DNA of 63,258 nucleotides, filler included, from an uncultured Methanosarcinales archaeon (GCA_964510025.1; 6 parts of 6 records of this genome joined end to end with filler, not necessarily neighbours in it); one strand, 5' to 3'. Positions 1 through 63,258 are shown, counted from the first letter of the whole stretch. Program-made: numbers and translations. Notes: generated from the sequence alone by a model not told the origin.

Positions 1-940
1 GTGTTTCTGCCAAAACCTTTGCATTCTTGACTATCTGTCCACAATATGTCTTGAACTCCGGCTGGAGATCCTCTTTAAATGCTACAGCTTTTGCTGCTAT
101 AACATGATCCAAAGGCCCCCCCTGGGTTCCAGGGAAAACTGCAAAATCGATCCTTTGAGCTAGATTCTTTTTCTGATCAGGACAATATATCCCTTTTAGT
201 CTGTCTTCTTCCTGGCATAGTATCATTGCTCCTCTTGGTCCTCTTAATGTCTTATGTGTTGTTGTGGTGACGATATCGCAAAAAGGCATTGGATTTTGAT
301 GTTGTCCTCCGGTGCATAGTCCTGCGATATGGGCGATATCAGCCATGTGGTATGCTTCCACCTCTTCAGCAATCTCCCTGAACTTCTTGAAATCAAGCTT
401 TCTTGGATATGCCGAAAACCCAGAAAGTATTAGTTTTGGCCTGTGTTTTTTAGCTAGCTCTCTTACTTCATCCATCTCAATCCTTTCTGTATCATTATTT
501 ACACCGTAAGGAACGATCTTATACATCTGACCTGAGAAATTGACTGGACTTCCATGGGTTAGATGCCCGCCATGATCTAAGTTTAGCCCTAATATAGTAT
601 CTCCTGGTTTAAGTATGGCAAAATAAGCCTGCATATTTGCTTGGCTTCCAGCATGAGGTTGTACATTTGCATGTGGCGCATCAAAAAGCTTTTTTGCCCG
701 TGAGATAGCAAGATTTTCTGTTATATCGATTATCTCATTGCCCCCATAATATCTGTGATACGGATAACCTTCAGAATATTTATTTGTCAGAGGCGTGCCC
801 ATTGCTTGCAGAACCGCTTTGCTTACAAAGTTTTCAGAAGCTATCATCTCTGCACCTTCCTCCTGCCTTTTTATCTCTGCTTTTATAGCATCTGCTACTT
901 CAGGGTCACTCTTCTCAATGTCGACCATTCTTGAAATCAT
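1..940 (-). CDS. glyA: serine hydroxymethyltransferase (3' end outside window)
   Basis: Manual translation from the ATG at 940: [67 protein letters not shown]...[11 protein letters not shown]...GGHLTHG...[21 protein letters not shown] upstream. Confidence 0.97.
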
Positions 941-986
941 TATCTTCACCCCAAAACCCAAGAAAATGGATTATTTATATAGTTTT

Positions 987-1526
987 CTATACTCTGATTA
1001 CCTGATTCTCACTAATCACAATATCCATAGGAACATCCCATTCTTTGCGGTCTATCTTGTCTACAATCTGAAAATCCATGCATAAGCCTATCTTCATAAC
1101 ATCTCTATCTTTAAGGAAACTGTCATAATATCCTTTGCCATAGCCTACCCTGTAGCCTTTTTTGTTGAATGCTATACCAGGAACCAGCACAATATCTATC
1201 TTATCTGCCTGCTCTGCTTCAGCAGGTTCCATTATCCTGTACTTGCCTTCTTCCAGCTCTCTGAAATCATTCAGTCTGCAGGGCACAATCTCAAATTCAA
1301 CTATCTTGGGAACAACTACCCTTTTTTCCTCCAGAGCTTGCCTGATTCCATCATGGGTGTAGAGCTCCTTGCCGAATGAGACAAAGAACATAACATCTTT
1401 GGCGTTTTTATATTCAGCTGTTGAAAACAGCTTTTGCATAGCAAGATTTCCCTTTTCTATGACCTCTTCCTTCTTCAGGAGCTTTCTTTTTTCAAGGATT
1501 TCCCGCCTTATCGCTTCTTTTTGCAT
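987..1526 (-). CDS. 5-formyltetrahydrofolate cyclo-ligase
   Basis: DIVLVPGIAFNKKGYRVGYGKGYYD and WDVPMD motifs; next to glyA. Confidence 0.95.
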   Translation of the reverse strand: MQKEAIRREILEKRKLLKKEEVIEKGNLAMQKLFSTAEYKNAKDVMFFVSFGKELYTHDGIRQALEEKRVVVPKIVEFEIVPCRLNDFRELEEGKYRIMEPAEAEQADKIDIVLVPGIAFNKKGYRVGYGKGYYDSFLKDRDVMKIGLCMDFQIVDKIDRKEWDVPMDIVISENQVIRV

Positions 1527-1663
1527 ATAGAATATAGTTATCTTTTATTTTAAAAAACTATTGTTTGAGAAGTCAGCGAAAAATTAATAACTACTGAAGG
1601 ATAGAAATATTTTTAAATCTATCAGAGATTATCCAACCGACACTATTTTCGGAGGGGATATGT

Positions 1664-3526
1664 ATGGTTGCAAAGATAAGAAACATGCCTGAAAGAATGC
1701 ACTCTGTGGAAGGGCCGGGGCTGGATTATGATACGATAGAAAGGTTAGCAGTCAGTGAACTTGAGCAGCTGGTCACAGAGCTGAAGGGCGATGCGCTTAC
1801 AATCATGCATGATGCAGGCTCAGGCCATCCCGGCACAGTGCTGTCAGGCTTGAGAGCCAGGTTAGTCTATCACTGGACCATTGGCGACAGGCCATATCAT
1901 GTTTCCAACGGCCACAGCGTCCCAATCGATGTAGTGATCGGACACAGGTTCGGGAATATCTCAGATGTGGAGATGGCGAACTTTCGGAACATACTCCTTT
2001 CAGGACATAATGAGGCAAGGACACAGCCTGTGCCTTCAGGCCTGCTTGGACAAGGTCCGGGCATCGCAAACGGATATGCAAGAGCCGAGCTGCTGAGGGA
2101 GACAGGCAGGAGGATATACTGCTTTTGCGGAGATGGTGAGACAGATGAAGGGGCTGTCTGGGAGGCATTTGAAGATGCAGCTACGAATGGCCTTGATGTC
2201 TGCTATGTGATAAACGGCAACAGAAAGAACCTGACAGGCTCTTTGGTGCATCCGCTTGAAACCAAGATAAAAGCATGGGAAGCGCTTGGCATAAGGATAA
2301 TAGTGGCAGACAATAAAGTTGCTGCTCTGGCAGAGGCCTATAACAAAGCAGAATCTGCAGACGGGCCAGTTGCCATTGTGGTGGATTCTGTTAAGGGGGA
2401 AGGTGTAAGTTTTATGGAAGGAGAGCCGAGCGGCTGGCATGGTAACCCAATAACTGATGAGCAGTATGAACATGCCATGCAGGAGCTTGGTCTTGAGCCC
2501 ACTACCTTCAAAAGGCCGGAAAGCCGCATCAGAGTTGCCAGGGACAGCGGGGTGGCTGCCGCCATCGACATGTTGGAGAGCAAGGGCATAGGCTCCAGTG
2601 CAGCAGCAACACGGGATGCAAATTCCTATCTTGCTGAACTTGGTGATGCACACAACAATCTGGTAGTGTTAATACCTGATATCGGGAAATCCGTCAAGAC
2701 AGCAACATTTGCAGCAGCCTTTCCTGGAAGGCATCTTGACTCAGGCATAAAGGAGCTGGAAGCTACCTTGACTGCCATGGGCCTGTCAGCTCAGGGCTTT
2801 AAGACTGTTGTATCAACCTTTGATGGCTTTACCTATATACCTTTCTCTGCAATACGCATGGCAGACTATGGCTGCCTGGGAAATCTTGGCTTCTCATTTA
2901 CGCATGCAGAGCTTATCGGAGAGGACGGCCCCAGCCACCTGATGACAGAAAACCTTGGGGCATGGCTGGGCCTGCATAACATCGGAATAATAGCAAATCC
3001 AGCTGACCTCCGCCAGGCAAACTCTTGTCTTGAATATGCAGTGCAAAGCGGAGAGATGTTTTACCTGAGGCTGGGAAGGCCAAAAATGCCTAATATATAC
3101 GGGGAAGTTCCAGAGCCAGGCAAGGCAGATGTGATAAGGAGGGGCAACAGGCAGGGGCCTGTTTTGGTAGCGACAGGACAGACAGTATATAACTCCCTTG
3201 TTGCAGCTGAGATGCTGCATCGGGAAGGCATTGAAGCTACTGTCATAAATGTGGCTTACCTTAGGCCTTTTGATCCAGCTAACAGCATAGCAAGGGCAGC
3301 CTATCAGCGTCATGTTATCGTTGCAGAAGCGCATAACCCGCAGGTTGGCCTGGCAAGTCTCGTCAAAAGCAGGCTTCTAGGCCCCAATGGAGCAAGCTGC
3401 ACGGGGGTGACTGCAATCGGAATCAACAGTTATGTCCCTTCGGCCCCAATTGAGATGCAGCAAGCGCTTTTTGGGCTGCTGCCGGAGCAGATATATGCAG
3501 CTGCAAAGCAGGCCATGAGAAGATGA
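1664..3526 (+). CDS. tkt: single-chain transketolase (TPP-dependent)
   Basis: SGH, SNGH, GLLGQG, GDGETDEGAVWEA...N TPP motif, KGEGVSFME..WHG, GIKE, GEDGPSH; 620 aa with fused N- and C-domains. Confidence 0.88.
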   Translation: MVAKIRNMPERMHSVEGPGLDYDTIERLAVSELEQLVTELKGDALTIMHDAGSGHPGTVLSGLRARLVYHWTIGDRPYHVSNGHSVPIDVVIGHRFGNISDVEMANFRNILLSGHNEARTQPVPSGLLGQGPGIANGYARAELLRETGRRIYCFCGDGETDEGAVWEAFEDAATNGLDVCYVINGNRKNLTGSLVHPLETKIKAWEALGIRIIVADNKVAALAEAYNKAESADGPVAIVVDSVKGEGVSFMEGEPSGWHGNPITDEQYEHAMQELGLEPTTFKRPESRIRVARDSGVAAAIDMLESKGIGSSAAATRDANSYLAELGDAHNNLVVLIPDIGKSVKTATFAAAFPGRHLDSGIKELEATLTAMGLSAQGFKTVVSTFDGFTYIPFSAIRMADYGCLGNLGFSFTHAELIGEDGPSHLMTENLGAWLGLHNIGIIANPADLRQANSCLEYAVQSGEMFYLRLGRPKMPNIYGEVPEPGKADVIRRGNRQGPVLVATGQTVYNSLVAAEMLHREGIEATVINVAYLRPFDPANSIARAAYQRHVIVAEAHNPQVGLASLVKSRLLGPNGASCTGVTAIGINSYVPSAPIEMQQALFGLLPEQIYAAAKQAMRR

Positions 3527-4381
3527 TCATTTCTGCATGATGATGATGCCTGCAGCTATTATCAGGATACCGCCCGCTAAAGTGTCCAGTCCGGGCATCT
3601 CCTTCAGAAAAAGTGCTGCAAAAAATATGGCGAACAGCGCCTCAAAATAAGACAGTATCTCAGCATGCTGCGCTTTGATGAATTTCAGGGCATATATGAA
3701 CAGGAGGTAGGCTCCCAGCGTGTTGAATAGCACAAATACTGCTATGAGAAGTATGGAGCCAGGCTTAATCTGAGCTAGGGGGTTTATGAAAGGCAGCAGC
3801 AGCATTGCCACTATAAGCATCTGGTACATAAGTATCTCTTTGCTTGAATGCCTTTTTGTCAGAAATTTTGAATATACTACAAAGAAAGCCAAAGACACTG
3901 CCCCTGCTATTCCAAATAGTATGCCTATAATATCCTTGTTGGCCAGTGATATGTCGCCAGGTACAAGGAACATAAGGCCTATAAAGCCCATAGGCAGAGC
4001 GATCCATGTGTATCTGTCCCATTTCTCATCTATAATCAATCTGGCTAGCAAGGCAGTGAATAGCGGGACAGTATATAGCGACAATAGTGCAATGCTTACT
4101 GTCGTGCTTTTTACAGAAAGAAAGTAGAATACAAATCCCCCCAATGAGCCAAGAGCTGATACGATTATGGGGAATAAGTCCTTTCTTATTTTCTTAAGGC
4201 TGATTCTCCTTACCAGAAGCAGAAGGATCAGGCCTGAAAGGAAGGTTCTGAAGAATGTTGTATGGTACGCATCTGTATCCAGCATCCTTACTATCAGCGC
4301 GCTTGTTCCCCATATCATGGTAGCGAGAAAAACAAGCAGATAGCCTTTGGTCGAATCCCTCATCCAGCAGAAAATACTCAA
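3527..4381 (-). CDS. DMT/EamA family transporter
   Basis: About 10 hydrophobic segments in two EamA-like repeats (IWG; SYFEALFA...LFLKE). Confidence 0.9.
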   Translation of the reverse strand: MSIFCWMRDSTKGYLLVFLATMIWGTSALIVRMLDTDAYHTTFFRTFLSGLILLLLVRRISLKKIRKDLFPIIVSALGSLGGFVFYFLSVKSTTVSIALLSLYTVPLFTALLARLIIDEKWDRYTWIALPMGFIGLMFLVPGDISLANKDIIGILFGIAGAVSLAFFVVYSKFLTKRHSSKEILMYQMLIVAMLLLPFINPLAQIKPGSILLIAVFVLFNTLGAYLLFIYALKFIKAQHAEILSYFEALFAIFFAALFLKEMPGLDTLAGGILIIAAGIIIMQK

Positions 4382-5788
4382 TCACTTTATAATCTTTTCT
4401 GCCGATGATATTATCCTGTCAAAGTCTTTTCTGTTTGCCTTGTATTTTGCAAATTCCACCATGCTGCACAGGTTCAGGCACTGCTGGGTTTCTGTGTAGG
4501 GTATGCCTTTTTTTTTCAGGAGCTTTATCAGCTCAGAATTTGTAATCTCGGTTTTAGAGCCTATCCTGTAGCTGTAATAGAATCTTATGGATTCGGCTGC
4601 TTTGCCGTAAGCGTCCTTCGATCTGCCGTCTTTAAAGAGGGCCTTTGCTTTTTCCAGTATCTTAAATGCCTCTTTTTTGTAGTCTGTAGGTTCTTGTTTT
4701 ATCTCGGGCTGCTCTTGTTTCTTTCTCGATAACAGATAAGTTGCTAAGGATAAGGCAGCTATCCACAATATCCACCAGTAGCTTTTTTTCCTTTCCAGGA
4801 CCACCTCCCCTATCTTATCATCCTCGAATTTTGCCTTGATTGCAGCGGTCTCATTTTCTTTATTTCTGTAGGGCAAATCCAGCGCCGTGAGGTTTCCTTC
4901 GCTGTTCACCTCTGCGTCAAGCTGTTGAAACCCTTCTTCCCTCAGCTGTTGGTCATACCTTTGAAAGTCCTCATTCTCTATGAGCTGCTCCATCAGTTCC
5001 TCCTTTGTCATCTGTATGTTCATCTGCTCTATCTTGTTATCAACCATCTTACCCCCCAATGTCCTGGTCTGTCCGTCTTTTTCATAGTTCAGGCTGAATT
5101 CCCCTGTTGTGTTCGTTTCAGGATCCAGGGTTCCGGATGTAAGGTTGTAGCCTTCATCAAGCATCTCCTGATGCTTTTTCTGGAATTCCTGGTTATTTCC
5201 GAGATTTTTCTGGAATTCCTGCTTCATCGCCCGGTCATCTTTCAGCTGGTTCTCTATCTGCTGCCTCAGGGCTGAGCTGTCCTGAGCCATCTGATTGTTC
5301 TGGACAGATTGCTGGGGTTGCTGAAACATCTCATCCATCATCTGCTGCATCTGGGTGGGCTGTTGGGATTGCGAGCTGACCGGGTTCTGCTGATTATTTT
5401 TCTGGGAATCATCAGCCACAAAATGTATGAAAAAATCCAGAACAAGGTCTTCGTCTCCATAGCTGAATTCAAGCTCTATGGATAATGTCATCGGTGTATC
5501 GGCTGTTCCGAAGCTGATAGGGATATTTGTTTGGCCGGTCTGTACGGAAAAAGGGGTCGACCTGCTGTTTGTGCTGGAATACTGGAAATTTCCCTGGTTT
5601 ATGTTCTGGGTGATGGTGTAGCTCAGCGTCCCGTCCATCTTCTTGCTGCTGTCTGCCCTGATATCGACAACCGCTTCTTCCCCTACAAGAAAATAGTATT
5701 CTGACTGGTTGACCGACAGGCTGATATCAGCTGCCAAGGCTATTCCAGCCGAAGCCAATAAAGCTAAAACCAGGATTATGCTTTTCAT
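4382..5788 (-). CDS. secreted/membrane-anchored Gln-rich protein of the MoxR-VWA operon
   Basis: N-terminal signal peptide, Q-rich linker, one TM segment, helical C-terminal domain; overlaps the VWA gene stop. Confidence 0.65.
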   Translation of the reverse strand: MKSIILVLALLASAGIALAADISLSVNQSEYYFLVGEEAVVDIRADSSKKMDGTLSYTITQNINQGNFQYSSTNSRSTPFSVQTGQTNIPISFGTADTPMTLSIELEFSYGDEDLVLDFFIHFVADDSQKNNQQNPVSSQSQQPTQMQQMMDEMFQQPQQSVQNNQMAQDSSALRQQIENQLKDDRAMKQEFQKNLGNNQEFQKKHQEMLDEGYNLTSGTLDPETNTTGEFSLNYEKDGQTRTLGGKMVDNKIEQMNIQMTKEELMEQLIENEDFQRYDQQLREEGFQQLDAEVNSEGNLTALDLPYRNKENETAAIKAKFEDDKIGEVVLERKKSYWWILWIAALSLATYLLSRKKQEQPEIKQEPTDYKKEAFKILEKAKALFKDGRSKDAYGKAAESIRFYYSYRIGSKTEITNSELIKLLKKKGIPYTETQQCLNLCSMVEFAKYKANRKDFDRIISSAEKIIK

Positions 5789-6726
5789 TGAATTATCCTT
5801 TTTCTTCCGTACCTTAGGTATATCTCAATCAAAACCGCTAGGATAGCTGCGGCAATAAACCAGTTTTTTATGCTGGTGGGCTCTTTTTCCCTTTCTATCT
5901 CTTCGCTTATATCATGATAGATTCTGTCCAATGTCCTCTCGTCCACGGACTTGAAGTATTTCCCGCCTGTTGCTTCTGCAACAAGCTTCAATGTCTCTTC
6001 ATCCAGCTCAGCATACTGCGGCCTGCCGAACCAGTCATAGCCTAGGATAACCTGGCCTTCTGATCCCATCCCTACAGTATGCACCTGTATCTTGTTTACC
6101 CTGGCAAACTGCACAGCTTCTTCTGGTGATATGACACCTGCGTTGTTCACCCCATCACTAAGCAGTATGACGACCTTTTTCTTGTTCGGTATGGATACTG
6201 CCATATCAACAGCTAAGCTTAATCCGTCCCCTATGGCGGTCTTGCCTTCCTTGGCGGCTATCATCCTTAGTTTCTCCAGGGCCCTGTCCTTGAAAGGGGT
6301 AAGATAAGCAGCTGTTGTCGCTCCTGACTCGAATATCACTATGCCCACATGGTCTTTTGGCCTAAGGCTCTTCACCAGGATCTCTGCAGAGCTCTTTGCA
6401 GCCTCCAGCCTCGTCGGCTTATAGTCTTCGGCCTGCATGCTTCCCGATACGTCTATGACCAGGACAACATTTACCCCTTCTTTGGCCTGCTTGAGTGGTA
6501 TGTGGGGATCTGCAAGCCCTGTTATCAGGAGGACCAGGGCAGCTAAGGTAAGATAGAAAAGTATCTCAGCCCTGTATGTCCTTTTTCCCATGGCTTTCTT
6601 GATTACAGCCAGATGGCTGAACTTCATGGCTTCTTTCTTCTTCTTCCTTTTCGCAACATCATAGAAATAGTACAGTATAGGCACAACAATCAGCAGCCAT
6701 AGCATCACAGGACTCTGGAAGTTCAT
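5785..6726 (-). CDS. BatA-like VWA domain membrane protein
   Basis: N-terminal BatA-type TM pair; MIDAS motifs DVSGSM, TAIGDGL, LLSDG..N. Confidence 0.92.
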   Translation of the reverse strand: MNFQSPVMLWLLIVVPILYYFYDVAKRKKKKEAMKFSHLAVIKKAMGKRTYRAEILFYLTLAALVLLITGLADPHIPLKQAKEGVNVVLVIDVSGSMQAEDYKPTRLEAAKSSAEILVKSLRPKDHVGIVIFESGATTAAYLTPFKDRALEKLRMIAAKEGKTAIGDGLSLAVDMAVSIPNKKKVVILLSDGVNNAGVISPEEAVQFARVNKIQVHTVGMGSEGQVILGYDWFGRPQYAELDEETLKLVAEATGGKYFKSVDERTLDRIYHDISEEIEREKEPTSIKNWFIAAAILAVLIEIYLRYGRKRIIQ

Positions 6727-7604
6727 CTCAACCTCCTCTGTCTGGCTCTGAAGAATTTCCTGAGAGGCATATCAAAAGGCTCATTGCTCTTAAGTTCGAT
6801 AATATCGATATTCATCCTGCTTAGCATCTTCTTTATATCTTCATTTTTTTTCCTTATCAGCTCGCTGTAATTCTTTCTAAACTGCCAGTCAGATGTATCT
6901 ACCAGAATCTGCTCTCCTGTCTCTTCATCCTCAAGCTCTATGTAGCCAACATCAGGCATCTCCTGCTCCCTCACATCATTGACATTTATGGCTATAACAT
7001 CATGCTTGCCCCTGAGTATCTTCAGCTGCTTGCTGAAGTCGAGCTCAGCGAAAAAGTCAGAGATCAGGAACATGATGCTTCTTTTCTTGGCTATTCTCGA
7101 TAGGAATGTAAGTGCCGGTCTTATCGCTGTGGTCCTGTGCCTTGGCCCGTATTCTATCATCTCCCTTAGCAGCTTCAGGATATGCTTCTTTCCTTTTCTT
7201 GGCGGGATGAACCTTTCAACTTCATCTGTGAAAAGGCATAGCCCGACCCTGTCATCATTTCTCAACGCTGCGAACATCAGCGATGCAGCCATCTCAAGGT
7301 TCATGTCTTTCTTGCTTTTTTCAGAGCCAAACTCACCGGACGCTGATATGTCAAGGGCTATGTAAACGGTAAGATCCCTTTCTTCTATGAATTCCTTGAC
7401 AAAAGGCTGGTTCATCCTTGCTGTGACTTTCCAGTCAATGGCCCTTATATCATCTCCAGGGATGTATTCCCTTACTTCAGAGAACTCTATGCCGGTACCC
7501 TTGAAGACAGAATGATAGGCCCCCTGCAGCAGTCCATCCACAAGGTGCTTTGTCTTCAGCTCAAGCTTTCTTACGTTCTTTAATATCTTCTTGGTATCAG
7601 GCAT
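6723..7604 (-). CDS. DUF58 family protein
   Basis: G.GIEFSEVREYIPGDDIRAIDWKVTAR and VKEFIEER motifs. Confidence 0.95.
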   Translation of the reverse strand: MPDTKKILKNVRKLELKTKHLVDGLLQGAYHSVFKGTGIEFSEVREYIPGDDIRAIDWKVTARMNQPFVKEFIEERDLTVYIALDISASGEFGSEKSKKDMNLEMAASLMFAALRNDDRVGLCLFTDEVERFIPPRKGKKHILKLLREMIEYGPRHRTTAIRPALTFLSRIAKKRSIMFLISDFFAELDFSKQLKILRGKHDVIAINVNDVREQEMPDVGYIELEDEETGEQILVDTSDWQFRKNYSELIRKKNEDIKKMLSRMNIDIIELKSNEPFDMPLRKFFRARQRRLR

Positions 7605-7605
7605 T

Positions 7606-8592
7606 TTAAGGGACTTTTATCCTTTCAAGCACTTTCTTTATTATATCGTCTGTGGTTGTCTCTTCTGCCTCTGCCTCGTAGCTTAGAATTATCCTGTGCC
7701 TCAATACCCCGTATGCAACTGCCTTTACATCTTCCGGCATCACGTAGCCCCTACCCTGGAGCAGAGCATGCGCCTTCGCCCCCAGTATGAGCCAGATAGA
7801 TGCCCTGGGAGAAGCTCCATAGTCTATATGCCCGTCAAAATCAAGATTGTACCTATCTGGATATCTTGTGGCGTCTACTATGGCTGCAACATATTCCACT
7901 ATCTTTTCATCTGCATAGATCTGCCGGTTAAACTGTTGTATCCTGTCTATCTTGTCCTGGCTGAGGGTCTTGCTGGCCTTGAAAGCATGACCTTGGGTGT
8001 TTCTCATTATTATCTCTTTTTCCCCCTTCTTATCAGGGTAGCCTATTATGAGCTTGAACATGAACCTGTCTACCTGCGCTTCTGGAAGCTTATATGTGCC
8101 TTCTGTCTCTATCGGGTTCTGGGTTGCCAGTACCATGAACGGCCTGTCCAATGGAAAGGTCTCACCCTGTATCGTGACCTGTCTTTCCTGCATAGCCTCA
8201 AGCAGAGCAGACTGCACTTTTGGAGGCGCCCTGTTTATCTCATCTGCCAGTATGAAATTTGCGAATATCGGTCCTTTTTTTGTCGTGAAGCTTGAGTTCT
8301 TGTGGTTGTATATCTTTGTGCCGGTTATGTCTGCAGGAAGCAGGTCAGGTGTGAACTGTATGCGGTTGAAGCTGCCGCTGATCGTATCTGATATGGTCTT
8401 TATCATCAGGGTCTTTGCAAGCCCAGGCACACCTTCCAGAAGAACATGGCCGTCTGCTATAAGCGCTATCATAAGCCTCTCTAGTATATCCTCCTGGCCG
8501 ACTATGACCTTCTTCACCTCTGCCAGGGCCTTGCTTATCTCCTTGGAATATTGCTCAGCCTTCTGGTTTAATTTCTTGATATCAGAATTCAT
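7606..8592 (-). CDS. moxR: MoxR family AAA+ ATPase
   Basis: GHVLLEGVPGLAKT, RIQFTPDLLPAD, LADEINRAPPKVQSALLEAMQE, ATQNPIE. Confidence 0.97.
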   Translation of the reverse strand: MNSDIKKLNQKAEQYSKEISKALAEVKKVIVGQEDILERLMIALIADGHVLLEGVPGLAKTLMIKTISDTISGSFNRIQFTPDLLPADITGTKIYNHKNSSFTTKKGPIFANFILADEINRAPPKVQSALLEAMQERQVTIQGETFPLDRPFMVLATQNPIETEGTYKLPEAQVDRFMFKLIIGYPDKKGEKEIIMRNTQGHAFKASKTLSQDKIDRIQQFNRQIYADEKIVEYVAAIVDATRYPDRYNLDFDGHIDYGASPRASIWLILGAKAHALLQGRGYVMPEDVKAVAYGVLRHRIILSYEAEAEETTTDDIIKKVLERIKVP

Positions 8593-8596
8593 AATA

Positions 8597-8869
8597 TCAC
8601 AGTCCAAATGTCCTTTCGAATTCTTTCATCTCCCTCATCTTCTGCACAAAATCATTTCCTTTGTCGGTTATTATTATATATTCATAGTTTTTTTTCCTTA
8701 TCTTCCGCACAAGGCTCTTGTCTACAAGCTCCTCCAGATAGGATTTCATCTGGGTATGCGACAGGTTAGACTTATACATAAGGTGGGTGGGCTTTATCTC
8801 ACCACCCTTTGTCTGGATCGAGGTTAGCATGTCCGCTATGATCTCGATCCTACTTCTTTTTCTTGCCAT
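8597..8869 (-). CDS. archaeal winged-helix DNA-binding protein
   Basis: [15 protein letters not shown]...[11 protein letters not shown]...YLEEL...ITDKG; start taken at the ATG at 8869. Confidence 0.85.
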
Positions 8870-9548
8870 GCTTAAGCACCATGATAAAGGTAACGAGCAG
8901 CAAAATATAGCCAAGAAGCTGCAGAATCTCAGCTGCAACGTAGAACAGCTCATTCGCTTTTACAAATATAAAGAGTATCTGGCTTACGGCGATTATGAGG
9001 AAACTGTATGCCAGCACCCTCGTAGTAAGAAGCTTGTTCATCTTATAGTGGACAAAATACTGGTAAGTGAGTATGACCAGGAGCATCAGTGCTGTAAAAT
9101 GGAAGATATAGTAGGCTTTTTGTGTAAATACCATCAGCACTACGATAAGATAGCTTATTATCATCATATTTGTCTTTGGCTGCCTCTTGAAATACACAGA
9201 ATAGAGGAGATATAGGCCTATGAGCGTGAATACCCTGTACATAAGAAATCCAAAAAAGAACAGCGCATTTGTATACTTCGTAACTGGATATGTAAGCGTC
9301 AGCAATCCGATATTTTTCTGTTCCAGTACATCGTAATATATGGTGAAATTAGTTATTATCTTTGAGACAAATGACAAGGCGATAAGAAAAAAGGAGCTTG
9401 ACAAAAGCAGATAGTTGCCCTTCTTCTTGTCAAGCCAATAGTACTTGAAGCTGAAGAACGCTATCAATAAAAGAACTATAATCGCCACTATATCTATTAC
9501 TATGTCCTTGCCATAGAACCATTTGGGGCTGAAGATTATCTCGACCAT
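8850..9548 (-). CDS. multi-pass membrane protein (about 7 TM), possible sensor coupled to the wHTH gene
   Basis: Hydrophobic 232-aa ORF overlapping the wHTH start. Confidence 0.7.
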
Positions 9549-9654
9549 ATTGTGATGCCCATCATTTCCCTTTAAAAAACTTATGAATCTTTCTTCTATA
9601 ACTCATTAGCATAGCTTATTTATAAATGCAGAGAGAGGGTATTATCAGATTGGG

Positions 9655-10965
9655 TCAAGGAAGCCTACCCCTCAACACCTCCATATGTTCTATCCTTCTC
9701 CCAATCAGTTCTTTTTTTCCTATATCTTCTCTGTGGAAGACAGCACCTTTCACAGAGCTTACTGCATCCTCTGCGATGAGCTCAGCTGCTTCTATGTCCG
9801 GAGCAATCCCCACAAACGCAACTGCCCTGCTTTTTGACATATGCAGACCGTCTTCTTTCTGGTCAACTGAAGCATAATAGATTCTTGCATTCTCGCTTAC
9901 CTTGCTTAAATCCACCCTGCCCCCTGCAGGATTATCTGGATAGCCTTCTGGCACTGCATATTTGCATACAGTTGAATCGCCGGAAAACATTGGCTTGATC
10001 TGGTGCAATTTGCCGTCTACCACTGCTTTGCAGATATCGACAAAATCATTCTTTAGGATCGGCAGCACATTCATAGCTTCAGGATCGCCAAACCTGGCAT
10101 TGTACTCGATAAGCTTGACACCATCCTTGGTTATTATAAAGCCGCCATACATGACCCCTTTGTAAGCCTGGCCAGTCTCTTTTTTTATGGCTTCAGCCAT
10201 CTTTTTAGTTATCTCATGAGCCTGTTTAAGGTCTTTTTCCGTCATGAACGGAAGCAGCTTTCCTGTTGAGTAAGAGCCCATGCCCCCTGTGTTCGGCCCC
10301 TTATCCCCCACATATGCCCTCTTATGGTCCTGTACAGGGGGAAAATCAAAAAGGTTTTTTCCGTCGCACAGGCTTTGGAGGGAGAATTCCTCCCCTTCCA
10401 GCTTTTCCTCAATCACAACCTTATTGTCATCGTTGATATATCCGATAGCAAGATGCAGGCCGTCCTCTTTTGTTGCAAAATGGTCGCCCTGGACCATGAC
10501 CCCTTTTCCCCCTGTCAGGCCGTCCGGCTTTACAACAAACTCATCCAGGACTTCAACAAATTCCTTTGCCTGCTGCTCTGTTTCGCATACCTTAAATCTG
10601 GGCATGCCAGGGATATTATATTTCTTCATCAATAATCTTGTGAAGCTCTTGGAAGTTTCCAGCCTTGCTAGGCTTTTTTTCGGTCCGACCGAACTTATGT
10701 TAATTATCTCTAAAGCATCTACAACACCATTGCTTAGGGGGTCTTCCGGGCCGATGAAGGCCAGCTCAACTGCATTTGCTTCAGCAAACGCCTTTATGGC
10801 ATCCAGGTCATCATATTTTCCAATCTCAACCTGCTCGCTAAGCGCAGCAATCCCCGGATTTTTTGTCTTCATATAAGAGAATAACTTTGGCTTTTGGGGA
10901 GAATTCATTATCGCTTCTGCAATAGCATGCTCCCTTGCCCCGTTTCCTATCAATAGTATGTTCAT
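9655..10965 (-). CDS. purD: phosphoribosylamine--glycine ligase
   Basis: IGNGAREHA, GPEDPL, VVKPDGLTGGKGV, QDHKR...GPNTGGMGSY, EYNARFGDPE. Confidence 0.98.
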   Translation of the reverse strand: MNILLIGNGAREHAIAEAIMNSPQKPKLFSYMKTKNPGIAALSEQVEIGKYDDLDAIKAFAEANAVELAFIGPEDPLSNGVVDALEIINISSVGPKKSLARLETSKSFTRLLMKKYNIPGMPRFKVCETEQQAKEFVEVLDEFVVKPDGLTGGKGVMVQGDHFATKEDGLHLAIGYINDDNKVVIEEKLEGEEFSLQSLCDGKNLFDFPPVQDHKRAYVGDKGPNTGGMGSYSTGKLLPFMTEKDLKQAHEITKKMAEAIKKETGQAYKGVMYGGFIITKDGVKLIEYNARFGDPEAMNVLPILKNDFVDICKAVVDGKLHQIKPMFSGDSTVCKYAVPEGYPDNPAGGRVDLSKVSENARIYYASVDQKEDGLHMSKSRAVAFVGIAPDIEAAELIAEDAVSSVKGAVFHREDIGKKELIGRRIEHMEVLRGRLP

Positions 10966-11002
10966 TGTAAACACCCCTTTTTATTAAAGAAACAGCTGAT
11001 AT

Positions 11003-11650
11003 TTATAGTTTTTGGAGCACATGAAGCAAGTCGCTGAGTTTTTCAATTGTTTTTGTATTTACATGGATGCCGTTTCTATTGAGGAAAATGAAATTCCATC
11101 CAAGCGGAACAACACCATTCATGTCTGCCCTTACAGATGAAGCAACATGGGTTATATCTTCTTTCCTGCATCCGAGCCTCTTCAGGGCAAACTCAAATAT
11201 TTTTTTGTTGGGTTTATAAAAAAATCCAGCATCTTCTGATGTTATTATCTCATCAAAATCAAAAAATTCTAAGGTCTTCCTAATAATATCATTGTCTATA
11301 TTGGAAATTACTGCCAGCGTGTAGCATGTTTTTAATTTTTTTAGCACATCCACCGTTCCTGGAAAAGGCCTTGCTGATGCATAATAATCCAGAAATCGCC
11401 CAAACCTATCGCTGCTGAATTTGTCCCCAAGAACAACCTGCAGGCTTTCCTTGGCGGAATATTTGAAGGAAACTCTCCTGGAATTTATATTTTCAAAATT
11501 TTTCTTGTTCCACTCCTCATATAATCTCCTAGCCTTTGTCCTGTCGATTTCCCTGAAAATTCTCTGCAAGGCAGATTCTATGTCTACCAATGTGCCGTAA
11601 AGGTCAAATGTTATATATCTGGTCATTTGAGGGATAAAAACATCAGGCAT
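11003..11650 (-). CDS. HAD-superfamily hydrolase (haloacid dehalogenase type II-like)
   Basis: FDLYGTLVD motif I, ISN motif II, YKP motif III, HVASS..AD; overlaps the radical SAM stop codon. Confidence 0.88.
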   Translation of the reverse strand: MPDVFIPQMTRYITFDLYGTLVDIESALQRIFREIDRTKARRLYEEWNKKNFENINSRRVSFKYSAKESLQVVLGDKFSSDRFGRFLDYYASARPFPGTVDVLKKLKTCYTLAVISNIDNDIIRKTLEFFDFDEIITSEDAGFFYKPNKKIFEFALKRLGCRKEDITHVASSVRADMNGVVPLGWNFIFLNRNGIHVNTKTIEKLSDLLHVLQKL

Positions 11651-13031
11651 TAAATAGTTTGTGCCTTGCAGTGGAATTGAGCTGGTTCCAGCCAGGCATC
11701 CTCGGATCTATGCCCATATATGGGGAGCCGAAAGTGCTCTTCAAAGGTGTGAGCGAAAGCAGTCTGAACATGTATTCAACCCCTGTGTCGAAGCCAGTCC
11801 TGCATTTGTATTGGAACCACAGCCTTTGGAGTTGCTCACCATCTGTCACCAGGGGCAGCTCTTGACCTGTCCTTGCAAGATGCTCCTGCTTTATATCCTC
11901 ATAGGCCCTGCTTCCAGGCAGAGGTATAAGCATAGACACAGATAGCTCTTCACATCCGTTTGCAGCAACCACCCTTGCCGCTATCTGGTAGGTCTTTTCA
12001 AGGCTGTCTTCACTCTCACCTGGCAGCCCCACTATGAAGCTCGGAAGAAGCCTGATGCCATACTCTTTTGCTGTGGCAGCTACGCTCAATGTCCTGCTGT
12101 TACGGTTGCCTTTGGTGATGTCCCTGGCGATCCCGTCATCACCGGTCTCGATGCCTACAAGGATCTGGTATACGTTTATCTTGGCAAGATTGCTTAGCAT
12201 TTCTTCTGTCAGTTCTGAGACCCTTGCATAGACATACCAGTATGGCCTTATTCCTTCCGGTCTCTTCTCGGTCATCTCTCTTATCCACTGCCTGTCTGAG
12301 GTGAAGCTGTCAGAAACATCCCATATGAAATCAGCATCGTAATCTCTTACCAGTGCAGAAACCTCAGCCCATACATCTTCAGGCTTCCGGGTCTGCAGCT
12401 CTCCATAGAGCCTGCCGCAAAAATAGCATCCGCCCGTCTTTGCCCTCCATCTGCACCCTTTGTTTGAATAGACATTTGTCATCCTCCTGAAAGGCCTTCC
12501 GGGCATGTATGTTTCTATGAACACAGAGGAATTTTGCATATATCTTTCCTGGTCATAGAGGCTCCTGTCCACAGCAGGAAGCTCATCGATAGGCACCCTT
12601 TGAAGCTTTCCTGGCTTCGTAGCAGAGGCTAAGCCTTCCACCGCATCAGGATCCTTGCCCTTGGTTAGCTTTAGTATCGGGATTTCCCCGTCGCCTACTG
12701 CCACGTAATCCACGTAAGGCAGCCTGATGAAGTCCTGCCATGCCTGGGAAGCATGCACCCCCCCTAATATCACTTTCTGGCCTCTGTCATGAAGTCTTTT
12801 CATAAGGCCGGCATCAACATTCAGGATATTTGGCTGTATGCCTATCATATCACCATCAAGCCGTGCTTCAAGGTCCTCAAAATCGCCGTCAATGACTTCG
12901 ATATCAGCCTCTGGATTATGCTGCCTGACAAATGTCGCTACAGCAGCTATCCCCAGCGGAAAGACCATCATGTCTCTGCCATTCTTCATCGCACGGCTTC
13001 CTAACTTTGTCTGCAGCAGCTGGATCTTCAT
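11643..13031 (-). CDS. cobalamin-binding radical SAM enzyme (class B methyltransferase-like)
   Basis: PLGIA...ILGGVHAS...VAVGDGE B12-binding domain; cluster motif GCRWRAKTGGCYFC; VGIETGD, FIVGLPGES, PLPGS; start taken at MKIQ (13031). Confidence 0.9.
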   Translation of the reverse strand: MKIQLLQTKLGSRAMKNGRDMMVFPLGIAAVATFVRQHNPEADIEVIDGDFEDLEARLDGDMIGIQPNILNVDAGLMKRLHDRGQKVILGGVHASQAWQDFIRLPYVDYVAVGDGEIPILKLTKGKDPDAVEGLASATKPGKLQRVPIDELPAVDRSLYDQERYMQNSSVFIETYMPGRPFRRMTNVYSNKGCRWRAKTGGCYFCGRLYGELQTRKPEDVWAEVSALVRDYDADFIWDVSDSFTSDRQWIREMTEKRPEGIRPYWYVYARVSELTEEMLSNLAKINVYQILVGIETGDDGIARDITKGNRNSRTLSVAATAKEYGIRLLPSFIVGLPGESEDSLEKTYQIAARVVAANGCEELSVSMLIPLPGSRAYEDIKQEHLARTGQELPLVTDGEQLQRLWFQYKCRTGFDTGVEYMFRLLSLTPLKSTFGSPYMGIDPRMPGWNQLNSTARHKLFNA

Positions 13032-13130
13032 CCTGAAAAGGTCCTGGAAAACGGTTTTAAACTGTTGCCTTAAAAAAATCGGAATAATTTCGAGAATATT
13101 TGGCAGGAAGAGGCTTCGATGCATCATGAC

Positions 13131-14075
13131 TTATTTCATCAGGGCGCTCACCAGCATGTCAATCGCCTGATCCTGCGTTAGCCCTCTTGCCATAAGCGCT
13201 TCCAGCTGCTTGCTGTTTAGGCTGCCGATAGCTGCCTCATGGGTCACTCTTGCATCCTTGTGTCTTACATCCACAATGGGTGTTGCCCTTGCTGAAGCCT
13301 GCCCCAATAATGTTTCAATGCAGTCAACGTGGCCTAGACATCCTGATTCAAACGCCGTTATGACGCTTGTCACATCCGAAGCTGATATGTCGCTGCCTAC
13401 TATCCTTGTACTGACAGTGCCTTTCGACCCATTCCCTCTCAAAATAACCTTTTCATCTATGTGGATATCATCATCCCCTGAAGCTCTCACTTTTGCAAGC
13501 AGGCTAACAGTGCTGCCAGATCCGACGTCCACACCATAGTCTATCCTAATTCTGCCGGCTCTGCCCTGAGTAAGATAAAAATTTCCATCATACTGGCTTG
13601 TTTCTCCCAAACAGACATCAAGCCTAGGATTGACCTCAATCCCTCCGTCTGTTCCATGATAATGCGCTTCTGTATACTTGAATCCGGAGTGATCTCCGAT
13701 GCGTATGTTTCCTTTCATATTGTGTACTATCTTCCTTGCGTTGGGAAATACGCAATACGCCATAAACTCAACAGCTGAACAGTCTTCTATAACTCCGTTG
13801 ATAGCTATATCCTGCCTTCCGCTTTCAGGGACTATGCCGAAGCAAATGTACACAGGTACATCTATCCTAACTCCTGATTTAAGCCTGAATCCTAGATCTA
13901 CCCCATATTGATTCTCGGTGCATTCTATATCCAATCCAGCTAATGCTTCAGACCTATAGACTTCATTTCCATGGACCATAAGATACGCATGGTCTCTTCC
14001 CTCAAATGATTCAGGCATGCCTCCCGCCTGTCTCAGACCATCCATGAGATGATTCTGGTAAGTCCTTGCAGTCAT
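13131..14075 (-). CDS. sufB: SufB/SufD-family Fe-S scaffold (SmsB-type)
   Basis: PVYICFG, CVFPNA, EAHYHG, GHVDCIE, ARVTHEAAIG...LMARGL. Confidence 0.93.
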   Translation of the reverse strand: MTARTYQNHLMDGLRQAGGMPESFEGRDHAYLMVHGNEVYRSEALAGLDIECTENQYGVDLGFRLKSGVRIDVPVYICFGIVPESGRQDIAINGVIEDCSAVEFMAYCVFPNARKIVHNMKGNIRIGDHSGFKYTEAHYHGTDGGIEVNPRLDVCLGETSQYDGNFYLTQGRAGRIRIDYGVDVGSGSTVSLLAKVRASGDDDIHIDEKVILRGNGSKGTVSTRIVGSDISASDVTSVITAFESGCLGHVDCIETLLGQASARATPIVDVRHKDARVTHEAAIGSLNSKQLEALMARGLTQDQAIDMLVSALMK

Positions 14076-14797
14076 GATTGATCACCTATCCGGGGACAGG
14101 CTGTGCATCTCTCACCGAAATATCGAATTACTTCCTCAGGTGGCCCTATCCTTTCAAGATATCCTCTGCAGAGTATAGCTGCCCGGTCTGATATTTCTGC
14201 CAATTCCTGTTCATGGGTGATTAGTATGACAGTAGCATCTTTTTTTCGATCCTTGATTGCATCTTTTATCTGTCGGAATCCATGGATATCTATGCCGCTA
14301 TCCGGCTCATCAAGTATCATAAGGTCTGGCCTGGATGCAAAAACACAGGCCAGCTCTAGTCTTTTTCTTTCTCCCCCGCTGAGCGAATCATCCATATACC
14401 TTTTAAGATAGGCTTCAGAAAGTCCGCAGATATCTAGATATCTGATATAGTGCTCATCTTCCTTTTCGCCAAGTGCCAGGCCAAGATAATCCCTGACCGA
14501 GATACCCTCAAACCTTACCATCTCCTGGAAAGACAGAGCTATCCCGCGTCTTGCCCGTTCAGTTAATCCTGTTCCGGTTATGTCTTCCCCTTTGTAGACT
14601 ATCTTCCCAGAAGCAACATTGTAACCGCTGAGACCCATAACTGTCGCCGCTAAAGATGTCTTTCCTGACCCATTTGTCCCTAAGACGGCAAATATCTCAT
14701 TGCTATAGACTTTTAAGCTTATATCATGGAGAATTTTTGTGTCCCTGTTCCCTACACAAAGTCCGTCAATGCTTAACAATGCATTCATTTTATCCAT
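14072..14797 (-). CDS. sufC: SufC-like ABC ATPase (SmsC-type)
   Basis: GTNGSGKTS Walker A, LSGGERKR, ILDEPDSGID, C-terminal CTAC. Confidence 0.92.
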   Translation of the reverse strand: MDKMNALLSIDGLCVGNRDTKILHDISLKVYSNEIFAVLGTNGSGKTSLAATVMGLSGYNVASGKIVYKGEDITGTGLTERARRGIALSFQEMVRFEGISVRDYLGLALGEKEDEHYIRYLDICGLSEAYLKRYMDDSLSGGERKRLELACVFASRPDLMILDEPDSGIDIHGFRQIKDAIKDRKKDATVILITHEQELAEISDRAAILCRGYLERIGPPEEVIRYFGERCTACPRIGDQS

Positions 14798-15938
14798 GCT
14801 CTTTCAGCAAATCCCTAAAGGTGCAGAGCACTTTCTCAAGATCTTCCCTGGGGATACCATATGTGGATACTTTCATAGACTTGGTCAACCCGTGCTTTAC
14901 ACCTGTGATCCCATCCTGTTTCAGAGCTTCATATAGGAAGGCCCTTTTTTTGGGATGAGTCTGTGATATCTCATAGAAAGCGTCAGTCTCAAACATCATC
15001 AGGTCATGGTTGTGGGGCTTGTCACCTAGCTGTAGGAAGCCCATTGCTTCCATCTGCTCCGAAAACCATCTCGCTTTCTGAACCTCCTCTTCCCATTTTG
15101 CGACTCTCTCAACAACATACGGGAAGGAAGCCATCAGGGTTAGCAGAGGGACGCCCCGGACTGTGCAGCCAAGGCACCCGACTTCCTTTTTGCTATATCT
15201 TTCGGACTTATGCATGGTTCTTTCGATATAGTCATCGCTTATGCCAAGAACCCCAATAGGTCCTGCAGAAGCCATGCTCTTATGGCCGCTTCCTATGATG
15301 AAGTCAGCCCCTAGATCATGCATTGAGACAGGCATCCTGCCTATAGCATAGGCGGCGTTGATCACGTAAGGTATTCTGAACTGGTGTGCTATCTGTCCCA
15401 GTCTTCCGGCATCAGGAAGGTTTCCATAATTCCCATCAGGATATGTAAGCAGCAAGAGTTTTGGATGATGCTGCTCTATATGCGGTACAAAGTCCTCAAC
15501 ATCGATTTGATTTTCAGGTCTTCCGTTGTTTTCAACCTCCACTATGTTAAGTCCTGCCCTTTCAGCAGCTAGTATAGTAGAATAATGTCTATTCCTGTCC
15601 ACCACTATTGTATCTCCTGGGCTGCAGATTGCATCCATCACCATGAATTTGGCTTCTCTTGCTCCATGGGTTAATCTTACATGATCGGCATCAATAAACA
15701 GCCCAAGGTCTTCCTGCACAAATCTTTGTATGGGTGGGTTCTGGATCTGATGCAGGTCACCTTTGCAATAGTCGCAAACTGAGTACCCATCCCCATATTC
15801 CTCCAGCACTCTCCGGGCCTCTGGCGTCAGCCTGGCTGCTGTCTGTAGGGGATTGAAGTTTATTGCATCTCTGTTTGCTCTTCTCAATCCAGTATATCTC
15901 TTTCTTAGCTCCTCTATTCTTGCTGAAAGATCTTTCAT
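14790..15938 (-). CDS. pscS: O-phospho-L-seryl-tRNA:Cys-tRNA synthase (SepCysS)
   Basis: NPLQTAA.LT.EA, GDGYSVCDYC.G.L, GAREAKF, YPDGNYGN, PLP lysine in GSGHKSMA, third Cys in LGCTVRG. Confidence 0.97.
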   Translation of the reverse strand: MKDLSARIEELRKRYTGLRRANRDAINFNPLQTAARLTPEARRVLEEYGDGYSVCDYCKGDLHQIQNPPIQRFVQEDLGLFIDADHVRLTHGAREAKFMVMDAICSPGDTIVVDRNRHYSTILAAERAGLNIVEVENNGRPENQIDVEDFVPHIEQHHPKLLLLTYPDGNYGNLPDAGRLGQIAHQFRIPYVINAAYAIGRMPVSMHDLGADFIIGSGHKSMASAGPIGVLGISDDYIERTMHKSERYSKKEVGCLGCTVRGVPLLTLMASFPYVVERVAKWEEEVQKARWFSEQMEAMGFLQLGDKPHNHDLMMFETDAFYEISQTHPKKRAFLYEALKQDGITGVKHGLTKSMKVSTYGIPREDLEKVLCTFRDLLKEHG

Positions 15939-17458
15939 TTTTTCTCATAGCTCACTGTAAGAAATACAGGTCCGCCCACCCTGATCCTTTTATGTTGCCC
16001 TGTTATATAATTAAGTATGTCTGATGGAAGCTCCAGATTTATATCGGGCAGGGATCTGGCCATCTTTACCCTGTATATGCCGCTCGGCTTGCCTCTATCA
16101 ACATCTCTTTCGATATCAGCAGCTATCCCTGCTGCTATGGAATCGACATAAGCAAAGCTTCTTTTGTGCTGCAAATGTTCTTGAGGGCAGCTGTCGATAT
16201 TACCATCCTGCACATAAGCATGATTGTGCGCGGCAGGCCCCACAAGTCGCTTACCTTCCTCATTTTCCTCGACCACCACCTTTAGTTCGCTATCTTCATA
16301 GGCTAAGAATCTACAGGGGGCTTCAGCTCTGCCATGCTTTAAAACCGCCTCCCTTATCCCCTCGCTTATTGCCGCTCCCCGCTCTGTATTTGGTTTTCTT
16401 GCATAATGCAAAGAATCCTCTATGGTTGTGTCATCGAAACTTCTGCTGTAGAACTGGGGGAAAACCAGCTGTCTTATATCATCATACCCCCCCATGATCA
16501 TCGCTAGCCTCTCAACCCCGAAACCAGCGTTGAAAACAGGATATCTTATTCTGAAATTCGCCAAGCTTATTGGGGAATACATCCCTATATCGCCTATCTC
16601 CAGCCACTCATCGCCCAATCTGGCAAAGACTTCTTGTTCATGACCAGGGGCATAGTATTTGGAAGTGGCTTTTTTTGTTTCAAATCTTGCATCTGAAAAG
16701 CCGAATCTAAGCAAAAAATCTAAGGTAATCCTTTTACCTGCTGCAAGGGACATATCAGGATCCATCACTACCATGCTGGTTGAATTATGCACCCTGAGGT
16801 GACCTTTGTCTTCCCTTTGCTCATTCCTGTATCTTGCTCCGACGGAGAACAGCGCAACCGGAAAATGCCACCTGTCCTGTACTGCAGCCAATGTATGGTA
16901 CCATGTAGCTGTCATATGGCTTCTGAGTGTGAGATCACTAGCTGCCGGTTCAAGCCTGGTTAGCTCAGGAAAAACCATGCGTAGCATAAGAGTAGCCTGC
17001 TGCTCCTCGATTCCCAGGTCAGTGGCAAGGACTTCCACAAAATCATCAGATTCTATGGCGCCAGACTTATACCCCCTCAATATTTCTTGTAGCTTTGCTA
17101 TATCAAATTGTCCGATTATCTCCTCGATTTTGCCTATCTTGTCTCTTCCTAAGCCAAGTTCAGGCCTGGGCAAGGTAGCCAGATAAAAGCATCTGTCCAG
17201 TATCACAGGGGCTTCTGGGCCGTACTGTTTATATACATCTGCTTCCGATACAAAGGTCCTGTTTTCTGTCTCTTTGAATCCCATGTCTATGAGTATCTCT
17301 CTGCTCCTTTGCACACTATTCCTGAAGGGGTGGGAGGTGCCTGTCTGAGGAAGCTCTAAAGTCGTGTCTTCCGGAAGAAGTTCTGCAGAATCCAGCCAAG
17401 CCTTCTCAAAATCTCTTCTGCTGGATCTAAGTAGCTGTTTTGTGTTAAATTGGGCCAT
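15935..17458 (-). CDS. sepS: O-phosphoseryl-tRNA(Cys) synthetase (SepRS)
   Basis: VYKQYGPEAPVILDRCFYLA.LPRP, TLRSHMT, EQRED..HL, SKYY, GMYSP..LA, GVERLAMI, C-terminal GPVFL. Confidence 0.97.
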   Translation of the reverse strand: MAQFNTKQLLRSSRRDFEKAWLDSAELLPEDTTLELPQTGTSHPFRNSVQRSREILIDMGFKETENRTFVSEADVYKQYGPEAPVILDRCFYLATLPRPELGLGRDKIGKIEEIIGQFDIAKLQEILRGYKSGAIESDDFVEVLATDLGIEEQQATLMLRMVFPELTRLEPAASDLTLRSHMTATWYHTLAAVQDRWHFPVALFSVGARYRNEQREDKGHLRVHNSTSMVVMDPDMSLAAGKRITLDFLLRFGFSDARFETKKATSKYYAPGHEQEVFARLGDEWLEIGDIGMYSPISLANFRIRYPVFNAGFGVERLAMIMGGYDDIRQLVFPQFYSRSFDDTTIEDSLHYARKPNTERGAAISEGIREAVLKHGRAEAPCRFLAYEDSELKVVVEENEEGKRLVGPAAHNHAYVQDGNIDSCPQEHLQHKRSFAYVDSIAAGIAADIERDVDRGKPSGIYRVKMARSLPDINLELPSDILNYITGQHKRIRVGGPVFLTVSYEKK

Positions 17459-18281
17459 CCTTGTTCCCCAGGAAGAGACCCGTAAAATAATTTGTCACAA
17501 GGCTTGCTAGCCTATGCCTATGGTTGCTGTAGCGGTGATCGGCGTCACCTATCAGATAGAATTCTTTTTCACAGTCAGCGGCCTCAAAAAGCATTCTGCC
17601 ATGATCCGGATCAACTTCCTTGTCAGCAGTCCCATGAACCACCAGGAGGCTGTCCAGCTCTAGCTGCTCAACCATGGGCCTTGTTATAAGATTGCCATCC
17701 TTCACCTCAGGCCTGTTCGCGTATGCTACTTTCCGTGCAGGATCATGCAGCTCCAGTAAATGATATTGCTGCAGTTGCCATTCCTGGGGATCTCCCTCCA
17801 CTTTTGCAGAGCCATACTCTAGCAGTGCAGCCATGTCGATATCAGTGTGGAATCTGGCTAGGTCGATAACAGGTGAGACGCAGGCTAACCTTCTGATCCC
17901 ATAGTTCTTTGCAATATTTACGGCAAAGAGCCCTCCGAATGAGTATCCGAGCAGTGCAAGCCGGTCGGTATCAGGCTCAAACCGATCATGAATATCCTCA
18001 AGCACCTGCCTGATGTCGTACATGGCGCCAGTAAAAGAAAAGCTGCCTGTGCTCCCGCCAACACCCCTATAGTGGATAAGGGCAGTAGACATGCCTCCAG
18101 CCGAAAGTCCTATGGCTATATCGCTGTTTTTTTCATCTCCAGGAAACCCATGGCATAATACTATCCACGGGGCGTCTTTTCCCCTATACCTGATCTCAGT
18201 CCTGACAGTCTCATGATTTACATCAGTTTCCAGTGTCCCGACTGACATAGCACGCTCGCCAAAAGGATTTTCTGATAGCAT
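17445..18281 (-). CDS. alpha/beta-fold hydrolase
   Basis: CHGFPG, nucleophile elbow GYSFGG, VHGTAD, ADH triad His. Confidence 0.9.
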   Translation of the reverse strand: MLSENPFGERAMSVGTLETDVNHETVRTEIRYRGKDAPWIVLCHGFPGDEKNSDIAIGLSAGGMSTALIHYRGVGGSTGSFSFTGAMYDIRQVLEDIHDRFEPDTDRLALLGYSFGGLFAVNIAKNYGIRRLACVSPVIDLARFHTDIDMAALLEYGSAKVEGDPQEWQLQQYHLLELHDPARKVAYANRPEVKDGNLITRPMVEQLELDSLLVVHGTADKEVDPDHGRMLFEAADCEKEFYLIGDADHRYSNHRHRLASLVTNYFTGLFLGNKDGPI

Positions 18282-18282
18282 T

Positions 18283-19620
18283 CTATTTTTCCTGCATAAT
18301 TTGGACTATGGTCTGGTCCGTCGCTACCATAGCATGAGATATCCTTCCAACACCCCTGATGGTCTCTTCAGCATCGGCATATACTATTCCATTATCTTCA
18401 GGGACGGTAATGCCGGCCAAGGCCATAAATGCGCTCTCAGCCGCCGTCCCCGCAGCTGTGGATAGCTTCAGTGAACAGCTTTCCTTTGCCCCGTCGCATA
18501 TCATGCCTGTTAGGTTGGATGCCATTATGTTTATCGCATTATTTATCTCTTCGAGACCGCCGCCCATTAGATATGCTACACCGGCAGAAGCTCCCATGCC
18601 TGCCTTTATAGCGCATCCGCAGATAGCCGAAAGGTGTCCTGAATAATCTTTGATATACTTAGTTACGAGATGGGATAGAAGAGCAGCTTCTGCTGTCTTT
18701 TCTCTGTCTATACCATATCTTCTGCCGACTATAGCTATCGGTATCAGAGCAGTTATTCCCTGGTTGCCTGATCCTGCTGTGCTCATTACAGGCATATTGG
18801 CTCCGCCCATCCTTGCATCACCGGCAGCAGCAGCCATGATCCTTATTTCAGACACTATGCCATCTCCCAAGATTCCCTCATCCATCATCTGCTGCAGATT
18901 TTTAGCATGACCAATGCCATACTCGCCTCTTAATCCTTCTTCTGCTATCCTGAGATTCATCTCTATGCCTTTGTAGACTTCCTGCCTTTCCTGGCACGAC
19001 ATATTCTTTGCTATGTCTATCAGTTCAGCCAATGTGCCAGGAAAATCACTTTTTTCCCCATCCCTGAGACTAGCATCCCCTTCATATGCTGTATGGCCGT
19101 CAAGTTCTATACTTGTTATATTGTCATGATAATGCTGCAGCCTGACAACGGCTTGTCTAGTTGCCGAGTCATACCGGTAGCTCAGCCTCACACTGATGTC
19201 AAGGTCAGCTACCGCACCTTCATCCGTGACATCCTCTATTCGGATCTTGCCAGCGCTGATAAGCTGATGCGCGTTAGCTGCCTCATGGCCCCTTAAGCCT
19301 GCAAAAAGATTGAGGCCGTCTCTGGGATCGCAATACAGCCCCATTCCAGAAGCTATAGCCATCCCTCTCTGTCCGCCTGTACCAGGTATGGATATAGCAA
19401 GAGAATTTTTATAGACATCCCTATCTGTTTTTATGGATATTCCCTCCACCCTGTGGATTTCAGGAGGGACCGCTCTGCCCCGAAAGACTGGAGCATTTCC
19501 TGAGCCAATCAACCCGCCCAAAGCATGATAAGCAACTGAGGTTGCGTAAGCAACAGCTATCGGTTCAGTGCAGCCAGTAGCTGGTTTGACATTAGCTGCT
19601 AAAAAATCCATTACGTTCAT
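18283..19620 (-). CDS. L-cysteine desulfidase (CyuA/YhaM family, serine dehydratase alpha-like, Fe-S)
   Basis: PATGCTEPIAVA, DARMGG...MSTAGSGNQG, LSAICGC, GMICDGAKESC. Confidence 0.88.
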   Translation of the reverse strand: MNVMDFLAANVKPATGCTEPIAVAYATSVAYHALGGLIGSGNAPVFRGRAVPPEIHRVEGISIKTDRDVYKNSLAISIPGTGGQRGMAIASGMGLYCDPRDGLNLFAGLRGHEAANAHQLISAGKIRIEDVTDEGAVADLDISVRLSYRYDSATRQAVVRLQHYHDNITSIELDGHTAYEGDASLRDGEKSDFPGTLAELIDIAKNMSCQERQEVYKGIEMNLRIAEEGLRGEYGIGHAKNLQQMMDEGILGDGIVSEIRIMAAAAGDARMGGANMPVMSTAGSGNQGITALIPIAIVGRRYGIDREKTAEAALLSHLVTKYIKDYSGHLSAICGCAIKAGMGASAGVAYLMGGGLEEINNAINIMASNLTGMICDGAKESCSLKLSTAAGTAAESAFMALAGITVPEDNGIVYADAEETIRGVGRISHAMVATDQTIVQIMQEK

Positions 19621-19730
19621 GGTAGAAAATTACATTACTATGCTTTAATATCTCTTGCCTGAAAAAATCCGATGTATTTCCGCAGCTTATCGGAAATTGT
19701 CCAGCTATCCTGTATAAGCGCGGATAATTT

Positions 19731-20165
19731 TCAAGATTCAGGCAAAAACTCCTCATACTTTATCTCTTCTAGCGTATGGAATATTTGCATCTCTTTAACA
19801 CCAATCGACCTCACCTCTTCCTTAAATAGTTCTAGTTCCGCTATATTCCTAAAAATGCCCTCTGCAATGAAGTCAGATCCTCCTGCTACCCGATATAATG
19901 AATTCACGTTATTGTGATCGCATAAGTATTCCCTCATTTGCTTCTTGCTGTCGGTGCTGATCACAACATTGACCCTCAGCCCATATCCCATCTTGGAGAA
20001 ATCCATTATCGTCACATGCCTTCTGATCAAACCGTTCCTCAGCCTTTCGATATTGTCAAAAACAGTGGACTTTGGTATACCTGTAGTACTGGCTATGGCC
20101 GTTACGGGCTTCCTGGAGTTTTCTCTTAGGTGCTTAAGTATCTTAAGTTCATTTGATGAAAGCAT
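19731..20165 (-). CDS. Lrp/AsnC family regulator
   Basis: ILKHLRENSR...STVFD HTH; DFSKMGY; RAM domain. Confidence 0.92.
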   Translation of the reverse strand: MLSSNELKILKHLRENSRKPVTAIASTTGIPKSTVFDNIERLRNGLIRRHVTIMDFSKMGYGLRVNVVISTDSKKQMREYLCDHNNVNSLYRVAGGSDFIAEGIFRNIAELELFKEEVRSIGVKEMQIFHTLEEIKYEEFLPES

Positions 20166-20242
20166 TGAAACATCTATTGTTTTTTTGTTTATATCTCTTT
20201 ATCAAGAAATATTGTGAAATATCTGAATTACCCGAAAAATGT

Positions 20243-20707
20243 TCAGTAAAGTAGGTTCAACAGCTCAGCCTGTGTCATAAATCCCTCTTTCTTGATATCT
20301 TCGATAAGATAGAAGACCTTTCGCTCGGATACTTCAAATCTTTCTTCAATATGCTCAAGAAACTCTTCCAGGTCCTTTATGCTTCTGAAGATGACTTCTA
20401 TCAAAAAATCGTAGCCGTTGTTTATCTTCAGGACAGTATTTATATTCTGATGTTTCACAAGATAGTCCCTGAGCTCATCCCGCTTGTGCTTGCTGGCCTT
20501 GAGACATACGTTAGCCCTTGTGCTGAACCCCAATTTTTCAAAGTCGATAAGAGATGTGTGTTTTTTAATGACAGTTTTCTCATGCAGTCTAAGCCTGTCA
20601 AAGATTGTAGATATCGGTATAGAAGTTCTCTTGCTCATCCTGGTTAGGGACATCCTGGCATCCTGCCTGAGGCTGCTTAGGATAAGCATGTCCTTTTTTT
20701 GTAGCAT
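20243..20707 (-). CDS. Lrp/AsnC family regulator
   Basis: ILSSLRQDARMSL...STIFDRL, DFEKLGF, KINNGYDFL. Confidence 0.93.
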   Translation of the reverse strand: MLQKKDMLILSSLRQDARMSLTRMSKRTSIPISTIFDRLRLHEKTVIKKHTSLIDFEKLGFSTRANVCLKASKHKRDELRDYLVKHQNINTVLKINNGYDFLIEVIFRSIKDLEEFLEHIEERFEVSERKVFYLIEDIKKEGFMTQAELLNLLY

Positions 20708-20849
20708 CGTCATCCCTCCGTGCAATTTCTATATGTTGCAAAATATTTCCGTCATATATAAATACATAGCGTAAATTAGTGTAGCTATAATGACATCATT
20801 ACACTAAAATAACATAAAGCTTAAATATGAGAGATCCATTTTTAGCTTC

Positions 20850-21821
20850 ATGGAGGAGTCGGCGATCATAGAGCACCTTGGCATGACCGAGCAGCAGTAT
20901 AATATATTAAAGGCAATAGTCCAGCTGAATAGGTCAAAGATAAGGGCATCAGCAGCCAATATAGACAGGAAATATAAAGAGCTTTTCCAAGTTTCCATAA
21001 ACAAGTCCAACCTGTTCAGGCAGATGAGGAAGCTATCCGACCATGGTATGATAGTCAAGGCCAATGGCAGAGGATACTGCATAGATCTCGAGGGCATCAA
21101 GGATAATCTCAGGCAAAGGCAGCAGCAGCTATCATCTGAGCTAGACTCTCTGTCGAAGCTTCACGATAATGTGGCTCGGGAATTTGCGCATCTGGGTCAG
21201 CAGGAGGCAGAACCTTCTGTCAGCTATCTTACATCAGCAGCGGAGTTTTTTGAGGAAGTAAATAAGGTTCTGGTCAATGCGCAGAAGATATACATAGTAT
21301 CACCTTTTGCAAACATATTCTTCACCCCCCATATCAGCAAGGCAGCATCACGCAACAGGTATGTGGAGCTGCTTATAGAGAAATCTTTTGTTAAAAAAGA
21401 GCTAGATATAGTCTATCTAACCCAGTTCAACCTCTATGTGCCGTTTTTTCATGCTTACAGGAGGCTGAAAAGCATGCAGGCTGCCCGGGCAGAAGTTGAG
21501 ACGAGCGTAGGAAATATATCAAAGATGATCGCTACCCAGCCAAAGCTCAATGCCTATTTCCTGGAATATCCTTATGGCTTCGATTTTCTCATGCCTGTAA
21601 GGGATGAAGAGCCTTATCACACTTTCATGTACACAAGAGATGAGCATAATATTATCACCGGCGGCATACATATCCGATCGCATGAGATCGCTGAAAGGGC
21701 GCAGAAGCATTTCCTCAGAGAGTGCAGCGTAGGCACAGACCTTAAGTCAAAGAAAGGGAAGATCATACTCAGGCGCCTTCTGTCAAAGGCCAGGAAATAC
21801 AGCTTTAAAGCAGAGCCCTGA
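20850..21821 (+). CDS. TrmB-like HTH transcriptional regulator
   Basis: N-terminal wHTH (LGMTEQQYNIL...SNLFRQMRKLSDHGMI), coiled coil, effector-like C-terminal domain. Confidence 0.6.
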   Translation: MEESAIIEHLGMTEQQYNILKAIVQLNRSKIRASAANIDRKYKELFQVSINKSNLFRQMRKLSDHGMIVKANGRGYCIDLEGIKDNLRQRQQQLSSELDSLSKLHDNVAREFAHLGQQEAEPSVSYLTSAAEFFEEVNKVLVNAQKIYIVSPFANIFFTPHISKAASRNRYVELLIEKSFVKKELDIVYLTQFNLYVPFFHAYRRLKSMQAARAEVETSVGNISKMIATQPKLNAYFLEYPYGFDFLMPVRDEEPYHTFMYTRDEHNIITGGIHIRSHEIAERAQKHFLRECSVGTDLKSKKGKIILRRLLSKARKYSFKAEP

Positions 21822-22998
21822 AGAGGTTATCAAGGGCTGCCACATATCTTTGAACGCTAGAGGTACTTACCCACTCTTCTATGGTATGTGCTCCTTTTCC
21901 TGCAGGACCGAAACAGACAGCATCTTTGCCAGCGATCCTGAAATGCTTGCCGTCAGAAAAATATCTTGCAGGCTTTGTTGCTGGGCATTTGCCAGTGGCA
22001 TCTTTTGCAGCAGATGCAAGCATTTCCACTGCATGGATGCCAGCATCTGTTTCAGTGGGCGGAAGGTCCAGCATTACAGCAGCTATCTCAATCCCGTATC
22101 CCCCTAACTCTTCCTCAAATTCTCGTTTTTCTCCTGGTGACGTGTATCTGAAGTCCAGTTGCGCAGTAGCAATGTCTGGAACACGGTTTATACGGGAGCC
22201 GCCGTAGAGGCATCCCACATTAAGTGAGGTAGTGAANNNNNNNNNNNNNNNNNNNNNNNNNNNNNNNNNNNNNNNNNNNNTTAATTAATTAANNNNNNNN
22301 NNNNNNNNNNNNNNNNNNNNNNNNNNNNNNNNNNNNAGTGAGGTAGTGAAATCCCCTGTATCATTGTTTCTGTTGTATCTCTGCATCATCTGATCAAGGC
22401 AGCTGGCCATGGATACAAGCGCATTATCCCCAAGACCCGGCAATCCGCCATGTGATGATCTCCCTTTTTTTGTAGCCTCCAACCAATAGATGCCTCTTTC
22501 CTGGTTGACTATGTCAAGATCAGTGGGCTCGCCGGCTATCACAAGCTGGCATCCTGAAAGGTCCAGCAAGCCTTCTCTTACCGCATATCCTGCGCCATGG
22601 AGACCTCCGATCTCTTCATCGCTTGTCAATAGAAGTCCGACAGGCGGCCTTTGCCGGTCATAGTTGTTCATAAGGTTTATGAATGCCGCCACAGCGGTTT
22701 TCATGTCCAGGGATCCTGTTCCGTATAGTCTCCTGCCTGCGATCCTTGGAGGGCTATAGTGTCTGGCATCATCAACCACAACATCAAGATGCCCGGAGAG
22801 TATCAACTTTGGCCTCTCACGAAGTGCATGATATATCATAGGATAGCCATTTCTTGAATACACCATGGGCCTTCTGGCGCTATGCAGGGATCTGCACGCC
22901 AGGGAAGCAGCATGTTGGATACCTTCTGGATTATCATGATCTGATTCTATGCTAATCAGCTGTTGAGCCAGTTCAATTACCTGAGTTACGGAATTCAT
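21805..22998 (-). CDS. M20 family metallopeptidase/deacylase (ArgE/DapE-like), split by an assembly gap
   Basis: GHLDVV, GTGSLDMK, DEEIG, GEPT, NVG...GG..NRVPD, GAHTIEE; the contig ends overlap by 14 nt and join in frame (about 359 aa). Confidence 0.9.
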
Positions 22999-24264
22999 CT
23001 TGTCTTAGGTTTAGATAGCCTGCCCTTACAGGCTCAAGTGTGTGTGCAAGCGTAACAAAAGCGATAGACCTTGCAAGATTGGCTATGTCTCTTATATCGA
23101 CTCTTTCAGGCATTATGTGGGGCGGTCTATCGGATAGCCAATGACCAGAAGGTTTTGATAATATTTAAGTTCTACATCACTAGACCTGCTGACATATTCC
23201 TGGTTAAGGTCTAGCCTGACCCCAAGATCACTGGATGCTGCTGCAAGGCGGAGAAACGCACCTAGATTGACAGGGGTCTTGCTTCCCTTTCCAGCTCCTG
23301 TCCTCAAAGCATATAAGGCGCCAACACCTAGCCTGGTATTTTCTTTAACTACATGTCCATCTATCACTATCGCGGTGGGCGCAGGTTCTTTATTCCGCAT
23401 TATGGCCCGGATATTTCCATAGGCTGCGTCATCAGCCCAGTTCATCACCCCGTCTGCCGGACCTTCTTCATTGCAGTGGCAGTTGATGACGATCTTCATG
23501 CCTTCTTGGACAGCAGCGCCATAGAGCAGCTTGGCAGCCAAAAGAGAGGCGGCTACTCCTGCCCTGTCATCTGCGCAGGCTGCCTCTATCACTGGCAGGT
23601 CGCCTGGGTCATAAAAATGCTCGTTGTCAAATATTATGACTGTCTCTTCAGGATGTATCTCTATATTTCCTTCATATTCAAATACAAAAGGTGAGGGTTC
23701 ATTTTCGGTAAGCTTTTCCCTGTTCCTGTGCGGTCTCCGTACGCATCTTACCATGCCCCTTACCAACAGGTCAAGACCAGGATGAGTGCCGCATGCATCA
23801 GAATATCTTGTAGGATTATAGGCATACATAGCAGCAGCTACAGAATCTCCTTTTTTCAGACCCCATTTGTGGCTGGGATACACCTGCAGGTAGTTTTTTG
23901 ACTTGTCTCTTCCGTGCGCATATCCTGGCCAGCCTTTCATCTGTACGTCAGGAACAAAAGAGATCTGGTCACCATGCGGCACAAAGCTTATGTCGGTTGC
24001 CTTCTTGTCAAGATCGCCGAAGATTATGGTTACCTGGCCCTTTGGATTCAAGGTTACCTTGTAATGCCTCGGATCCCACCCGAATCCGGAGATTATCCTT
24101 CTTTGAGTGATAGAAAGCTCAGCTATGCATCCTGAAGGCGCAGGTGTCAGCGCAAGCTCTCTAAATAAACGTTCAGCATAGCCGGGATCTATATCGTTGC
24201 GAATGGCGCCTGTAGTGGCAGGATAGTGTTTTTCAACAAGTCTGGTCAGCTCATCAGGTTGCAT
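22973..24264 (-). CDS. M42/M28-like metallo-aminopeptidase homolog with a 1-nt frameshift near the 3' end
   Basis: APSG, HGDQI, ADDRAG, NEEG, IDGH; the terminal PHIMPE.V...DI segment continues in a shifted frame after the G4 run at 23119-23122. Confidence 0.65.
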
Positions 24265-24301
24265 AACCCCGGGAATATTTATCAGATTATAAAAGTTTTT
24301 A

Positions 24302-24772
24302 TTATTTGGTAGTTACTAAGTCAGCTGACACGGCATCACTCATGAACTCTTCTCTTTTTATGTCTTCTATAAGGTAATATACCTTCCTTTCCCTGACATC
24401 AAACCTTTCTTCAATTGCTTCTAAGAAATTTTCCATATCTTTTATATGCTTAAATATGGCTTCAACCAAGAAATCATAGCCGTTGTTTATCTTGAAGACC
24501 GAATTGATGTTCTGGTGCCTTACCAGGTATTCCCTGAACGCACCCCTTTTTTCCTTGTCAACCTTGAAGCATATGTTTGCTCTGGTGTTGAAGCCCAATT
24601 TTTCAAAGTCTATAAGAGAAGTATGCTTTTTTATTATGCTTTTTTCATGAGTCTTAAGCCTGTCAAATATTGTAGAAATAGGTATCTTTGTCTTCTTGCT
24701 CATGTTGGTCAGTGAAATTCTTGCGTTTTGTCTCAGACTACTTAGTATGAGAAGGTCTTTTTTTGGAAACAT
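24302..24772 (-). CDS. Lrp/AsnC family regulator (close paralog of 20243-20707)
   Basis: Shares long identical stretches with the 20243-20707 protein (IPISTIFDRL, IKKHTSLIDFEKLGF, KINNGYDFL). Confidence 0.93.
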   Translation of the reverse strand: MFPKKDLLILSSLRQNARISLTNMSKKTKIPISTIFDRLKTHEKSIIKKHTSLIDFEKLGFNTRANICFKVDKEKRGAFREYLVRHQNINSVFKINNGYDFLVEAIFKHIKDMENFLEAIEERFDVRERKVYYLIEDIKREEFMSDAVSADLVTTK

Positions 24773-24832
24773 CGTATTATATCCATATAGTATGTCATGG
24801 ATTATATATACCTTATGCTAATATAATAATAA

Positions 24833-24855
24833 TCTATTCGAATATTCGAATAAGA
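24833..24855. promoter_or_regulatory. perfect palindrome TATTCGAATATTCGAATA between the divergent Lrp and PhoU-like genes
   Basis: 18-bp self-complementary sequence in the divergent promoter region. Confidence 0.5.
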
Positions 24856-24895
24856 TTAATAAAATTTAAATATCCATCTCACTTTCCACCCTGCA

Positions 24896-25828
24896 ATGAA
24901 AAGAAAGGTTGTACAACAGGGTCCCTCGACCCTGATGGTTAGCCTGCCTGTAAGCTGGGTTCGGCAAAAAGGAATAAAGAAAGGCGATGAAATTGAGATG
25001 ATCGATGACAGGGGAGGCCTTGTTATTTGTTCTGCCAAAATAGTAAAAGAAAAGAAAGAGATTACTATCGAGCTGCCAGACATGGAAGCCCGCTCCATCT
25101 TGTTTATCATAAGGAATGTCTACATTAACGGCTATGATACCCTAAATCTTCATTTCAAAAGTAATATAGCATATCACTGTAGACGAAAAACAGAAATGAC
25201 CATGATGAACCTTGTTTCTGAGGAGGCAGATAGGTTGATGGGATTTGAGATAGTCAATACAACAAGGGAATCTTGCACCCTAAAGAACCTTTCAGAAGAA
25301 TCCACAGAGGAATTCGATATATCTCTGAAAAGGTCTTTTGTCATTATGGCTGAAGCTATAGCTGAGCTTGTAAAGGCTACAGAAGAAGGATACCCCAAAC
25401 TTGAGCAGTTCGGGATGGAGGTTCATAAGCAGGTTACCAAGCTTCTTGCCTATAACCTAAGGACCCTTAATAAGATAGGCTATAAGGATATGACCTTGAA
25501 GATGTATAATGTTATCTATAAGATGGACGATATCCTGGACCAGATAAAATACTGGTTCAGAGAAAGTGAAAACCATATCCCTACAAAAGACAGAAAAATA
25601 TCCGAGATGGTGCGGAAAGCCCATAATTTGTTCGATAGTTGCTTTAAGCTGTTCTACACTTTTAATCTGCGATCCTATTCTGATTTTTTCAGGCAGAATT
25701 ATAAGATAAGAGATGAACTGGCAACTGTTATGAAAAGCTCAAAGCACAGGAGATTCCTTAATTATATAGATGCACTTGCAGAGGAGCTTCTTAAGCTTGG
25801 CATAGCGAGAATGTCTTTGGAATATTAA
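24896..25828 (+). CDS. AbrB-domain/PhoU-like archaeal regulator
   Basis: RKVVQQGPSTLMVSLP.SWV...IKKGDE AbrB domain, YINGYD, helical PhoU-like repeats. Confidence 0.85.
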   Translation: MKRKVVQQGPSTLMVSLPVSWVRQKGIKKGDEIEMIDDRGGLVICSAKIVKEKKEITIELPDMEARSILFIIRNVYINGYDTLNLHFKSNIAYHCRRKTEMTMMNLVSEEADRLMGFEIVNTTRESCTLKNLSEESTEEFDISLKRSFVIMAEAIAELVKATEEGYPKLEQFGMEVHKQVTKLLAYNLRTLNKIGYKDMTLKMYNVIYKMDDILDQIKYWFRESENHIPTKDRKISEMVRKAHNLFDSCFKLFYTFNLRSYSDFFRQNYKIRDELATVMKSSKHRRFLNYIDALAEELLKLGIARMSLEY

Positions 25829-27243
25829 TAACTGTCAAGACTTTTCTGGACACCTTTGCCTGTCCAGCAGTATGTGCAAAGCTTCTCTTTAGGCACGCCG
25901 ATCGCTTTTACCATGTCATCTATAAGCTGGTAGCGCAATGTCGTAACACCAAGGTCCTTTGCTATCCATTCTATCATCTTCTTGTATTTCTCTGAATTGG
26001 GATCCAGGTACTCAGAAACATCATCTATGTCTTTTCCCTCTAATGCCCTTATAGCCTTCCGGGCCACCAGCTCATTTATGCTTCTTGTAGAGAGGTTGTA
26101 TATGCATGGAAACATCAAAGGGGGGCATGCAGGCCTCACATGCACCTCCTTGGCTCCAGCATCCTTCAGCTTGTTTATCGTAAAGTTCTTGAGCTGAGTT
26201 CCCCTTACAATTGAATCTTCGCATAATATTATCCTGTTGCCCTTTATTATCTGCTCATTAGCTATAAGCTTCATCAGCGCAATCCTATCCCTGACATCCT
26301 GGGATGGGGGGATGTAGCTTCTCCCATAGCCAGGGGTATATTTCAGCAATACCCTTCTATATGGCTTGCCGGATTCCATTGAATAGCCTATAGCATGCGC
26401 TGTTCCGGAGTCAGGGACACCTGAGATAACATCTACCTCCACATCATCCCTTTTTGCCAGGTATCTTCCGCAGTTCTCTCTAACCTCTTCAACATTGATG
26501 CCCTCATAATCTGAGGCAGGAAATCCAGTATAAACCCAGAGGAAAGCGCATATCTTCTTTATGCTGTCTCCCTGTTTCTTGACCTCTATCCCTTTCTTGC
26601 TTATGAAAACGACCTCTCCAGGGTTTATGAACTTCCTTGTCCTGTACCCAAGGTTGGGGAAGGCGCAGCTTTCGCTTGCAACTGCTACAGCTTCTTCCTT
26701 TTCCCCTATCACCAGCGGGGTGACACCATTCATGTCCCTTGCAGCATATATGCCCTCTTTCGTTAGCAGAAGCAAAGATACAGAGCCGCTTATTTTGCCG
26801 TACATCTGCTCGATTCCGTCCACTATAGAGCTGCCCTGGTTAATCATGTTGGCCACAAGCTCTGTGGTATTGATGTCATGGTCAGATATCTCGCTGAAAG
26901 AAATGCCCTTGTTTATGAGCTCCTTCTCCAGCGCTTCCTTGTTTGTTATCAAACCAGCGCAGGCGATAGCAAACTCTCCAAACTTGCTCTTGAAGACCAG
27001 CGGCTGAGGATCCTTGTCAGAGATAACACCGATAGCCATATTGCTCGATATTATCTCTCCCCCTTCATAGAATTTTGACTTGAATTGCGAATGAGAGATG
27101 TCATGTATCTTCTTTACAGGCATGTCCTTATCGATGAAGGCAATGCCGCCAAACTCAGTTCCAAGATGGCTGTGGTAGTCTGTACCGTAGTAAAGGTCAG
27201 GAATACAGTTGTCTGCTGATACAACCCCAAAAATACCGCTCAT
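25825..27243 (-). CDS. purF: amidophosphoribosyltransferase-like protein lacking the N-terminal Cys nucleophile
   Basis: Starts MSGIFG; DYHSHLGT; PRPP loop EDSIVRGT; Fe-S cysteines ICAF, ACPP..FPC, LCTYC. Confidence 0.85.
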   Translation of the reverse strand: MSGIFGVVSADNCIPDLYYGTDYHSHLGTEFGGIAFIDKDMPVKKIHDISHSQFKSKFYEGGEIISSNMAIGVISDKDPQPLVFKSKFGEFAIACAGLITNKEALEKELINKGISFSEISDHDINTTELVANMINQGSSIVDGIEQMYGKISGSVSLLLLTKEGIYAARDMNGVTPLVIGEKEEAVAVASESCAFPNLGYRTRKFINPGEVVFISKKGIEVKKQGDSIKKICAFLWVYTGFPASDYEGINVEEVRENCGRYLAKRDDVEVDVISGVPDSGTAHAIGYSMESGKPYRRVLLKYTPGYGRSYIPPSQDVRDRIALMKLIANEQIIKGNRIILCEDSIVRGTQLKNFTINKLKDAGAKEVHVRPACPPLMFPCIYNLSTRSINELVARKAIRALEGKDIDDVSEYLDPNSEKYKKMIEWIAKDLGVTTLRYQLIDDMVKAIGVPKEKLCTYCWTGKGVQKSLDSY

Positions 27244-27336
27244 CTTCCCCCTTATTTCCTTGAAAATGTCATCCTATATAAATATTCTTGAACATGCAGC
27301 AAAACCTTTATAAAGGGCCCTGAAATTATTTTGCTT

Positions 27337-28872
27337 ATGGATGATATCCATGAATCCTGTGGCGTAGCTGCAGTAGCCTTGAAAAAGGAAAAAAACCAGA
27401 AAGCGCTGTTCTATCTTTATAGGCTGCTCCTTAACCTTCAGAATAGGGGCCAACTATCTGCCGGCGTGACAACCTTCAACAGGAAGCGCCAGCAACTTAT
27501 CGATACCTATAGGAACATAGGTACTGTCAATGAGGTTTTCAGGACAAGCAACCTGCAAAGAAGCATCTCTATCTTCTCCAGATATGCCGGAAACAAGGGC
27601 ATAGGCCATGTAAGGTATGCGACTGCTGGCGAGAATGAGCGGAGCTATGCGCAGCCTTTTGAAAGAAAGCACGGCAGGATGTGGAAATGGTTCAGCTTCT
27701 GCTTCAACGGCACCATCACAAACTATCCTGAGCTCAAGCAGAAGCTTATGGAAAAGACAGGGTACCATATCATACTTAAGGGGGATACAGAGATAGTGAT
27801 GCATTACCTTTCAAGAGAGCTGAAGGGCAGCAGAAGGCCCCAGCTGGTGAACATCTTTTCAGGCATAAGCAGGCAGTTCGATGGCGCCTATAATATATGT
27901 TTTATAAACGCAAACGGTGACCTTGCTGTATGCAGGGATCCTCTTGGCATCAGGCCCTTATGCTATTCCATAAAGGATGGCAACCTTTTTGCAGCATCTG
28001 AAAGCAACGCCCTTTCCAACATAGGTCTTCATGACTGCAGATCGCTGGATCCCGGAAAGGTGATAACAGTGCAGAACGGCAACATCCAGGTCAAAAGGTT
28101 TGCCAAGTCTTCCAGGAGGGCGCACTGCATGTTTGAATGGGTGTACTTTGCAAACGTAAGCTCTGTGCTGAACGGAAGATCTGTTTATATCACACGTACA
28201 AACCTTGGCAAGCAGCTGGCAAGGATCGAGACTGAAGATATAACCAAGGACCATATAGTTGTCCCTGTGCCTGATACTGCCAAACCTGCTGGAGACGCCT
28301 TTGCATACGAGCTTGGCATCCCCTCTATGGAAGGCCTCATAAGGAACAGGTTTGTGGGAAGGACATTTATTGAAGGTGTATCAAGAGCAGACAAGGTGCA
28401 GAACAAATACACTACAATTAAGGAGATATTGAAAGGCAAGAAGGTGCTGTTGGTAGATGACAGCATAGTAAGAGGGTCAACCTCAAAGCAGATAGTGCGG
28501 CATCTCAAGAAGGTAGGCGGAGCCAAGGAGGTGCATGTGAGGGTGACCTGCCCTCCTATAAAATCACCATGTTTTTACGGTATAGATATGTCAACTGTAG
28601 GTGAGCTGCTGCTGCCCCATTACGAGAAGCATCTTGATCCTAAAGAGACGTCGCAGAAGGTCCTGGATAAGATAGCCAGGGATTTAGGTGCAGATTCTCT
28701 CATTTACAATAATATCGACGGACTGGTCAGGTCTATAGGCCTTCCTAAGAAAGACCTTTGCCTAGGCTGCCTCACTGGAAAATACCCTACATCATGCGGC
28801 AGGAAAGTATACTGCAAAGCTGCTGAGGCTTTCCGAAAAGGCAGGAAATTTAAAAGAGTGTATGAGTGCTAG
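27337..28872 (+). CDS. purF: amidophosphoribosyltransferase
   Basis: Propeptide MDDIHES then CG; LQNRGQ, GHVRYAT, CMFEWVYF, VDDSIVRG, PCFYGIDM, LCLGC. Confidence 0.96.
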   Translation: MDDIHESCGVAAVALKKEKNQKALFYLYRLLLNLQNRGQLSAGVTTFNRKRQQLIDTYRNIGTVNEVFRTSNLQRSISIFSRYAGNKGIGHVRYATAGENERSYAQPFERKHGRMWKWFSFCFNGTITNYPELKQKLMEKTGYHIILKGDTEIVMHYLSRELKGSRRPQLVNIFSGISRQFDGAYNICFINANGDLAVCRDPLGIRPLCYSIKDGNLFAASESNALSNIGLHDCRSLDPGKVITVQNGNIQVKRFAKSSRRAHCMFEWVYFANVSSVLNGRSVYITRTNLGKQLARIETEDITKDHIVVPVPDTAKPAGDAFAYELGIPSMEGLIRNRFVGRTFIEGVSRADKVQNKYTTIKEILKGKKVLLVDDSIVRGSTSKQIVRHLKKVGGAKEVHVRVTCPPIKSPCFYGIDMSTVGELLLPHYEKHLDPKETSQKVLDKIARDLGADSLIYNNIDGLVRSIGLPKKDLCLGCLTGKYPTSCGRKVYCKAAEAFRKGRKFKRVYEC

Positions 28873-28914
28873 CCAAAACTTTTATAAACAAAATACTTAT
28901 TCTTAAAGCGCAAT

Positions 28915-29032
28915 GGGCCCATAGCTCAGTCTGGTTAGAGCGCCGGTCTTATATGGCCACGTTCTAAATATCCGGCTTAAGTCAGCCGGAGGTCCGGAGT
29001 TCAAAAGCAATCTGAAAGTCTCCGTGGGCCCA
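28915..29032 (+). tRNA. tRNA-Ile(UAU) with two introns (28954-28983 at 37/38; 29006-29018 at 59/60)
   Basis: Acceptor GGGCCCA/TGGGCCC, D arm GCTC/GAGC, anticodon stem CCGGT/GCCGG, anticodon TAT at 28950-28952, T stem CGGAG/CTCCG; both introns form bulge-helix-bulge motifs; TTTTATAAA box upstream and T-run downstream. Confidence 0.92.
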
Positions 29033-29159
29033 TTTTTTTCTAAAAATTGAAGTCATCAAACAGGGGCCCATTACCAAGCTGTGCCTGATACTCTGCTGGT
29101 GACAGAGATCAGCGGTTGTACGCAGCATGTTGGAGTCAGATTGGCACGATAGCCTCTGC

Positions 29160-29546
29160 CTATATGAAATACGTCAAGATGATGTCCACTATAACGGCGA
29201 TGATAGAAAAAGCAAATATGAAGAGATAGTTCCACCTTTCCATGCTCTTGTCCAGTGAGGTAAGAAGGTATAATGTAACATCCCTTTCTTCTCTTGTAAG
29301 TTTTTTCTTGCCTTTGATCTTGCCTATAAGGTCGTATTCATCAACAGCCTTCTTTCTTTTCGCAGAGATTTCATACCTGTACAGGAAGAAGAAAATGTAG
29401 CCGATTATCGCAACATACCAGACAGGCCTTACCCATTCTGGCCTTATATGCTGGAACACTATTATTATCCTGAAGCACAGCGCAGATATTATGCCCAGGA
29501 TAAAGAAAGACTCTATTATGTAGTGCGGCATGAGGTGCGGCTTCAT
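29160..29546 (-). CDS. small membrane protein
   Basis: Three hydrophobic segments; start taken at MKPHL. Confidence 0.65.
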   Translation of the reverse strand: MKPHLMPHYIIESFFILGIISALCFRIIIVFQHIRPEWVRPVWYVAIIGYIFFFLYRYEISAKRKKAVDEYDLIGKIKGKKKLTREERDVTLYLLTSLDKSMERWNYLFIFAFSIIAVIVDIILTYFI

Positions 29547-29909
29547 ATCAAGATCCTTTTTTTTCTTATATATAATATTTTCCAAAAAATTTAAATGGGT
29601 GTCAGCTGTAAGCGACCAGATGATAACCAGGGAGAAGCTGAAGGCTATCAAAAGAACTGAGAATATATTCAGGCAGATAGCAGAGGAGAAGCCTTATCTT
29701 GTCTATAGCGGAAAAAAGTTCCATATTGAGGCGGAGAAAGTCCTTGGAAGAAAGCTTAGGTATGAATATGTTTCTGCGTGGCTCTCAGGATACAGGAGAA
29801 GGGATAGGAAGATCTGAGGCAGCATCATAAGCACTTCCCAAGATATGTTTACAGAATCTCTTTAAATTCAGTAAGCTTTTTAAACAGATTAATATTTTTC
29901 AACTGCTGT

Positions 29910-29984
29910 GCCCCCATGGTGTAGTCCGGCCAATCATTTCGCCTTTTCGAGGCGAGGACGTGGGTTCAAATCCCGCTGGGGGCA
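29910..29984 (+). tRNA. tRNA-Glu(UUC)
   Basis: GCCCCCA/TGGGGGC acceptor, TCGCC-TTTTCGA-GGCGA anticodon arm, GTGGG-TTCAAAT-CCCGC T arm. Confidence 0.96.
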
Positions 29985-30005
29985 TATCATCTAGCCGGGC
30001 AATAC

Positions 30006-30908
30006 CTAAAGATGCGTCTCCATCTCTTCAAAATGATTTTCTTCCCTTGTCCACTGGATCAGCCTTTCAAGCTGTGTTCCTCCGACCAGGCATAAATCTG
30101 CTCTCCACGCCCGGAATATCTTGTTGTCTTTAACAGGGCAGCCGTCTGAGTGAGGTTCACTTTCAGCTGTAAGGTATTTCACGACAGGATTTTCCGGATC
30201 ACTGAAGTCAATCTTCAGGAACGGCCAGCAATCCAGGGCTCCGGCAGTCCTGCTAACCTTATACCCTGTTATAGATGGTTCATCTGAAATGTCCACCCTT
30301 AGCTCAAGATAGTCTGTACCTCTGTTATAAGCCTGTATCTCTATCCTCCTTGTCCTGCCAGCCTGTAATGTCGCAACCAGTCTTCCCGGGATAAGCTCGC
30401 ATACAGCCTGGACAGCCATGCTTCCGCCTATCCTTTGCACGCTGTAGTCGCTGTGCACTGTGTTGAAGAGATCTATCTGCTCCCTCATGCCGATATCATA
30501 GAAGCAGCTTGTCAGAGGCATCAGGTTTCTTCTGGTCCGGAATGCCCTGTTTCTTGCACCCACAAAATCTTTTCTTAGGTCCTTGGCCACCCTTCCATTC
30601 ACTTTCCAGACAGGATCATATCCCTCTGCATCGATCCACCTTTTTAGTGATTTTTTTCCGGATTTTTGGTACTGCCTAAGCTCAGCTTTTTTCCATTTAG
30701 GCACTGAACCAATCAGTCCATTATCATAGCACTGCCTGAAATACTTTTCAGGCTGGTCCATCGCCCTTCTCATTATTTCCAGGAGCAGCTGGGCTTCCTG
30801 CTCATCGATGTCATGCATAAGCTTCACTGCCCTGTATTCCCTGTGGCCAGGGCCGATGGCCGCCCCGGAAGGATCATACAATGTTACAGGTTTGTCATGC
30901 AGCTGCAT
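30006..30908 (-). CDS. hypothetical protein
   Basis: 300-aa ORF with an upstream TTTTATAAA box; no recognised motif. Confidence 0.7.
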   Translation of the reverse strand: MQLHDKPVTLYDPSGAAIGPGHREYRAVKLMHDIDEQEAQLLLEIMRRAMDQPEKYFRQCYDNGLIGSVPKWKKAELRQYQKSGKKSLKRWIDAEGYDPVWKVNGRVAKDLRKDFVGARNRAFRTRRNLMPLTSCFYDIGMREQIDLFNTVHSDYSVQRIGGSMAVQAVCELIPGRLVATLQAGRTRRIEIQAYNRGTDYLELRVDISDEPSITGYKVSRTAGALDCWPFLKIDFSDPENPVVKYLTAESEPHSDGCPVKDNKIFRAWRADLCLVGGTQLERLIQWTREENHFEEMETHL

Positions 30909-30939
30909 CTATGTCAGAATTTTGGGATCATTTATAAAA

Positions 30940-31149
30940 TTATTTCCACAGCTTCGGCATGATAGCCATCCAGCATATAACAAATATTGCCAGGAACCAT
31001 CCCCAATGTGTTGCCATTGCCCATCTTGCAAATCCAGGCCACACTGGTACCAGGAACAGCGCAAAGGCAAAGATGCCTGTCTTGAACAGAAAGACATCAA
31101 GGTTACCCATATGCTCAAAGCTCACACCTAAGATGAGTTCTTTAGCCAT
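30940..31149 (-). CDS. small membrane protein
   Basis: 69 aa, two hydrophobic segments. Confidence 0.55.
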   Translation of the reverse strand: MAKELILGVSFEHMGNLDVFLFKTGIFAFALFLVPVWPGFARWAMATHWGWFLAIFVICWMAIMPKLWK

Positions 31150-31170
31150 ATTGATCTATTAGAAGCCGGA

Positions 31171-32496
31171 TTATTTAAAGGGCCTGTTAAGAATAGCCCA
31201 TTGCTTTTCTGCATATCTTATACTTCCTGTAATATAAACAGCTATGGCAGTTATCGATCCCAAAATAAAAGATCCTATAGCCACTGCGTTAGCCTCCATA
31301 TCAGATAATGCATGGTTTGGAAAAATGTAACTAATTCCTGCAGAGGCTGCTACTGCACCTGCTACTCCACCCACTACTCCGGCAGTATAGCCAACTGCTG
31401 GATTATGTTCATGAGCCCATATCCTTATTTTTGAGTAGCCTAAGTGCTTTCCTGCAATCTGAGCATGAACCCTTTCCCGATCTGGATTCCAGTATATCCT
31501 GAGCAATTCATCTTCAGTTAGTTCCCTTCCTCTGTGAGCTTCTTCTGCCAGAAAACTTGTTAAATCTTGGCCGGTTAGATAGCAAAATCGCTCTCTTTTT
31601 TCCGGACCATCTAAAATAAAATATGCTCTTAGGTCACCGCCTAAATTCAACATTTCTTCTTCAAGTTGTCCGCCTCTCTCATCTACTCCAGATTCTGTAT
31701 AGGCAATTGCATCATACTCTTTACACAATCTGGCTAACCACCCATCTCTTGCTTCGTTTAAACTTGTTCCAGCTATCGTATACCTATGGTCGGCTGTAGC
31801 ATATACTTGATATATTTGAATCCATTCTTCTCTGGTCAGGGCTCTTCCCTTTTCAGCTTCCTGAAAGAGAAGGTGTGGTAAAGAAGTGTGCGTAAGTTCA
31901 CAAAACCTTTGTCTTTTCTCCGGGGAATCCATAATAAATTTGGCCCTTAGATCTCCACCTAATGTTAACAGATCATCTTCCAAATTTCTGGGTCTAGTTT
32001 CGCTGTTATATGCAATAGCATCATATCCCCGACACAATTCAGATAACCATCTCTCTCTTTGTTCGTTTAGCTGCTCCATGGCAGTTTCTTGTTCTTGGCT
32101 ATTGCACTGCGTATCTTGTTTAATTAGTGCTTTGCCTGCCTGATATTTAGCTGAATACCATTCTGAATTATCACGGATTCTTTCCAGATCGTGCCTGGCA
32201 GCAATTCTTGTCTCCATATCCGGCTCAGTCTTTCGGGGTTGAATTACTTTTCTGGGCCTATCTACTACCCATCTTTTGTCATAAACAGGCACCATTCCGC
32301 TTGGATTTTGCCTCCATGCACTCGCAAGAGCGGCATCTGACATTGAGCTTCCTTCTCCCATCGGTTCTTCTCCTACTTCAACATCCTCATAATGCCCTTT
32401 CTCAGGCAGTACAATCTCCTCTTGTATAACAGTTACTGCAGAAAGTCTTGCCTCTAGATCTCCAACTTCACGTAATGCCTCTACTAGAGCTGGCAT
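31171..32496 (-). CDS. hypothetical protein with a duplicated ~90-aa domain and two C-terminal TM helices
   Basis: Internal repeat WL..LC..YDAIAY.....LE...L.LGGDLRA.FI.D.PEKR.RFC.LT. Confidence 0.8.
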   Translation of the reverse strand: MPALVEALREVGDLEARLSAVTVIQEEIVLPEKGHYEDVEVGEEPMGEGSSMSDAALASAWRQNPSGMVPVYDKRWVVDRPRKVIQPRKTEPDMETRIAARHDLERIRDNSEWYSAKYQAGKALIKQDTQCNSQEQETAMEQLNEQRERWLSELCRGYDAIAYNSETRPRNLEDDLLTLGGDLRAKFIMDSPEKRQRFCELTHTSLPHLLFQEAEKGRALTREEWIQIYQVYATADHRYTIAGTSLNEARDGWLARLCKEYDAIAYTESGVDERGGQLEEEMLNLGGDLRAYFILDGPEKRERFCYLTGQDLTSFLAEEAHRGRELTEDELLRIYWNPDRERVHAQIAGKHLGYSKIRIWAHEHNPAVGYTAGVVGGVAGAVAASAGISYIFPNHALSDMEANAVAIGSFILGSITAIAVYITGSIRYAEKQWAILNRPFK

Positions 32497-32591
32497 AATT
32501 CAGAGTAATCAAACAGTCTATTTAAACTTTTCTAACGTAACTACTTTATTATGATGAAAATATCTATTAGAAAATGTAAATATATTTAAGC

Positions 32592-33050
32592 ATGGTTCAA
32601 TCTCTATTCTCTATGAGAGCAGAGCATAGCCGTGGTATGTTTTCCTTTGAGGTGCCTGAAGGCTGGAGAAGAGAAGATAGGCAGGTATCTGGGAAAGAAA
32701 GGATTTTTATTTATCCTCCAAAAAAATTTCTGAAAACAGATCCCTCATATATAAGCTTGGCAGCAGTGGCAGGCTCCAATCTTGAGGATGCAGATGAACG
32801 GGAGAGACTCTGGGCAATGCAGCTGCATGCTGCTGGTCATGTAGTAAGGCAAGGACTGGAAATCCTCCTTGGTGGGGAACGCAACGTAGTTAGCCTGCAG
32901 TATAGTGGGCCCAGGTTTCCAAGAGGGCACATAGGTTATCTTATCTCTGCCTATAGAGATGGAAATGAATACATCCTTGATAGCCAGATAGGCCCCAAGT
33001 ATGTGGATGCTGTAAGAAGTGTTGCCGATAGCTTTGCATTTAATAGATAG
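32592..33050 (+). CDS. hypothetical protein (possible PsbP/Mog1-like fold)
   Basis: FSFEVPEGW at the start and V..VADSF.F at the end resemble PsbP-like proteins. Confidence 0.55.
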   Translation: MVQSLFSMRAEHSRGMFSFEVPEGWRREDRQVSGKERIFIYPPKKFLKTDPSYISLAAVAGSNLEDADERERLWAMQLHAAGHVVRQGLEILLGGERNVVSLQYSGPRFPRGHIGYLISAYRDGNEYILDSQIGPKYVDAVRSVADSFAFNR

Positions 33051-33134
33051 CTTTCCCCATCCTGTCCAGTGGGCTTAGGCTTTATGCTTTGATAATTTTG
33101 CAGATATAATATTTCTTTCGATGCCACTGGTCAC

Positions 33135-33617
33135 TTGACACCTGCGCGTGAGCTATTTAAACAAGGCAGCATCTTCTCCTCCATGCTTGCAGGTATTTCA
33201 GGGATCGATAATGTCAAGCTGCTGAAATTTGCAGCAAGGCATCCGCCAAGCCTTGTGGTCGACTGCGCTAATGCAGCAGACCCGCATAAGCTTTATCCAG
33301 GTGTAACCCTGGAACAGCTCTCCAAGGTGTATGTTGTGGAGCTTGAGCTTCTTTACAAGTTCAGGGATGTCCTGTTAAGGGTTCCATCTATAATGAGGAA
33401 GATAGGCGGGGATTATGTTGTTGTCACAACCTCTAACCATCTCTTCCACTATCAAAATGAAAAGGAAAACCATGACATACTGGAGCATGCATGGCAGATC
33501 CTCAGGTTCCTCAGCAGGAGATACAAGATAATAGCAGGTGTAGCTCCTGAGCATATGGGCTATGCAAAAAGGTACTGTGATAAGCTATGGGCCACACATT
33601 ATCAAGCCAGAGGATGA
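33135..33617 (+). CDS. degenerate RadB/Rad51-like protein of the PolB2-associated type
   Basis: VVDCANAADPHKL...LSKVYVVE..LLY resembles the RadA core without an intact P-loop; precedes the small helical partner; start codon uncertain. Confidence 0.55.
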   Translation: MTPARELFKQGSIFSSMLAGISGIDNVKLLKFAARHPPSLVVDCANAADPHKLYPGVTLEQLSKVYVVELELLYKFRDVLLRVPSIMRKIGGDYVVVTTSNHLFHYQNEKENHDILEHAWQILRFLSRRYKIIAGVAPEHMGYAKRYCDKLWATHYQARG

Positions 33618-33832
33618 TCATAGATATATTGTTGTCAGAGCTGAAAGCATATTCAAAGGCATTAAGGGAGGAGGATAAGGCTGTTTTTGAAGAGATGCTC
33701 AAATACCCATTGAAGAAGGTTGGAGCTATAAGCTACGCATCAAGCATAGACGTATGGGCTTTCATACTTTTGTCTATATTATTGGAGCAGGAGAAGAAGA
33801 TGGTTGATCTTAGGGGAAAACTAGGATTATAG
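33587..33832 (+). CDS. small helical protein resembling the PolB2-associated arCOG07300 family
   Basis: MGHTLSSQR...E...Y.KALREEDKAVFEEM...ILLSILLEQEK pattern. Confidence 0.65.
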   Translation: MGHTLSSQRMIIDILLSELKAYSKALREEDKAVFEEMLKYPLKKVGAISYASSIDVWAFILLSILLEQEKKMVDLRGKLGL

Positions 33833-33907
33833 GTCTTCAACCAGGAATCCTGGCCAGTAATCCTTTTCCCATACAGCGTATGGAAAGATTTCGTCTGAAA
33901 AGTCGGC

Positions 33908-34207
33908 TTATTTTCTTTTCTGAAAGAAACTGTAAATAATATAGCTAATTATGAAAGTAAAACTACCTACAATAATTAAATTAGGAATAAGTATCATTCC
34001 TTCCCACATGTTACATGGTGTCATTGTTGGACAAGGTGGGCATGGTTCACAATCAGTATCATTAATCAAGCAAGGTTTACATAGTTCACATGTGGGAGTA
34101 GTAGAAAAACAAAAGAATTTTGCGGTAATGAATGACATAATCAGAGTTATTATTATTGCTATTAAGAATGAAACTATCAGTTTTTTTCTATTTGGTCTGA
34201 AGTTCAT
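33908..34207 (-). CDS. small two-TM protein with a Cys/Pro-rich loop
   Basis: TM-(C..C.PC....CEPCPPCP...C)-TM; AT-rich. Confidence 0.7.
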   Translation of the reverse strand: MNFRPNRKKLIVSFLIAIIITLIMSFITAKFFCFSTTPTCELCKPCLINDTDCEPCPPCPTMTPCNMWEGMILIPNLIIVGSFTFIISYIIYSFFQKRK

Positions 34208-34382
34208 AATTAAATTATAATGAAGGATTATATAAAATTTCCTATAACTTCAATTCTTAAGCCGACCTCGATTGGATATAATTCCTGTAATGCCGACCAC
34301 ACCTGAAAGGAAGAGGGCGCAGCGTGGTCGAGGAAAACGTAGTTCTCCGAAGAAGTTGAAAAAGTGCACAGTCACTGAGCTA

Positions 34383-34946
34383 TTACTGTACCATCCCATA
34401 TCTTTTATTCTTCTTAGTCATCTTTATAAAATTATTTAGTGCTTTTTTAAACATTTCTTCACTATGTTTTCTCTGGCTTACGATATATCCTAGCCGAATC
34501 CTTTTATAGTAATCAGGAAATTCTTGAAAATTCTTCCAAACCTTTTTATCTTTCTTTAAAGCTTTCAAAACATCTTTTGGAATTTTTACTGTTTCATCAA
34601 TATTATTTGGATCAAACACATGTTTCACTGCATCCAGACCGGGTTTTCTCATTCTCTTTGATTTAATAAGACGAATAATCCTTTCTCTATTCATATCAGA
34701 TAATACGCTTTTTTGCCTTCTGGGGGTAAATCTTTGGGCAAAACTTTCTTCATCTATCTTTTTAACAGTACTATCAATCCAACCATAGCAAAGAGCCTCA
34801 TCAACTGCATCATTGTAGGGAATTCTAGCTTTTCCAGAAGCTTTTTTGTAATAAACAAGCCATATCTCATTCTCTTCAGAATGGTTTTTAAGCCATTTTC
34901 TCCAATCTTTTAGATTAGTAACATAGAGTTTTTTACTTATTTTCAT
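34383..34946 (-). CDS. YdeI/OmpD-associated family protein
   Basis: WRKWL..H...EIWL, AVDEALCYGWIDS, QRFTPRR..S. Confidence 0.92.
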   Translation of the reverse strand: MKISKKLYVTNLKDWRKWLKNHSEENEIWLVYYKKASGKARIPYNDAVDEALCYGWIDSTVKKIDEESFAQRFTPRRQKSVLSDMNRERIIRLIKSKRMRKPGLDAVKHVFDPNNIDETVKIPKDVLKALKKDKKVWKNFQEFPDYYKRIRLGYIVSQRKHSEEMFKKALNNFIKMTKKNKRYGMVQ

Positions 34947-34949
34947 TTT

Positions 34950-35276
34950 AAATCAAGATAGTTATTCCGATGAACGCAAAAAATCTTTCCATCCTTGATC
35001 CATCTTTGTTTCTCATTATTAATAAAACTTCTCATTCCTTTATCTTGAATAAATCGTAGGATTTCAATCATGCTCATCCCATATTTTGTATTCCTTATTT
35101 AGATTCTTCAGCTTTTGACAAGGAAATTGTTCACATTTAGGTGAACAATAATTCCAACTCTTTTCTTTAATAAGATTACATTTTCTGAAATAATCTGAAT
35201 CAGGTTTGCCTTGGAAATTGCAGCCAGGACATTTGTTCTTATCTCTAAGATAGGCTATGCATAAATTGCAATTCAT
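34950..35276 (-). pseudogene. frameshifted DUF3795-like Cys-rich gene
   Basis: MNCNLCIAYLRDKNKCPGC...FPC.KLKNL continues in other frames as TKYGMSMIEILRFIQDKG...EKQRW...CVH; N-terminus eroded. Confidence 0.7.
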
Positions 35277-35292
35277 GCAATTAGTTTAGATA

Positions 35293-35760
35293 TCATTTCT
35301 TGGTCACAGGAATCCAAATCTCCATTATCGATTCGTCTTTATCTCCTTTCCATCTGTGATCATAGTATTCAATCCAGAATTCCTCCTTTTGCTTCATCCT
35401 TGTTTTTGGGATTTCTTGCATTATCTTCCAATAAGTTTTGCCCAATTTATCCAATTTGCCCTTATGGATGAAAACAAAGCAAGTTTCTTCAGGAACTTCA
35501 ACTTTCTCCATCCCTTTAGGAATATCATCAAATTCAGAAACCTGGGCTGCAGCAATATACCTAAATGTGCATTCTTTTTCATTTGGATTAATGGCTACAC
35601 CATAATTCTTCATCCCGCCAATATAATTCTTTATCTCCTTGTATCTTTTCATGAACTTTGTCCATACCTTTGGGCAGTCTTTTGGAGCGTTTTGGACTGA
35701 TGTGTCTATTCCAATACCGACAAATTTCATAGGTGGTTTTTTAGCTTCTTTGTATTCCAT
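35293..35760 (-). CDS. GyrI-like small-molecule binding protein
   Basis: FVGIG, VW..F, YIAA, IPKGM, FIHKG, EYYD, EIWIPV. Confidence 0.9.
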   Translation of the reverse strand: MEYKEAKKPPMKFVGIGIDTSVQNAPKDCPKVWTKFMKRYKEIKNYIGGMKNYGVAINPNEKECTFRYIAAAQVSEFDDIPKGMEKVEVPEETCFVFIHKGKLDKLGKTYWKIMQEIPKTRMKQKEEFWIEYYDHRWKGDKDESIMEIWIPVTKK

Positions 35761-35761
35761 T

Positions 35762-36250
35762 TTATACCTCTGCAAAGAAAATCATATAATTGTGGCCGTG
35801 TTTTTTCGCGCATTTGGGGCAGTAAGCATAATGTATGTAGTAATCCTTTGGTTTTTTACCTTTGCTTTCAATATATGCATCGAATTCCTTGAAGAATCTT
35901 CTTATAGCACTATATGGGCCGTTAAAAACCTTTCCCATAAATGTGCCTGTCAGGCTTACATTATCTGCTCCGTCAATTGGCTTTTTTACCTGCATTAAGA
36001 TTTCAGATTTAAATGGGTGGGGATCATGGAAAAGGACTAGCCAGTCTTGCAATGGCAGTTCTGCTTTTGCTTCTTCTACTACTTTCATCATCTTTACCAT
36101 CTTTTTTCCAATCATCGGAGGAAGCGGGGTATGGAAAAAGGTAGGTACAGACTCTCTTATGAAAGGTAGATTCTTCCAATTGTATGTTTTTAAGTCCCAT
36201 TTCTTCGGATCAAATTTTGGACAGCATTCTTTTTTATTTATATTGTTCAC
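35762..36250 (-). CDS. conserved protein with a C-terminal YAYCPKCAKK.G.NY motif
   Basis: ECCPKFDP..WD and VF.GPY motifs; abuts the GyrI-like gene. Confidence 0.75.
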   Translation of the reverse strand: MNNINKKECCPKFDPKKWDLKTYNWKNLPFIRESVPTFFHTPLPPMIGKKMVKMMKVVEEAKAELPLQDWLVLFHDPHPFKSEILMQVKKPIDGADNVSLTGTFMGKVFNGPYSAIRRFFKEFDAYIESKGKKPKDYYIHYAYCPKCAKKHGHNYMIFFAEV

Positions 36251-36440
36251 CTCTGATTTAAAATAGATACTTGGGTATATAAATATTGCGAGAGACCTCT
36301 CTTCCGATAGATTCTTTTATGTAGTAAAAGGCAAAATGTCCGAAGGACTAAGCCCCTCTTCTGTAATTGGGGAGAACTCAATTGTATTTAATTCCTGCTA
36401 AAATCTTTTCCCATACGCAGTGTGGGAAAAACGCATTCCC

Positions 36441-36517
36441 AGAATAAAATTTCCATTTCCAATAAATCCCACCGTAGGGATTGTAACTGTCCCACGGACT
36501 AAGATTTCCATTCCTAA
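36441..36517 (+). repeat. degenerate ~77-bp intergenic repeat, copy A
   Basis: Aligns with 40282-40359 (AATAAAT.C.ACCG.AGGGA.TGTAACTGTCC...GGACTA). Confidence 0.8.
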
Positions 36518-36614
36518 GATTATAACTTCAAGTTAAGTAGAAACAATAGTAAAGTATTTATATCATATTCACTTTATTGTAATCAGGTGTTTATGAATTA
36601 AAGCAAACGAATTT

Positions 36615-37358
36615 ATGAAAAAAAATGGTTTTTGGATTGGGGTAATTTGTATAATCATTCTTGGCATAGTCCTTATTTTTTCTAATTTTGGAAATGAAGA
36701 ACTAGTAGGTGGGAAAAAAGATGAGCATGGTTGTTTAGGTGCAGCAGGATATAATTATGATGGGAATATAGGAGCATGCACAAGAGATTGGGAATTGAAT
36801 GAAAATCAAGCAAAGGCTGCAAAGATTGCTGTTGAATACTTAGGTGCCATGAAAGGTGCGACAATAGACAGTGTTACTGCTGCAAGATGTCCTGGATGTT
36901 ATATCGTTGATGTAAAATTACATCTTAATTCAGGAGATAAAGAAGTGAAAGTAAATATTGAAAACTGGGAAATTGTAAAACCAGAAACCGAATTAAGCCC
37001 AGACGATTGCATCGCAAAAGGCGGAAGAACACTCAATACTGTGGGTGGAGATTCCTGCAATGATGATGAAGTAAATATCGGTCCAGTTGTTGGTTTCATA
37101 TCTCCAAACATCTGCTGCATTCCAGGTGCAAGGTTAACAGAAGAAGAAGCTGTTGAAATTGCTGAAAATAGTAAATGTGTGGATGAAGGAGAACTAACTG
37201 ACAACATAATGTATAATGAGAATACAGATACATACTGGATTGATATGGTTCTAAAAGAAGAAAAGCCAGGTTGCATGCCAGCATGTGTTGTGTATGAGGC
37301 ATATAAAAAAGCAGTAATTAACTATAGATGCACTGGGGCTTTGCCACCGGAAGAATGA
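36615..37358 (+). CDS. secreted/membrane-anchored Cys-rich protein
   Basis: N-terminal TM; VGG.KDEHGC...AGY motif; many Cys; ends YRCTGALP. Confidence 0.8.
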   Translation: MKKNGFWIGVICIIILGIVLIFSNFGNEELVGGKKDEHGCLGAAGYNYDGNIGACTRDWELNENQAKAAKIAVEYLGAMKGATIDSVTAARCPGCYIVDVKLHLNSGDKEVKVNIENWEIVKPETELSPDDCIAKGGRTLNTVGGDSCNDDEVNIGPVVGFISPNICCIPGARLTEEEAVEIAENSKCVDEGELTDNIMYNENTDTYWIDMVLKEEKPGCMPACVVYEAYKKAVINYRCTGALPPEE

Positions 37359-37440
37359 GATTAGCCTTTCTGTGAATTCAGTTCTGTCTATTAGGTGAAG
37401 CTATATATCAAAAAAAAGAATCAAAGAGCAGTTTTTTGAT

Positions 37441-38025
37441 CTAAATGAATTTGGGAAATAATCTTCCTGTTTTTTTCATATATTTCTGGTATTCATCTCC
37501 GAATTCTTCAATCATCATTTCCTCTTCTTTTCTAACTCTCAAAAAATATAAAAATCCCCAAGCCAAGATACCATATATTAAAACAATCGAATTATTGAGT
37601 ATTAAACCCTGGCTAATTATCAACAACCAAAAGTAAGTATACATGGGATGCCTTATTCTTTTATAGGGTCCTTTTTGAATTAATTTATGGTCTTCCCTGA
37701 TTTCCAAAACAGAGGACCAATTTTTTCCAAGACTTCTATGACACCATACAAAAAATATAAGATTTACCCCATATACAATTAATCCCACCCATCTGATAAC
37801 AGAAGGTAAGTTCATTGACGCAAAATCAAGTTTTGCACTAAAAACCACAAAAACAGGAAGAAACATCATGCTTACAAAATTCAAAAAAACAAGAAATCTT
37901 TCTAAGTAAACTCTCTTTTTAGTCTTTGAATTAATTTCTAATGACTTTTTCGCATAGGGCATTCTAATAATAATCCATACCATAAATAGAATAAAAAATG
38001 CCCATTTCCAATATATTTCTTCCAT
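37441..38025 (-). CDS. isoprenylcysteine carboxyl methyltransferase (ICMT/Ste14) family protein
   Basis: LGKNWS, HKLI..GPY..IRHPMY, EEEMM.EEFG.EY..Y. Confidence 0.93.
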   Translation of the reverse strand: MEEIYWKWAFFILFMVWIIIRMPYAKKSLEINSKTKKRVYLERFLVFLNFVSMMFLPVFVVFSAKLDFASMNLPSVIRWVGLIVYGVNLIFFVWCHRSLGKNWSSVLEIREDHKLIQKGPYKRIRHPMYTYFWLLIISQGLILNNSIVLIYGILAWGFLYFLRVRKEEEMMIEEFGDEYQKYMKKTGRLFPKFI

Positions 38026-38659
38026 ATTATTATTTGATTATTACATATTTATAAATATATTGAAATGAAAACTGCCATTTTCTAATTATAGAACTTCAAA
38101 TTTATCATCGCAATAAATCTTTTTATGTATTTTTTCTACTAGAAAAAATCGCGGAGAGAAACCTAGCAACAGTAATACACAAAACCAGTTCATACACAAG
38201 CTAATTGATGAAGAAATCTAGAATATTATCAGCAGTTGTTGCCCCAGTTTTACTATGAAGTTCAGTATATCCACATTTTGAACATTTATACTTTGAACTT
38301 CCCATAAAATTGTTAGATAATAACTAGTATATTAAAGTCTTGGTGTTATATGAGTCAATGGTGGCTGTTTTATCCCGCATAACTAGCATAAATTCGCTGA
38401 TCATTTCATATTACATTAGAAGAAGCACTTAAACCGCAATGACAAATGTTAGCGCAAATGCGGACACAAAAGCAAGAAATCGCACATTATTGAATTTACA
38501 CGGTGTTAAATAACTTTTGAGTTACGAAGTTCTCAAAAGTTGCGTCCGCAAAGTTCTTGTTGGCGAGCGTTAAAATATCAAAGGCGGGGCGTTTATAGTA
38601 TTAACTGTCAAGTAGCTATTCTGAAAAGATTTAAATAGTTAAGCTTGTTACTCTTTAAT

Positions 38660-40147
38660 ATGTTAGTCCAAAATATGCAGTGTATAAATGAAGTATTAGA
38701 AAGTAGACACATTGGTCCGAGTAATTGGTTTAAATTTCTTAATGATTCTGAATGGAGGCATAAATTTGACCACACATTAGAAGAACTTACTCGTGATCAA
38801 AAATTTGCACAATCTCTTCTAACATCTATTGACCTACCTCAATCTGACATAGAATTCTTAGTAAGCCAAGGCTTAATTGAAACTAAAACTGAAAGAGAAT
38901 TGCTCGATGAATTTGGGACTACTCCTGAAAAAATTGAAGAATTGTACAGGGAGTATGATGGTTTAGGTAAGACAAAAAGAAGGTTAGAAAATACTGCCTC
39001 CAGATTAAAAAGAAGGACATCCAGATGGTCAAGATTTTGGAGGAGTGAATCAACCATCTCACAAAGAGAGCAAGAGTTAAATGAAGCAGAAAAAGAACTT
39101 TCAAATCTCCCTAGTTTTGATGATTCTTTTGAACGCTGTGCTAGATTAACAAGATTTGTAAGAACTACAAATGGAATATACATTGCTCCAAAAGAAGAAG
39201 CTAATCACATTTTGTATACATTATACACGCTCTATAATGTCCTAAAAGTAGGTGAATTAAATGATACAGACTTTAGGGTTTTTTGCTCCAATAGCCAAAA
39301 TTTAGGATATGATGGAGGAATGAAAGTTTTAGGATGGTTAGATGCAGCAAAAACAATAGGGAAACCCCTAGATTACACAATAGGTCTGTTTGACGAATTA
39401 GTGGCAAGGCTAAAAGAAAGATTTGAAGGTGATTTTCATTGGACTAATGGAGAATTAAAACAGGGATTTCTTATGGGAGATATTCCTAGTGACACATTTG
39501 TTATACAAAGCAGTATTCTACTTGCTAATCGTATGAAGGAATTGTTTGGTGGTTTTGATGTAGAGCCCAGATGCAACAAACCACGCATGGCTTTACTAGA
39601 TAAGCCCAATCTTTTTGTTTCTTTTGATATAGAATCATTAATTAACGAAGGGAGAGAAGCTAATGAATTAGTTTGCACAATATATGATTTGAAAGATTCA
39701 TCGGATAGTGATAAGCTAGGATTAAAGTTCCATTATTGGCGAGACCCTGAATGCACTATTTATGGTGTAAATCCACCTAGCTATCATTGGGATTCTGTTA
39801 GAGAATCTTCTTTGGTTGCAATATTCAAACCACATTTATTTTTAGGTCTCCAAGAAAGGGTAGCAAAATATTTGAGTCAATTACAAGGTGGTGACTTACA
39901 GGAAGATTATGTTACATTAGAACCCATTAGCGTAGGAAATAGAAGATACTCTCCCACTATTAAAGTAACTAGCCACAGAAGAATAAATCCTACACTAAAT
40001 GTAGATTACCATCAAGAAGAAACAGAAGTAGATGACCAAGGGGGTGTTGCAGTAACTGGTTATACTCCTGTACAATATGATAAAGAATTTCAAGGAATAG
40101 AATTTTGTTTTTGCTTAAAATTTGAAAGACTAGAACGCTCCGCCTAA
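38660..40147 (+). CDS. hypothetical protein with an N-terminal coiled coil
   Basis: About 495-aa AT-rich ORF; no recognised motif. Confidence 0.75.
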   Translation: MLVQNMQCINEVLESRHIGPSNWFKFLNDSEWRHKFDHTLEELTRDQKFAQSLLTSIDLPQSDIEFLVSQGLIETKTERELLDEFGTTPEKIEELYREYDGLGKTKRRLENTASRLKRRTSRWSRFWRSESTISQREQELNEAEKELSNLPSFDDSFERCARLTRFVRTTNGIYIAPKEEANHILYTLYTLYNVLKVGELNDTDFRVFCSNSQNLGYDGGMKVLGWLDAAKTIGKPLDYTIGLFDELVARLKERFEGDFHWTNGELKQGFLMGDIPSDTFVIQSSILLANRMKELFGGFDVEPRCNKPRMALLDKPNLFVSFDIESLINEGREANELVCTIYDLKDSSDSDKLGLKFHYWRDPECTIYGVNPPSYHWDSVRESSLVAIFKPHLFLGLQERVAKYLSQLQGGDLQEDYVTLEPISVGNRRYSPTIKVTSHRRINPTLNVDYHQEETEVDDQGGVAVTGYTPVQYDKEFQGIEFCFCLKFERLERSA

Positions 40148-40281
40148 TCCATAAATACTTATTCTTTTTTATATTAAAAGCGAGCCAACAAAAATTGAGC
40201 ATAATCGATGTTAAGTTCGTCGGAGTGAAACGGAGACCAAGAGATAGTGCAACGGTTTTTTGCGAAGCAAAAAAATCTCGT

Positions 40282-40359
40282 AGAGTAAAATTTGAGTTCC
40301 AAATAAATTCGACCGAAGGGAGTGTAACTGTCCGAAGGACTAGGGGGTTCCGTTCCTTA
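40282..40359 (+). repeat. degenerate ~77-bp intergenic repeat, copy B
   Basis: Aligns with 36441-36517; preceded by the hairpin TTTTTTGC-GAA-GCAAAAAA. Confidence 0.8.
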
Positions 40360-40601
40360 TTTTTTATTGAATTAATACTGGCTAATAAAGGTAGCAGCCT
40401 TGGTGTAATTTTTTAGTATCAGCTGCTTTTGCAGGGAAAGCATTTGTACCTTTTCTGATATAGACCTTGTGACTTAGGTGGTATACATCACTTTTATTCC
40501 ANNNNNNNNNNNNNNNNNNNNNNNNNNNNNNNNNNNNNNNNNNNNTTAATTAATTAANNNNNNNNNNNNNNNNNNNNNNNNNNNNNNNNNNNNNNNNNNN
40601 N

Positions 40602-41164
40602 CCCGGAGGGATCAGGTCTTTTATTTTTTGATTTGTCTGCTCTTCTATGAAGTTGTTGATCGTCTGCCTTGACTCTTCTGGCTGGTGAACAAAGTCAAGG
40701 TTTGCTGCTTTGCCGCCGTAATATCTCTCAATCATGCTGGTATAGGAATCAAGAAAGGGGTAGTCTTCCTGCAGCCATAATGCGTTGCCGGTCCTTAGCT
40801 CATAATCTCTGTTGGGAGCGTTTATTGAGTTATAGATAGCTGCAAAATTCTCTTTTAAATGATCTGGAAAATGAAATACCTCTTTCATCTCCTCTGCTGT
40901 CTGGGATGCTGCTCCCTCATATGCCATAGCCAAAGCAGATGAAATGCTGTAAGGTGAGATAAACAGGTTGGATGACTGGTCTAGCTGGCCATATAGCTCT
41001 AAAGCAAATTCATTGTTCGCATCAACTACCTTCTGGATATCTGTTGCTGATGAATCATCAGCTGCAGGCGGCTGGTCTGGCTCATATGGAAAAAGGAAGA
41101 GTATTGAAGCAGTCGACAGAGCTACCAGCAAGATTGCTATTATCGCTATCGTTGTTTTTCTCAT
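40602..41164 (-). CDS. serpin, N-terminal half (truncated at contig end)
   Basis: Signal anchor; NNEFALELY, NLFISPYSISSALAM..EGA, INNFIEEQTN.KIKDL. Confidence 0.93.
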
Positions 41165-41250
41165 ATGATTAAGTGTCTGCAGCTAATATATAAATGTTCT
41201 TTTAGCTTCTAGCCAGATTGAAGCTTGAAGGCATTATAACCAATATTTTT

Positions 41251-41451
41251 TCACATTCCCAGGAACTTCAGCAATTCATACACGAGGAAAGCCGGCCACA
41301 GCAATGATTTTATTACTCCCCATACACCTATCCAGAAGCCTGCAGCAGTGGAGATATAGTATATTGCAGCACCGACAAAACCCAGTCCGTAGATGGCCCC
41401 TCCCTGGCACATATTATTGATATCCTTGCATTTGTCTTTTTTCTTTGCCAT
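41251..41451 (-). CDS. small membrane protein
   Basis: YGLGFVGAAIYYI...FW.G..G..K.LLWPAFLVYE; GAGGTGA RBS. Confidence 0.8.
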   Translation of the reverse strand: MAKKKDKCKDINNMCQGGAIYGLGFVGAAIYYISTAAGFWIGVWGVIKSLLWPAFLVYELLKFLGM

Positions 41452-41654
41452 AAAATCACCTCATGATAGCCCTTATCTTTCTGGGTTTATAAACATTGCT
41501 AGTAGATCAGAGAGCGGAAAAACCTAGGCAAATCGCTAAAAGCAACTATAGATGAACTGTTCATCTTTCATTAAACTGCATATTTAATACATAAGCAATA
41601 TTCTTTTATTATATATATGATATTAACCAATAAAACAGTTCGGAGGTGAACTTA

Positions 41655-41849
41655 ATGGCTGAAAATGATGTTGTTGGTCTGCTGGCAAGGATATTGCTCA
41701 TCGTCGGCGGCTTGAACTGGGGATTGTTCATATTTGGGATAAACCTGGTTGAGATAATAAGCTTTGGCATATCAGCAATAGCAAACGTTGTATATGCGCT
41801 GGTGGCTGTCGCTGCATTGGTAGAGCTCAGCAAGATATTTATGAAATAG
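41655..41849 (+). CDS. DUF378 family membrane protein
   Basis: LLIVGGLNWGL...NLV...VY.LV. Confidence 0.85.
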   Translation: MAENDVVGLLARILLIVGGLNWGLFIFGINLVEIISFGISAIANVVYALVAVAALVELSKIFMK

Positions 41850-42705
41850 CTGCTTTCAAAGCAGATTTTTCTTTATTTTTTATTTCCAGCATCAGGTCAA
41901 AGTCTATGCCTTTGGCCTGTTTCAGAAATCTTTGAAATAACGCTAGATCGATGGCTTCTGCATGGGTGCCTGGCCTTGCGCCTTGTTTCTGGCTGCTGTA
42001 ATCCACCATCATCACTCCATCTTTCTTTTTCCAGGTTGAAGAAGCTGACCTCAGACATTCCTTGATGCTCTCACCATGATTCAGGAGCTCGTGGTGGAAC
42101 GAATCAAATATGACAGGCATATGAACATGTCTGGATATATCCAGGCAGTCACTGACAGAGTAGAGCCTGTCATCATTCTCGATAACGAGCCTTTTCCTGA
42201 TCTTGTATGGAAGCCTTTTGTAGTTCTGGATAAACCGCTGCATGGCAGCAGGCTTGTCTCCATAGACGCCGCCGACATGTATCTGCACCTTTGCTTTTGC
42301 GTCCAATCGCATTGCATCCAGAAATTCGCAATGATACTCCAGTTCTGCTATACTTCTTTTGACAATGCCCCTCTTTTTGGCATTCATAACCACAAACTGA
42401 TCAGGATGCATAGATATCCGCATCTTGTTACTCCTGATGAAATTACCTAGGGCAGATAATCTCTCTTTGAAATGGGCTCTCCAGTCTATCTTGCATACAG
42501 GATGTGAAGCGAACGGCACAATGTCAGAGCTGATCCTGAAGAACAGAAGATTATGCTTAAGGTTGAAGCGGAGTATCCTCTCAAGGCAATCTAGATTATT
42601 GCTGAGCTTTTCAAAAAAGATTTCTTTGGAGAAATTTTTAACCCTGAAGGTAGAATTTGCTGTGCAGCCTATGGTTCTGTTTATGCAAGGATAGCCGATC
42701 CTCAT
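41839..42705 (-). CDS. uvsE: UV damage endonuclease
   Basis: IGYPCIN, FFRISS..VPFASHP, SMHPDQF, HVGG.YG, LVIENDD, FD.FHH. Confidence 0.96.
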   Translation of the reverse strand: MRIGYPCINRTIGCTANSTFRVKNFSKEIFFEKLSNNLDCLERILRFNLKHNLLFFRISSDIVPFASHPVCKIDWRAHFKERLSALGNFIRSNKMRISMHPDQFVVMNAKKRGIVKRSIAELEYHCEFLDAMRLDAKAKVQIHVGGVYGDKPAAMQRFIQNYKRLPYKIRKRLVIENDDRLYSVSDCLDISRHVHMPVIFDSFHHELLNHGESIKECLRSASSTWKKKDGVMMVDYSSQKQGARPGTHAEAIDLALFQRFLKQAKGIDFDLMLEIKNKEKSALKAAIS

Positions 42706-42789
42706 ACAATGGCAGCTTGGGAAAGCGTATATAAAGATTTGGTTTAACTTTTCATAAAGTTTATAAAATGCATTTTTTTCCTTAATCCA

Positions 42790-43671
42790 ATGGACAGGCT
42801 GGACAGGCTGGAATCCCAGTCGATTTACATTCTTCGGGAAGCTTATGCAAATTTCAAAAGCCTGTGCATGCTATGGAGCATAGGAAAAGACAGTACAACC
42901 ATGCTTTGGCTGGCAAGGAAGGCATTTTTTGACCATGTTCCATTTCCACTTGTCCATATAGATACATCTTTTAAAATCCCTGAAATGATAAGATACAGGG
43001 ACAAGCTCGCTTTGGAGCTAGGCATAGACATGATATATGGCCAGAACAAAGAAGCCTTAAAAAAAAAGGATACCTTTCCTGACAAGAAGCTTTCAAGAGT
43101 GGAATGCTGCAGAGTTCTAAAGACCCAGGCCCTGGTAAACACCATCTCAGGAAAATGGCCAAGGTTCAGGCTCAATCACAGCACCGGCAAATATGAACTG
43201 GACGAGAACAAGGAGCCTTATACAGGCGTGATCATAGGCGGAAGAGGAGATGAAGAAGGAAGCAGGTCCAAGGAACGATATTTCTCACCCAGGGACAGAA
43301 AAAGCGAATGGGATTTGGGGGATTCCCCCCCGGAGATATGGAACCAGTTCAAGACAGAGTTTGCCCCTGGCACTCATATACGTATACATCCCTTGCTGGA
43401 CTGGTCTGAGCTGGACATATGGAAGTATATAGAGAGGGAGAATATACCAACTGTAAGCCTTTATTATAACCAGGGGGATGGCAAGAGGTATAGGTCATTG
43501 GGGTGCTGGCCATGCACAAGCCCTATTGAATCAGATGCCAGGACAGTAAGTGAGATCGTCGAAGAGCTGGAGTCAGGAAAACTCAGCAACATAGCAGAAA
43601 GATCGGGAAGAGCCCAGGATATAGAAGACGGCGGCGGACTGGAAACTTTGCGCAGGGAAGGGTATATGTAA
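42790..43671 (+). CDS. cysD: sulfate adenylyltransferase subunit 2
   Basis: [56 protein letters not shown]. Confidence 0.97.
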
Positions 43672-43672
43672 G

Positions 43673-45445
43673 ATGGATCAGATGCAGATAGCTGCAGTGG
43701 GACATGTGGACCATGGCAAAAGCACTGTAATAGGCAGGCTTATGGCAGATACAAATGCCCTACCCAAGGGGAAGCTGGAAGCCATAAAGGAAAGGTGCAG
43801 GCGGGAATCAAAAGCTTTTGAATATGCTTTTCTCTTGGATGCCCTGAAGGACGAGCAAAACCAGGGAATAACCATCGATTCTGCAAGATGCTTCTTCAAG
43901 ACAGACAAAAGAGACTATCTTATTATTGATGCTCCGGGGCATATTGAGTTTCTGAAGAACATGGTATCAGGTGCTGCAAGAGCTGAGGGAGCCTTGCTTG
44001 TGATAGATGCAAATGAGGGCGTCAAGGAGAACAGCAGGAGGCATGGCTATATATTGTCATTGCTGGGAATAGATCAGCTGGTTGTGCTGATAAACAAGAT
44101 GGACCTTGTAGGCTATGATGAGAAAAAGTTCAACAAAATCAAGGAAGAATATTCAGAATTCCTGGACAGCATAGGGATCAGGCCAAAGGAGATATTGCCT
44201 GTTTCAGCGCTTAAGGGAGACAATATCGCCCAGAAAAGTGACAACCTGAGCTGGTGGCAAGGAAGCACTGTGCTGCAGGCATTGGATCATTTCAAAAAGG
44301 CAAAACCTCTGACAATGAAGCCTTTCAGGATGTATGTGCAGGATGTCTACAAGTTCACCCAAAAAGGAGACAGCCGAAGGATCATAGCGGGCAAGATCGA
44401 GTCAGGTGAGATCAGGGAAGGGGATGAAGTCATGTTCATACCTTCAGGCAAAAGATCGAAGATAGAGACCATAGAGGTGCTGCAGGAGGAGGACCGCAGC
44501 AGGATACAGCCAGGCTATCATCTTGGGGTAACCTTGTCTGAGCAGATATATGTGAACAGGGGCCAGGTAATGTGCAAGGAAAACGGAAAAGCCCCGTTTG
44601 TAAGCTCACTCATAAAGGCAAACCTTTTCTGGATGGGAAAGAAGCCGATGAAACGAAACAAGGAATATCTGTTCAAGATAGGCACTGCCAAGGCTAAGAC
44701 CAGGATCAAGAAGATAGCCAGCATCCTTGATTCATCGACCCTTAAACGTGTGAAAAAAGACAGGATAGAAAGACATGATGCAGCAGAAGTGCTGCTGGAG
44801 CTGTCAGGCCCTATCGCCTATGACCTTGCGAGCAGCATCCCTGCGATGGGCAGGTTTGTCATAGTTGATGGTTATGATGTTGCCGGAGGCGGAATAATAA
44901 CTAACTTTGTGGAAGACAAGCATTCAGAACTAAGAGAGCAGGTTTTTTTGAGGGAAAAAAGATGGGACCATAGCAGGATACTTTTTGAGAAAAGGGCGCT
45001 AAGGTATGGCCAGAGCCCCAAGCTGGTCCTTTTGACAGGGGTGAGCGGGGTTGACAAGAAGACCACAGCAAAGGAGCTTGAACAGCAGCTTTTTGAGCAG
45101 GGCAGAAAGGTGTATTTTTTAGGTATCGGAAACCTGCTAAGAGGACTGGATTCAGACATTGACAAGAAGAAAAGAAAAGAGCATATAAGGAGGCTTGGAG
45201 AGGTGGCCCATATACTCATGGATGCAGGGCTTATCGTGATCGCTACTGTCTCTGACCTTGATGATGATGAGCTGAAGCTGCTCCAGACAATAACATTCAG
45301 GGATGAGATGATCATAATAAAAATCGGCCGCAATGATATAAGCGCCGATATGGTGGACCTTGAGCTTAAGGATGACGGGGTTGAGGAAAATATCTACCGG
45401 ATCATGGAATTTTTAAAATTTGAAAACGTTATCTTCCAGCTATGA
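43673..45445 (+). CDS. cysN: sulfate adenylyltransferase subunit 1 (GTPase) with a degenerate C-terminal APS-kinase domain
   Basis: [25 protein letters not shown]-terminal P-loop altered to GVSGVDKKT. Confidence 0.93.
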
Positions 45446-46026
45446 AAAATATAAGATGGCATGAGCACAGGATTGCAAGAAAAGACAGGGAGAGGCTGCT
45501 GAAACAGAAAGGAGTACTGCTCTGGTTCACAGGCTTAAGCGGCTCGGGCAAATCAACAATTGCCAGCAGGCTTGAAAAAAAGCTTTTTGACGACGGAAGA
45601 CTAACCTATGTTCTTGATGGAGACAATATAAGGCACGGGCTTAACTCGGACCTTGATTTTTCAGCTGCCGGAAGGAATGAGAACATACGGAGGGTCGGTG
45701 AGGTCGCCAAGCTTCTGGTGGATGCGGGGCTTATCGTGATCGCCGCGTTTATATCTCCTTACCAGGACCACAGGAAAAGGATAAGGGAGCAGCTGGGTGG
45801 GAGGTTTATCGAGGTATATGTGAAATGCAGCCTGGATGAGTGCAAGAAGAGGGACCCGAAGGGCCTCTACAAGAAGGCTGCTGCAGGCGACATAAGGAGA
45901 TTTACAGGCATATCTGATCCTTATGAAGAGCCTAGAAAACCTGAGATTGTGGTGGACACAGAAAAGCTTGATGCAGAAGAAGCTGTGGATATTCTTTATG
46001 GCTATTTAAACAAAAGATTTAGATGA
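45442..46026 (+). CDS. cysC: adenylyl-sulfate kinase
   Basis: [43 protein letters not shown]. Confidence 0.98.
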
Positions 46027-46087
46027 CAATGAGTTGCTTGCCTCTAGAATCCTCAGGACCATATCTGTTAAGATATTCCAGCACAGC

Positions 46088-46612
46088 CTAGGCTGGAAGG
46101 AATGAAGATGGATCCATCACGCCTGCATACATAAAAGCAGCTATCAGTACAAGGACAAGCATAATCACAAAAGGTAGAAGGCCTAGGATAATAGCTTTCA
46201 CCAATGATAATCTATGAACCTTATTGAGTATGAATATGTTGATAACAAGGAGCCACAGTCCTGCAAGAAGCTGCAGGAAAATGCCTATGATTGGCAGGAA
46301 AGTGAACCAATAGACAACAAAAGAGTTGCTCAGGGAGCGGAAATACTGCATACCTGTTGCTTTTCCGCCCAGAAGGAATTTTGCGATGAAATGATAGATG
46401 GAATAGCCAATGAACAGCCCGATTATCAGGGCGACAGGGTTTGATATCATGCCTACCAGGTTCAGTTGCGCAACTGCTGTCGCAATCCCTGCGATGGCCA
46501 GGGTAGCAAAGCCATATCCTGTCGCTTCTTTGCTGTCTGCGATCCTCGCCAGTGCAGATTCGTCAAATGCAAGGATTTTCAGCGAGTCTTTTATATTATC
46601 CTGGAAAGACAT
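46088..46612 (-). CDS. YIP1-like membrane protein
   Basis: About 5 TM, AKFLLGGKA motif. Confidence 0.65.
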   Translation of the reverse strand: MSFQDNIKDSLKILAFDESALARIADSKEATGYGFATLAIAGIATAVAQLNLVGMISNPVALIIGLFIGYSIYHFIAKFLLGGKATGMQYFRSLSNSFVVYWFTFLPIIGIFLQLLAGLWLLVINIFILNKVHRLSLVKAIILGLLPFVIMLVLVLIAAFMYAGVMDPSSFLPA

Positions 46613-46687
46613 AGGAGAAAAGCAGCAACTAATAGTATATAAAGATTACCATAAAGTTTATAAACTACTAATAAGTAATAACTAAAT

Positions 46688-47285
46688 ATGATGAGTAATC
46701 CCTTTTCAGATGAAGTGCATCCTGGCCTGGAAGATTTCATAGCTAAAGTGGCGGACAGGCTGCCAGGCAGCAGAGAAGCCCTAAGAGAGACAATTCTTTA
46801 TGGATTTGTGAGAGCGACTGGTGAAGAGTTCACTGGCGGCGGGATGCCAGATTATAGCTGCGAGGCAGCAGGCATAGGGGGGCGATTCAATACCAACAAC
46901 GGAATCCTTGGTGTAGCAGATTTTGACAGGACAATCTATGTGAGAGGAAGCGATAGTTACCATGGTTGTATGGGCGGGCCTGCCCAAGGCGTCGAAGGCA
47001 CGTTGGCTGGGCTTGGTTATAGTCTGGACTTGGACATGTGGGTGCCCCACAGCAATGGAGAAGACTATACGGACCCAGAACTGGAAGCGATGTTTATGAT
47101 ACTGCATGAATTTTCAATGTATGTAAGAAGGCTGAGAGGCCAGGCTACTGCAGGGCTGATTGCAGATACACCAGAGACCAGCGCCCCATTTCCCATCAGG
47201 GATCCATCTGAACCCAGGCTCCTGGCATATGGGGGCAACGTATTCATACCTGGGAAGAGGGACGCAACAATCAAGATCGATGCTT
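46688..47285 (+). CDS. hypothetical protein (truncated at contig end)
   Basis: Open frame from an ATG after a TTTATAAA box up to the gap. Confidence 0.65.
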
Positions 47286-47462
47286 NNNNNNNNNNNNNNN
47301 NNNNNNNNNNNNNNNNNNNNNNNNNNNNNTTAATTAATTAANNNNNNNNNNNNNNNNNNNNNNNNNNNNNNNNNNNNNNNNNNNNAAATATGAACACCAT
47401 TATCACTGCTACAGCAAGCAATATATTATGTAAATCTTTATTTTCTTGTATTTTACTAGTGT

Positions 47463-47726
47463 TCATTTTATCATCATTTTCTCAAGCTTGTTCTTCATTT
47501 CCTTGTTTTTAATACTATAAATAACATTCTTACCATCTCTTCTTGATTGAAGAATGTCCAGATCTGTTAGTTTTGTTAAATGCATTGAAGTATTGCTTTG
47601 TGTTCTACCTATTAATTGTGGTAATTCACAAGCGCATTTCTCACCGTTAAGAAGAACTTCTATTATTTTGTATCTTGATTCTTCACTAAGTGCTTTTAGG
47701 AGTTTAAGATTATTTTCAATAGTCAT
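47463..47726 (-). CDS. ArsR/SmtB family regulator
   Basis: LKALS..SR..I...L..GEKCACEL...QSNTSMHL..L...RRDG; a downstream membrane-protein ORF starts at 47466 and runs off the contig. Confidence 0.93.
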   Translation of the reverse strand: MTIENNLKLLKALSEESRYKIIEVLLNGEKCACELPQLIGRTQSNTSMHLTKLTDLDILQSRRDGKNVIYSIKNKEMKNKLEKMMIK

Positions 47727-48297
47727 ATCAGAAGGTGTTGATATGATGATATATAAGGGTTATGGTTAGTTTTTACATTAAAGTCCAACTTTCTAATTAT
47801 TGAGAAAGTTGTCCTTGCTGGGGGTATGTTAAGATGCAGATTACTTTAGGAGATGCTTTAGGTCTTGAACTAAACAATATCAGAAAGTCCACTCTAATAT
47901 CAGCTAAGGAAAGAACTTGTTTTGACCTTATCATTTGGGTTATTACATGCCCTATAATTGTCATGCCTGACTATACTGATGTGAGCTTACCTAGTAATGT
48001 TCTGGAGAGGATACGCATTGAGAGGCTCATAATCGCTGCCACGCAAGAGAAAATAACTTTTGATGTGCTGTATATATCTTTGGGCTGTTTTTGTGCCAAT
48101 ATATTGGCACTTTCGCTCTTCTGAGCGAATTTTTCAAAAGAGTTATAGCTCTCTTCGCTTATATTGCCATTGTGGGCTCTCCCACCACCAACACTTTATT
48201 TGTCATAAAACGTTAAGTGGGAAACCCATTAATATAACTTTTCAATGCGGCCGATTAATTGTCATCAGAAAAAAGAAAAAGGGCTTTTACGCCCCCC

Positions 48298-48648
48298 TCA
48301 ACAAGATTCTTCTTTTTCCAGTATAGTTATATTGGAGTTGTCATCAATGACAACTGCTTTAAGTTCACCGTCATTGTCAATCTCAATTTTTGTTTCGCCA
48401 TACCTAACCCGCTGGTTTTCTTCCAGTTCTTCGCCTTCTATTTCAGCCAAGCCATCATTTATCATACTCTCAAGCTTTTCTTCGGCGTTGTAGAACAAGT
48501 CCTGAAACCTGCCCCAGTCCAGCTGACCACAAGCTGATAATTGTTTTGCTTTCTCCATTCTTGCATTCTTAATATTTTTGGTCTTTACACCATGAGCTGC
48601 GAGCGAATGCCTTGCACTGTCTCGCATCCATCCTTTAGGTTTACCCAT
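48298..48648 (-). CDS. hypothetical protein with a basic GW...S.RHSLAA.G.KT N-terminus and an acidic C-terminus
   Basis: ORF track; AGGTGA RBS; co-oriented with the integrase. Confidence 0.7.
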   Translation of the reverse strand: MGKPKGWMRDSARHSLAAHGVKTKNIKNARMEKAKQLSACGQLDWGRFQDLFYNAEEKLESMINDGLAEIEGEELEENQRVRYGETKIEIDNDGELKAVVIDDNSNITILEKEESC

Positions 48649-48684
48649 ACAAATCACCTTTGTTGTTTAGAAAAAGCGTCCCAT

Positions 48685-49779
48685 TCAGGGTGGATTGCCA
48701 GTTGTTTTACCTTCGCTTTCCGAATTATCTTTCTTTGAACTCCTATTTAATGATTTCTCTACTCTATTGGATCTATTGAATACAGAAGGGTGAACATTCA
48801 CTTCCTTTGCAGCTTTCTTCTTATCAAGGATTCGCCAGTATTTCTCAAGATTTTTAGTTTCCCTATGACCGCTTGATAACATAACCCTATTCATAGGAAC
48901 CTTCCTATCCAGTAAATCTGTCACATAATTTGCACGGAGTGTATGGGGATGATAATGGTCTTTCAATCCTGCTTCTGCTAAAAGTTGCTTGAACTTCCTA
49001 TTTACAAGCCATACAGAGAGAGGATACCCATAATCCCTATGGGGTTTTGTACTTCTAACTCCTATGCATTTGCCTGGTTTTTTTTCAGTAAGATTATTTA
49101 GAAAAAGCAGGGGTTTATCTGTTGGTCGTGCAGGTTCAGGTCTTACTTTAAGCCAATCTTTAATCCACTTAAGATACACATCATTTACCGCTATAAACCT
49201 ATCAAAGCGTTTTCCTTTCCTCATATGTTTTGGAGTATAATGTTTAGTAGGCAAAACAGTTATGAGTTTTTGTTTTTTATCAACATGTTTCTCATATAGA
49301 TACACACCTTCTCCCCTCCTCAAAGAATAAGCATAACCACCAAACAGGCATTTCCATAATGGATTCTCATGATTTTCAAGGTATTCAAAAAACTGATCTT
49401 GCTCCTCTGGACTCATGATTATATCATCACCATATTCAGCAAGCCTCTTGAACCTCTTATCACCTACTTTGGGATATTTGTATCCCAGAAAGTTAACATA
49501 GTAATCCCTCATAACACTTATGAAGGTATTATGCTTTGATGGATGATGCTTAAGGGTATTGATAATATTAAGCAGGTCTTTTCTTTTAGCCTTCTTTAAA
49601 GGCATTCTTAACATTCGTTTGATTCTTCCTAGAGCTAAAAGATATATATAAGCAGTCCTCTCATTCTCACCCTTAATTTCCTCAAAATATGGCTTTATCT
49701 CTTTATCTCTCTTTAGTTTCTTAATAGTCTTGGAGCTAAACGCATCCGTGTAAATGTTCTTATGCTTATCTTCTTTCAT
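48685..49779 (-). CDS. tyrosine recombinase/integrase
   Basis: SLRRGE (catalytic R), HPHTLR (HxxR), SGH, LEKY catalytic Tyr. Confidence 0.92.
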   Translation of the reverse strand: MKEDKHKNIYTDAFSSKTIKKLKRDKEIKPYFEEIKGENERTAYIYLLALGRIKRMLRMPLKKAKRKDLLNIINTLKHHPSKHNTFISVMRDYYVNFLGYKYPKVGDKRFKRLAEYGDDIIMSPEEQDQFFEYLENHENPLWKCLFGGYAYSLRRGEGVYLYEKHVDKKQKLITVLPTKHYTPKHMRKGKRFDRFIAVNDVYLKWIKDWLKVRPEPARPTDKPLLFLNNLTEKKPGKCIGVRSTKPHRDYGYPLSVWLVNRKFKQLLAEAGLKDHYHPHTLRANYVTDLLDRKVPMNRVMLSSGHRETKNLEKYWRILDKKKAAKEVNVHPSVFNRSNRVEKSLNRSSKKDNSESEGKTTGNPP

Positions 49780-49815
49780 TTTTAGCACACAAAATAACCC
49801 GTTTGTGCGGGAATA

Positions 49816-50145
49816 CTACTTAATTGGGAAAACCTTGGAATGGGGAGGCAATAACCGTCTTATAATCCTTGAACCATCAGCAGCCTTTAATACCTCAAAG
49901 TCTAACATAAAATGTGGCTTTATGACTTGCTCAATTCCTTTCAATGCTAATAATGGATTGAAACCAGGTGCATGAGCTGTTCCATGTTTTATCTCGCATA
50001 TCACTTCCTGATTTGTCCAATCACTTTTTATCATCACTTTTCCACCCACATCTATCTCTTTATCATCCCAACAAAAAATCCTACCAATTCCATTTGAATT
50101 GCATTTAGATACCAATCCTACATGTTTTCTTTCCATTCTAATCAC
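49816..50145 (-). CDS. hypothetical protein
   Basis: ORF track; overlaps the upstream gene. Confidence 0.6.
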   Translation of the reverse strand: MIRMERKHVGLVSKCNSNGIGRIFCWDDKEIDVGGKVMIKSDWTNQEVICEIKHGTAHAPGFNPLLALKGIEQVIKPHFMLDFEVLKAADGSRIIRRLLPPHSKVFPIK

Positions 50146-50569
50146 CTACAACAATTGTATTTCTGGAATTGCATTTAGGGCATTGTTTGTATCCCTTTGG
50201 CAACTTCCCTTTCTCACCTAACAAAGGTGTATAAAGACACCCACATTCTTTGCATTTTCTTTGCATTTTCTTCACTCCTCCATTTATTGATTGTAATAAA
50301 GTCTCTCTGATAAAACTCGAAGTTGTCATGTCGCAGATTCTTTTACTAATCTCATCGAGTAATTCGGATGAAAGTAAAAGACTCACCCTCTCCTTTTCTG
50401 GATCTGTTCGCTCAAGCCTTTCTCTTATCCTATCTCTTAATTGTGAGTTGAATATGTTTGCTTCAAAAACTTCTTTAGCAAAATGATTGATACTTCTATC
50501 TATTGCTGCTGCCCCTTTTTTCAAAAGGCAATGAGTTGATATTTTTGCAATGAACCATACTTCTACCAT
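50138..50569 (-). CDS. hypothetical protein with an RHH-like segment and a C-terminal zinc ribbon
   Basis: RVSLLLSSELLDEI...SSFIRE; CKEC...CPKC. Confidence 0.65.
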   Translation of the reverse strand: MVEVWFIAKISTHCLLKKGAAAIDRSINHFAKEVFEANIFNSQLRDRIRERLERTDPEKERVSLLLSSELLDEISKRICDMTTSSFIRETLLQSINGGVKKMQRKCKECGCLYTPLLGEKGKLPKGYKQCPKCNSRNTIVVGD

Positions 50570-50607
50570 AGTCTACTCCAGCTATCATATATGCACCTCC
50601 GTGTTTA

Positions 50608-51000
50608 TTATACACCTAAAGCCAGTCTTAACTGGTTATCAACCCAGTCATTAAGTGACATCCCCCTACTCAAAGATCTAATCTTTTGCAGAAGATGGTT
50701 GGGTAAGAATACATCACACTTCAGCTTGGTTGGAATTCTTAAGCGATTATCATGAATAAAAATTGAAGATTTTTGTCTAATGATATTATTACATAATTCA
50801 TTCGCTTCCCTTGCGATAGCGTTGCGAGATAGAACTTCTTCGAAAAACTCATTTAGGTATTCGCTTCGGGTATATAGTGGATAAATAGTCTTAAGATAAT
50901 CAACTTCAACATCCGAATACTTCTTTGCTTTTCTTGTAGTCTTAAACCTAATAATCAATTGTTCTTTTTTTTCTTTAACATTTGTGGCTTCATCATTCAT
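50608..51000 (-). CDS. hypothetical protein (possible C-terminal RHH-like DNA-binding segment)
   Basis: ORF track; VFLP..L..KI...GMSLNDWV. Confidence 0.6.
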   Translation of the reverse strand: MNDEATNVKEKKEQLIIRFKTTRKAKKYSDVEVDYLKTIYPLYTRSEYLNEFFEEVLSRNAIAREANELCNNIIRQKSSIFIHDNRLRIPTKLKCDVFLPNHLLQKIRSLSRGMSLNDWVDNQLRLALGV

Positions 51001-51451
51001 GGAGTTATCCTCACTAATCTCTTAATGAGGCACAACCTCCGAAGCCAAGAACTCTTGGTTCTATCGCCAGATTAGCCAATCTGGTGAGGACCCACCACAA
51101 ACTTGCAATTAACGCTTGTGAATGTTTGCCTACCCTAAAGTCGGGCCATGATGATTAAATATCGGTGGTATATAAGTATTGTTGTTGTTCAGCCTATTAT
51201 TTTGTGTGCCAAATCTATCTTCTGTTTCGTCTACAATCAAAGGCACATATGGGCGTTTAATGATCCAAAGACTTATAAACAAGCACATAGATCATAGATT
51301 TAAGGCACATTATTAATTCGTTTGCAACGAAATGTGCCAAATGATGAGGGAAGTTAGGTGTTTCCTCAAAGAAAACAGGCATTTTCTCGACGGCATAGGG
51401 AAATAGCACATAAGTCGTCTATCAAAGATTATACGTGATCGAGAAAGCTCT

Positions 51452-51985
51452 TTATTCTTTAAGGGGTCGGCTTGTAATTGGATGTGGTGAAAGTTTTTCT
51501 GCCTTATCCCAATCAATTTCAATTTGATAGTTCCTGCCAAATTGATAGACAGCAGAAGGTTGAAATTCTCGTTGAAAATCCCTCATTGTCCCAGCCATAG
51601 TATCTTCACCAATTTTTGCAGGATCACCTTTTTCCCACTGCCTAAAATAAAAAGAAGATTCATCACCTTTCAAATTACAACGAACTCTCCAAGTTCCCTT
51701 ATACCTATCTGGCACTCTTTCATCCTCAAACACCAAAATATCTTCCAGAGCACCGGGAACCTTTTTTTGCAATTCTCCAACTGCATCTGCTTCCGGATTT
51801 GCATGAACCAATCCATAAGTATCTCGTAACCACTTCTTTTTATTTTGAAATCCTTCAGGAGTATCCCCAACATATACAAAAATTGCCTCATAAAGCGGAT
51901 TTTCAACTACTCGAGAATATCCAATTCCTAACCGATTCTCTACAACCCTTACTGCTTTATGTACTGGATTCACCACATTATGCAT
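51452..51985 (-). CDS. hypothetical protein
   Basis: 177-aa ORF with an upstream TTTAAATA box. Confidence 0.65.
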   Translation of the reverse strand: MHNVVNPVHKAVRVVENRLGIGYSRVVENPLYEAIFVYVGDTPEGFQNKKKWLRDTYGLVHANPEADAVGELQKKVPGALEDILVFEDERVPDRYKGTWRVRCNLKGDESSFYFRQWEKGDPAKIGEDTMAGTMRDFQREFQPSAVYQFGRNYQIEIDWDKAEKLSPHPITSRPLKE

Positions 51986-52232
51986 TAGGCTGGAACTAGT
52001 ATTTAAATGTTTCTATTATTTACTACTAATAAGAGACAATAATATAGAGCCGACCTTATACAACTTTTCTCGACCCTCACCGCTTCGCTCCGAGCCACGT
52101 TGCACTCTCGCCTACAGCTTGGGTGGATTAACAGGCGCCAACGATGTTAGTTTCAATCAGGAGAAGGAGCTATAAAATAAAGGGGGCAATAAAACAAAAA
52201 CTTTATTATAGGTCTTATCTATGTAGATACAA

Positions 52233-52805
52233 ATGAAGTTCAGAAACTGCTTTTCAACAAAACAAATTGGTTCTATTTTCTTTATTGTGGTGGGCTTATT
52301 TCTATTTTCTGTTAAACCTAGTGATTCATTTGAAACACTCCGTTTTATTGCTATTATGATGATCGTATTATCGGTATTACAATTTTGGAATGAATCCGTT
52401 AGAAGATATAAAATTCTAGTTCCTTATAAGAAAAATAAATATGATTCAAAAGCAGAGGAAAAAATCGCTGATTATTTCAAAAGAAAAAATATAATATATA
52501 ATCATCATCCGGAAATTAAAGTACCAAAACCTTTTTGGGTATTTACGATTCCTTTTGTGAATATTAAGCTTGAACCTGATTTTTTCCTTCCTGAATTTGA
52601 TGTCTTTGTAGAATATTGGGGCATGATAAATGATCCTGAATATAAGAAAAATAGCTATGACAAAAAGAAAAAATTATACATCGACAATGCACTGGATTGC
52701 ATATCCTTATATCCAAAAAATCTGAATAATTTAGATTTTGTTTTTACAAGTAAACTCTTGGATCTAATTAAAGAAAGAGATGGAAATTTAAGAAAATATA
52801 GATAG
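52233..52805 (+). CDS. membrane-anchored PD-(D/E)xK-like nuclease domain protein
   Basis: Two N-terminal TM; SKAEEKIADY...PDFFLP...VEYWG. Confidence 0.7.
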   Translation: MKFRNCFSTKQIGSIFFIVVGLFLFSVKPSDSFETLRFIAIMMIVLSVLQFWNESVRRYKILVPYKKNKYDSKAEEKIADYFKRKNIIYNHHPEIKVPKPFWVFTIPFVNIKLEPDFFLPEFDVFVEYWGMINDPEYKKNSYDKKKKLYIDNALDCISLYPKNLNNLDFVFTSKLLDLIKERDGNLRKYR

Positions 52806-53009
52806 TTTTCTTGCCCTTAATTCTTGTTCTTTATGTATCGCTTCCGATGCCACTTGCTATGCGATACTATCGATATCATTAACTTCCAGATTCTCTTCAA
52901 CTGGATTATATACCCAGATATAAATACTCCTGAAAAAGATATTTCGCTCATACGCCAACTATCTTTCCTAGAATGATTTATATACTGCTTCTTTTCCCGT
53001 TCAATTAAC

Positions 53010-53999
53010 ATGCAAAATATTTACGCATCAAATATTTGGAAGTTTTATCTGCTCAAATTTGTGAGCGCAATAGAGCTGACAATCTCTGTTTTTGTGCTCT
53101 ATTTGCTGGCTAACAACCTGTCGATGACACAGGTTATGCTGCTGGAGACAATATTCATTGCAGTGGTATTGGCTCTTGAAGTTCCAAGCGGAGCATTTGC
53201 AGATATTTATGGAAGAAAAACCTCAATTGCTTTGTCTTTGCTCGCAGTGGCTTTGGCCTTTGTTGTATTTGGGCTGGCAACAGATTTTTGGATATTCTTG
53301 GTTGCGCAGCTGCTGGTCGCCCTAGGCTGGTCTTTGGAATCTGGTGCTGACTCAGCCTTAATATATGATTCGCTGAAAGAAATTAAAAAAGAACGCAGCT
53401 ATGCAAAAATCTTTGGAAAAGGGAATTTTATCGCATTGTTCACCTGGTCAGGAGCAGCTTTATTGAGCGGGTTTCTTGCTGTTTATGTGGGCCATAGGCC
53501 TCTTTTCTTCATAACTGCCGCGATATTCTTGTTGGGATTTTTTGTTGCGCTCTGCTTCAAAGAACCTCCATTGCACATAAAAATTGCTGGAAAAGACTAC
53601 TTCAGGCATCTTTCCGAAGCAATAAAGTTTTCATGCAATCATAAGATTGTAAGAAATTTGATCATCTATTATGGAATGTTTGCAGCACTTGGCCATTTGA
53701 CATGGTTTTTGATCCAGCCATTTTATGGATTGGGCAGCATTGTTGGATTTGCCATATCTTTATACTTCATAACTGCTGCCCTAGGAAACTTAACTGCAGA
53801 GCATTTCATCAGAAAATTCAAAGAAGAAAAGCTGTTAATATCTTTATTGCTGGTCGCAAGTTTGTCTTTTATTGGAATTTTCTTTGTGAATAGGCTGTTT
53901 GCACTGGCCCTTATATCGCTGATGTCGTTCGCTTGCGGAGTAAGGGATATCTTTGTAAGTAAAGGTATCAATGAGCATACTGATTCTCACCACAGAGCA
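53010..53999 (+). CDS. MFS transporter (truncated at contig end)
   Basis: EVPSGAFAD.YGRK and SGADSALIYDSL motifs. Confidence 0.92.
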
Positions 54000-54099
54000 N
54001 NNNNNNNNNNNNNNNNNNNNNNNNNNNNNNNNNNNNNNNNNNNTTAATTAATTAANNNNNNNNNNNNNNNNNNNNNNNNNNNNNNNNNNNNNNNNNNNN

Positions 54100-54274
54100 G
54101 GAGAAGCTAACAGACCTTTTTCCTGGGTCTACAGGGATCAGAAGGGCCTTGAGCAAGTTCAAGCCGGATTTGCTGCTTTGCAGCCATGTGCATGAAGCTG
54201 AAGGTATTGAAGAAAAGGTTGGAAAGACTAAAGTGGTAAATGTGGGCAAAAAAGGGAAGATAATCGAGCTATAA
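54100..54274 (+). CDS. C-terminus of a metallophosphoesterase-like protein (partial)
   Basis: Manual translation ...GSTGIRRALSKFKPDLLLCSHVHEAEG...VVNVG. Confidence 0.75.
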
Positions 54275-54275
54275 G

Positions 54276-54680
54276 ATGCCAGGAGCAATAGTGCATATAG
54301 CTACAGGAATTCTGTGCGGGTTGATTGTGCACTTTATCCACTTTAAGCTGGAATACAGCCTGTCAATATTTATTGGAAATTTGCTGCCTGATGTAATAAA
54401 GTTTGGATTCACAGGAGTGACGCAAAAAAACCTAAATCCGGCGACCATCGATATACACACTGGCATTTTTCGCTTTTTGAGCGAAAAAACGTCATCATTT
54501 AATTTTTGGTTTACAATCGGTTTTTTTATTATGGGCAGTGTGTTGCTTCTGTACCATTATCACGTTATAAAGAAAAAGAAGATGGAAGAGTACGCAGAAC
54601 TGTATGGTTTCCTGCTGGTCGGTATATTAGCGCACCTTATAATGGATTTTCTGTTTATCGAGACAAGCTGGCTGATCTAG
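54276..54680 (+). CDS. membrane protein, metal-dependent hydrolase-like
   Basis: H...GNLLPD...HLIMD pattern with TM segments. Confidence 0.65.
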   Translation: MPGAIVHIATGILCGLIVHFIHFKLEYSLSIFIGNLLPDVIKFGFTGVTQKNLNPATIDIHTGIFRFLSEKTSSFNFWFTIGFFIMGSVLLLYHYHVIKKKKMEEYAELYGFLLVGILAHLIMDFLFIETSWLI

Positions 54681-56089
54681 CCTTTGATGACCCCAATAGG
54701 CTCCAGTCTTACTACTTTTGCCGAGATTCCAGAATTATGGACAGAATCAATAACATTCTCTACGTCCTTGTAAGCCAAAGGTGCTTCTTCTGCGAGGCTT
54801 TTGGGGCTTGTCGCTTTGCTTACGATGCCTTTTCGAGCCAGTTCCTGCTGTATCCTATTGCCTTTAAACTGCTTTAGTGCACCATGCCTTGACATTGCTC
54901 TACCTGCTCCATGGGCAGATGAGCCGAATGTCTTCTCCATGGCAGTCTGCGTTCCTTTTAGGATGTAGGAAGCTGTTCCCATCGAGCCAGCAAGAAGCAC
55001 AGGTATGTCCGGGAAAGACCTTGTGGCTCCTTTTCTATGCACATAGAGCGATCTCTTTTCACCGTCTACTGTGTGTTCCTCAAGCTTAACAACATTATGG
55101 CATATGCCATAAACAGTGTGCATATCCATTGCTTCCCATTCCTTCTGGAATATCTTCTCAAAAACTTCCCTGATCCACTGGGTCATAACAAGCCTGTTTG
55201 TGAAGGAATAATTAACAGCACATTTCATTGCAGCAAAATAATCCATGCCTTCCTGTGAATTTACGGGCGCGCAGGCAAGCTGCCTGTCTGGCAGCCATAT
55301 ATTGTATTTCCTTACCGCTTTTTCCTGAATTTTAAGGTAGTCTGATGCAACCTGATGGCCAAAACCTCTGCTGCCGCAATGAAGCATAATCAGAACCTGG
55401 TCTTTTCGCTCTATTTTCCATTGTTCTGCTTTTTGTCTATCAAATACATCAGATATCTTCTGTATTTCCAGAAAGTGATTTCCGGCACCTAATGTGCCAA
55501 GCTGGGGCTTGCCCCTTTTCTTTGCCATATCTGAGACTTTTGAAGGATCAGCTCCGTGCATCCTGCCGCTCTCTTCCATGTTTTCAAGGTCTTTTTTAAT
55601 GCCATAACCATTTTCAACCGCCCATTCACACCCGTTTACAAGAACCTGGTCTAAATCATCATCCTGCAGCCTAAGCTTGCCTTTCGAACCCACACCGCAT
55701 GGAACCTTGTCAAAGAGCGCTGGCACCAGCTCACTGAGCTTCTGCTTGACCTCATCATAGCTTAAGTTAGTCCGGATAGAGTTTATCCCGCAGTTTATGT
55801 CAAACCCACACAGTCCAGCAGAGATAATTCCTTGCTCAGAATCAAATGAGGCAACAGCCCCCATCGGAAGGCCATAACCAAAATGGGCATCAGGCAGTGC
55901 GCAGACAGGCTCTACAACACCGGGCAGACAACAAACGTTGCTAAGCTGCTCGATAGCCCCATCTTCTATAGCACCATATATATCCTTATTAGCTATAAGT
56001 TTTCCAGCTACATTCATCTCTTTTCTTGCTGTCTTTGGCAAAAGCCATTCATATTCATTGATTTTCTGCAATTTTTCCTTGTATACCAT
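54677..56089 (-). CDS. rtcB: tRNA-splicing ligase RtcB
   Basis: PDAHFGYG, GFDINCG, GAGNHFLE, H.GSRG, HRKGAT, HGAGR, EEAP.AYKD. Confidence 0.98.
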   Translation of the reverse strand: MVYKEKLQKINEYEWLLPKTARKEMNVAGKLIANKDIYGAIEDGAIEQLSNVCCLPGVVEPVCALPDAHFGYGLPMGAVASFDSEQGIISAGLCGFDINCGINSIRTNLSYDEVKQKLSELVPALFDKVPCGVGSKGKLRLQDDDLDQVLVNGCEWAVENGYGIKKDLENMEESGRMHGADPSKVSDMAKKRGKPQLGTLGAGNHFLEIQKISDVFDRQKAEQWKIERKDQVLIMLHCGSRGFGHQVASDYLKIQEKAVRKYNIWLPDRQLACAPVNSQEGMDYFAAMKCAVNYSFTNRLVMTQWIREVFEKIFQKEWEAMDMHTVYGICHNVVKLEEHTVDGEKRSLYVHRKGATRSFPDIPVLLAGSMGTASYILKGTQTAMEKTFGSSAHGAGRAMSRHGALKQFKGNRIQQELARKGIVSKATSPKSLAEEAPLAYKDVENVIDSVHNSGISAKVVRLEPIGVIKG

Positions 56090-56162
56090 AGAAGTTAGTA
56101 ATATCGGCCAGTTTATAAAATTTATCGATAACTTTAAATATTGATTTTCATTCTAGTAGGAT

Positions 56163-56846
56163 ATGGATAAAGCCGATGAGTTATTCAAAAGCTTTGAGAA
56201 ATACAGAAAAGGAGACGAACCAAAAAAAATGAGCCAAGGAGAGATCGTGATAAGGCTAAACAAATCTATGGTCGAAAGAATGGCCTACTGGCTTGTGATA
56301 GTAGGTCTGATCCTGGTAATAGTATTTAATCCCCTATCCAATTTAGTAAGCTGCGACTGTGAAGGGGAGAACAATATTGTCGGGGCCGCAGTAATAGAAG
56401 ATATGGATGAACCTGATCTGCCTGACAGAAATGAACAGGAAGCTGATCTGCCTGATAGCAATGAAGGGGAAGCCATGGAAGATGCTGATGAGCCGGTTGA
56501 TTCATCTGACCTGGCAGGCGACATTAAGATGGTTATAGGCTCTGTAAAAACTGAGGAAGATGAAGATGGAAATCCGCTAAAGGTCACAGAGATAAAGTTT
56601 TCGATTGATAACCAGAAAGAGGATTTCCGGCCCATGGTAAAGGTCTTCTGGTATAATGTTGGAGATGAGATGGAGAATGTTATAAGGACCTCTGCTACCT
56701 ATCCTACCTTGTCGGCCGGCTCTGCCAAGGATTATACCCTGTCAAGGTTCCAGTCGAAATACCTAAGCGGGGCTGAAAAAGTATATATCAAGCTTTACGA
56801 TGCTGATTCTGAAAACTACCTGATAAAGACAAGCAAGAGCATTTAG
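56163..56846 (+). CDS. membrane-anchored hypothetical protein with an acidic linker
   Basis: One TM, tandem DLPD.NE repeat. Confidence 0.7.
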   Translation: MDKADELFKSFEKYRKGDEPKKMSQGEIVIRLNKSMVERMAYWLVIVGLILVIVFNPLSNLVSCDCEGENNIVGAAVIEDMDEPDLPDRNEQEADLPDSNEGEAMEDADEPVDSSDLAGDIKMVIGSVKTEEDEDGNPLKVTEIKFSIDNQKEDFRPMVKVFWYNVGDEMENVIRTSATYPTLSAGSAKDYTLSRFQSKYLSGAEKVYIKLYDADSENYLIKTSKSI

Positions 56847-57253
56847 ATATCCAGGCTAACCCTGACCAAATAACCATTTTCTGTTTTTTTGAGCTTATAT
56901 TTGTAGTATGTGACTGCTTTGACCACAGTGGCCCCTAATTCAGGCCTTATGGGCTCCCCTTTAAGCCTAGCCCTTACATGGGACTTGTCAACCTCTTCGA
57001 CCTCCACTGAAGAGAAGAACATCTCTTCAACGTCAATTATCGAGATAATGCCCTGCAGCCAGTTTATCATCAGTTCCTCAAGATTTTGCCCTTTGATCTC
57101 AAATTCCTCTGTTTTCTCAGGCTTTACTTTTTTTATCTTGCAGACCACGCTGAGCATGGCCTCAGCTGCATTCTCAAAAAGCTCTTTCAGGCTGCTGCCA
57201 TATGCCTCAAACATGACATCTGACTTTATTTCGTCAAGAAATCTGTACTTCAT
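56843..57253 (-). CDS. archease
   Basis: MKYRFLD...DV.FEAYG..L.ELF.NAA, VKAVTYY, terminal LDI. Confidence 0.95.
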   Translation of the reverse strand: MKYRFLDEIKSDVMFEAYGSSLKELFENAAEAMLSVVCKIKKVKPEKTEEFEIKGQNLEELMINWLQGIISIIDVEEMFFSSVEVEEVDKSHVRARLKGEPIRPELGATVVKAVTYYKYKLKKTENGYLVRVSLDI

Positions 57254-57254
57254 A

Positions 57255-57485
57255 TTAGTATAGGATAACCTCAGGCTGCTTGTTTTCTTCCGGTTCCTCT
57301 TCTGGCTTCTCTGTCTTAGGTGCAGGGCTGTCGAAGAAATTGGCAAATCCAGTTGTGTCTTCAGATGGCTTATTCTCAAATATATTCTTAGGGACATCTG
57401 CTTTACCAACCAGATGCTGGAGCATCCTTATTACATTCCTTATATCCTGGTGAGAATCCTGCGCAGTGTCAATGGTAATCTTCAT
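57255..57485 (-). CDS. hypothetical protein
   Basis: MKITIDT..DS..DI...I..L; directly upstream of archease. Confidence 0.7.
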   Translation of the reverse strand: MKITIDTAQDSHQDIRNVIRMLQHLVGKADVPKNIFENKPSEDTTGFANFFDSPAPKTEKPEEEPEENKQPEVILY

Positions 57486-57527
57486 ATTTTCATATCAGGA
57501 TCTATGATAATATAAATTTTTTGGATT

Positions 57528-58697
57528 TTAGAGAAATTCAACAGTTATTTCAAGCTGGTCATAGGTTGGGTATTCCTCTACAACCGCGAGAAACAGATCC
57601 TTGTGCCCTATGAGCTGCTTATCCTTCCAGATATTATCCAACACATAACTGTTCACTTTATCCCTTATCTCCATGACAGTTTTTACTGAGGTCAAAAGCC
57701 TTAGTTTCCTTTTGTCTATATCCATATATTTAATCTTGAAATCTTTCCTTAACTGAGCCTTTATTTTCTTTAGTTTTTCAATATATTTTGGCTTATTAGC
57801 AGCCTTAAGCCTTTTTCTGTAGCCTATACCTGGCTTCAGGTCTTTAGTATAGATAGCTCCTCTAACCAGCGTCCCGTCTTTTGTCAGCATATCATACTCT
57901 TTTTTTATGTTCCTTGCCCTTCTTTTTATCCTGTTTGCCAGCTGCACCTTGTCTTTAAGCTTGGCTGTGCAGTAATGCACATCAAAGTTGATATTCTTTT
58001 TCTTAATAAATCTTAATAATTTTAAGGCAAGCTCTTCAGAGCCCTTTATACCGTAGGAGAGGAGATTTTTGGTCTTATAACCAAGCCTTGCCAGCTTATT
58101 TACCCTGTTGTCAGCAATCTCCAGCTCATTCAGGTTTAAGAAATCGACTTTCCTATCCAAAAAGAGGATCATATCCTTCAGCTGTCTTTCTTTCTTAGGT
58201 ATCACAGGGACTTCCACCCCAACCTTCCACTTATATTTCCTGGCAAGGGACAGCCTATTCCAGAGCCTGACATCATTGAAATCCAGATGAAACCTTATCT
58301 CATCCAGCCCAGCCCTGTAAAGCTTTTTCAGGATTTTTTCATCTATTAGATCCAGGCTTGTGTAAAGGTGAATATGGAAGCTATTTCCGAACTCTTTTTT
58401 CAATTTTCTGATATAAGCTAGGGTGCGCTTAGGTTTGCATAAGGGATCTCCGCCGGTGATGCCTGCTCCTTTTGCATCTATCAGCCTTGCTTCTTTGATT
58501 ATCTGTTTGATGTTCCTGACAGGCCACTCATCTGCATAAACAACATCTTTTTTGTATTTTTGGTCTGAAATTGGGCAGAAATAGCATGACCTGGGGCATA
58601 AGCCTGTTATAAAGAGAACCAGCTTGGCCCCTTCTACACATAGCCTGCATCCTTTTGGCAGGCTGCCTATTTTTTTTGAGAAATATCTTGTGTTCAT
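57528..58697 (-). CDS. archaeal radical SAM protein (COG2108-like)
   Basis: LPKGCRLC..GAKLVLFITGLCPRSCYFCP, GITGGDP, HIHLYT, LDEIRFH. Confidence 0.9.
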   Translation of the reverse strand: MNTRYFSKKIGSLPKGCRLCVEGAKLVLFITGLCPRSCYFCPISDQKYKKDVVYADEWPVRNIKQIIKEARLIDAKGAGITGGDPLCKPKRTLAYIRKLKKEFGNSFHIHLYTSLDLIDEKILKKLYRAGLDEIRFHLDFNDVRLWNRLSLARKYKWKVGVEVPVIPKKERQLKDMILFLDRKVDFLNLNELEIADNRVNKLARLGYKTKNLLSYGIKGSEELALKLLRFIKKKNINFDVHYCTAKLKDKVQLANRIKRRARNIKKEYDMLTKDGTLVRGAIYTKDLKPGIGYRKRLKAANKPKYIEKLKKIKAQLRKDFKIKYMDIDKRKLRLLTSVKTVMEIRDKVNSYVLDNIWKDKQLIGHKDLFLAVVEEYPTYDQLEITVEFL

Positions 58698-58879
58698 CTT
58701 AGACGTATTACTGCTCGATTATCTACAACAAAAATTTGGCTACCTTCTGGAAGCCCCAGTGATTTACGCACAGCCTCGGGTATCTCTATTGAGGTTGTAT
58801 GGATATAGCTCGCTATATGTCCTTTCCCAATATCCAGCACGGCCTGCTGATTCAGCACAGCCTTTTGTTTCATAATCAT
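58694..58879 (-). CDS. small hypothetical protein
   Basis: Overlaps the radical SAM start (ATGA); IPEAVRKSLGL.EG is AbrB-like. Confidence 0.5.
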   Translation of the reverse strand: MIMKQKAVLNQQAVLDIGKGHIASYIHTTSIEIPEAVRKSLGLPEGSQIFVVDNRAVIRLR

Positions 58880-58970
58880 CTCTACAGCGCGCCATATCTG
58901 TCAGGAAGCAGGCTGGATTTTTAAATATACCCAAATCTTTTTAAATTGCACCATATTTTGCTCTGAGATA

Positions 58971-59318
58971 ATGATCGCAGTCATTGACCAAAAAGAGCCT
59001 GGTAGAGCAATTATGCAGGCTATTGGGGGAACGCTTATCGACGCAAAAGTAGAGAGACCGGCAATAGATGTATTCCCAGATCTAGATTCTGTTCTTGGAT
59101 TGATGGAAACAGGGCAAGTAAAAGCGGTTGTTGTAGACGCAAGGGGCAGGCATATCGGACCTATGGAAGAAATATGCGAAACAGCTGCTATAGCTGAAGT
59201 ACCTTGTTATGTCATAGATCCCAACCAGGGTGAATATACCCATGCAGTCTGTGTTCCGGATGCAGTTCATGCTGCCAGAAGAATTCATCAGTCTGGCCAT
59301 TATGCTCAGAGACATTAG
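58971..59318 (+). CDS. hypothetical protein
   Basis: ORF track; upstream TTTTTAAA box. Confidence 0.6.
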   Translation: MIAVIDQKEPGRAIMQAIGGTLIDAKVERPAIDVFPDLDSVLGLMETGQVKAVVVDARGRHIGPMEEICETAAIAEVPCYVIDPNQGEYTHAVCVPDAVHAARRIHQSGHYAQRH

Positions 59319-59464
59319 CTGAAAAGTTTCTGATAGTTCATCCATATATTGTTAATAACTTCCTGCAGTTCCATCTTTTTGATTTCAGCTATCTTCCTGT
59401 AAGATTCAACCACAAAAGCAGGTTCGTTTATATTGCCCCTGAAAGGGGAAAGGTACGGCGCGTC
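59315..59464 (-). CDS. TatD family hydrolase C-terminus (partial)
   Basis: Manual translation DAPYLSPFRGNINEPAFVVESYRKIAEIKK...N...LF*. Confidence 0.85.
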   Translation of the reverse strand, partial: DAPYLSPFRGNINEPAFVVESYRKIAEIKKMELQEVINNIWMNYQKLFS

Positions 59465-59685
59465 NNNNNNNNNNNNNNNNNNNNNNNNNNNNNNNNNNNN
59501 NNNNNNNNTTAATTAATTAANNNNNNNNNNNNNNNNNNNNNNNNNNNNNNNNNNNNNNNNNNNNGTGTGATATCAATTTTATTAATAAGGCTCACTCTGC
59601 CTCACTATATGGTAATGACGATAATGACATAAACTTCATCGTAGATGGTATCTTTGTTGACGAATTATGCGGAGAAGCGCATAAC

Positions 59686-59718
59686 TCGTCATATGCGGAG
59701 AACATTATTATGCTGAGT
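59686..59718 (+). repeat. left terminal inverted repeat of the RIT element
   Basis: TCGTCATATGCGGAGAACATTATTATGCTGAGT, exact reverse complement of 63086-63118. Confidence 0.95.
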
Positions 59719-59826
59719 TGTGAGTCTATCACAGTTGATTTTGATAGCGAAATCCTCCCTTTTACTCAGCATAACAATATTCAGTTGAATATTGAGAAAC
59801 ACCCAACAACAAAGGGAGGTCTTAAA

Positions 59827-61044
59827 ATGGAAGATCAGGAACAAACCATCAGCAACCTTGTAAGTAAGGCATTGCTGTATCTGAAAACCCATAAGTATTC
59901 AGAAAAAACTATTTCTCAGCAATTTTGTCCTGTCTACAATCAACTTTTGCGTTTTGCAAAAAAGAAAAAGCAAACAAAATTTTCATTGGAATTTGGGCTG
60001 CAATTTCTTTCCTCACATTATGGGAAAAATTTAAAAGTTCAAAATCGTCAATATTATGTCAGTTTATCAAGAAAAATTCATATTCTTGATGAAATTCAGC
60101 AGTCTGGAAGAATTCTTAGCCAGCATCGCAGACCTCCCAGAGAAAATCTTAAATACCTGCAAAATGAACTCGATTTTTATTCTGCAACACTAACCCAGAA
60201 AGGACTAAGGCCAACAACCATAGAAGGGGCATATGGAACGATACGTATTTTCTTCAAATACCTTGAAGGTATTGCGATACATAATCTTGCCGACTTGAGA
60301 TCCGTACATATTTATGATTATCTTGAAGCAACAAATTTTTCAAGCGTGTCCAAAAAAGAGTCGCTTCTGTATACTTTAAGAAGTGCTCTGAAAATTTTTT
60401 GTAATGCAAAGCGATGCAGCCAGGAACTTTCAAAATTATTTCCTGTGATTTCAGTCCATTCTGAAGATCCAATTCCATCCTGTTTTTCGGCATCTGAACT
60501 CTCCCGGATTCTCTCGGTGGTTGATCGAAATACGATAGTTGGCAAACATGATTATTCGGTTCTCCTTTTTGCCATCTTATTGGGAATGCGTGCCGGTGAT
60601 ATCAGAGACCTTAACTTGGAAAACATCAAATGGAATAAGGGATTTATTGAATACACACAGTCTAAGACAGGCAAATTCGTACAACTTCCAATGCCGAAAG
60701 AACTACGACTGTCATTGCTTGATTATTTACAAAACTCTCGGCCAGAGACAGACTCAAAGCGAGTTTTTGTGCGAATGAGAGCTCCGTATACTGAGACCAA
60801 GCGAACAGTGTTTTATTGTATGCTTAATAAATATCTTAAAAAAGCCAAAATAAATATTGCCGGTCGAAAACATGGAATGCATTCTATGCGCTTTTCCGCA
60901 GCAGGCAATATGCTCTCCCTGGGAACTTCCATGGCGGTCATAAGCAATGTATTGGGACACAGCCATCCAGACACCACCAATCATTACTTAAAAATCGATA
61001 TCCCGCAACTAAGGAAAGCTGCGGTGGAGGTAACGGTATTATGA
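59827..61044 (+). CDS. RIT tyrosine recombinase A
   Basis: GMRAGDI, HGMHSMR, VLGH, HYLKID; GGAGGT RBS. Confidence 0.93.
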   Translation: MEDQEQTISNLVSKALLYLKTHKYSEKTISQQFCPVYNQLLRFAKKKKQTKFSLEFGLQFLSSHYGKNLKVQNRQYYVSLSRKIHILDEIQQSGRILSQHRRPPRENLKYLQNELDFYSATLTQKGLRPTTIEGAYGTIRIFFKYLEGIAIHNLADLRSVHIYDYLEATNFSSVSKKESLLYTLRSALKIFCNAKRCSQELSKLFPVISVHSEDPIPSCFSASELSRILSVVDRNTIVGKHDYSVLLFAILLGMRAGDIRDLNLENIKWNKGFIEYTQSKTGKFVQLPMPKELRLSLLDYLQNSRPETDSKRVFVRMRAPYTETKRTVFYCMLNKYLKKAKINIAGRKHGMHSMRFSAAGNMLSLGTSMAVISNVLGHSHPDTTNHYLKIDIPQLRKAAVEVTVL

Positions 61045-62027
61045 AAATTTTCGATAATCTCATCTTTGAAGGTTGCTATGCCGAGCTTTGCATCCGCTTC
61101 ATTAAATATAAAAAAAGCCTTGGGTATTGTTATACCCATCGTCAATGCCATTCAATAAAGTATTTGAATGATTATCTTGCCGTAAACGCAGATGATACAA
61201 AGGTTTTATCAAAAAAACTGGTAGAAGGATACATTGCAAGAAGGAAAGGAGAGGCAGTTGCCACACATCGGAAAAGAATATTTATCATACGACAGTTTGC
61301 TGTTTTTCTATCCAGCTTGGGATACGATGCCTATCAACCGCCGTTCGGAAGAATCAAAGCAGATAAAAACTTTGTGCCTTATATCTACACCAAGGAGGAA
61401 ATTTCCGCGATTGTTAAAGCTTCGGAACATCTTCAATACACTCCGGTTTCTCCCACATATCACCTTGTTTATCCAATGCTGTTGCGTTTGTTATTCGGAT
61501 GTGGACTTCGCATTTCGGAAGCCTTGCATCTGACTTTTCAGGATGTTGATCTGGATGAGGGAATTCTTACCATTAAGAGTTCAAAATTCAACAGCAGTCG
61601 CCTTGTTCCAATGTCCAGAAGCGTATGGGATTACAGTCTAAGATATTGTGCTAAAATGAATTTCAATTCAACTTATTCTGGATATTTTTTCCCGTCCAGA
61701 AAAGGGAGGCCATACAGAGTCGTTTCAGCATACGCTCAATTCCGTAACTTTCTGCAAATTGCCGGTATTCCCCATAGAGGGCGCGGCAATGGACCTCGTA
61801 TGCATGATGCCCGTCACACCTATGCGGTGAATGCGCTCGAACATATGGTAAGGCAGGGAATGGATATTTATTGTGCCCTTCCCATCCTTTCAACATATAT
61901 GGGACACAGAACCATAGAAAGTACGGAAAAATACGTCAGGCTTGTCCCTTCTGAATATAAAAATATCATTTCCGCCATGTCTCCATTATACAGCAACTTA
62001 TTCCCAGAGGTTTCCGACCATGAATAA
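61041..62027 (+). CDS. RIT tyrosine recombinase B
   Basis: PYIY, GLRISEAL, PRMHDARHTYAV, LSTYMGH, TEKY. Confidence 0.94.
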   Translation: MKIFDNLIFEGCYAELCIRFIKYKKSLGYCYTHRQCHSIKYLNDYLAVNADDTKVLSKKLVEGYIARRKGEAVATHRKRIFIIRQFAVFLSSLGYDAYQPPFGRIKADKNFVPYIYTKEEISAIVKASEHLQYTPVSPTYHLVYPMLLRLLFGCGLRISEALHLTFQDVDLDEGILTIKSSKFNSSRLVPMSRSVWDYSLRYCAKMNFNSTYSGYFFPSRKGRPYRVVSAYAQFRNFLQIAGIPHRGRGNGPRMHDARHTYAVNALEHMVRQGMDIYCALPILSTYMGHRTIESTEKYVRLVPSEYKNIISAMSPLYSNLFPEVSDHE

Positions 62028-63024
62028 ATATGATTTTCCTGAAATTCTGACAGCATTTTTTTCTAAATATCTACCCGGACAACGGGGGCTCAGTATTAAT
62101 ACAATAAAAGCCTACAGAGACACCTTCATTGTTCTATTTCGTTTCCTTGCCAAAAAGAAAATAAAACCAGAGAAACTGACATTCGATCTGTTTGATAAAA
62201 GAATGGTGGAATGTTTCATGGAATGGCTGGAAACGAAAAACGGAAGCAGCATATCCACAAGAAACCACCGTCTTGCCGCGATTCACTCCTTCATCAGGTA
62301 TGCCATGATGGAAAATCCGGAGATCATGCAGATTTGCCGGGACATTCTTTCCATACGTTCAAAAAAGACGGAATCAAAAGCTTTGGACTACCTCTCCATT
62401 GCTGAATTGCAAGGTGTGCTTGCCCAGCCGAACACAAAAACATGCCAAGGGAAAAGAGACCTGGCTCTGTTATCACTGTTGTATGATTCCGGTGCCAGAG
62501 TGCAGGAATTAGTCGACTTAATAGTGGCAGATATAAGAATGGATGAACCCGTAACTCTGAAATTGAAAGGGAAAGGCAAAAAAGAAAGAATAGTTCCTAT
62601 TATGCCTGACACTGCCAGAATAATATCCGTTTATATAAAACTATACAGTCTTAATGACTTGAGTAGTCCTTTGTTCATGAATAAAGCTGGAAAGAAACTG
62701 ACACGCTCAGGAGTTGAATACATAATCGAAAAATATGTTTGCATGGCGCGAAAAAAATTACCTTCTTTGAATTCTAAGAAGGTAACGCCTCATGTGCTTC
62801 GCCACAGCAAGGGAATGCATCTTACAGAGGCAAATGTTAACATCGTGTACATAAGAGATTTACTGGGTCATTCGTCTATTCAGATCACGGAACGATATAC
62901 AAGGGCAAATTCAGATATGAAGAGAAAAGCCCTGGAAAATGCCAGTACGAATATTCTTCCGAAATGTACTTATTCCAAAAGAAACGAACAGAAACTTTTA
63001 ACGTTTTTGGAGACTTTAATATGA
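62020..63024 (+). CDS. RIT tyrosine recombinase C
   Basis: TRNHRLAAI.SF, LYDSGARVQE, GKGKKER, TPHVLRHS, LLGHSS..TERY. Confidence 0.95.
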   Translation: MNKYDFPEILTAFFSKYLPGQRGLSINTIKAYRDTFIVLFRFLAKKKIKPEKLTFDLFDKRMVECFMEWLETKNGSSISTRNHRLAAIHSFIRYAMMENPEIMQICRDILSIRSKKTESKALDYLSIAELQGVLAQPNTKTCQGKRDLALLSLLYDSGARVQELVDLIVADIRMDEPVTLKLKGKGKKERIVPIMPDTARIISVYIKLYSLNDLSSPLFMNKAGKKLTRSGVEYIIEKYVCMARKKLPSLNSKKVTPHVLRHSKGMHLTEANVNIVYIRDLLGHSSIQITERYTRANSDMKRKALENASTNILPKCTYSKRNEQKLLTFLETLI

Positions 63025-63085
63025 CTATAATTATGCTGAGTTACTGTCGCAACAATTCTGCTGAAAACTGCGTTGATTACGTGTT

Positions 63086-63118
63086 ACTCAGCATAATAAT
63101 GTTCTCCGCATATGACGA
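63086..63118 (-). repeat. right terminal inverted repeat of the RIT element
   Basis: ACTCAGCATAATAATGTTCTCCGCATATGACGA. Confidence 0.95.
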
Positions 63119-63258
63119 ATCGCACTTTTCCACTGATCCTTATGTTACACGCGGCTGGCATAAGCGGGGCGAGCCTTTTTTCCCTCCCGACTCCCTCAAA
63201 AAGGGAAGGATGCACGATATTTGGGGCATACGCACCGGGGAGAGACGCATTTTACTGG
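63114..63258 (+). pseudogene. IS630-family transposase fragment interrupted by the RIT element
   Basis: DESHFSTDPYVTRGWHKRGEPF then, in a shifted frame, PTPSKREGCTIFGAY...FYW; typical start of an IS630 DDE domain. Confidence 0.7.

Follow-up and report, generated by a model that had tools for sequence, protein, structure and literature searches.

Operons that pair O-phosphoseryl-tRNA synthetase (SepRS) with SepCysS (the Sep-tRNA:Cys-tRNA synthase) have been published for DPANN archaea, including a Woesearchaeota case (PMC5424206; PMC8762117), so this pathway is not unexpected in the archaeon considered here. The Sep pocket's Asn-X-Gly motif is altered in SepRS-like proteins (PMC8762117). Two relatives of the bacterial/DPANN-type SepRS charge Sep on tRNA-Cys in vitro, with A37 tRNA (PMC5424206). 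As of 2008, what supplies SepCysS with sulfur in vivo was stated to be an open question (PMC2330236). The SMS Fe-S scaffold uses sulfide, and how it obtains this sulfide was posed as an open question (PMC12192291). In vitro, the L-cysteine desulfidase CyuA can feed tRNA thiolases that carry a [4Fe-4S] cluster; cells deleted for it grow more slowly even when sulfide is provided, it protects M. maripaludis from excess cysteine, and a sulfide-transferase role has been proposed for it (PMC12647591).

The locus analyzed here lies at 11003..19620 of a 63,258-nt window (the whole stretch of DNA analyzed, made of joined contigs) from GCA_964510025.1, the 1.7-Mb, 97.7% complete genome of a DPANN-type archaeon. 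Places 1-22236 of the window are contig G000:C21, and the remainder consists of other pieces separated by runs of N. The eight co-oriented genes of the original prediction were confirmed as eight minus-strand ORFs, family searches upheld the gene families assigned to them, and the junctions of the first six (a 1-nt gap, then 14-, 4-, 8- and 4-nt overlaps) are exactly as claimed. The predicted gap of about 100 nt between smsB and the radical SAM gene is 99 nt when counted from ATG 13031, the start used by the 462-aa database copy P0121 and, at the equivalent place, by most aligned close homologues; the longest ORF begins at 13127, 3 nt past smsB. The radical SAM and HAD genes overlap by 8 nt. 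A single contig spans the smsB-radical SAM junction in 3/3 public DNA runs, all from one study and one possibly from the source sample. A TATA-like box lies 29 nt ahead of ATG 13031 and another at -30 upstream of cyuA, in a region that also holds four TTCCG/CGGAA-type half-sites; in 571 free upstream regions of the host, TATA-like hexamers concentrate at -31 to -28 (113 in four positions versus about 5 per position elsewhere). By these signals the eight genes look like two adjacent transcription units, unit 1 being cyuA-abh-sepS-pscS-smsC-smsB and unit 2 the radical SAM and HAD genes:

19731-20165 and 20243-20725, minus strand: two Lrp/AsnC regulator genes upstream of cyuA, possible regulators with a weak link
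19644..19696, minus strand: candidate promoter of unit 1, with a TATA-like box and four half-sites
18283..19620, minus strand: cyuA, start of unit 1, [4Fe-4S] L-cysteine desulfidase, 445 aa
17445..18281, minus strand: abh, alpha/beta hydrolase, 278 aa, occasional module member
15935..17458, minus strand: sepS, O-phosphoseryl-tRNA synthetase without the m1G37-reading motif, 507 aa
14790..15938, minus strand: pscS, Sep-tRNA:Cys-tRNA synthase, 382 aa (TIGR02539)
14072..14797, minus strand: smsC, MJ0035-like, SufC-type ATPase in the SMS Fe-S scaffold, 241 aa
13131..14075, minus strand: smsB, end of unit 1, short SufB-like scaffold, 314 aa
13055..13078, minus strand: T7 tract (candidate terminator, unit 1) and TATA-like box (candidate promoter, unit 2)
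11643..13031, minus strand: B12-binding-type radical SAM protein, 462 aa, unit 2
11003..11650, minus strand: HAD hydrolase resembling haloacid-dehalogenase type II, 215 aa, unit 2

Shared regulation alone would produce an identical gene map. Codon usage and GC3 of the cluster genes are ordinary for the host and so give no sign of a recent transfer.

As judged from alignments, catalytic residues are intact in the five core enzymes of unit 1. SepRS passes the TIGR00470 equivalog cut-off (436 vs. 380.65 bits), has the SHMT (at 180), RYRNE and NAG motifs, and keeps the Sep pocket as N310-A-G312, with N310 and G312 invariant across 33 aligned rows. The m1G37-reading Ile444 of A. fulgidus corresponds to Cys424 and the subsequent helix is about 7 residues shorter; together with a host tRNA-Cys carrying A37, U73 and G1-C72, this ruled out a methanogen-type SepRS and placed the enzyme with the bacterial/DPANN type. 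SepCysS passes the TIGR02539 cut-off (503 vs. 365.25 bits), keeps C55xxC58, C258 and the PLP lysine in SGHKS when aligned to A. fulgidus 2e7i, and is without the A. fulgidus 144-147 loop, as are bacterial SepCysS proteins. SepCysE, the transsulfursome adaptor of class I methanogens, was not found in the operon, and the 4-nt overlap of sepS and pscS leaves no space for it between them. The abh product matches Hydrolase_4 (E 3.5e-12) with a GYSFG nucleophile elbow (S114); an orthologue (35%) occupies the equivalent position in one of the nine distinct nearest loci (L031/L032), where glycine replaces the serine.

The C-terminal CxxC of SmsC is present, as predicted, at C231 and C234. In the PDB, SmsC is closest to MJ0035 (E 2.7e-59), followed by an ABCA3 (4e-34), and C210, C231 and C234 correspond to cluster ligands C218, C239 and C242 of PMC12192291. 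SmsB matches PF01458 and, over its full length, MJ0034 (best PDB match, E 9e-51), whose size it shares at 314 aa; its gene is the sole SufBD-like match to this query in the host genome. The hallmarks of SMS are thus all found, i.e., the SmsC ligand cysteines, a short SmsB and no SufD partner. SmsB falls below the NCBIfam NF052511 cut-off (44 vs. 650 bits; the model has 445 positions and the protein 314 aa), which argues against that SmsB subfamily only and not against SMS membership. CyuA matches PF03313 at 189 bits, and its only two PDB matches, 9fsl and 9he0, are both L-cysteine desulfidase (E 2e-31). Residues C17, E19, R270, N286, C334, C336, C375, C382 and K385 agree with those named in PMC12647591. 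By the 9fsl alignment, the three cluster cysteines C287/C329/C336 and R223, N239 and K339 are C334/C375/C382, R270, N286 and K385 of the host protein, and every one of these is conserved in 118 or 119 of 120 homologues. The Cys23/Glu25 pair that distinguishes CyuA from serine dehydratases (PMC12647591) is present as C17 and E19 in GCTE, placed by motif since the PDB alignment does not include the N-terminus; homologues have C in 113/120 and E or D in 113/120, the remainder being gaps.

Relatives carry similar groupings. Among the nine distinct nearest SepRS loci, cyuA lies beside sepS in six, smsB in four and smsC (at least 40% identity) in three, and these loci differ in gene order and flanks and range in GC from 0.30 to 0.47. 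Using exact matches of contig sizes as a proxy for linkage, confirmed for P0076 (= L040), we found 10 of the 21 nearest SepRS proteins on contigs equal in size to a CyuA contig, with 0.10 expected by chance. All but one of the cyuA-linked SepRS proteins belong to a single 31-row clade (support 0.93), spread across its sub-branches; its 74-row sister group showed no cyuA linkage, with cyuA or smsB in 0/24 long loci. SepRS and CyuA distances correlate (Spearman 0.38, 16 pairs, 34/5000 permutations, the kin among them not being independent). The SepRS-linked CyuA proteins do not form one clade, being intermixed with Asgard- and Thermoplasmata-named ones, and that of L037 is distant (37%). CyuA was found in 0/400 other genomes of the order and 0/340 genomes sampled from the phylum, and the class sample yielded one fragment matching PF03313 (G443), located at the end of a contig, with no sepS within the 2.7 kb available. 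No cyuA was found in three of the nine nearest loci (L030, L036, L038) or in four order genomes with sepS-pscS (G034, G128, G156, G224), and Chloroflexi-type SepRS-SepCysS systems work without it (PMC5424206). At the same spot relatives carry other cysteine genes (tRNA-Cys, cysS, cysK, and a stand-alone CoaB-like gene that follows pscS), and membership varies across loci in abh, the coaB-like gene, cysK, cysS, tRNA-Cys and a SufS-like gene. The best reading is that a unit 1-type kit travels with one SepRS clade in Woesearchaeota-type archaea and that the cyuA link is not obligatory. Of the portable sulfur-handling module originally predicted, the part that stands is the desulfidase and SufC/SufB (SMS), whose linkage to sepS-pscS, had it been confined to this genome, would have counted against the idea and was found in others; the radical SAM and HAD genes drop out of it.

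The host lacks a recognizable mcrA (PF02249 in 0/1 genome, the control being positive in both methanogens), which bears out its description as a non-methanogen, and its genome offers two predicted ways of making Cys-tRNA alongside two Fe-S systems. Its CysRS is full and uninterrupted (530 bits vs. a cut-off of 340) and fused to cysteine synthase, and this CysK-CysRS fusion lies 9 nt behind the sole credible tRNA-Cys. NifS/NifU are present (551 vs. a cut-off of 530.75 bits), as are serA with a class V aminotransferase pair and 33 radical SAM domain matches.

We consider it reasonably probable that, of the two units, unit 1 is a kit for handling sulfide, with CyuA providing SepCysS and SmsCB with Fe-bound hydrosulfide. 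SepRS would charge phosphoserine on the host tRNA-Cys, a step established for the family and for which the residues are found here, with phosphoserine probably coming from serA and the class V aminotransferase pair. SepCysS would then swap phosphate for sulfur, as established, and SmsC2B2 would make [4Fe-4S] clusters from sulfide, as established for SMS, with CyuA and SepCysS as likely clients. Gene neighborhood and published chemistry suggest CyuA as the sulfur hub: its three-cysteine [4Fe-4S] site would hold hydrosulfide, from L-cysteine or ambient sulfide, for SepCysS and SmsCB, both of which are expected to accept sulfide and not desulfurase persulfide. Unit 2 would be a neighbor with its own promoter. 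Since the host also has CysRS, the kit would give it another way to get from sulfide to Cys-tRNA, together with an outlet that turns spare cysteine into sulfide, which could serve a genome with 33 radical SAM domain matches. The claim that the module carries its own sulfur source calls for caution, as conversion of cysteine to sulfide to Cys-tRNA gives no net cysteine. Because of this futile loop beside CysRS, and because the host already has NifS/NifU and cysteine synthase, it is not evident why the cell would need the kit. A stronger version, which we advance tentatively, is that CyuA is the physiological sulfur donor of SepCysS and SMS through direct hand-over of hydrosulfide from a [4Fe-5S] state, the operon being a transferable Methanococcales toolkit. 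Direct donation would explain why cyuA in L040 adjoins a SepCysS without the three cysteines. In its boldest form, the stand-alone CoaB-like gene product would draw cysteine from the CyuA-SepCysS route.

Less likely than the kit reading is a cysteine-themed, co-regulated island without chemical coupling, in which free sulfide would feed Cys-tRNA formation, SmsCB would be a spare scaffold, and CyuA would do no more than remove or ferment surplus cysteine, as it does in enteric bacteria; the genes would then cluster because of a common regulator and joint movement. Four half-sites are reached by only 3 of 639 host upstream regions, one of the others being an Lrp locus; the relative locus L032 likewise has an Lrp gene immediately upstream of cyuA, with similar repeats between the two, and its product is 30-38% identical to the cluster Lrp proteins, no closer than other host Lrp paralogues. 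CyuR is likewise an Lrp-like regulator. The changing membership of the loci fits such an island, as do the shielding of M. maripaludis against excess cysteine by CyuA (PMC12647591) and, in the portion of the source available, the catabolic role of E. coli cyuA under a cysteine-activated regulator (PMC9040844). However, making and destroying cysteine from one transcript is a poor fit to co-regulation, no cysteine importer was recognized next to cyuA in the loci with ORFs listed (28 proteins scanned), and the samples of the order and the phylum yielded no other CyuA.

A single eight-gene pathway, in which the hydrolase, radical SAM and HAD proteins would route Sep-tRNA or Cys-tRNA into a specialized product or tRNA modification, is improbable. 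The radical SAM protein matches PF04055 (55 bits) and, just under the cut-off, the B12-binding PF02310 (30.2 vs. 32.1 bits); it reaches no NCBIfam cut-off (best 92 of 577.6 bits) and has 12 close homologues at 50-67%. Like class B (cobalamin-binding), HpnJ-like radical SAM enzymes, it appears to combine an N-terminal B12-binding-like domain with a radical SAM barrel, but these enzymes have CX3CX2C, whereas its 18 aligned rows have CX8CX2C (CX9 in one distant row). Two of six distant radical SAM loci (31-34%) adjoin an aldo-keto reductase. The HAD protein falls below the TIGR01428 cut-off (95.5 vs. 125.4 bits); its best PDB match is (S)-2-haloacid dehalogenase (E 2e-17), and its nearest solved relatives are haloacid dehalogenases. 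SerB-type HAD phosphoserine phosphatases are expected to have DxD as motif I, and a SerB-type role was rejected as the motif here is D-L-Y-G-T. The eight genes are all co-oriented, an Fe-S scaffold that the radical SAM protein could use is encoded ahead of the radical SAM gene, the alternative ORF of this gene could begin 3 nt past smsB, and radical SAM homologue P0133 and CyuA homologue P0199 both lie on contigs of 3679, a candidate link. Yet neither unit 2 gene was found in any of 86 SepRS loci, and a T-tract and TATA-like box precede ATG 13031, which argues against the tailoring enzymes originally predicted and largely refutes the specialized product or tRNA modification; the radical SAM protein is probably outside the cysteine pathway. 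Furthermore, 0/43 radical SAM homologues were on contigs size-matched to SepRS contigs and 2/43 to CyuA contigs (0.35 expected; one contig is too short for both genes), the six distant loci match no other cluster gene, and SepRS and SepCysS are canonical. It is scarcely credible that the module has taken over from CysRS as the sole Cys-tRNA route of the cell, a role SepRS-SepCysS has in many methanogens (PMC8762117), given the complete CysK-CysRS behind tRNA-Cys and the cysS genes also near SepRS in the stretches read of L037, L039, L018, L027 and L028.

Among described systems, the SepRS-SepCysS operons of DPANN, Parcubacteria and Chloroflexi (Mukai 2017, PMC5424206; Mukai 2022, PMC8762117) share with the host adjacent sepS-pscS, a SepRS without the m1G37 motif, a SepCysS without the 144-147 loop and an A37 tRNA-Cys, and L031 is the contig listed in Mukai Table S1 for 'CG (Woesearchaeota) archaeon'. 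The available portion of the 2017 Fig. S2 operon panel carries the labels 'cysteine desulfidase' and 'cdsB' (PMC5424206). No discussion of desulfidase or SufBC was found in the available parts of the Mukai main texts (a term search of PMC8762117 gave 0 for both), and 'Suf' occurs 0 times in the supplements of either paper. Clade-wide recurrence, SMS genes and the CoaB-like partner, which the host or its relatives have, are likewise absent from those parts. PMC12647591 has 0 mentions of SepCysS, SepRS or smsB, and PMC12192291 has 0 of cysteine desulfidase or SepCysS. The claim of an undescribed gene combination thus narrows from the published SepRS-SepCysS pair and labeled desulfidase to the recurring CyuA+SMS grouping with SepRS-SepCysS, which is new in that it was not found in the literature searched. 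As the parts all come from known families, this is a new arrangement and not yet new chemistry. It joins the SepCysS donor question, the SMS sulfide question and the CyuA sulfide-transferase proposal in one overlapping unit, and its repetition over a clade of SepRS, in a lineage that otherwise yielded no CyuA, gives that proposal independent genomic support. The E. coli cyuPA cysteine fermentation operon, as described in the available part of PMC9040844, also has a CyuA desulfidase, and regulator genes lie upstream in the host; in contrast, the host operon has no importer gene and its partners are biosynthetic sulfide consumers. All three systems, with identical key residues, also occur in the Methanococcales as SepRS/SepCysS, SmsCB (MJ0035/MJ0034; PMC12192291) and CyuA (MMP1468; PMC12647591), with a sulfide-fed SMS and a CyuA bearing the three-cysteine [4Fe-4S] site and Cys/Glu pair. 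Whereas Methanococcales are without cysteine desulfurase, this non-methanogen holds the toolkit in one overlapping operon beside NifS/NifU and CysRS, and so provides a cognate protein set for testing CyuA as a candidate natural sulfur supplier.

The cluster is made up of the following ORFs, as read from the window:

11003-19620, minus strand: eight ORFs, comprising cyuA-abh-sepS-pscS-smsC-smsB and the radical SAM and HAD genes

The eight co-oriented genes of the original prediction were thus borne out, and its junctions proved exact (a 1-nt gap, then 14-, 4-, 8- and 4-nt overlaps, with the final two genes overlapping by 8 nt). The gap of about 100 nt expected before the radical SAM gene measures 99 nt after smsB, given a start at 13031; this start is the most likely, being shared by the database copy and most of the close homologues aligned. 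Places 1-22236 form a single contig of a 97.7% complete genome of 1.70 Mb, and gene order across 22237, 40502, 47286, 54000 and 59465 is meaningless, since 22237-63258 of the window are other contigs joined by N runs. Mis-assembly and mis-binning were rejected: 3/3 public DNA runs (microbial mat metagenomes from a single study, which may include the source) span the junction of smsB with the radical SAM gene and two span that of HAD with purD, purD is single-copy on the operon contig, and for an Lrp gene a 73% paralogue lies on a different contig. CyuR is Lrp-like. Recent horizontal transfer was likewise unsupported: relative to host genes of matched size, the codon-usage deviation of the eight genes ranks between the 9th and 59th percentiles. 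No mobility genes were recognised beside the eight genes, and Rfam gave no matches over 8000-22236.

The identities assigned to the pathway genes held up. SepRS scores 436 bits against an NCBIfam cut-off of 380.65 and SepCysS 503 bits against one of 365.25, and SepCysS keeps three cysteines and the PLP lysine. SepRS keeps the Asn-X-Gly motif and has Cys424 at the position of A. fulgidus Ile444, followed by a shorter helix; judged by its sequence, it is of the type not reading m1G37. The host tRNA-Cys carries A37, U73 and G1-C72. The only solved relatives of the first gene product, predicted to be a desulfidase, are the L-cysteine desulfidase CyuA, and every residue named in the available text of PMC12647591 is present, including the Cys/Glu pair separating CyuA from serine dehydratases. 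The two genes taken for SufC and SufB of an SMS scaffold best match M. jannaschii SmsC and SmsB, with the three SmsC cluster ligands present. No specific family was reached for the hydrolase, radical SAM or HAD proteins, ESM Atlas giving only generic families for the first two. HAD phosphatases need DxD, and a phosphoserine phosphatase role for the HAD protein was rejected. The radical SAM protein (11643-13031) belongs to a tight unnamed family of 12 homologues at 50-67% with a CX8CX2C motif, and the conserved C-terminal tail of this family is absent from 30% relatives.

Among relatives SepRS, SepCysS and CyuA are rare. True SepRS was found in 1/60 relatives and SepCysS in 5/400 genomes of the order (one being G316) and 0/4 in the family, while CyuA was found in 0/400 genomes of the order and, with a 61-row profile, in 0/340 of the phylum. 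Its Pfam family matched 2/360 genomes in the class, of which one did not match CyuA and the other was a fragment at a contig end, with sepS absent from its 2.7 kb; the order, phylum and class samples overlap. A search of genome contigs with a single SepRS protein yielded one distant locus, so that named-genome context is thin. We draw on 86 SepRS loci, namely the best 80 of 295 metagenome loci and six genome loci (including L029 from G316). The 11 nearest come down to nine distinct loci once the duplicate pairs L031/L032 and L033/L034 are merged, and among these nine, within the best 80 of 295 plus six, cyuA lies beside sepS in six, smsB occurs in four, smsC (at least 40% identity) and a stand-alone CoaB-like gene in three each, and the hydrolase in one. 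The arrangements and variants are as follows:

L032: cyuA-abh-sepS-pscS-coaB-smsC-smsB, then a SerK-like fragment and cysK; the host order with a CoaB-like gene inserted
L039: cyuA-sepS-pscS-smsC-smsB-tRNA-Cys
L037: cyuA-smsC-smsB-coaB facing sepS-pscS
L040, 342-1460: SepCysS gene flanked by cyuA and sepS, its product lacking the CxxC motif and the third cysteine; a tRNA-Cys gene lies behind sepS
L032, 9585-10277; L034, 4517-5173; L037, 10767-11381; L026, 5898-6158: stand-alone CoaB-like gene (PF04127, without the CoaC half)
L032, 12253-13637: 136-aa ParB-like protein after smsB and before cysK, matching the N-terminal part of SerK
L037, 7535-7915: two different tRNA-Cys genes, A37 and G37, directly before sepS
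L018, 507-4589 (contig C31 of genome G034), also L027 and L028: cysS on the opposite strand between pscS and sepS, in one genus of the order

No cyuA was seen at L030, L036 or L038, nor in the remaining 69 SepRS loci, including 0/24 with long flanks; by our reading, the 27-36% 'SufC' matches in these 69 are ordinary ABC ATPases. The predicted linkage of accessory genes to sepS and pscS elsewhere thus stood for cyuA, smsB and smsC and failed for the radical SAM and HAD genes, found at 0/86 loci (with 8-kb flanks at L030-L032, L037 and L039). At L030, whose SepRS is among the closest (58%), pscS is the only partner, without cyuA or smsCB within 17.5 kb, and the neighbouring genes (phosphofructokinase, CO dehydrogenase family, transporters) resemble bacterial ones. 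The CoaB-like gene directly follows pscS in three distinct relatives (convergent in L037), with a short piece in a fourth, and its copies are 45-57% identical; the host operon lacks it and a normal coaBC lies on contig C16. The L032 ParB-like protein matches the serine kinase SerK at E 4.5e-19, far below cut-off, and may be a phosphoserine source within the module.

A second linkage test paired SepRS and CyuA database proteins from source contigs of exactly equal listed size. Such a match to one of 119 CyuA proteins was found for 10/21 nearest SepRS proteins (chance expectation 0.10) and for four of the next 98 (0.52 expected), and one pair was confirmed directly, the database protein P0076 being the SepRS of L040. 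In a SepRS tree of 108 rows, every cyuA-linked SepRS except that of L037 falls in one 31-row clade (support 0.93), spread over its sub-branches. SepRS and CyuA distances correlate (0.38, 16 pairs, 34/5000 permutations; relatives are not independent). The sepS-linked CyuA proteins are not a single clade and the host module genes have ordinary codon usage, which disfavours a simple history; the module is either old in the lineage or long ameliorated.

As established for their families, SepRS and then SepCysS make Cys-tRNA, sulfide being enough in vitro and the in vivo donor open according to the available text of PMC2330236, and SMS assembles clusters from sulfide (available text of PMC12192291). 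Gene neighbourhoods across the clade suggest that CyuA supplies SepCysS and SMS with sulfur. We regard it as reasonably probable that CyuA feeds both SepCysS and SmsCB while SmsCB matures CyuA and SepCysS: CyuA would provide hydrosulfide, and SmsCB would furnish the two enzymes with their clusters. As CysRS is present, making Cys-tRNA from cysteine via CyuA would gain nothing, and the useful modes would therefore be the making of Cys-tRNA from sulfide and of Fe-S clusters from spare cysteine. The cysteine-less SepCysS after cyuA in L040 agrees with delivery of sulfide itself by the donor. Direct hand-over of sulfur from CyuA is possible, if rather unlikely. An alignment-based complex prediction for single chains of CyuA and SepCysS scored 0.02, a value counted neither for nor against the reading. 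Clustering through shared regulation, with no coupling, would account for the same neighbourhoods and keeps a minor share of our expectation.

An eight-gene tailoring pathway, with the radical SAM and HAD genes as members as originally proposed, is improbable: the genes adjoin the module in the host, but both are missing from all 86 SepRS loci and a promoter-like signal precedes the radical SAM gene. TATA-like boxes in the host peak 28-31 nt before ATG. One lies at -29 relative to the radical SAM start, with a T7 tract before it, and another at -30 relative to cyuA, signals that we read as marking two putative transcription units. Source-contig size is shared with SepRS by 0/43 radical SAM homologues and with CyuA by 2/43 (0.35 expected), one impossible by size and the other no more than a candidate pair. 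A 31-34% homologue occurs in 7/400 order genomes, and the six homologue loci read (G210 left out) held no match to any other cluster gene. Shared regulation of cyuA and the radical SAM gene was rejected, as the 19-20/34 match between the sequences upstream of them is reached by several others among 726 upstream regions.

Replacement of CysRS by the module, also proposed originally, is scarcely credible, since the host retains a full-length CysRS fused behind cysteine synthase, directly after tRNA-Cys. Further host features are:

L001, 604-2886 (host contig C3): cysteine synthase-CysRS in-frame fusion, 760 aa, 9 nt behind tRNA-Cys
L110 (host contig C3, about 163.8-166.5 kb): nifS and nifU in one operon with a small HTH regulator-like gene and a gene for a TtuA/NcsA-like tRNA thiolase
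L135, 668-13555 (host contig C1, about 179-192 kb): His-Xaa-Ser system with HxsD, HxsB (over cut-off) and an HxsA4-like peptide
Host contig C16, 6202-9795: panB-panC-coaBC-pantothenate kinase-like genes, N-terminal sequence only

No publication on the fusion was found in a literature search; in the family relative G004 the two genes are separate and adjacent. A second ARAGORN 'tRNA-Cys', on contig C2, is by inspection an intron-containing tRNA-Gly(GCC) and was left uncounted. In keeping with the absence of methanogenesis genes noted originally for the window, mcrA was not found in the host genome; G034 is of the same order, and the protein database lists its SepRS under Ca. Woesearchaeota. The host serA adjoins a class V aminotransferase gene, both below equivalog cut-offs and together a probable phosphoserine source. 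The nifS-nifU operon is, from its gene content, a second Fe-S system, and its thiolase may also accept sulfur from CyuA. The host has 33 radical SAM domain matches, and the His-Xaa-Ser system faces six consecutive genes whose products carry radical SAM domains. The host also has its own coaBC, and near-complete CoA synthesis would be notable for a small DPANN-type genome.

SepRS-SepCysS operons of DPANN archaea and of bacteria are already described in the available text of PMC5424206 and PMC8762117, among them that of a Woesearchaeota bin, its contig being the L031 of this analysis. The text layer of Fig. S2 in PMC5424206 carries the labels 'cysteine desulfidase' and 'cdsB' in its operon panel, so that desulfidase adjacency, known here from figure text alone, has been drawn at least once. 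A term search of the available supplements of both papers did not return 'Suf', and no description of CyuA/SMS combined with SepRS-SepCysS was found in the literature covered, which excludes subscription journals. The original observation is therefore confirmed and its interpretation half right: six of the genes make up a variant of a known pathway and the other two are passengers, and the cluster provides cognate proteins with which to test sulfur supply by CyuA.
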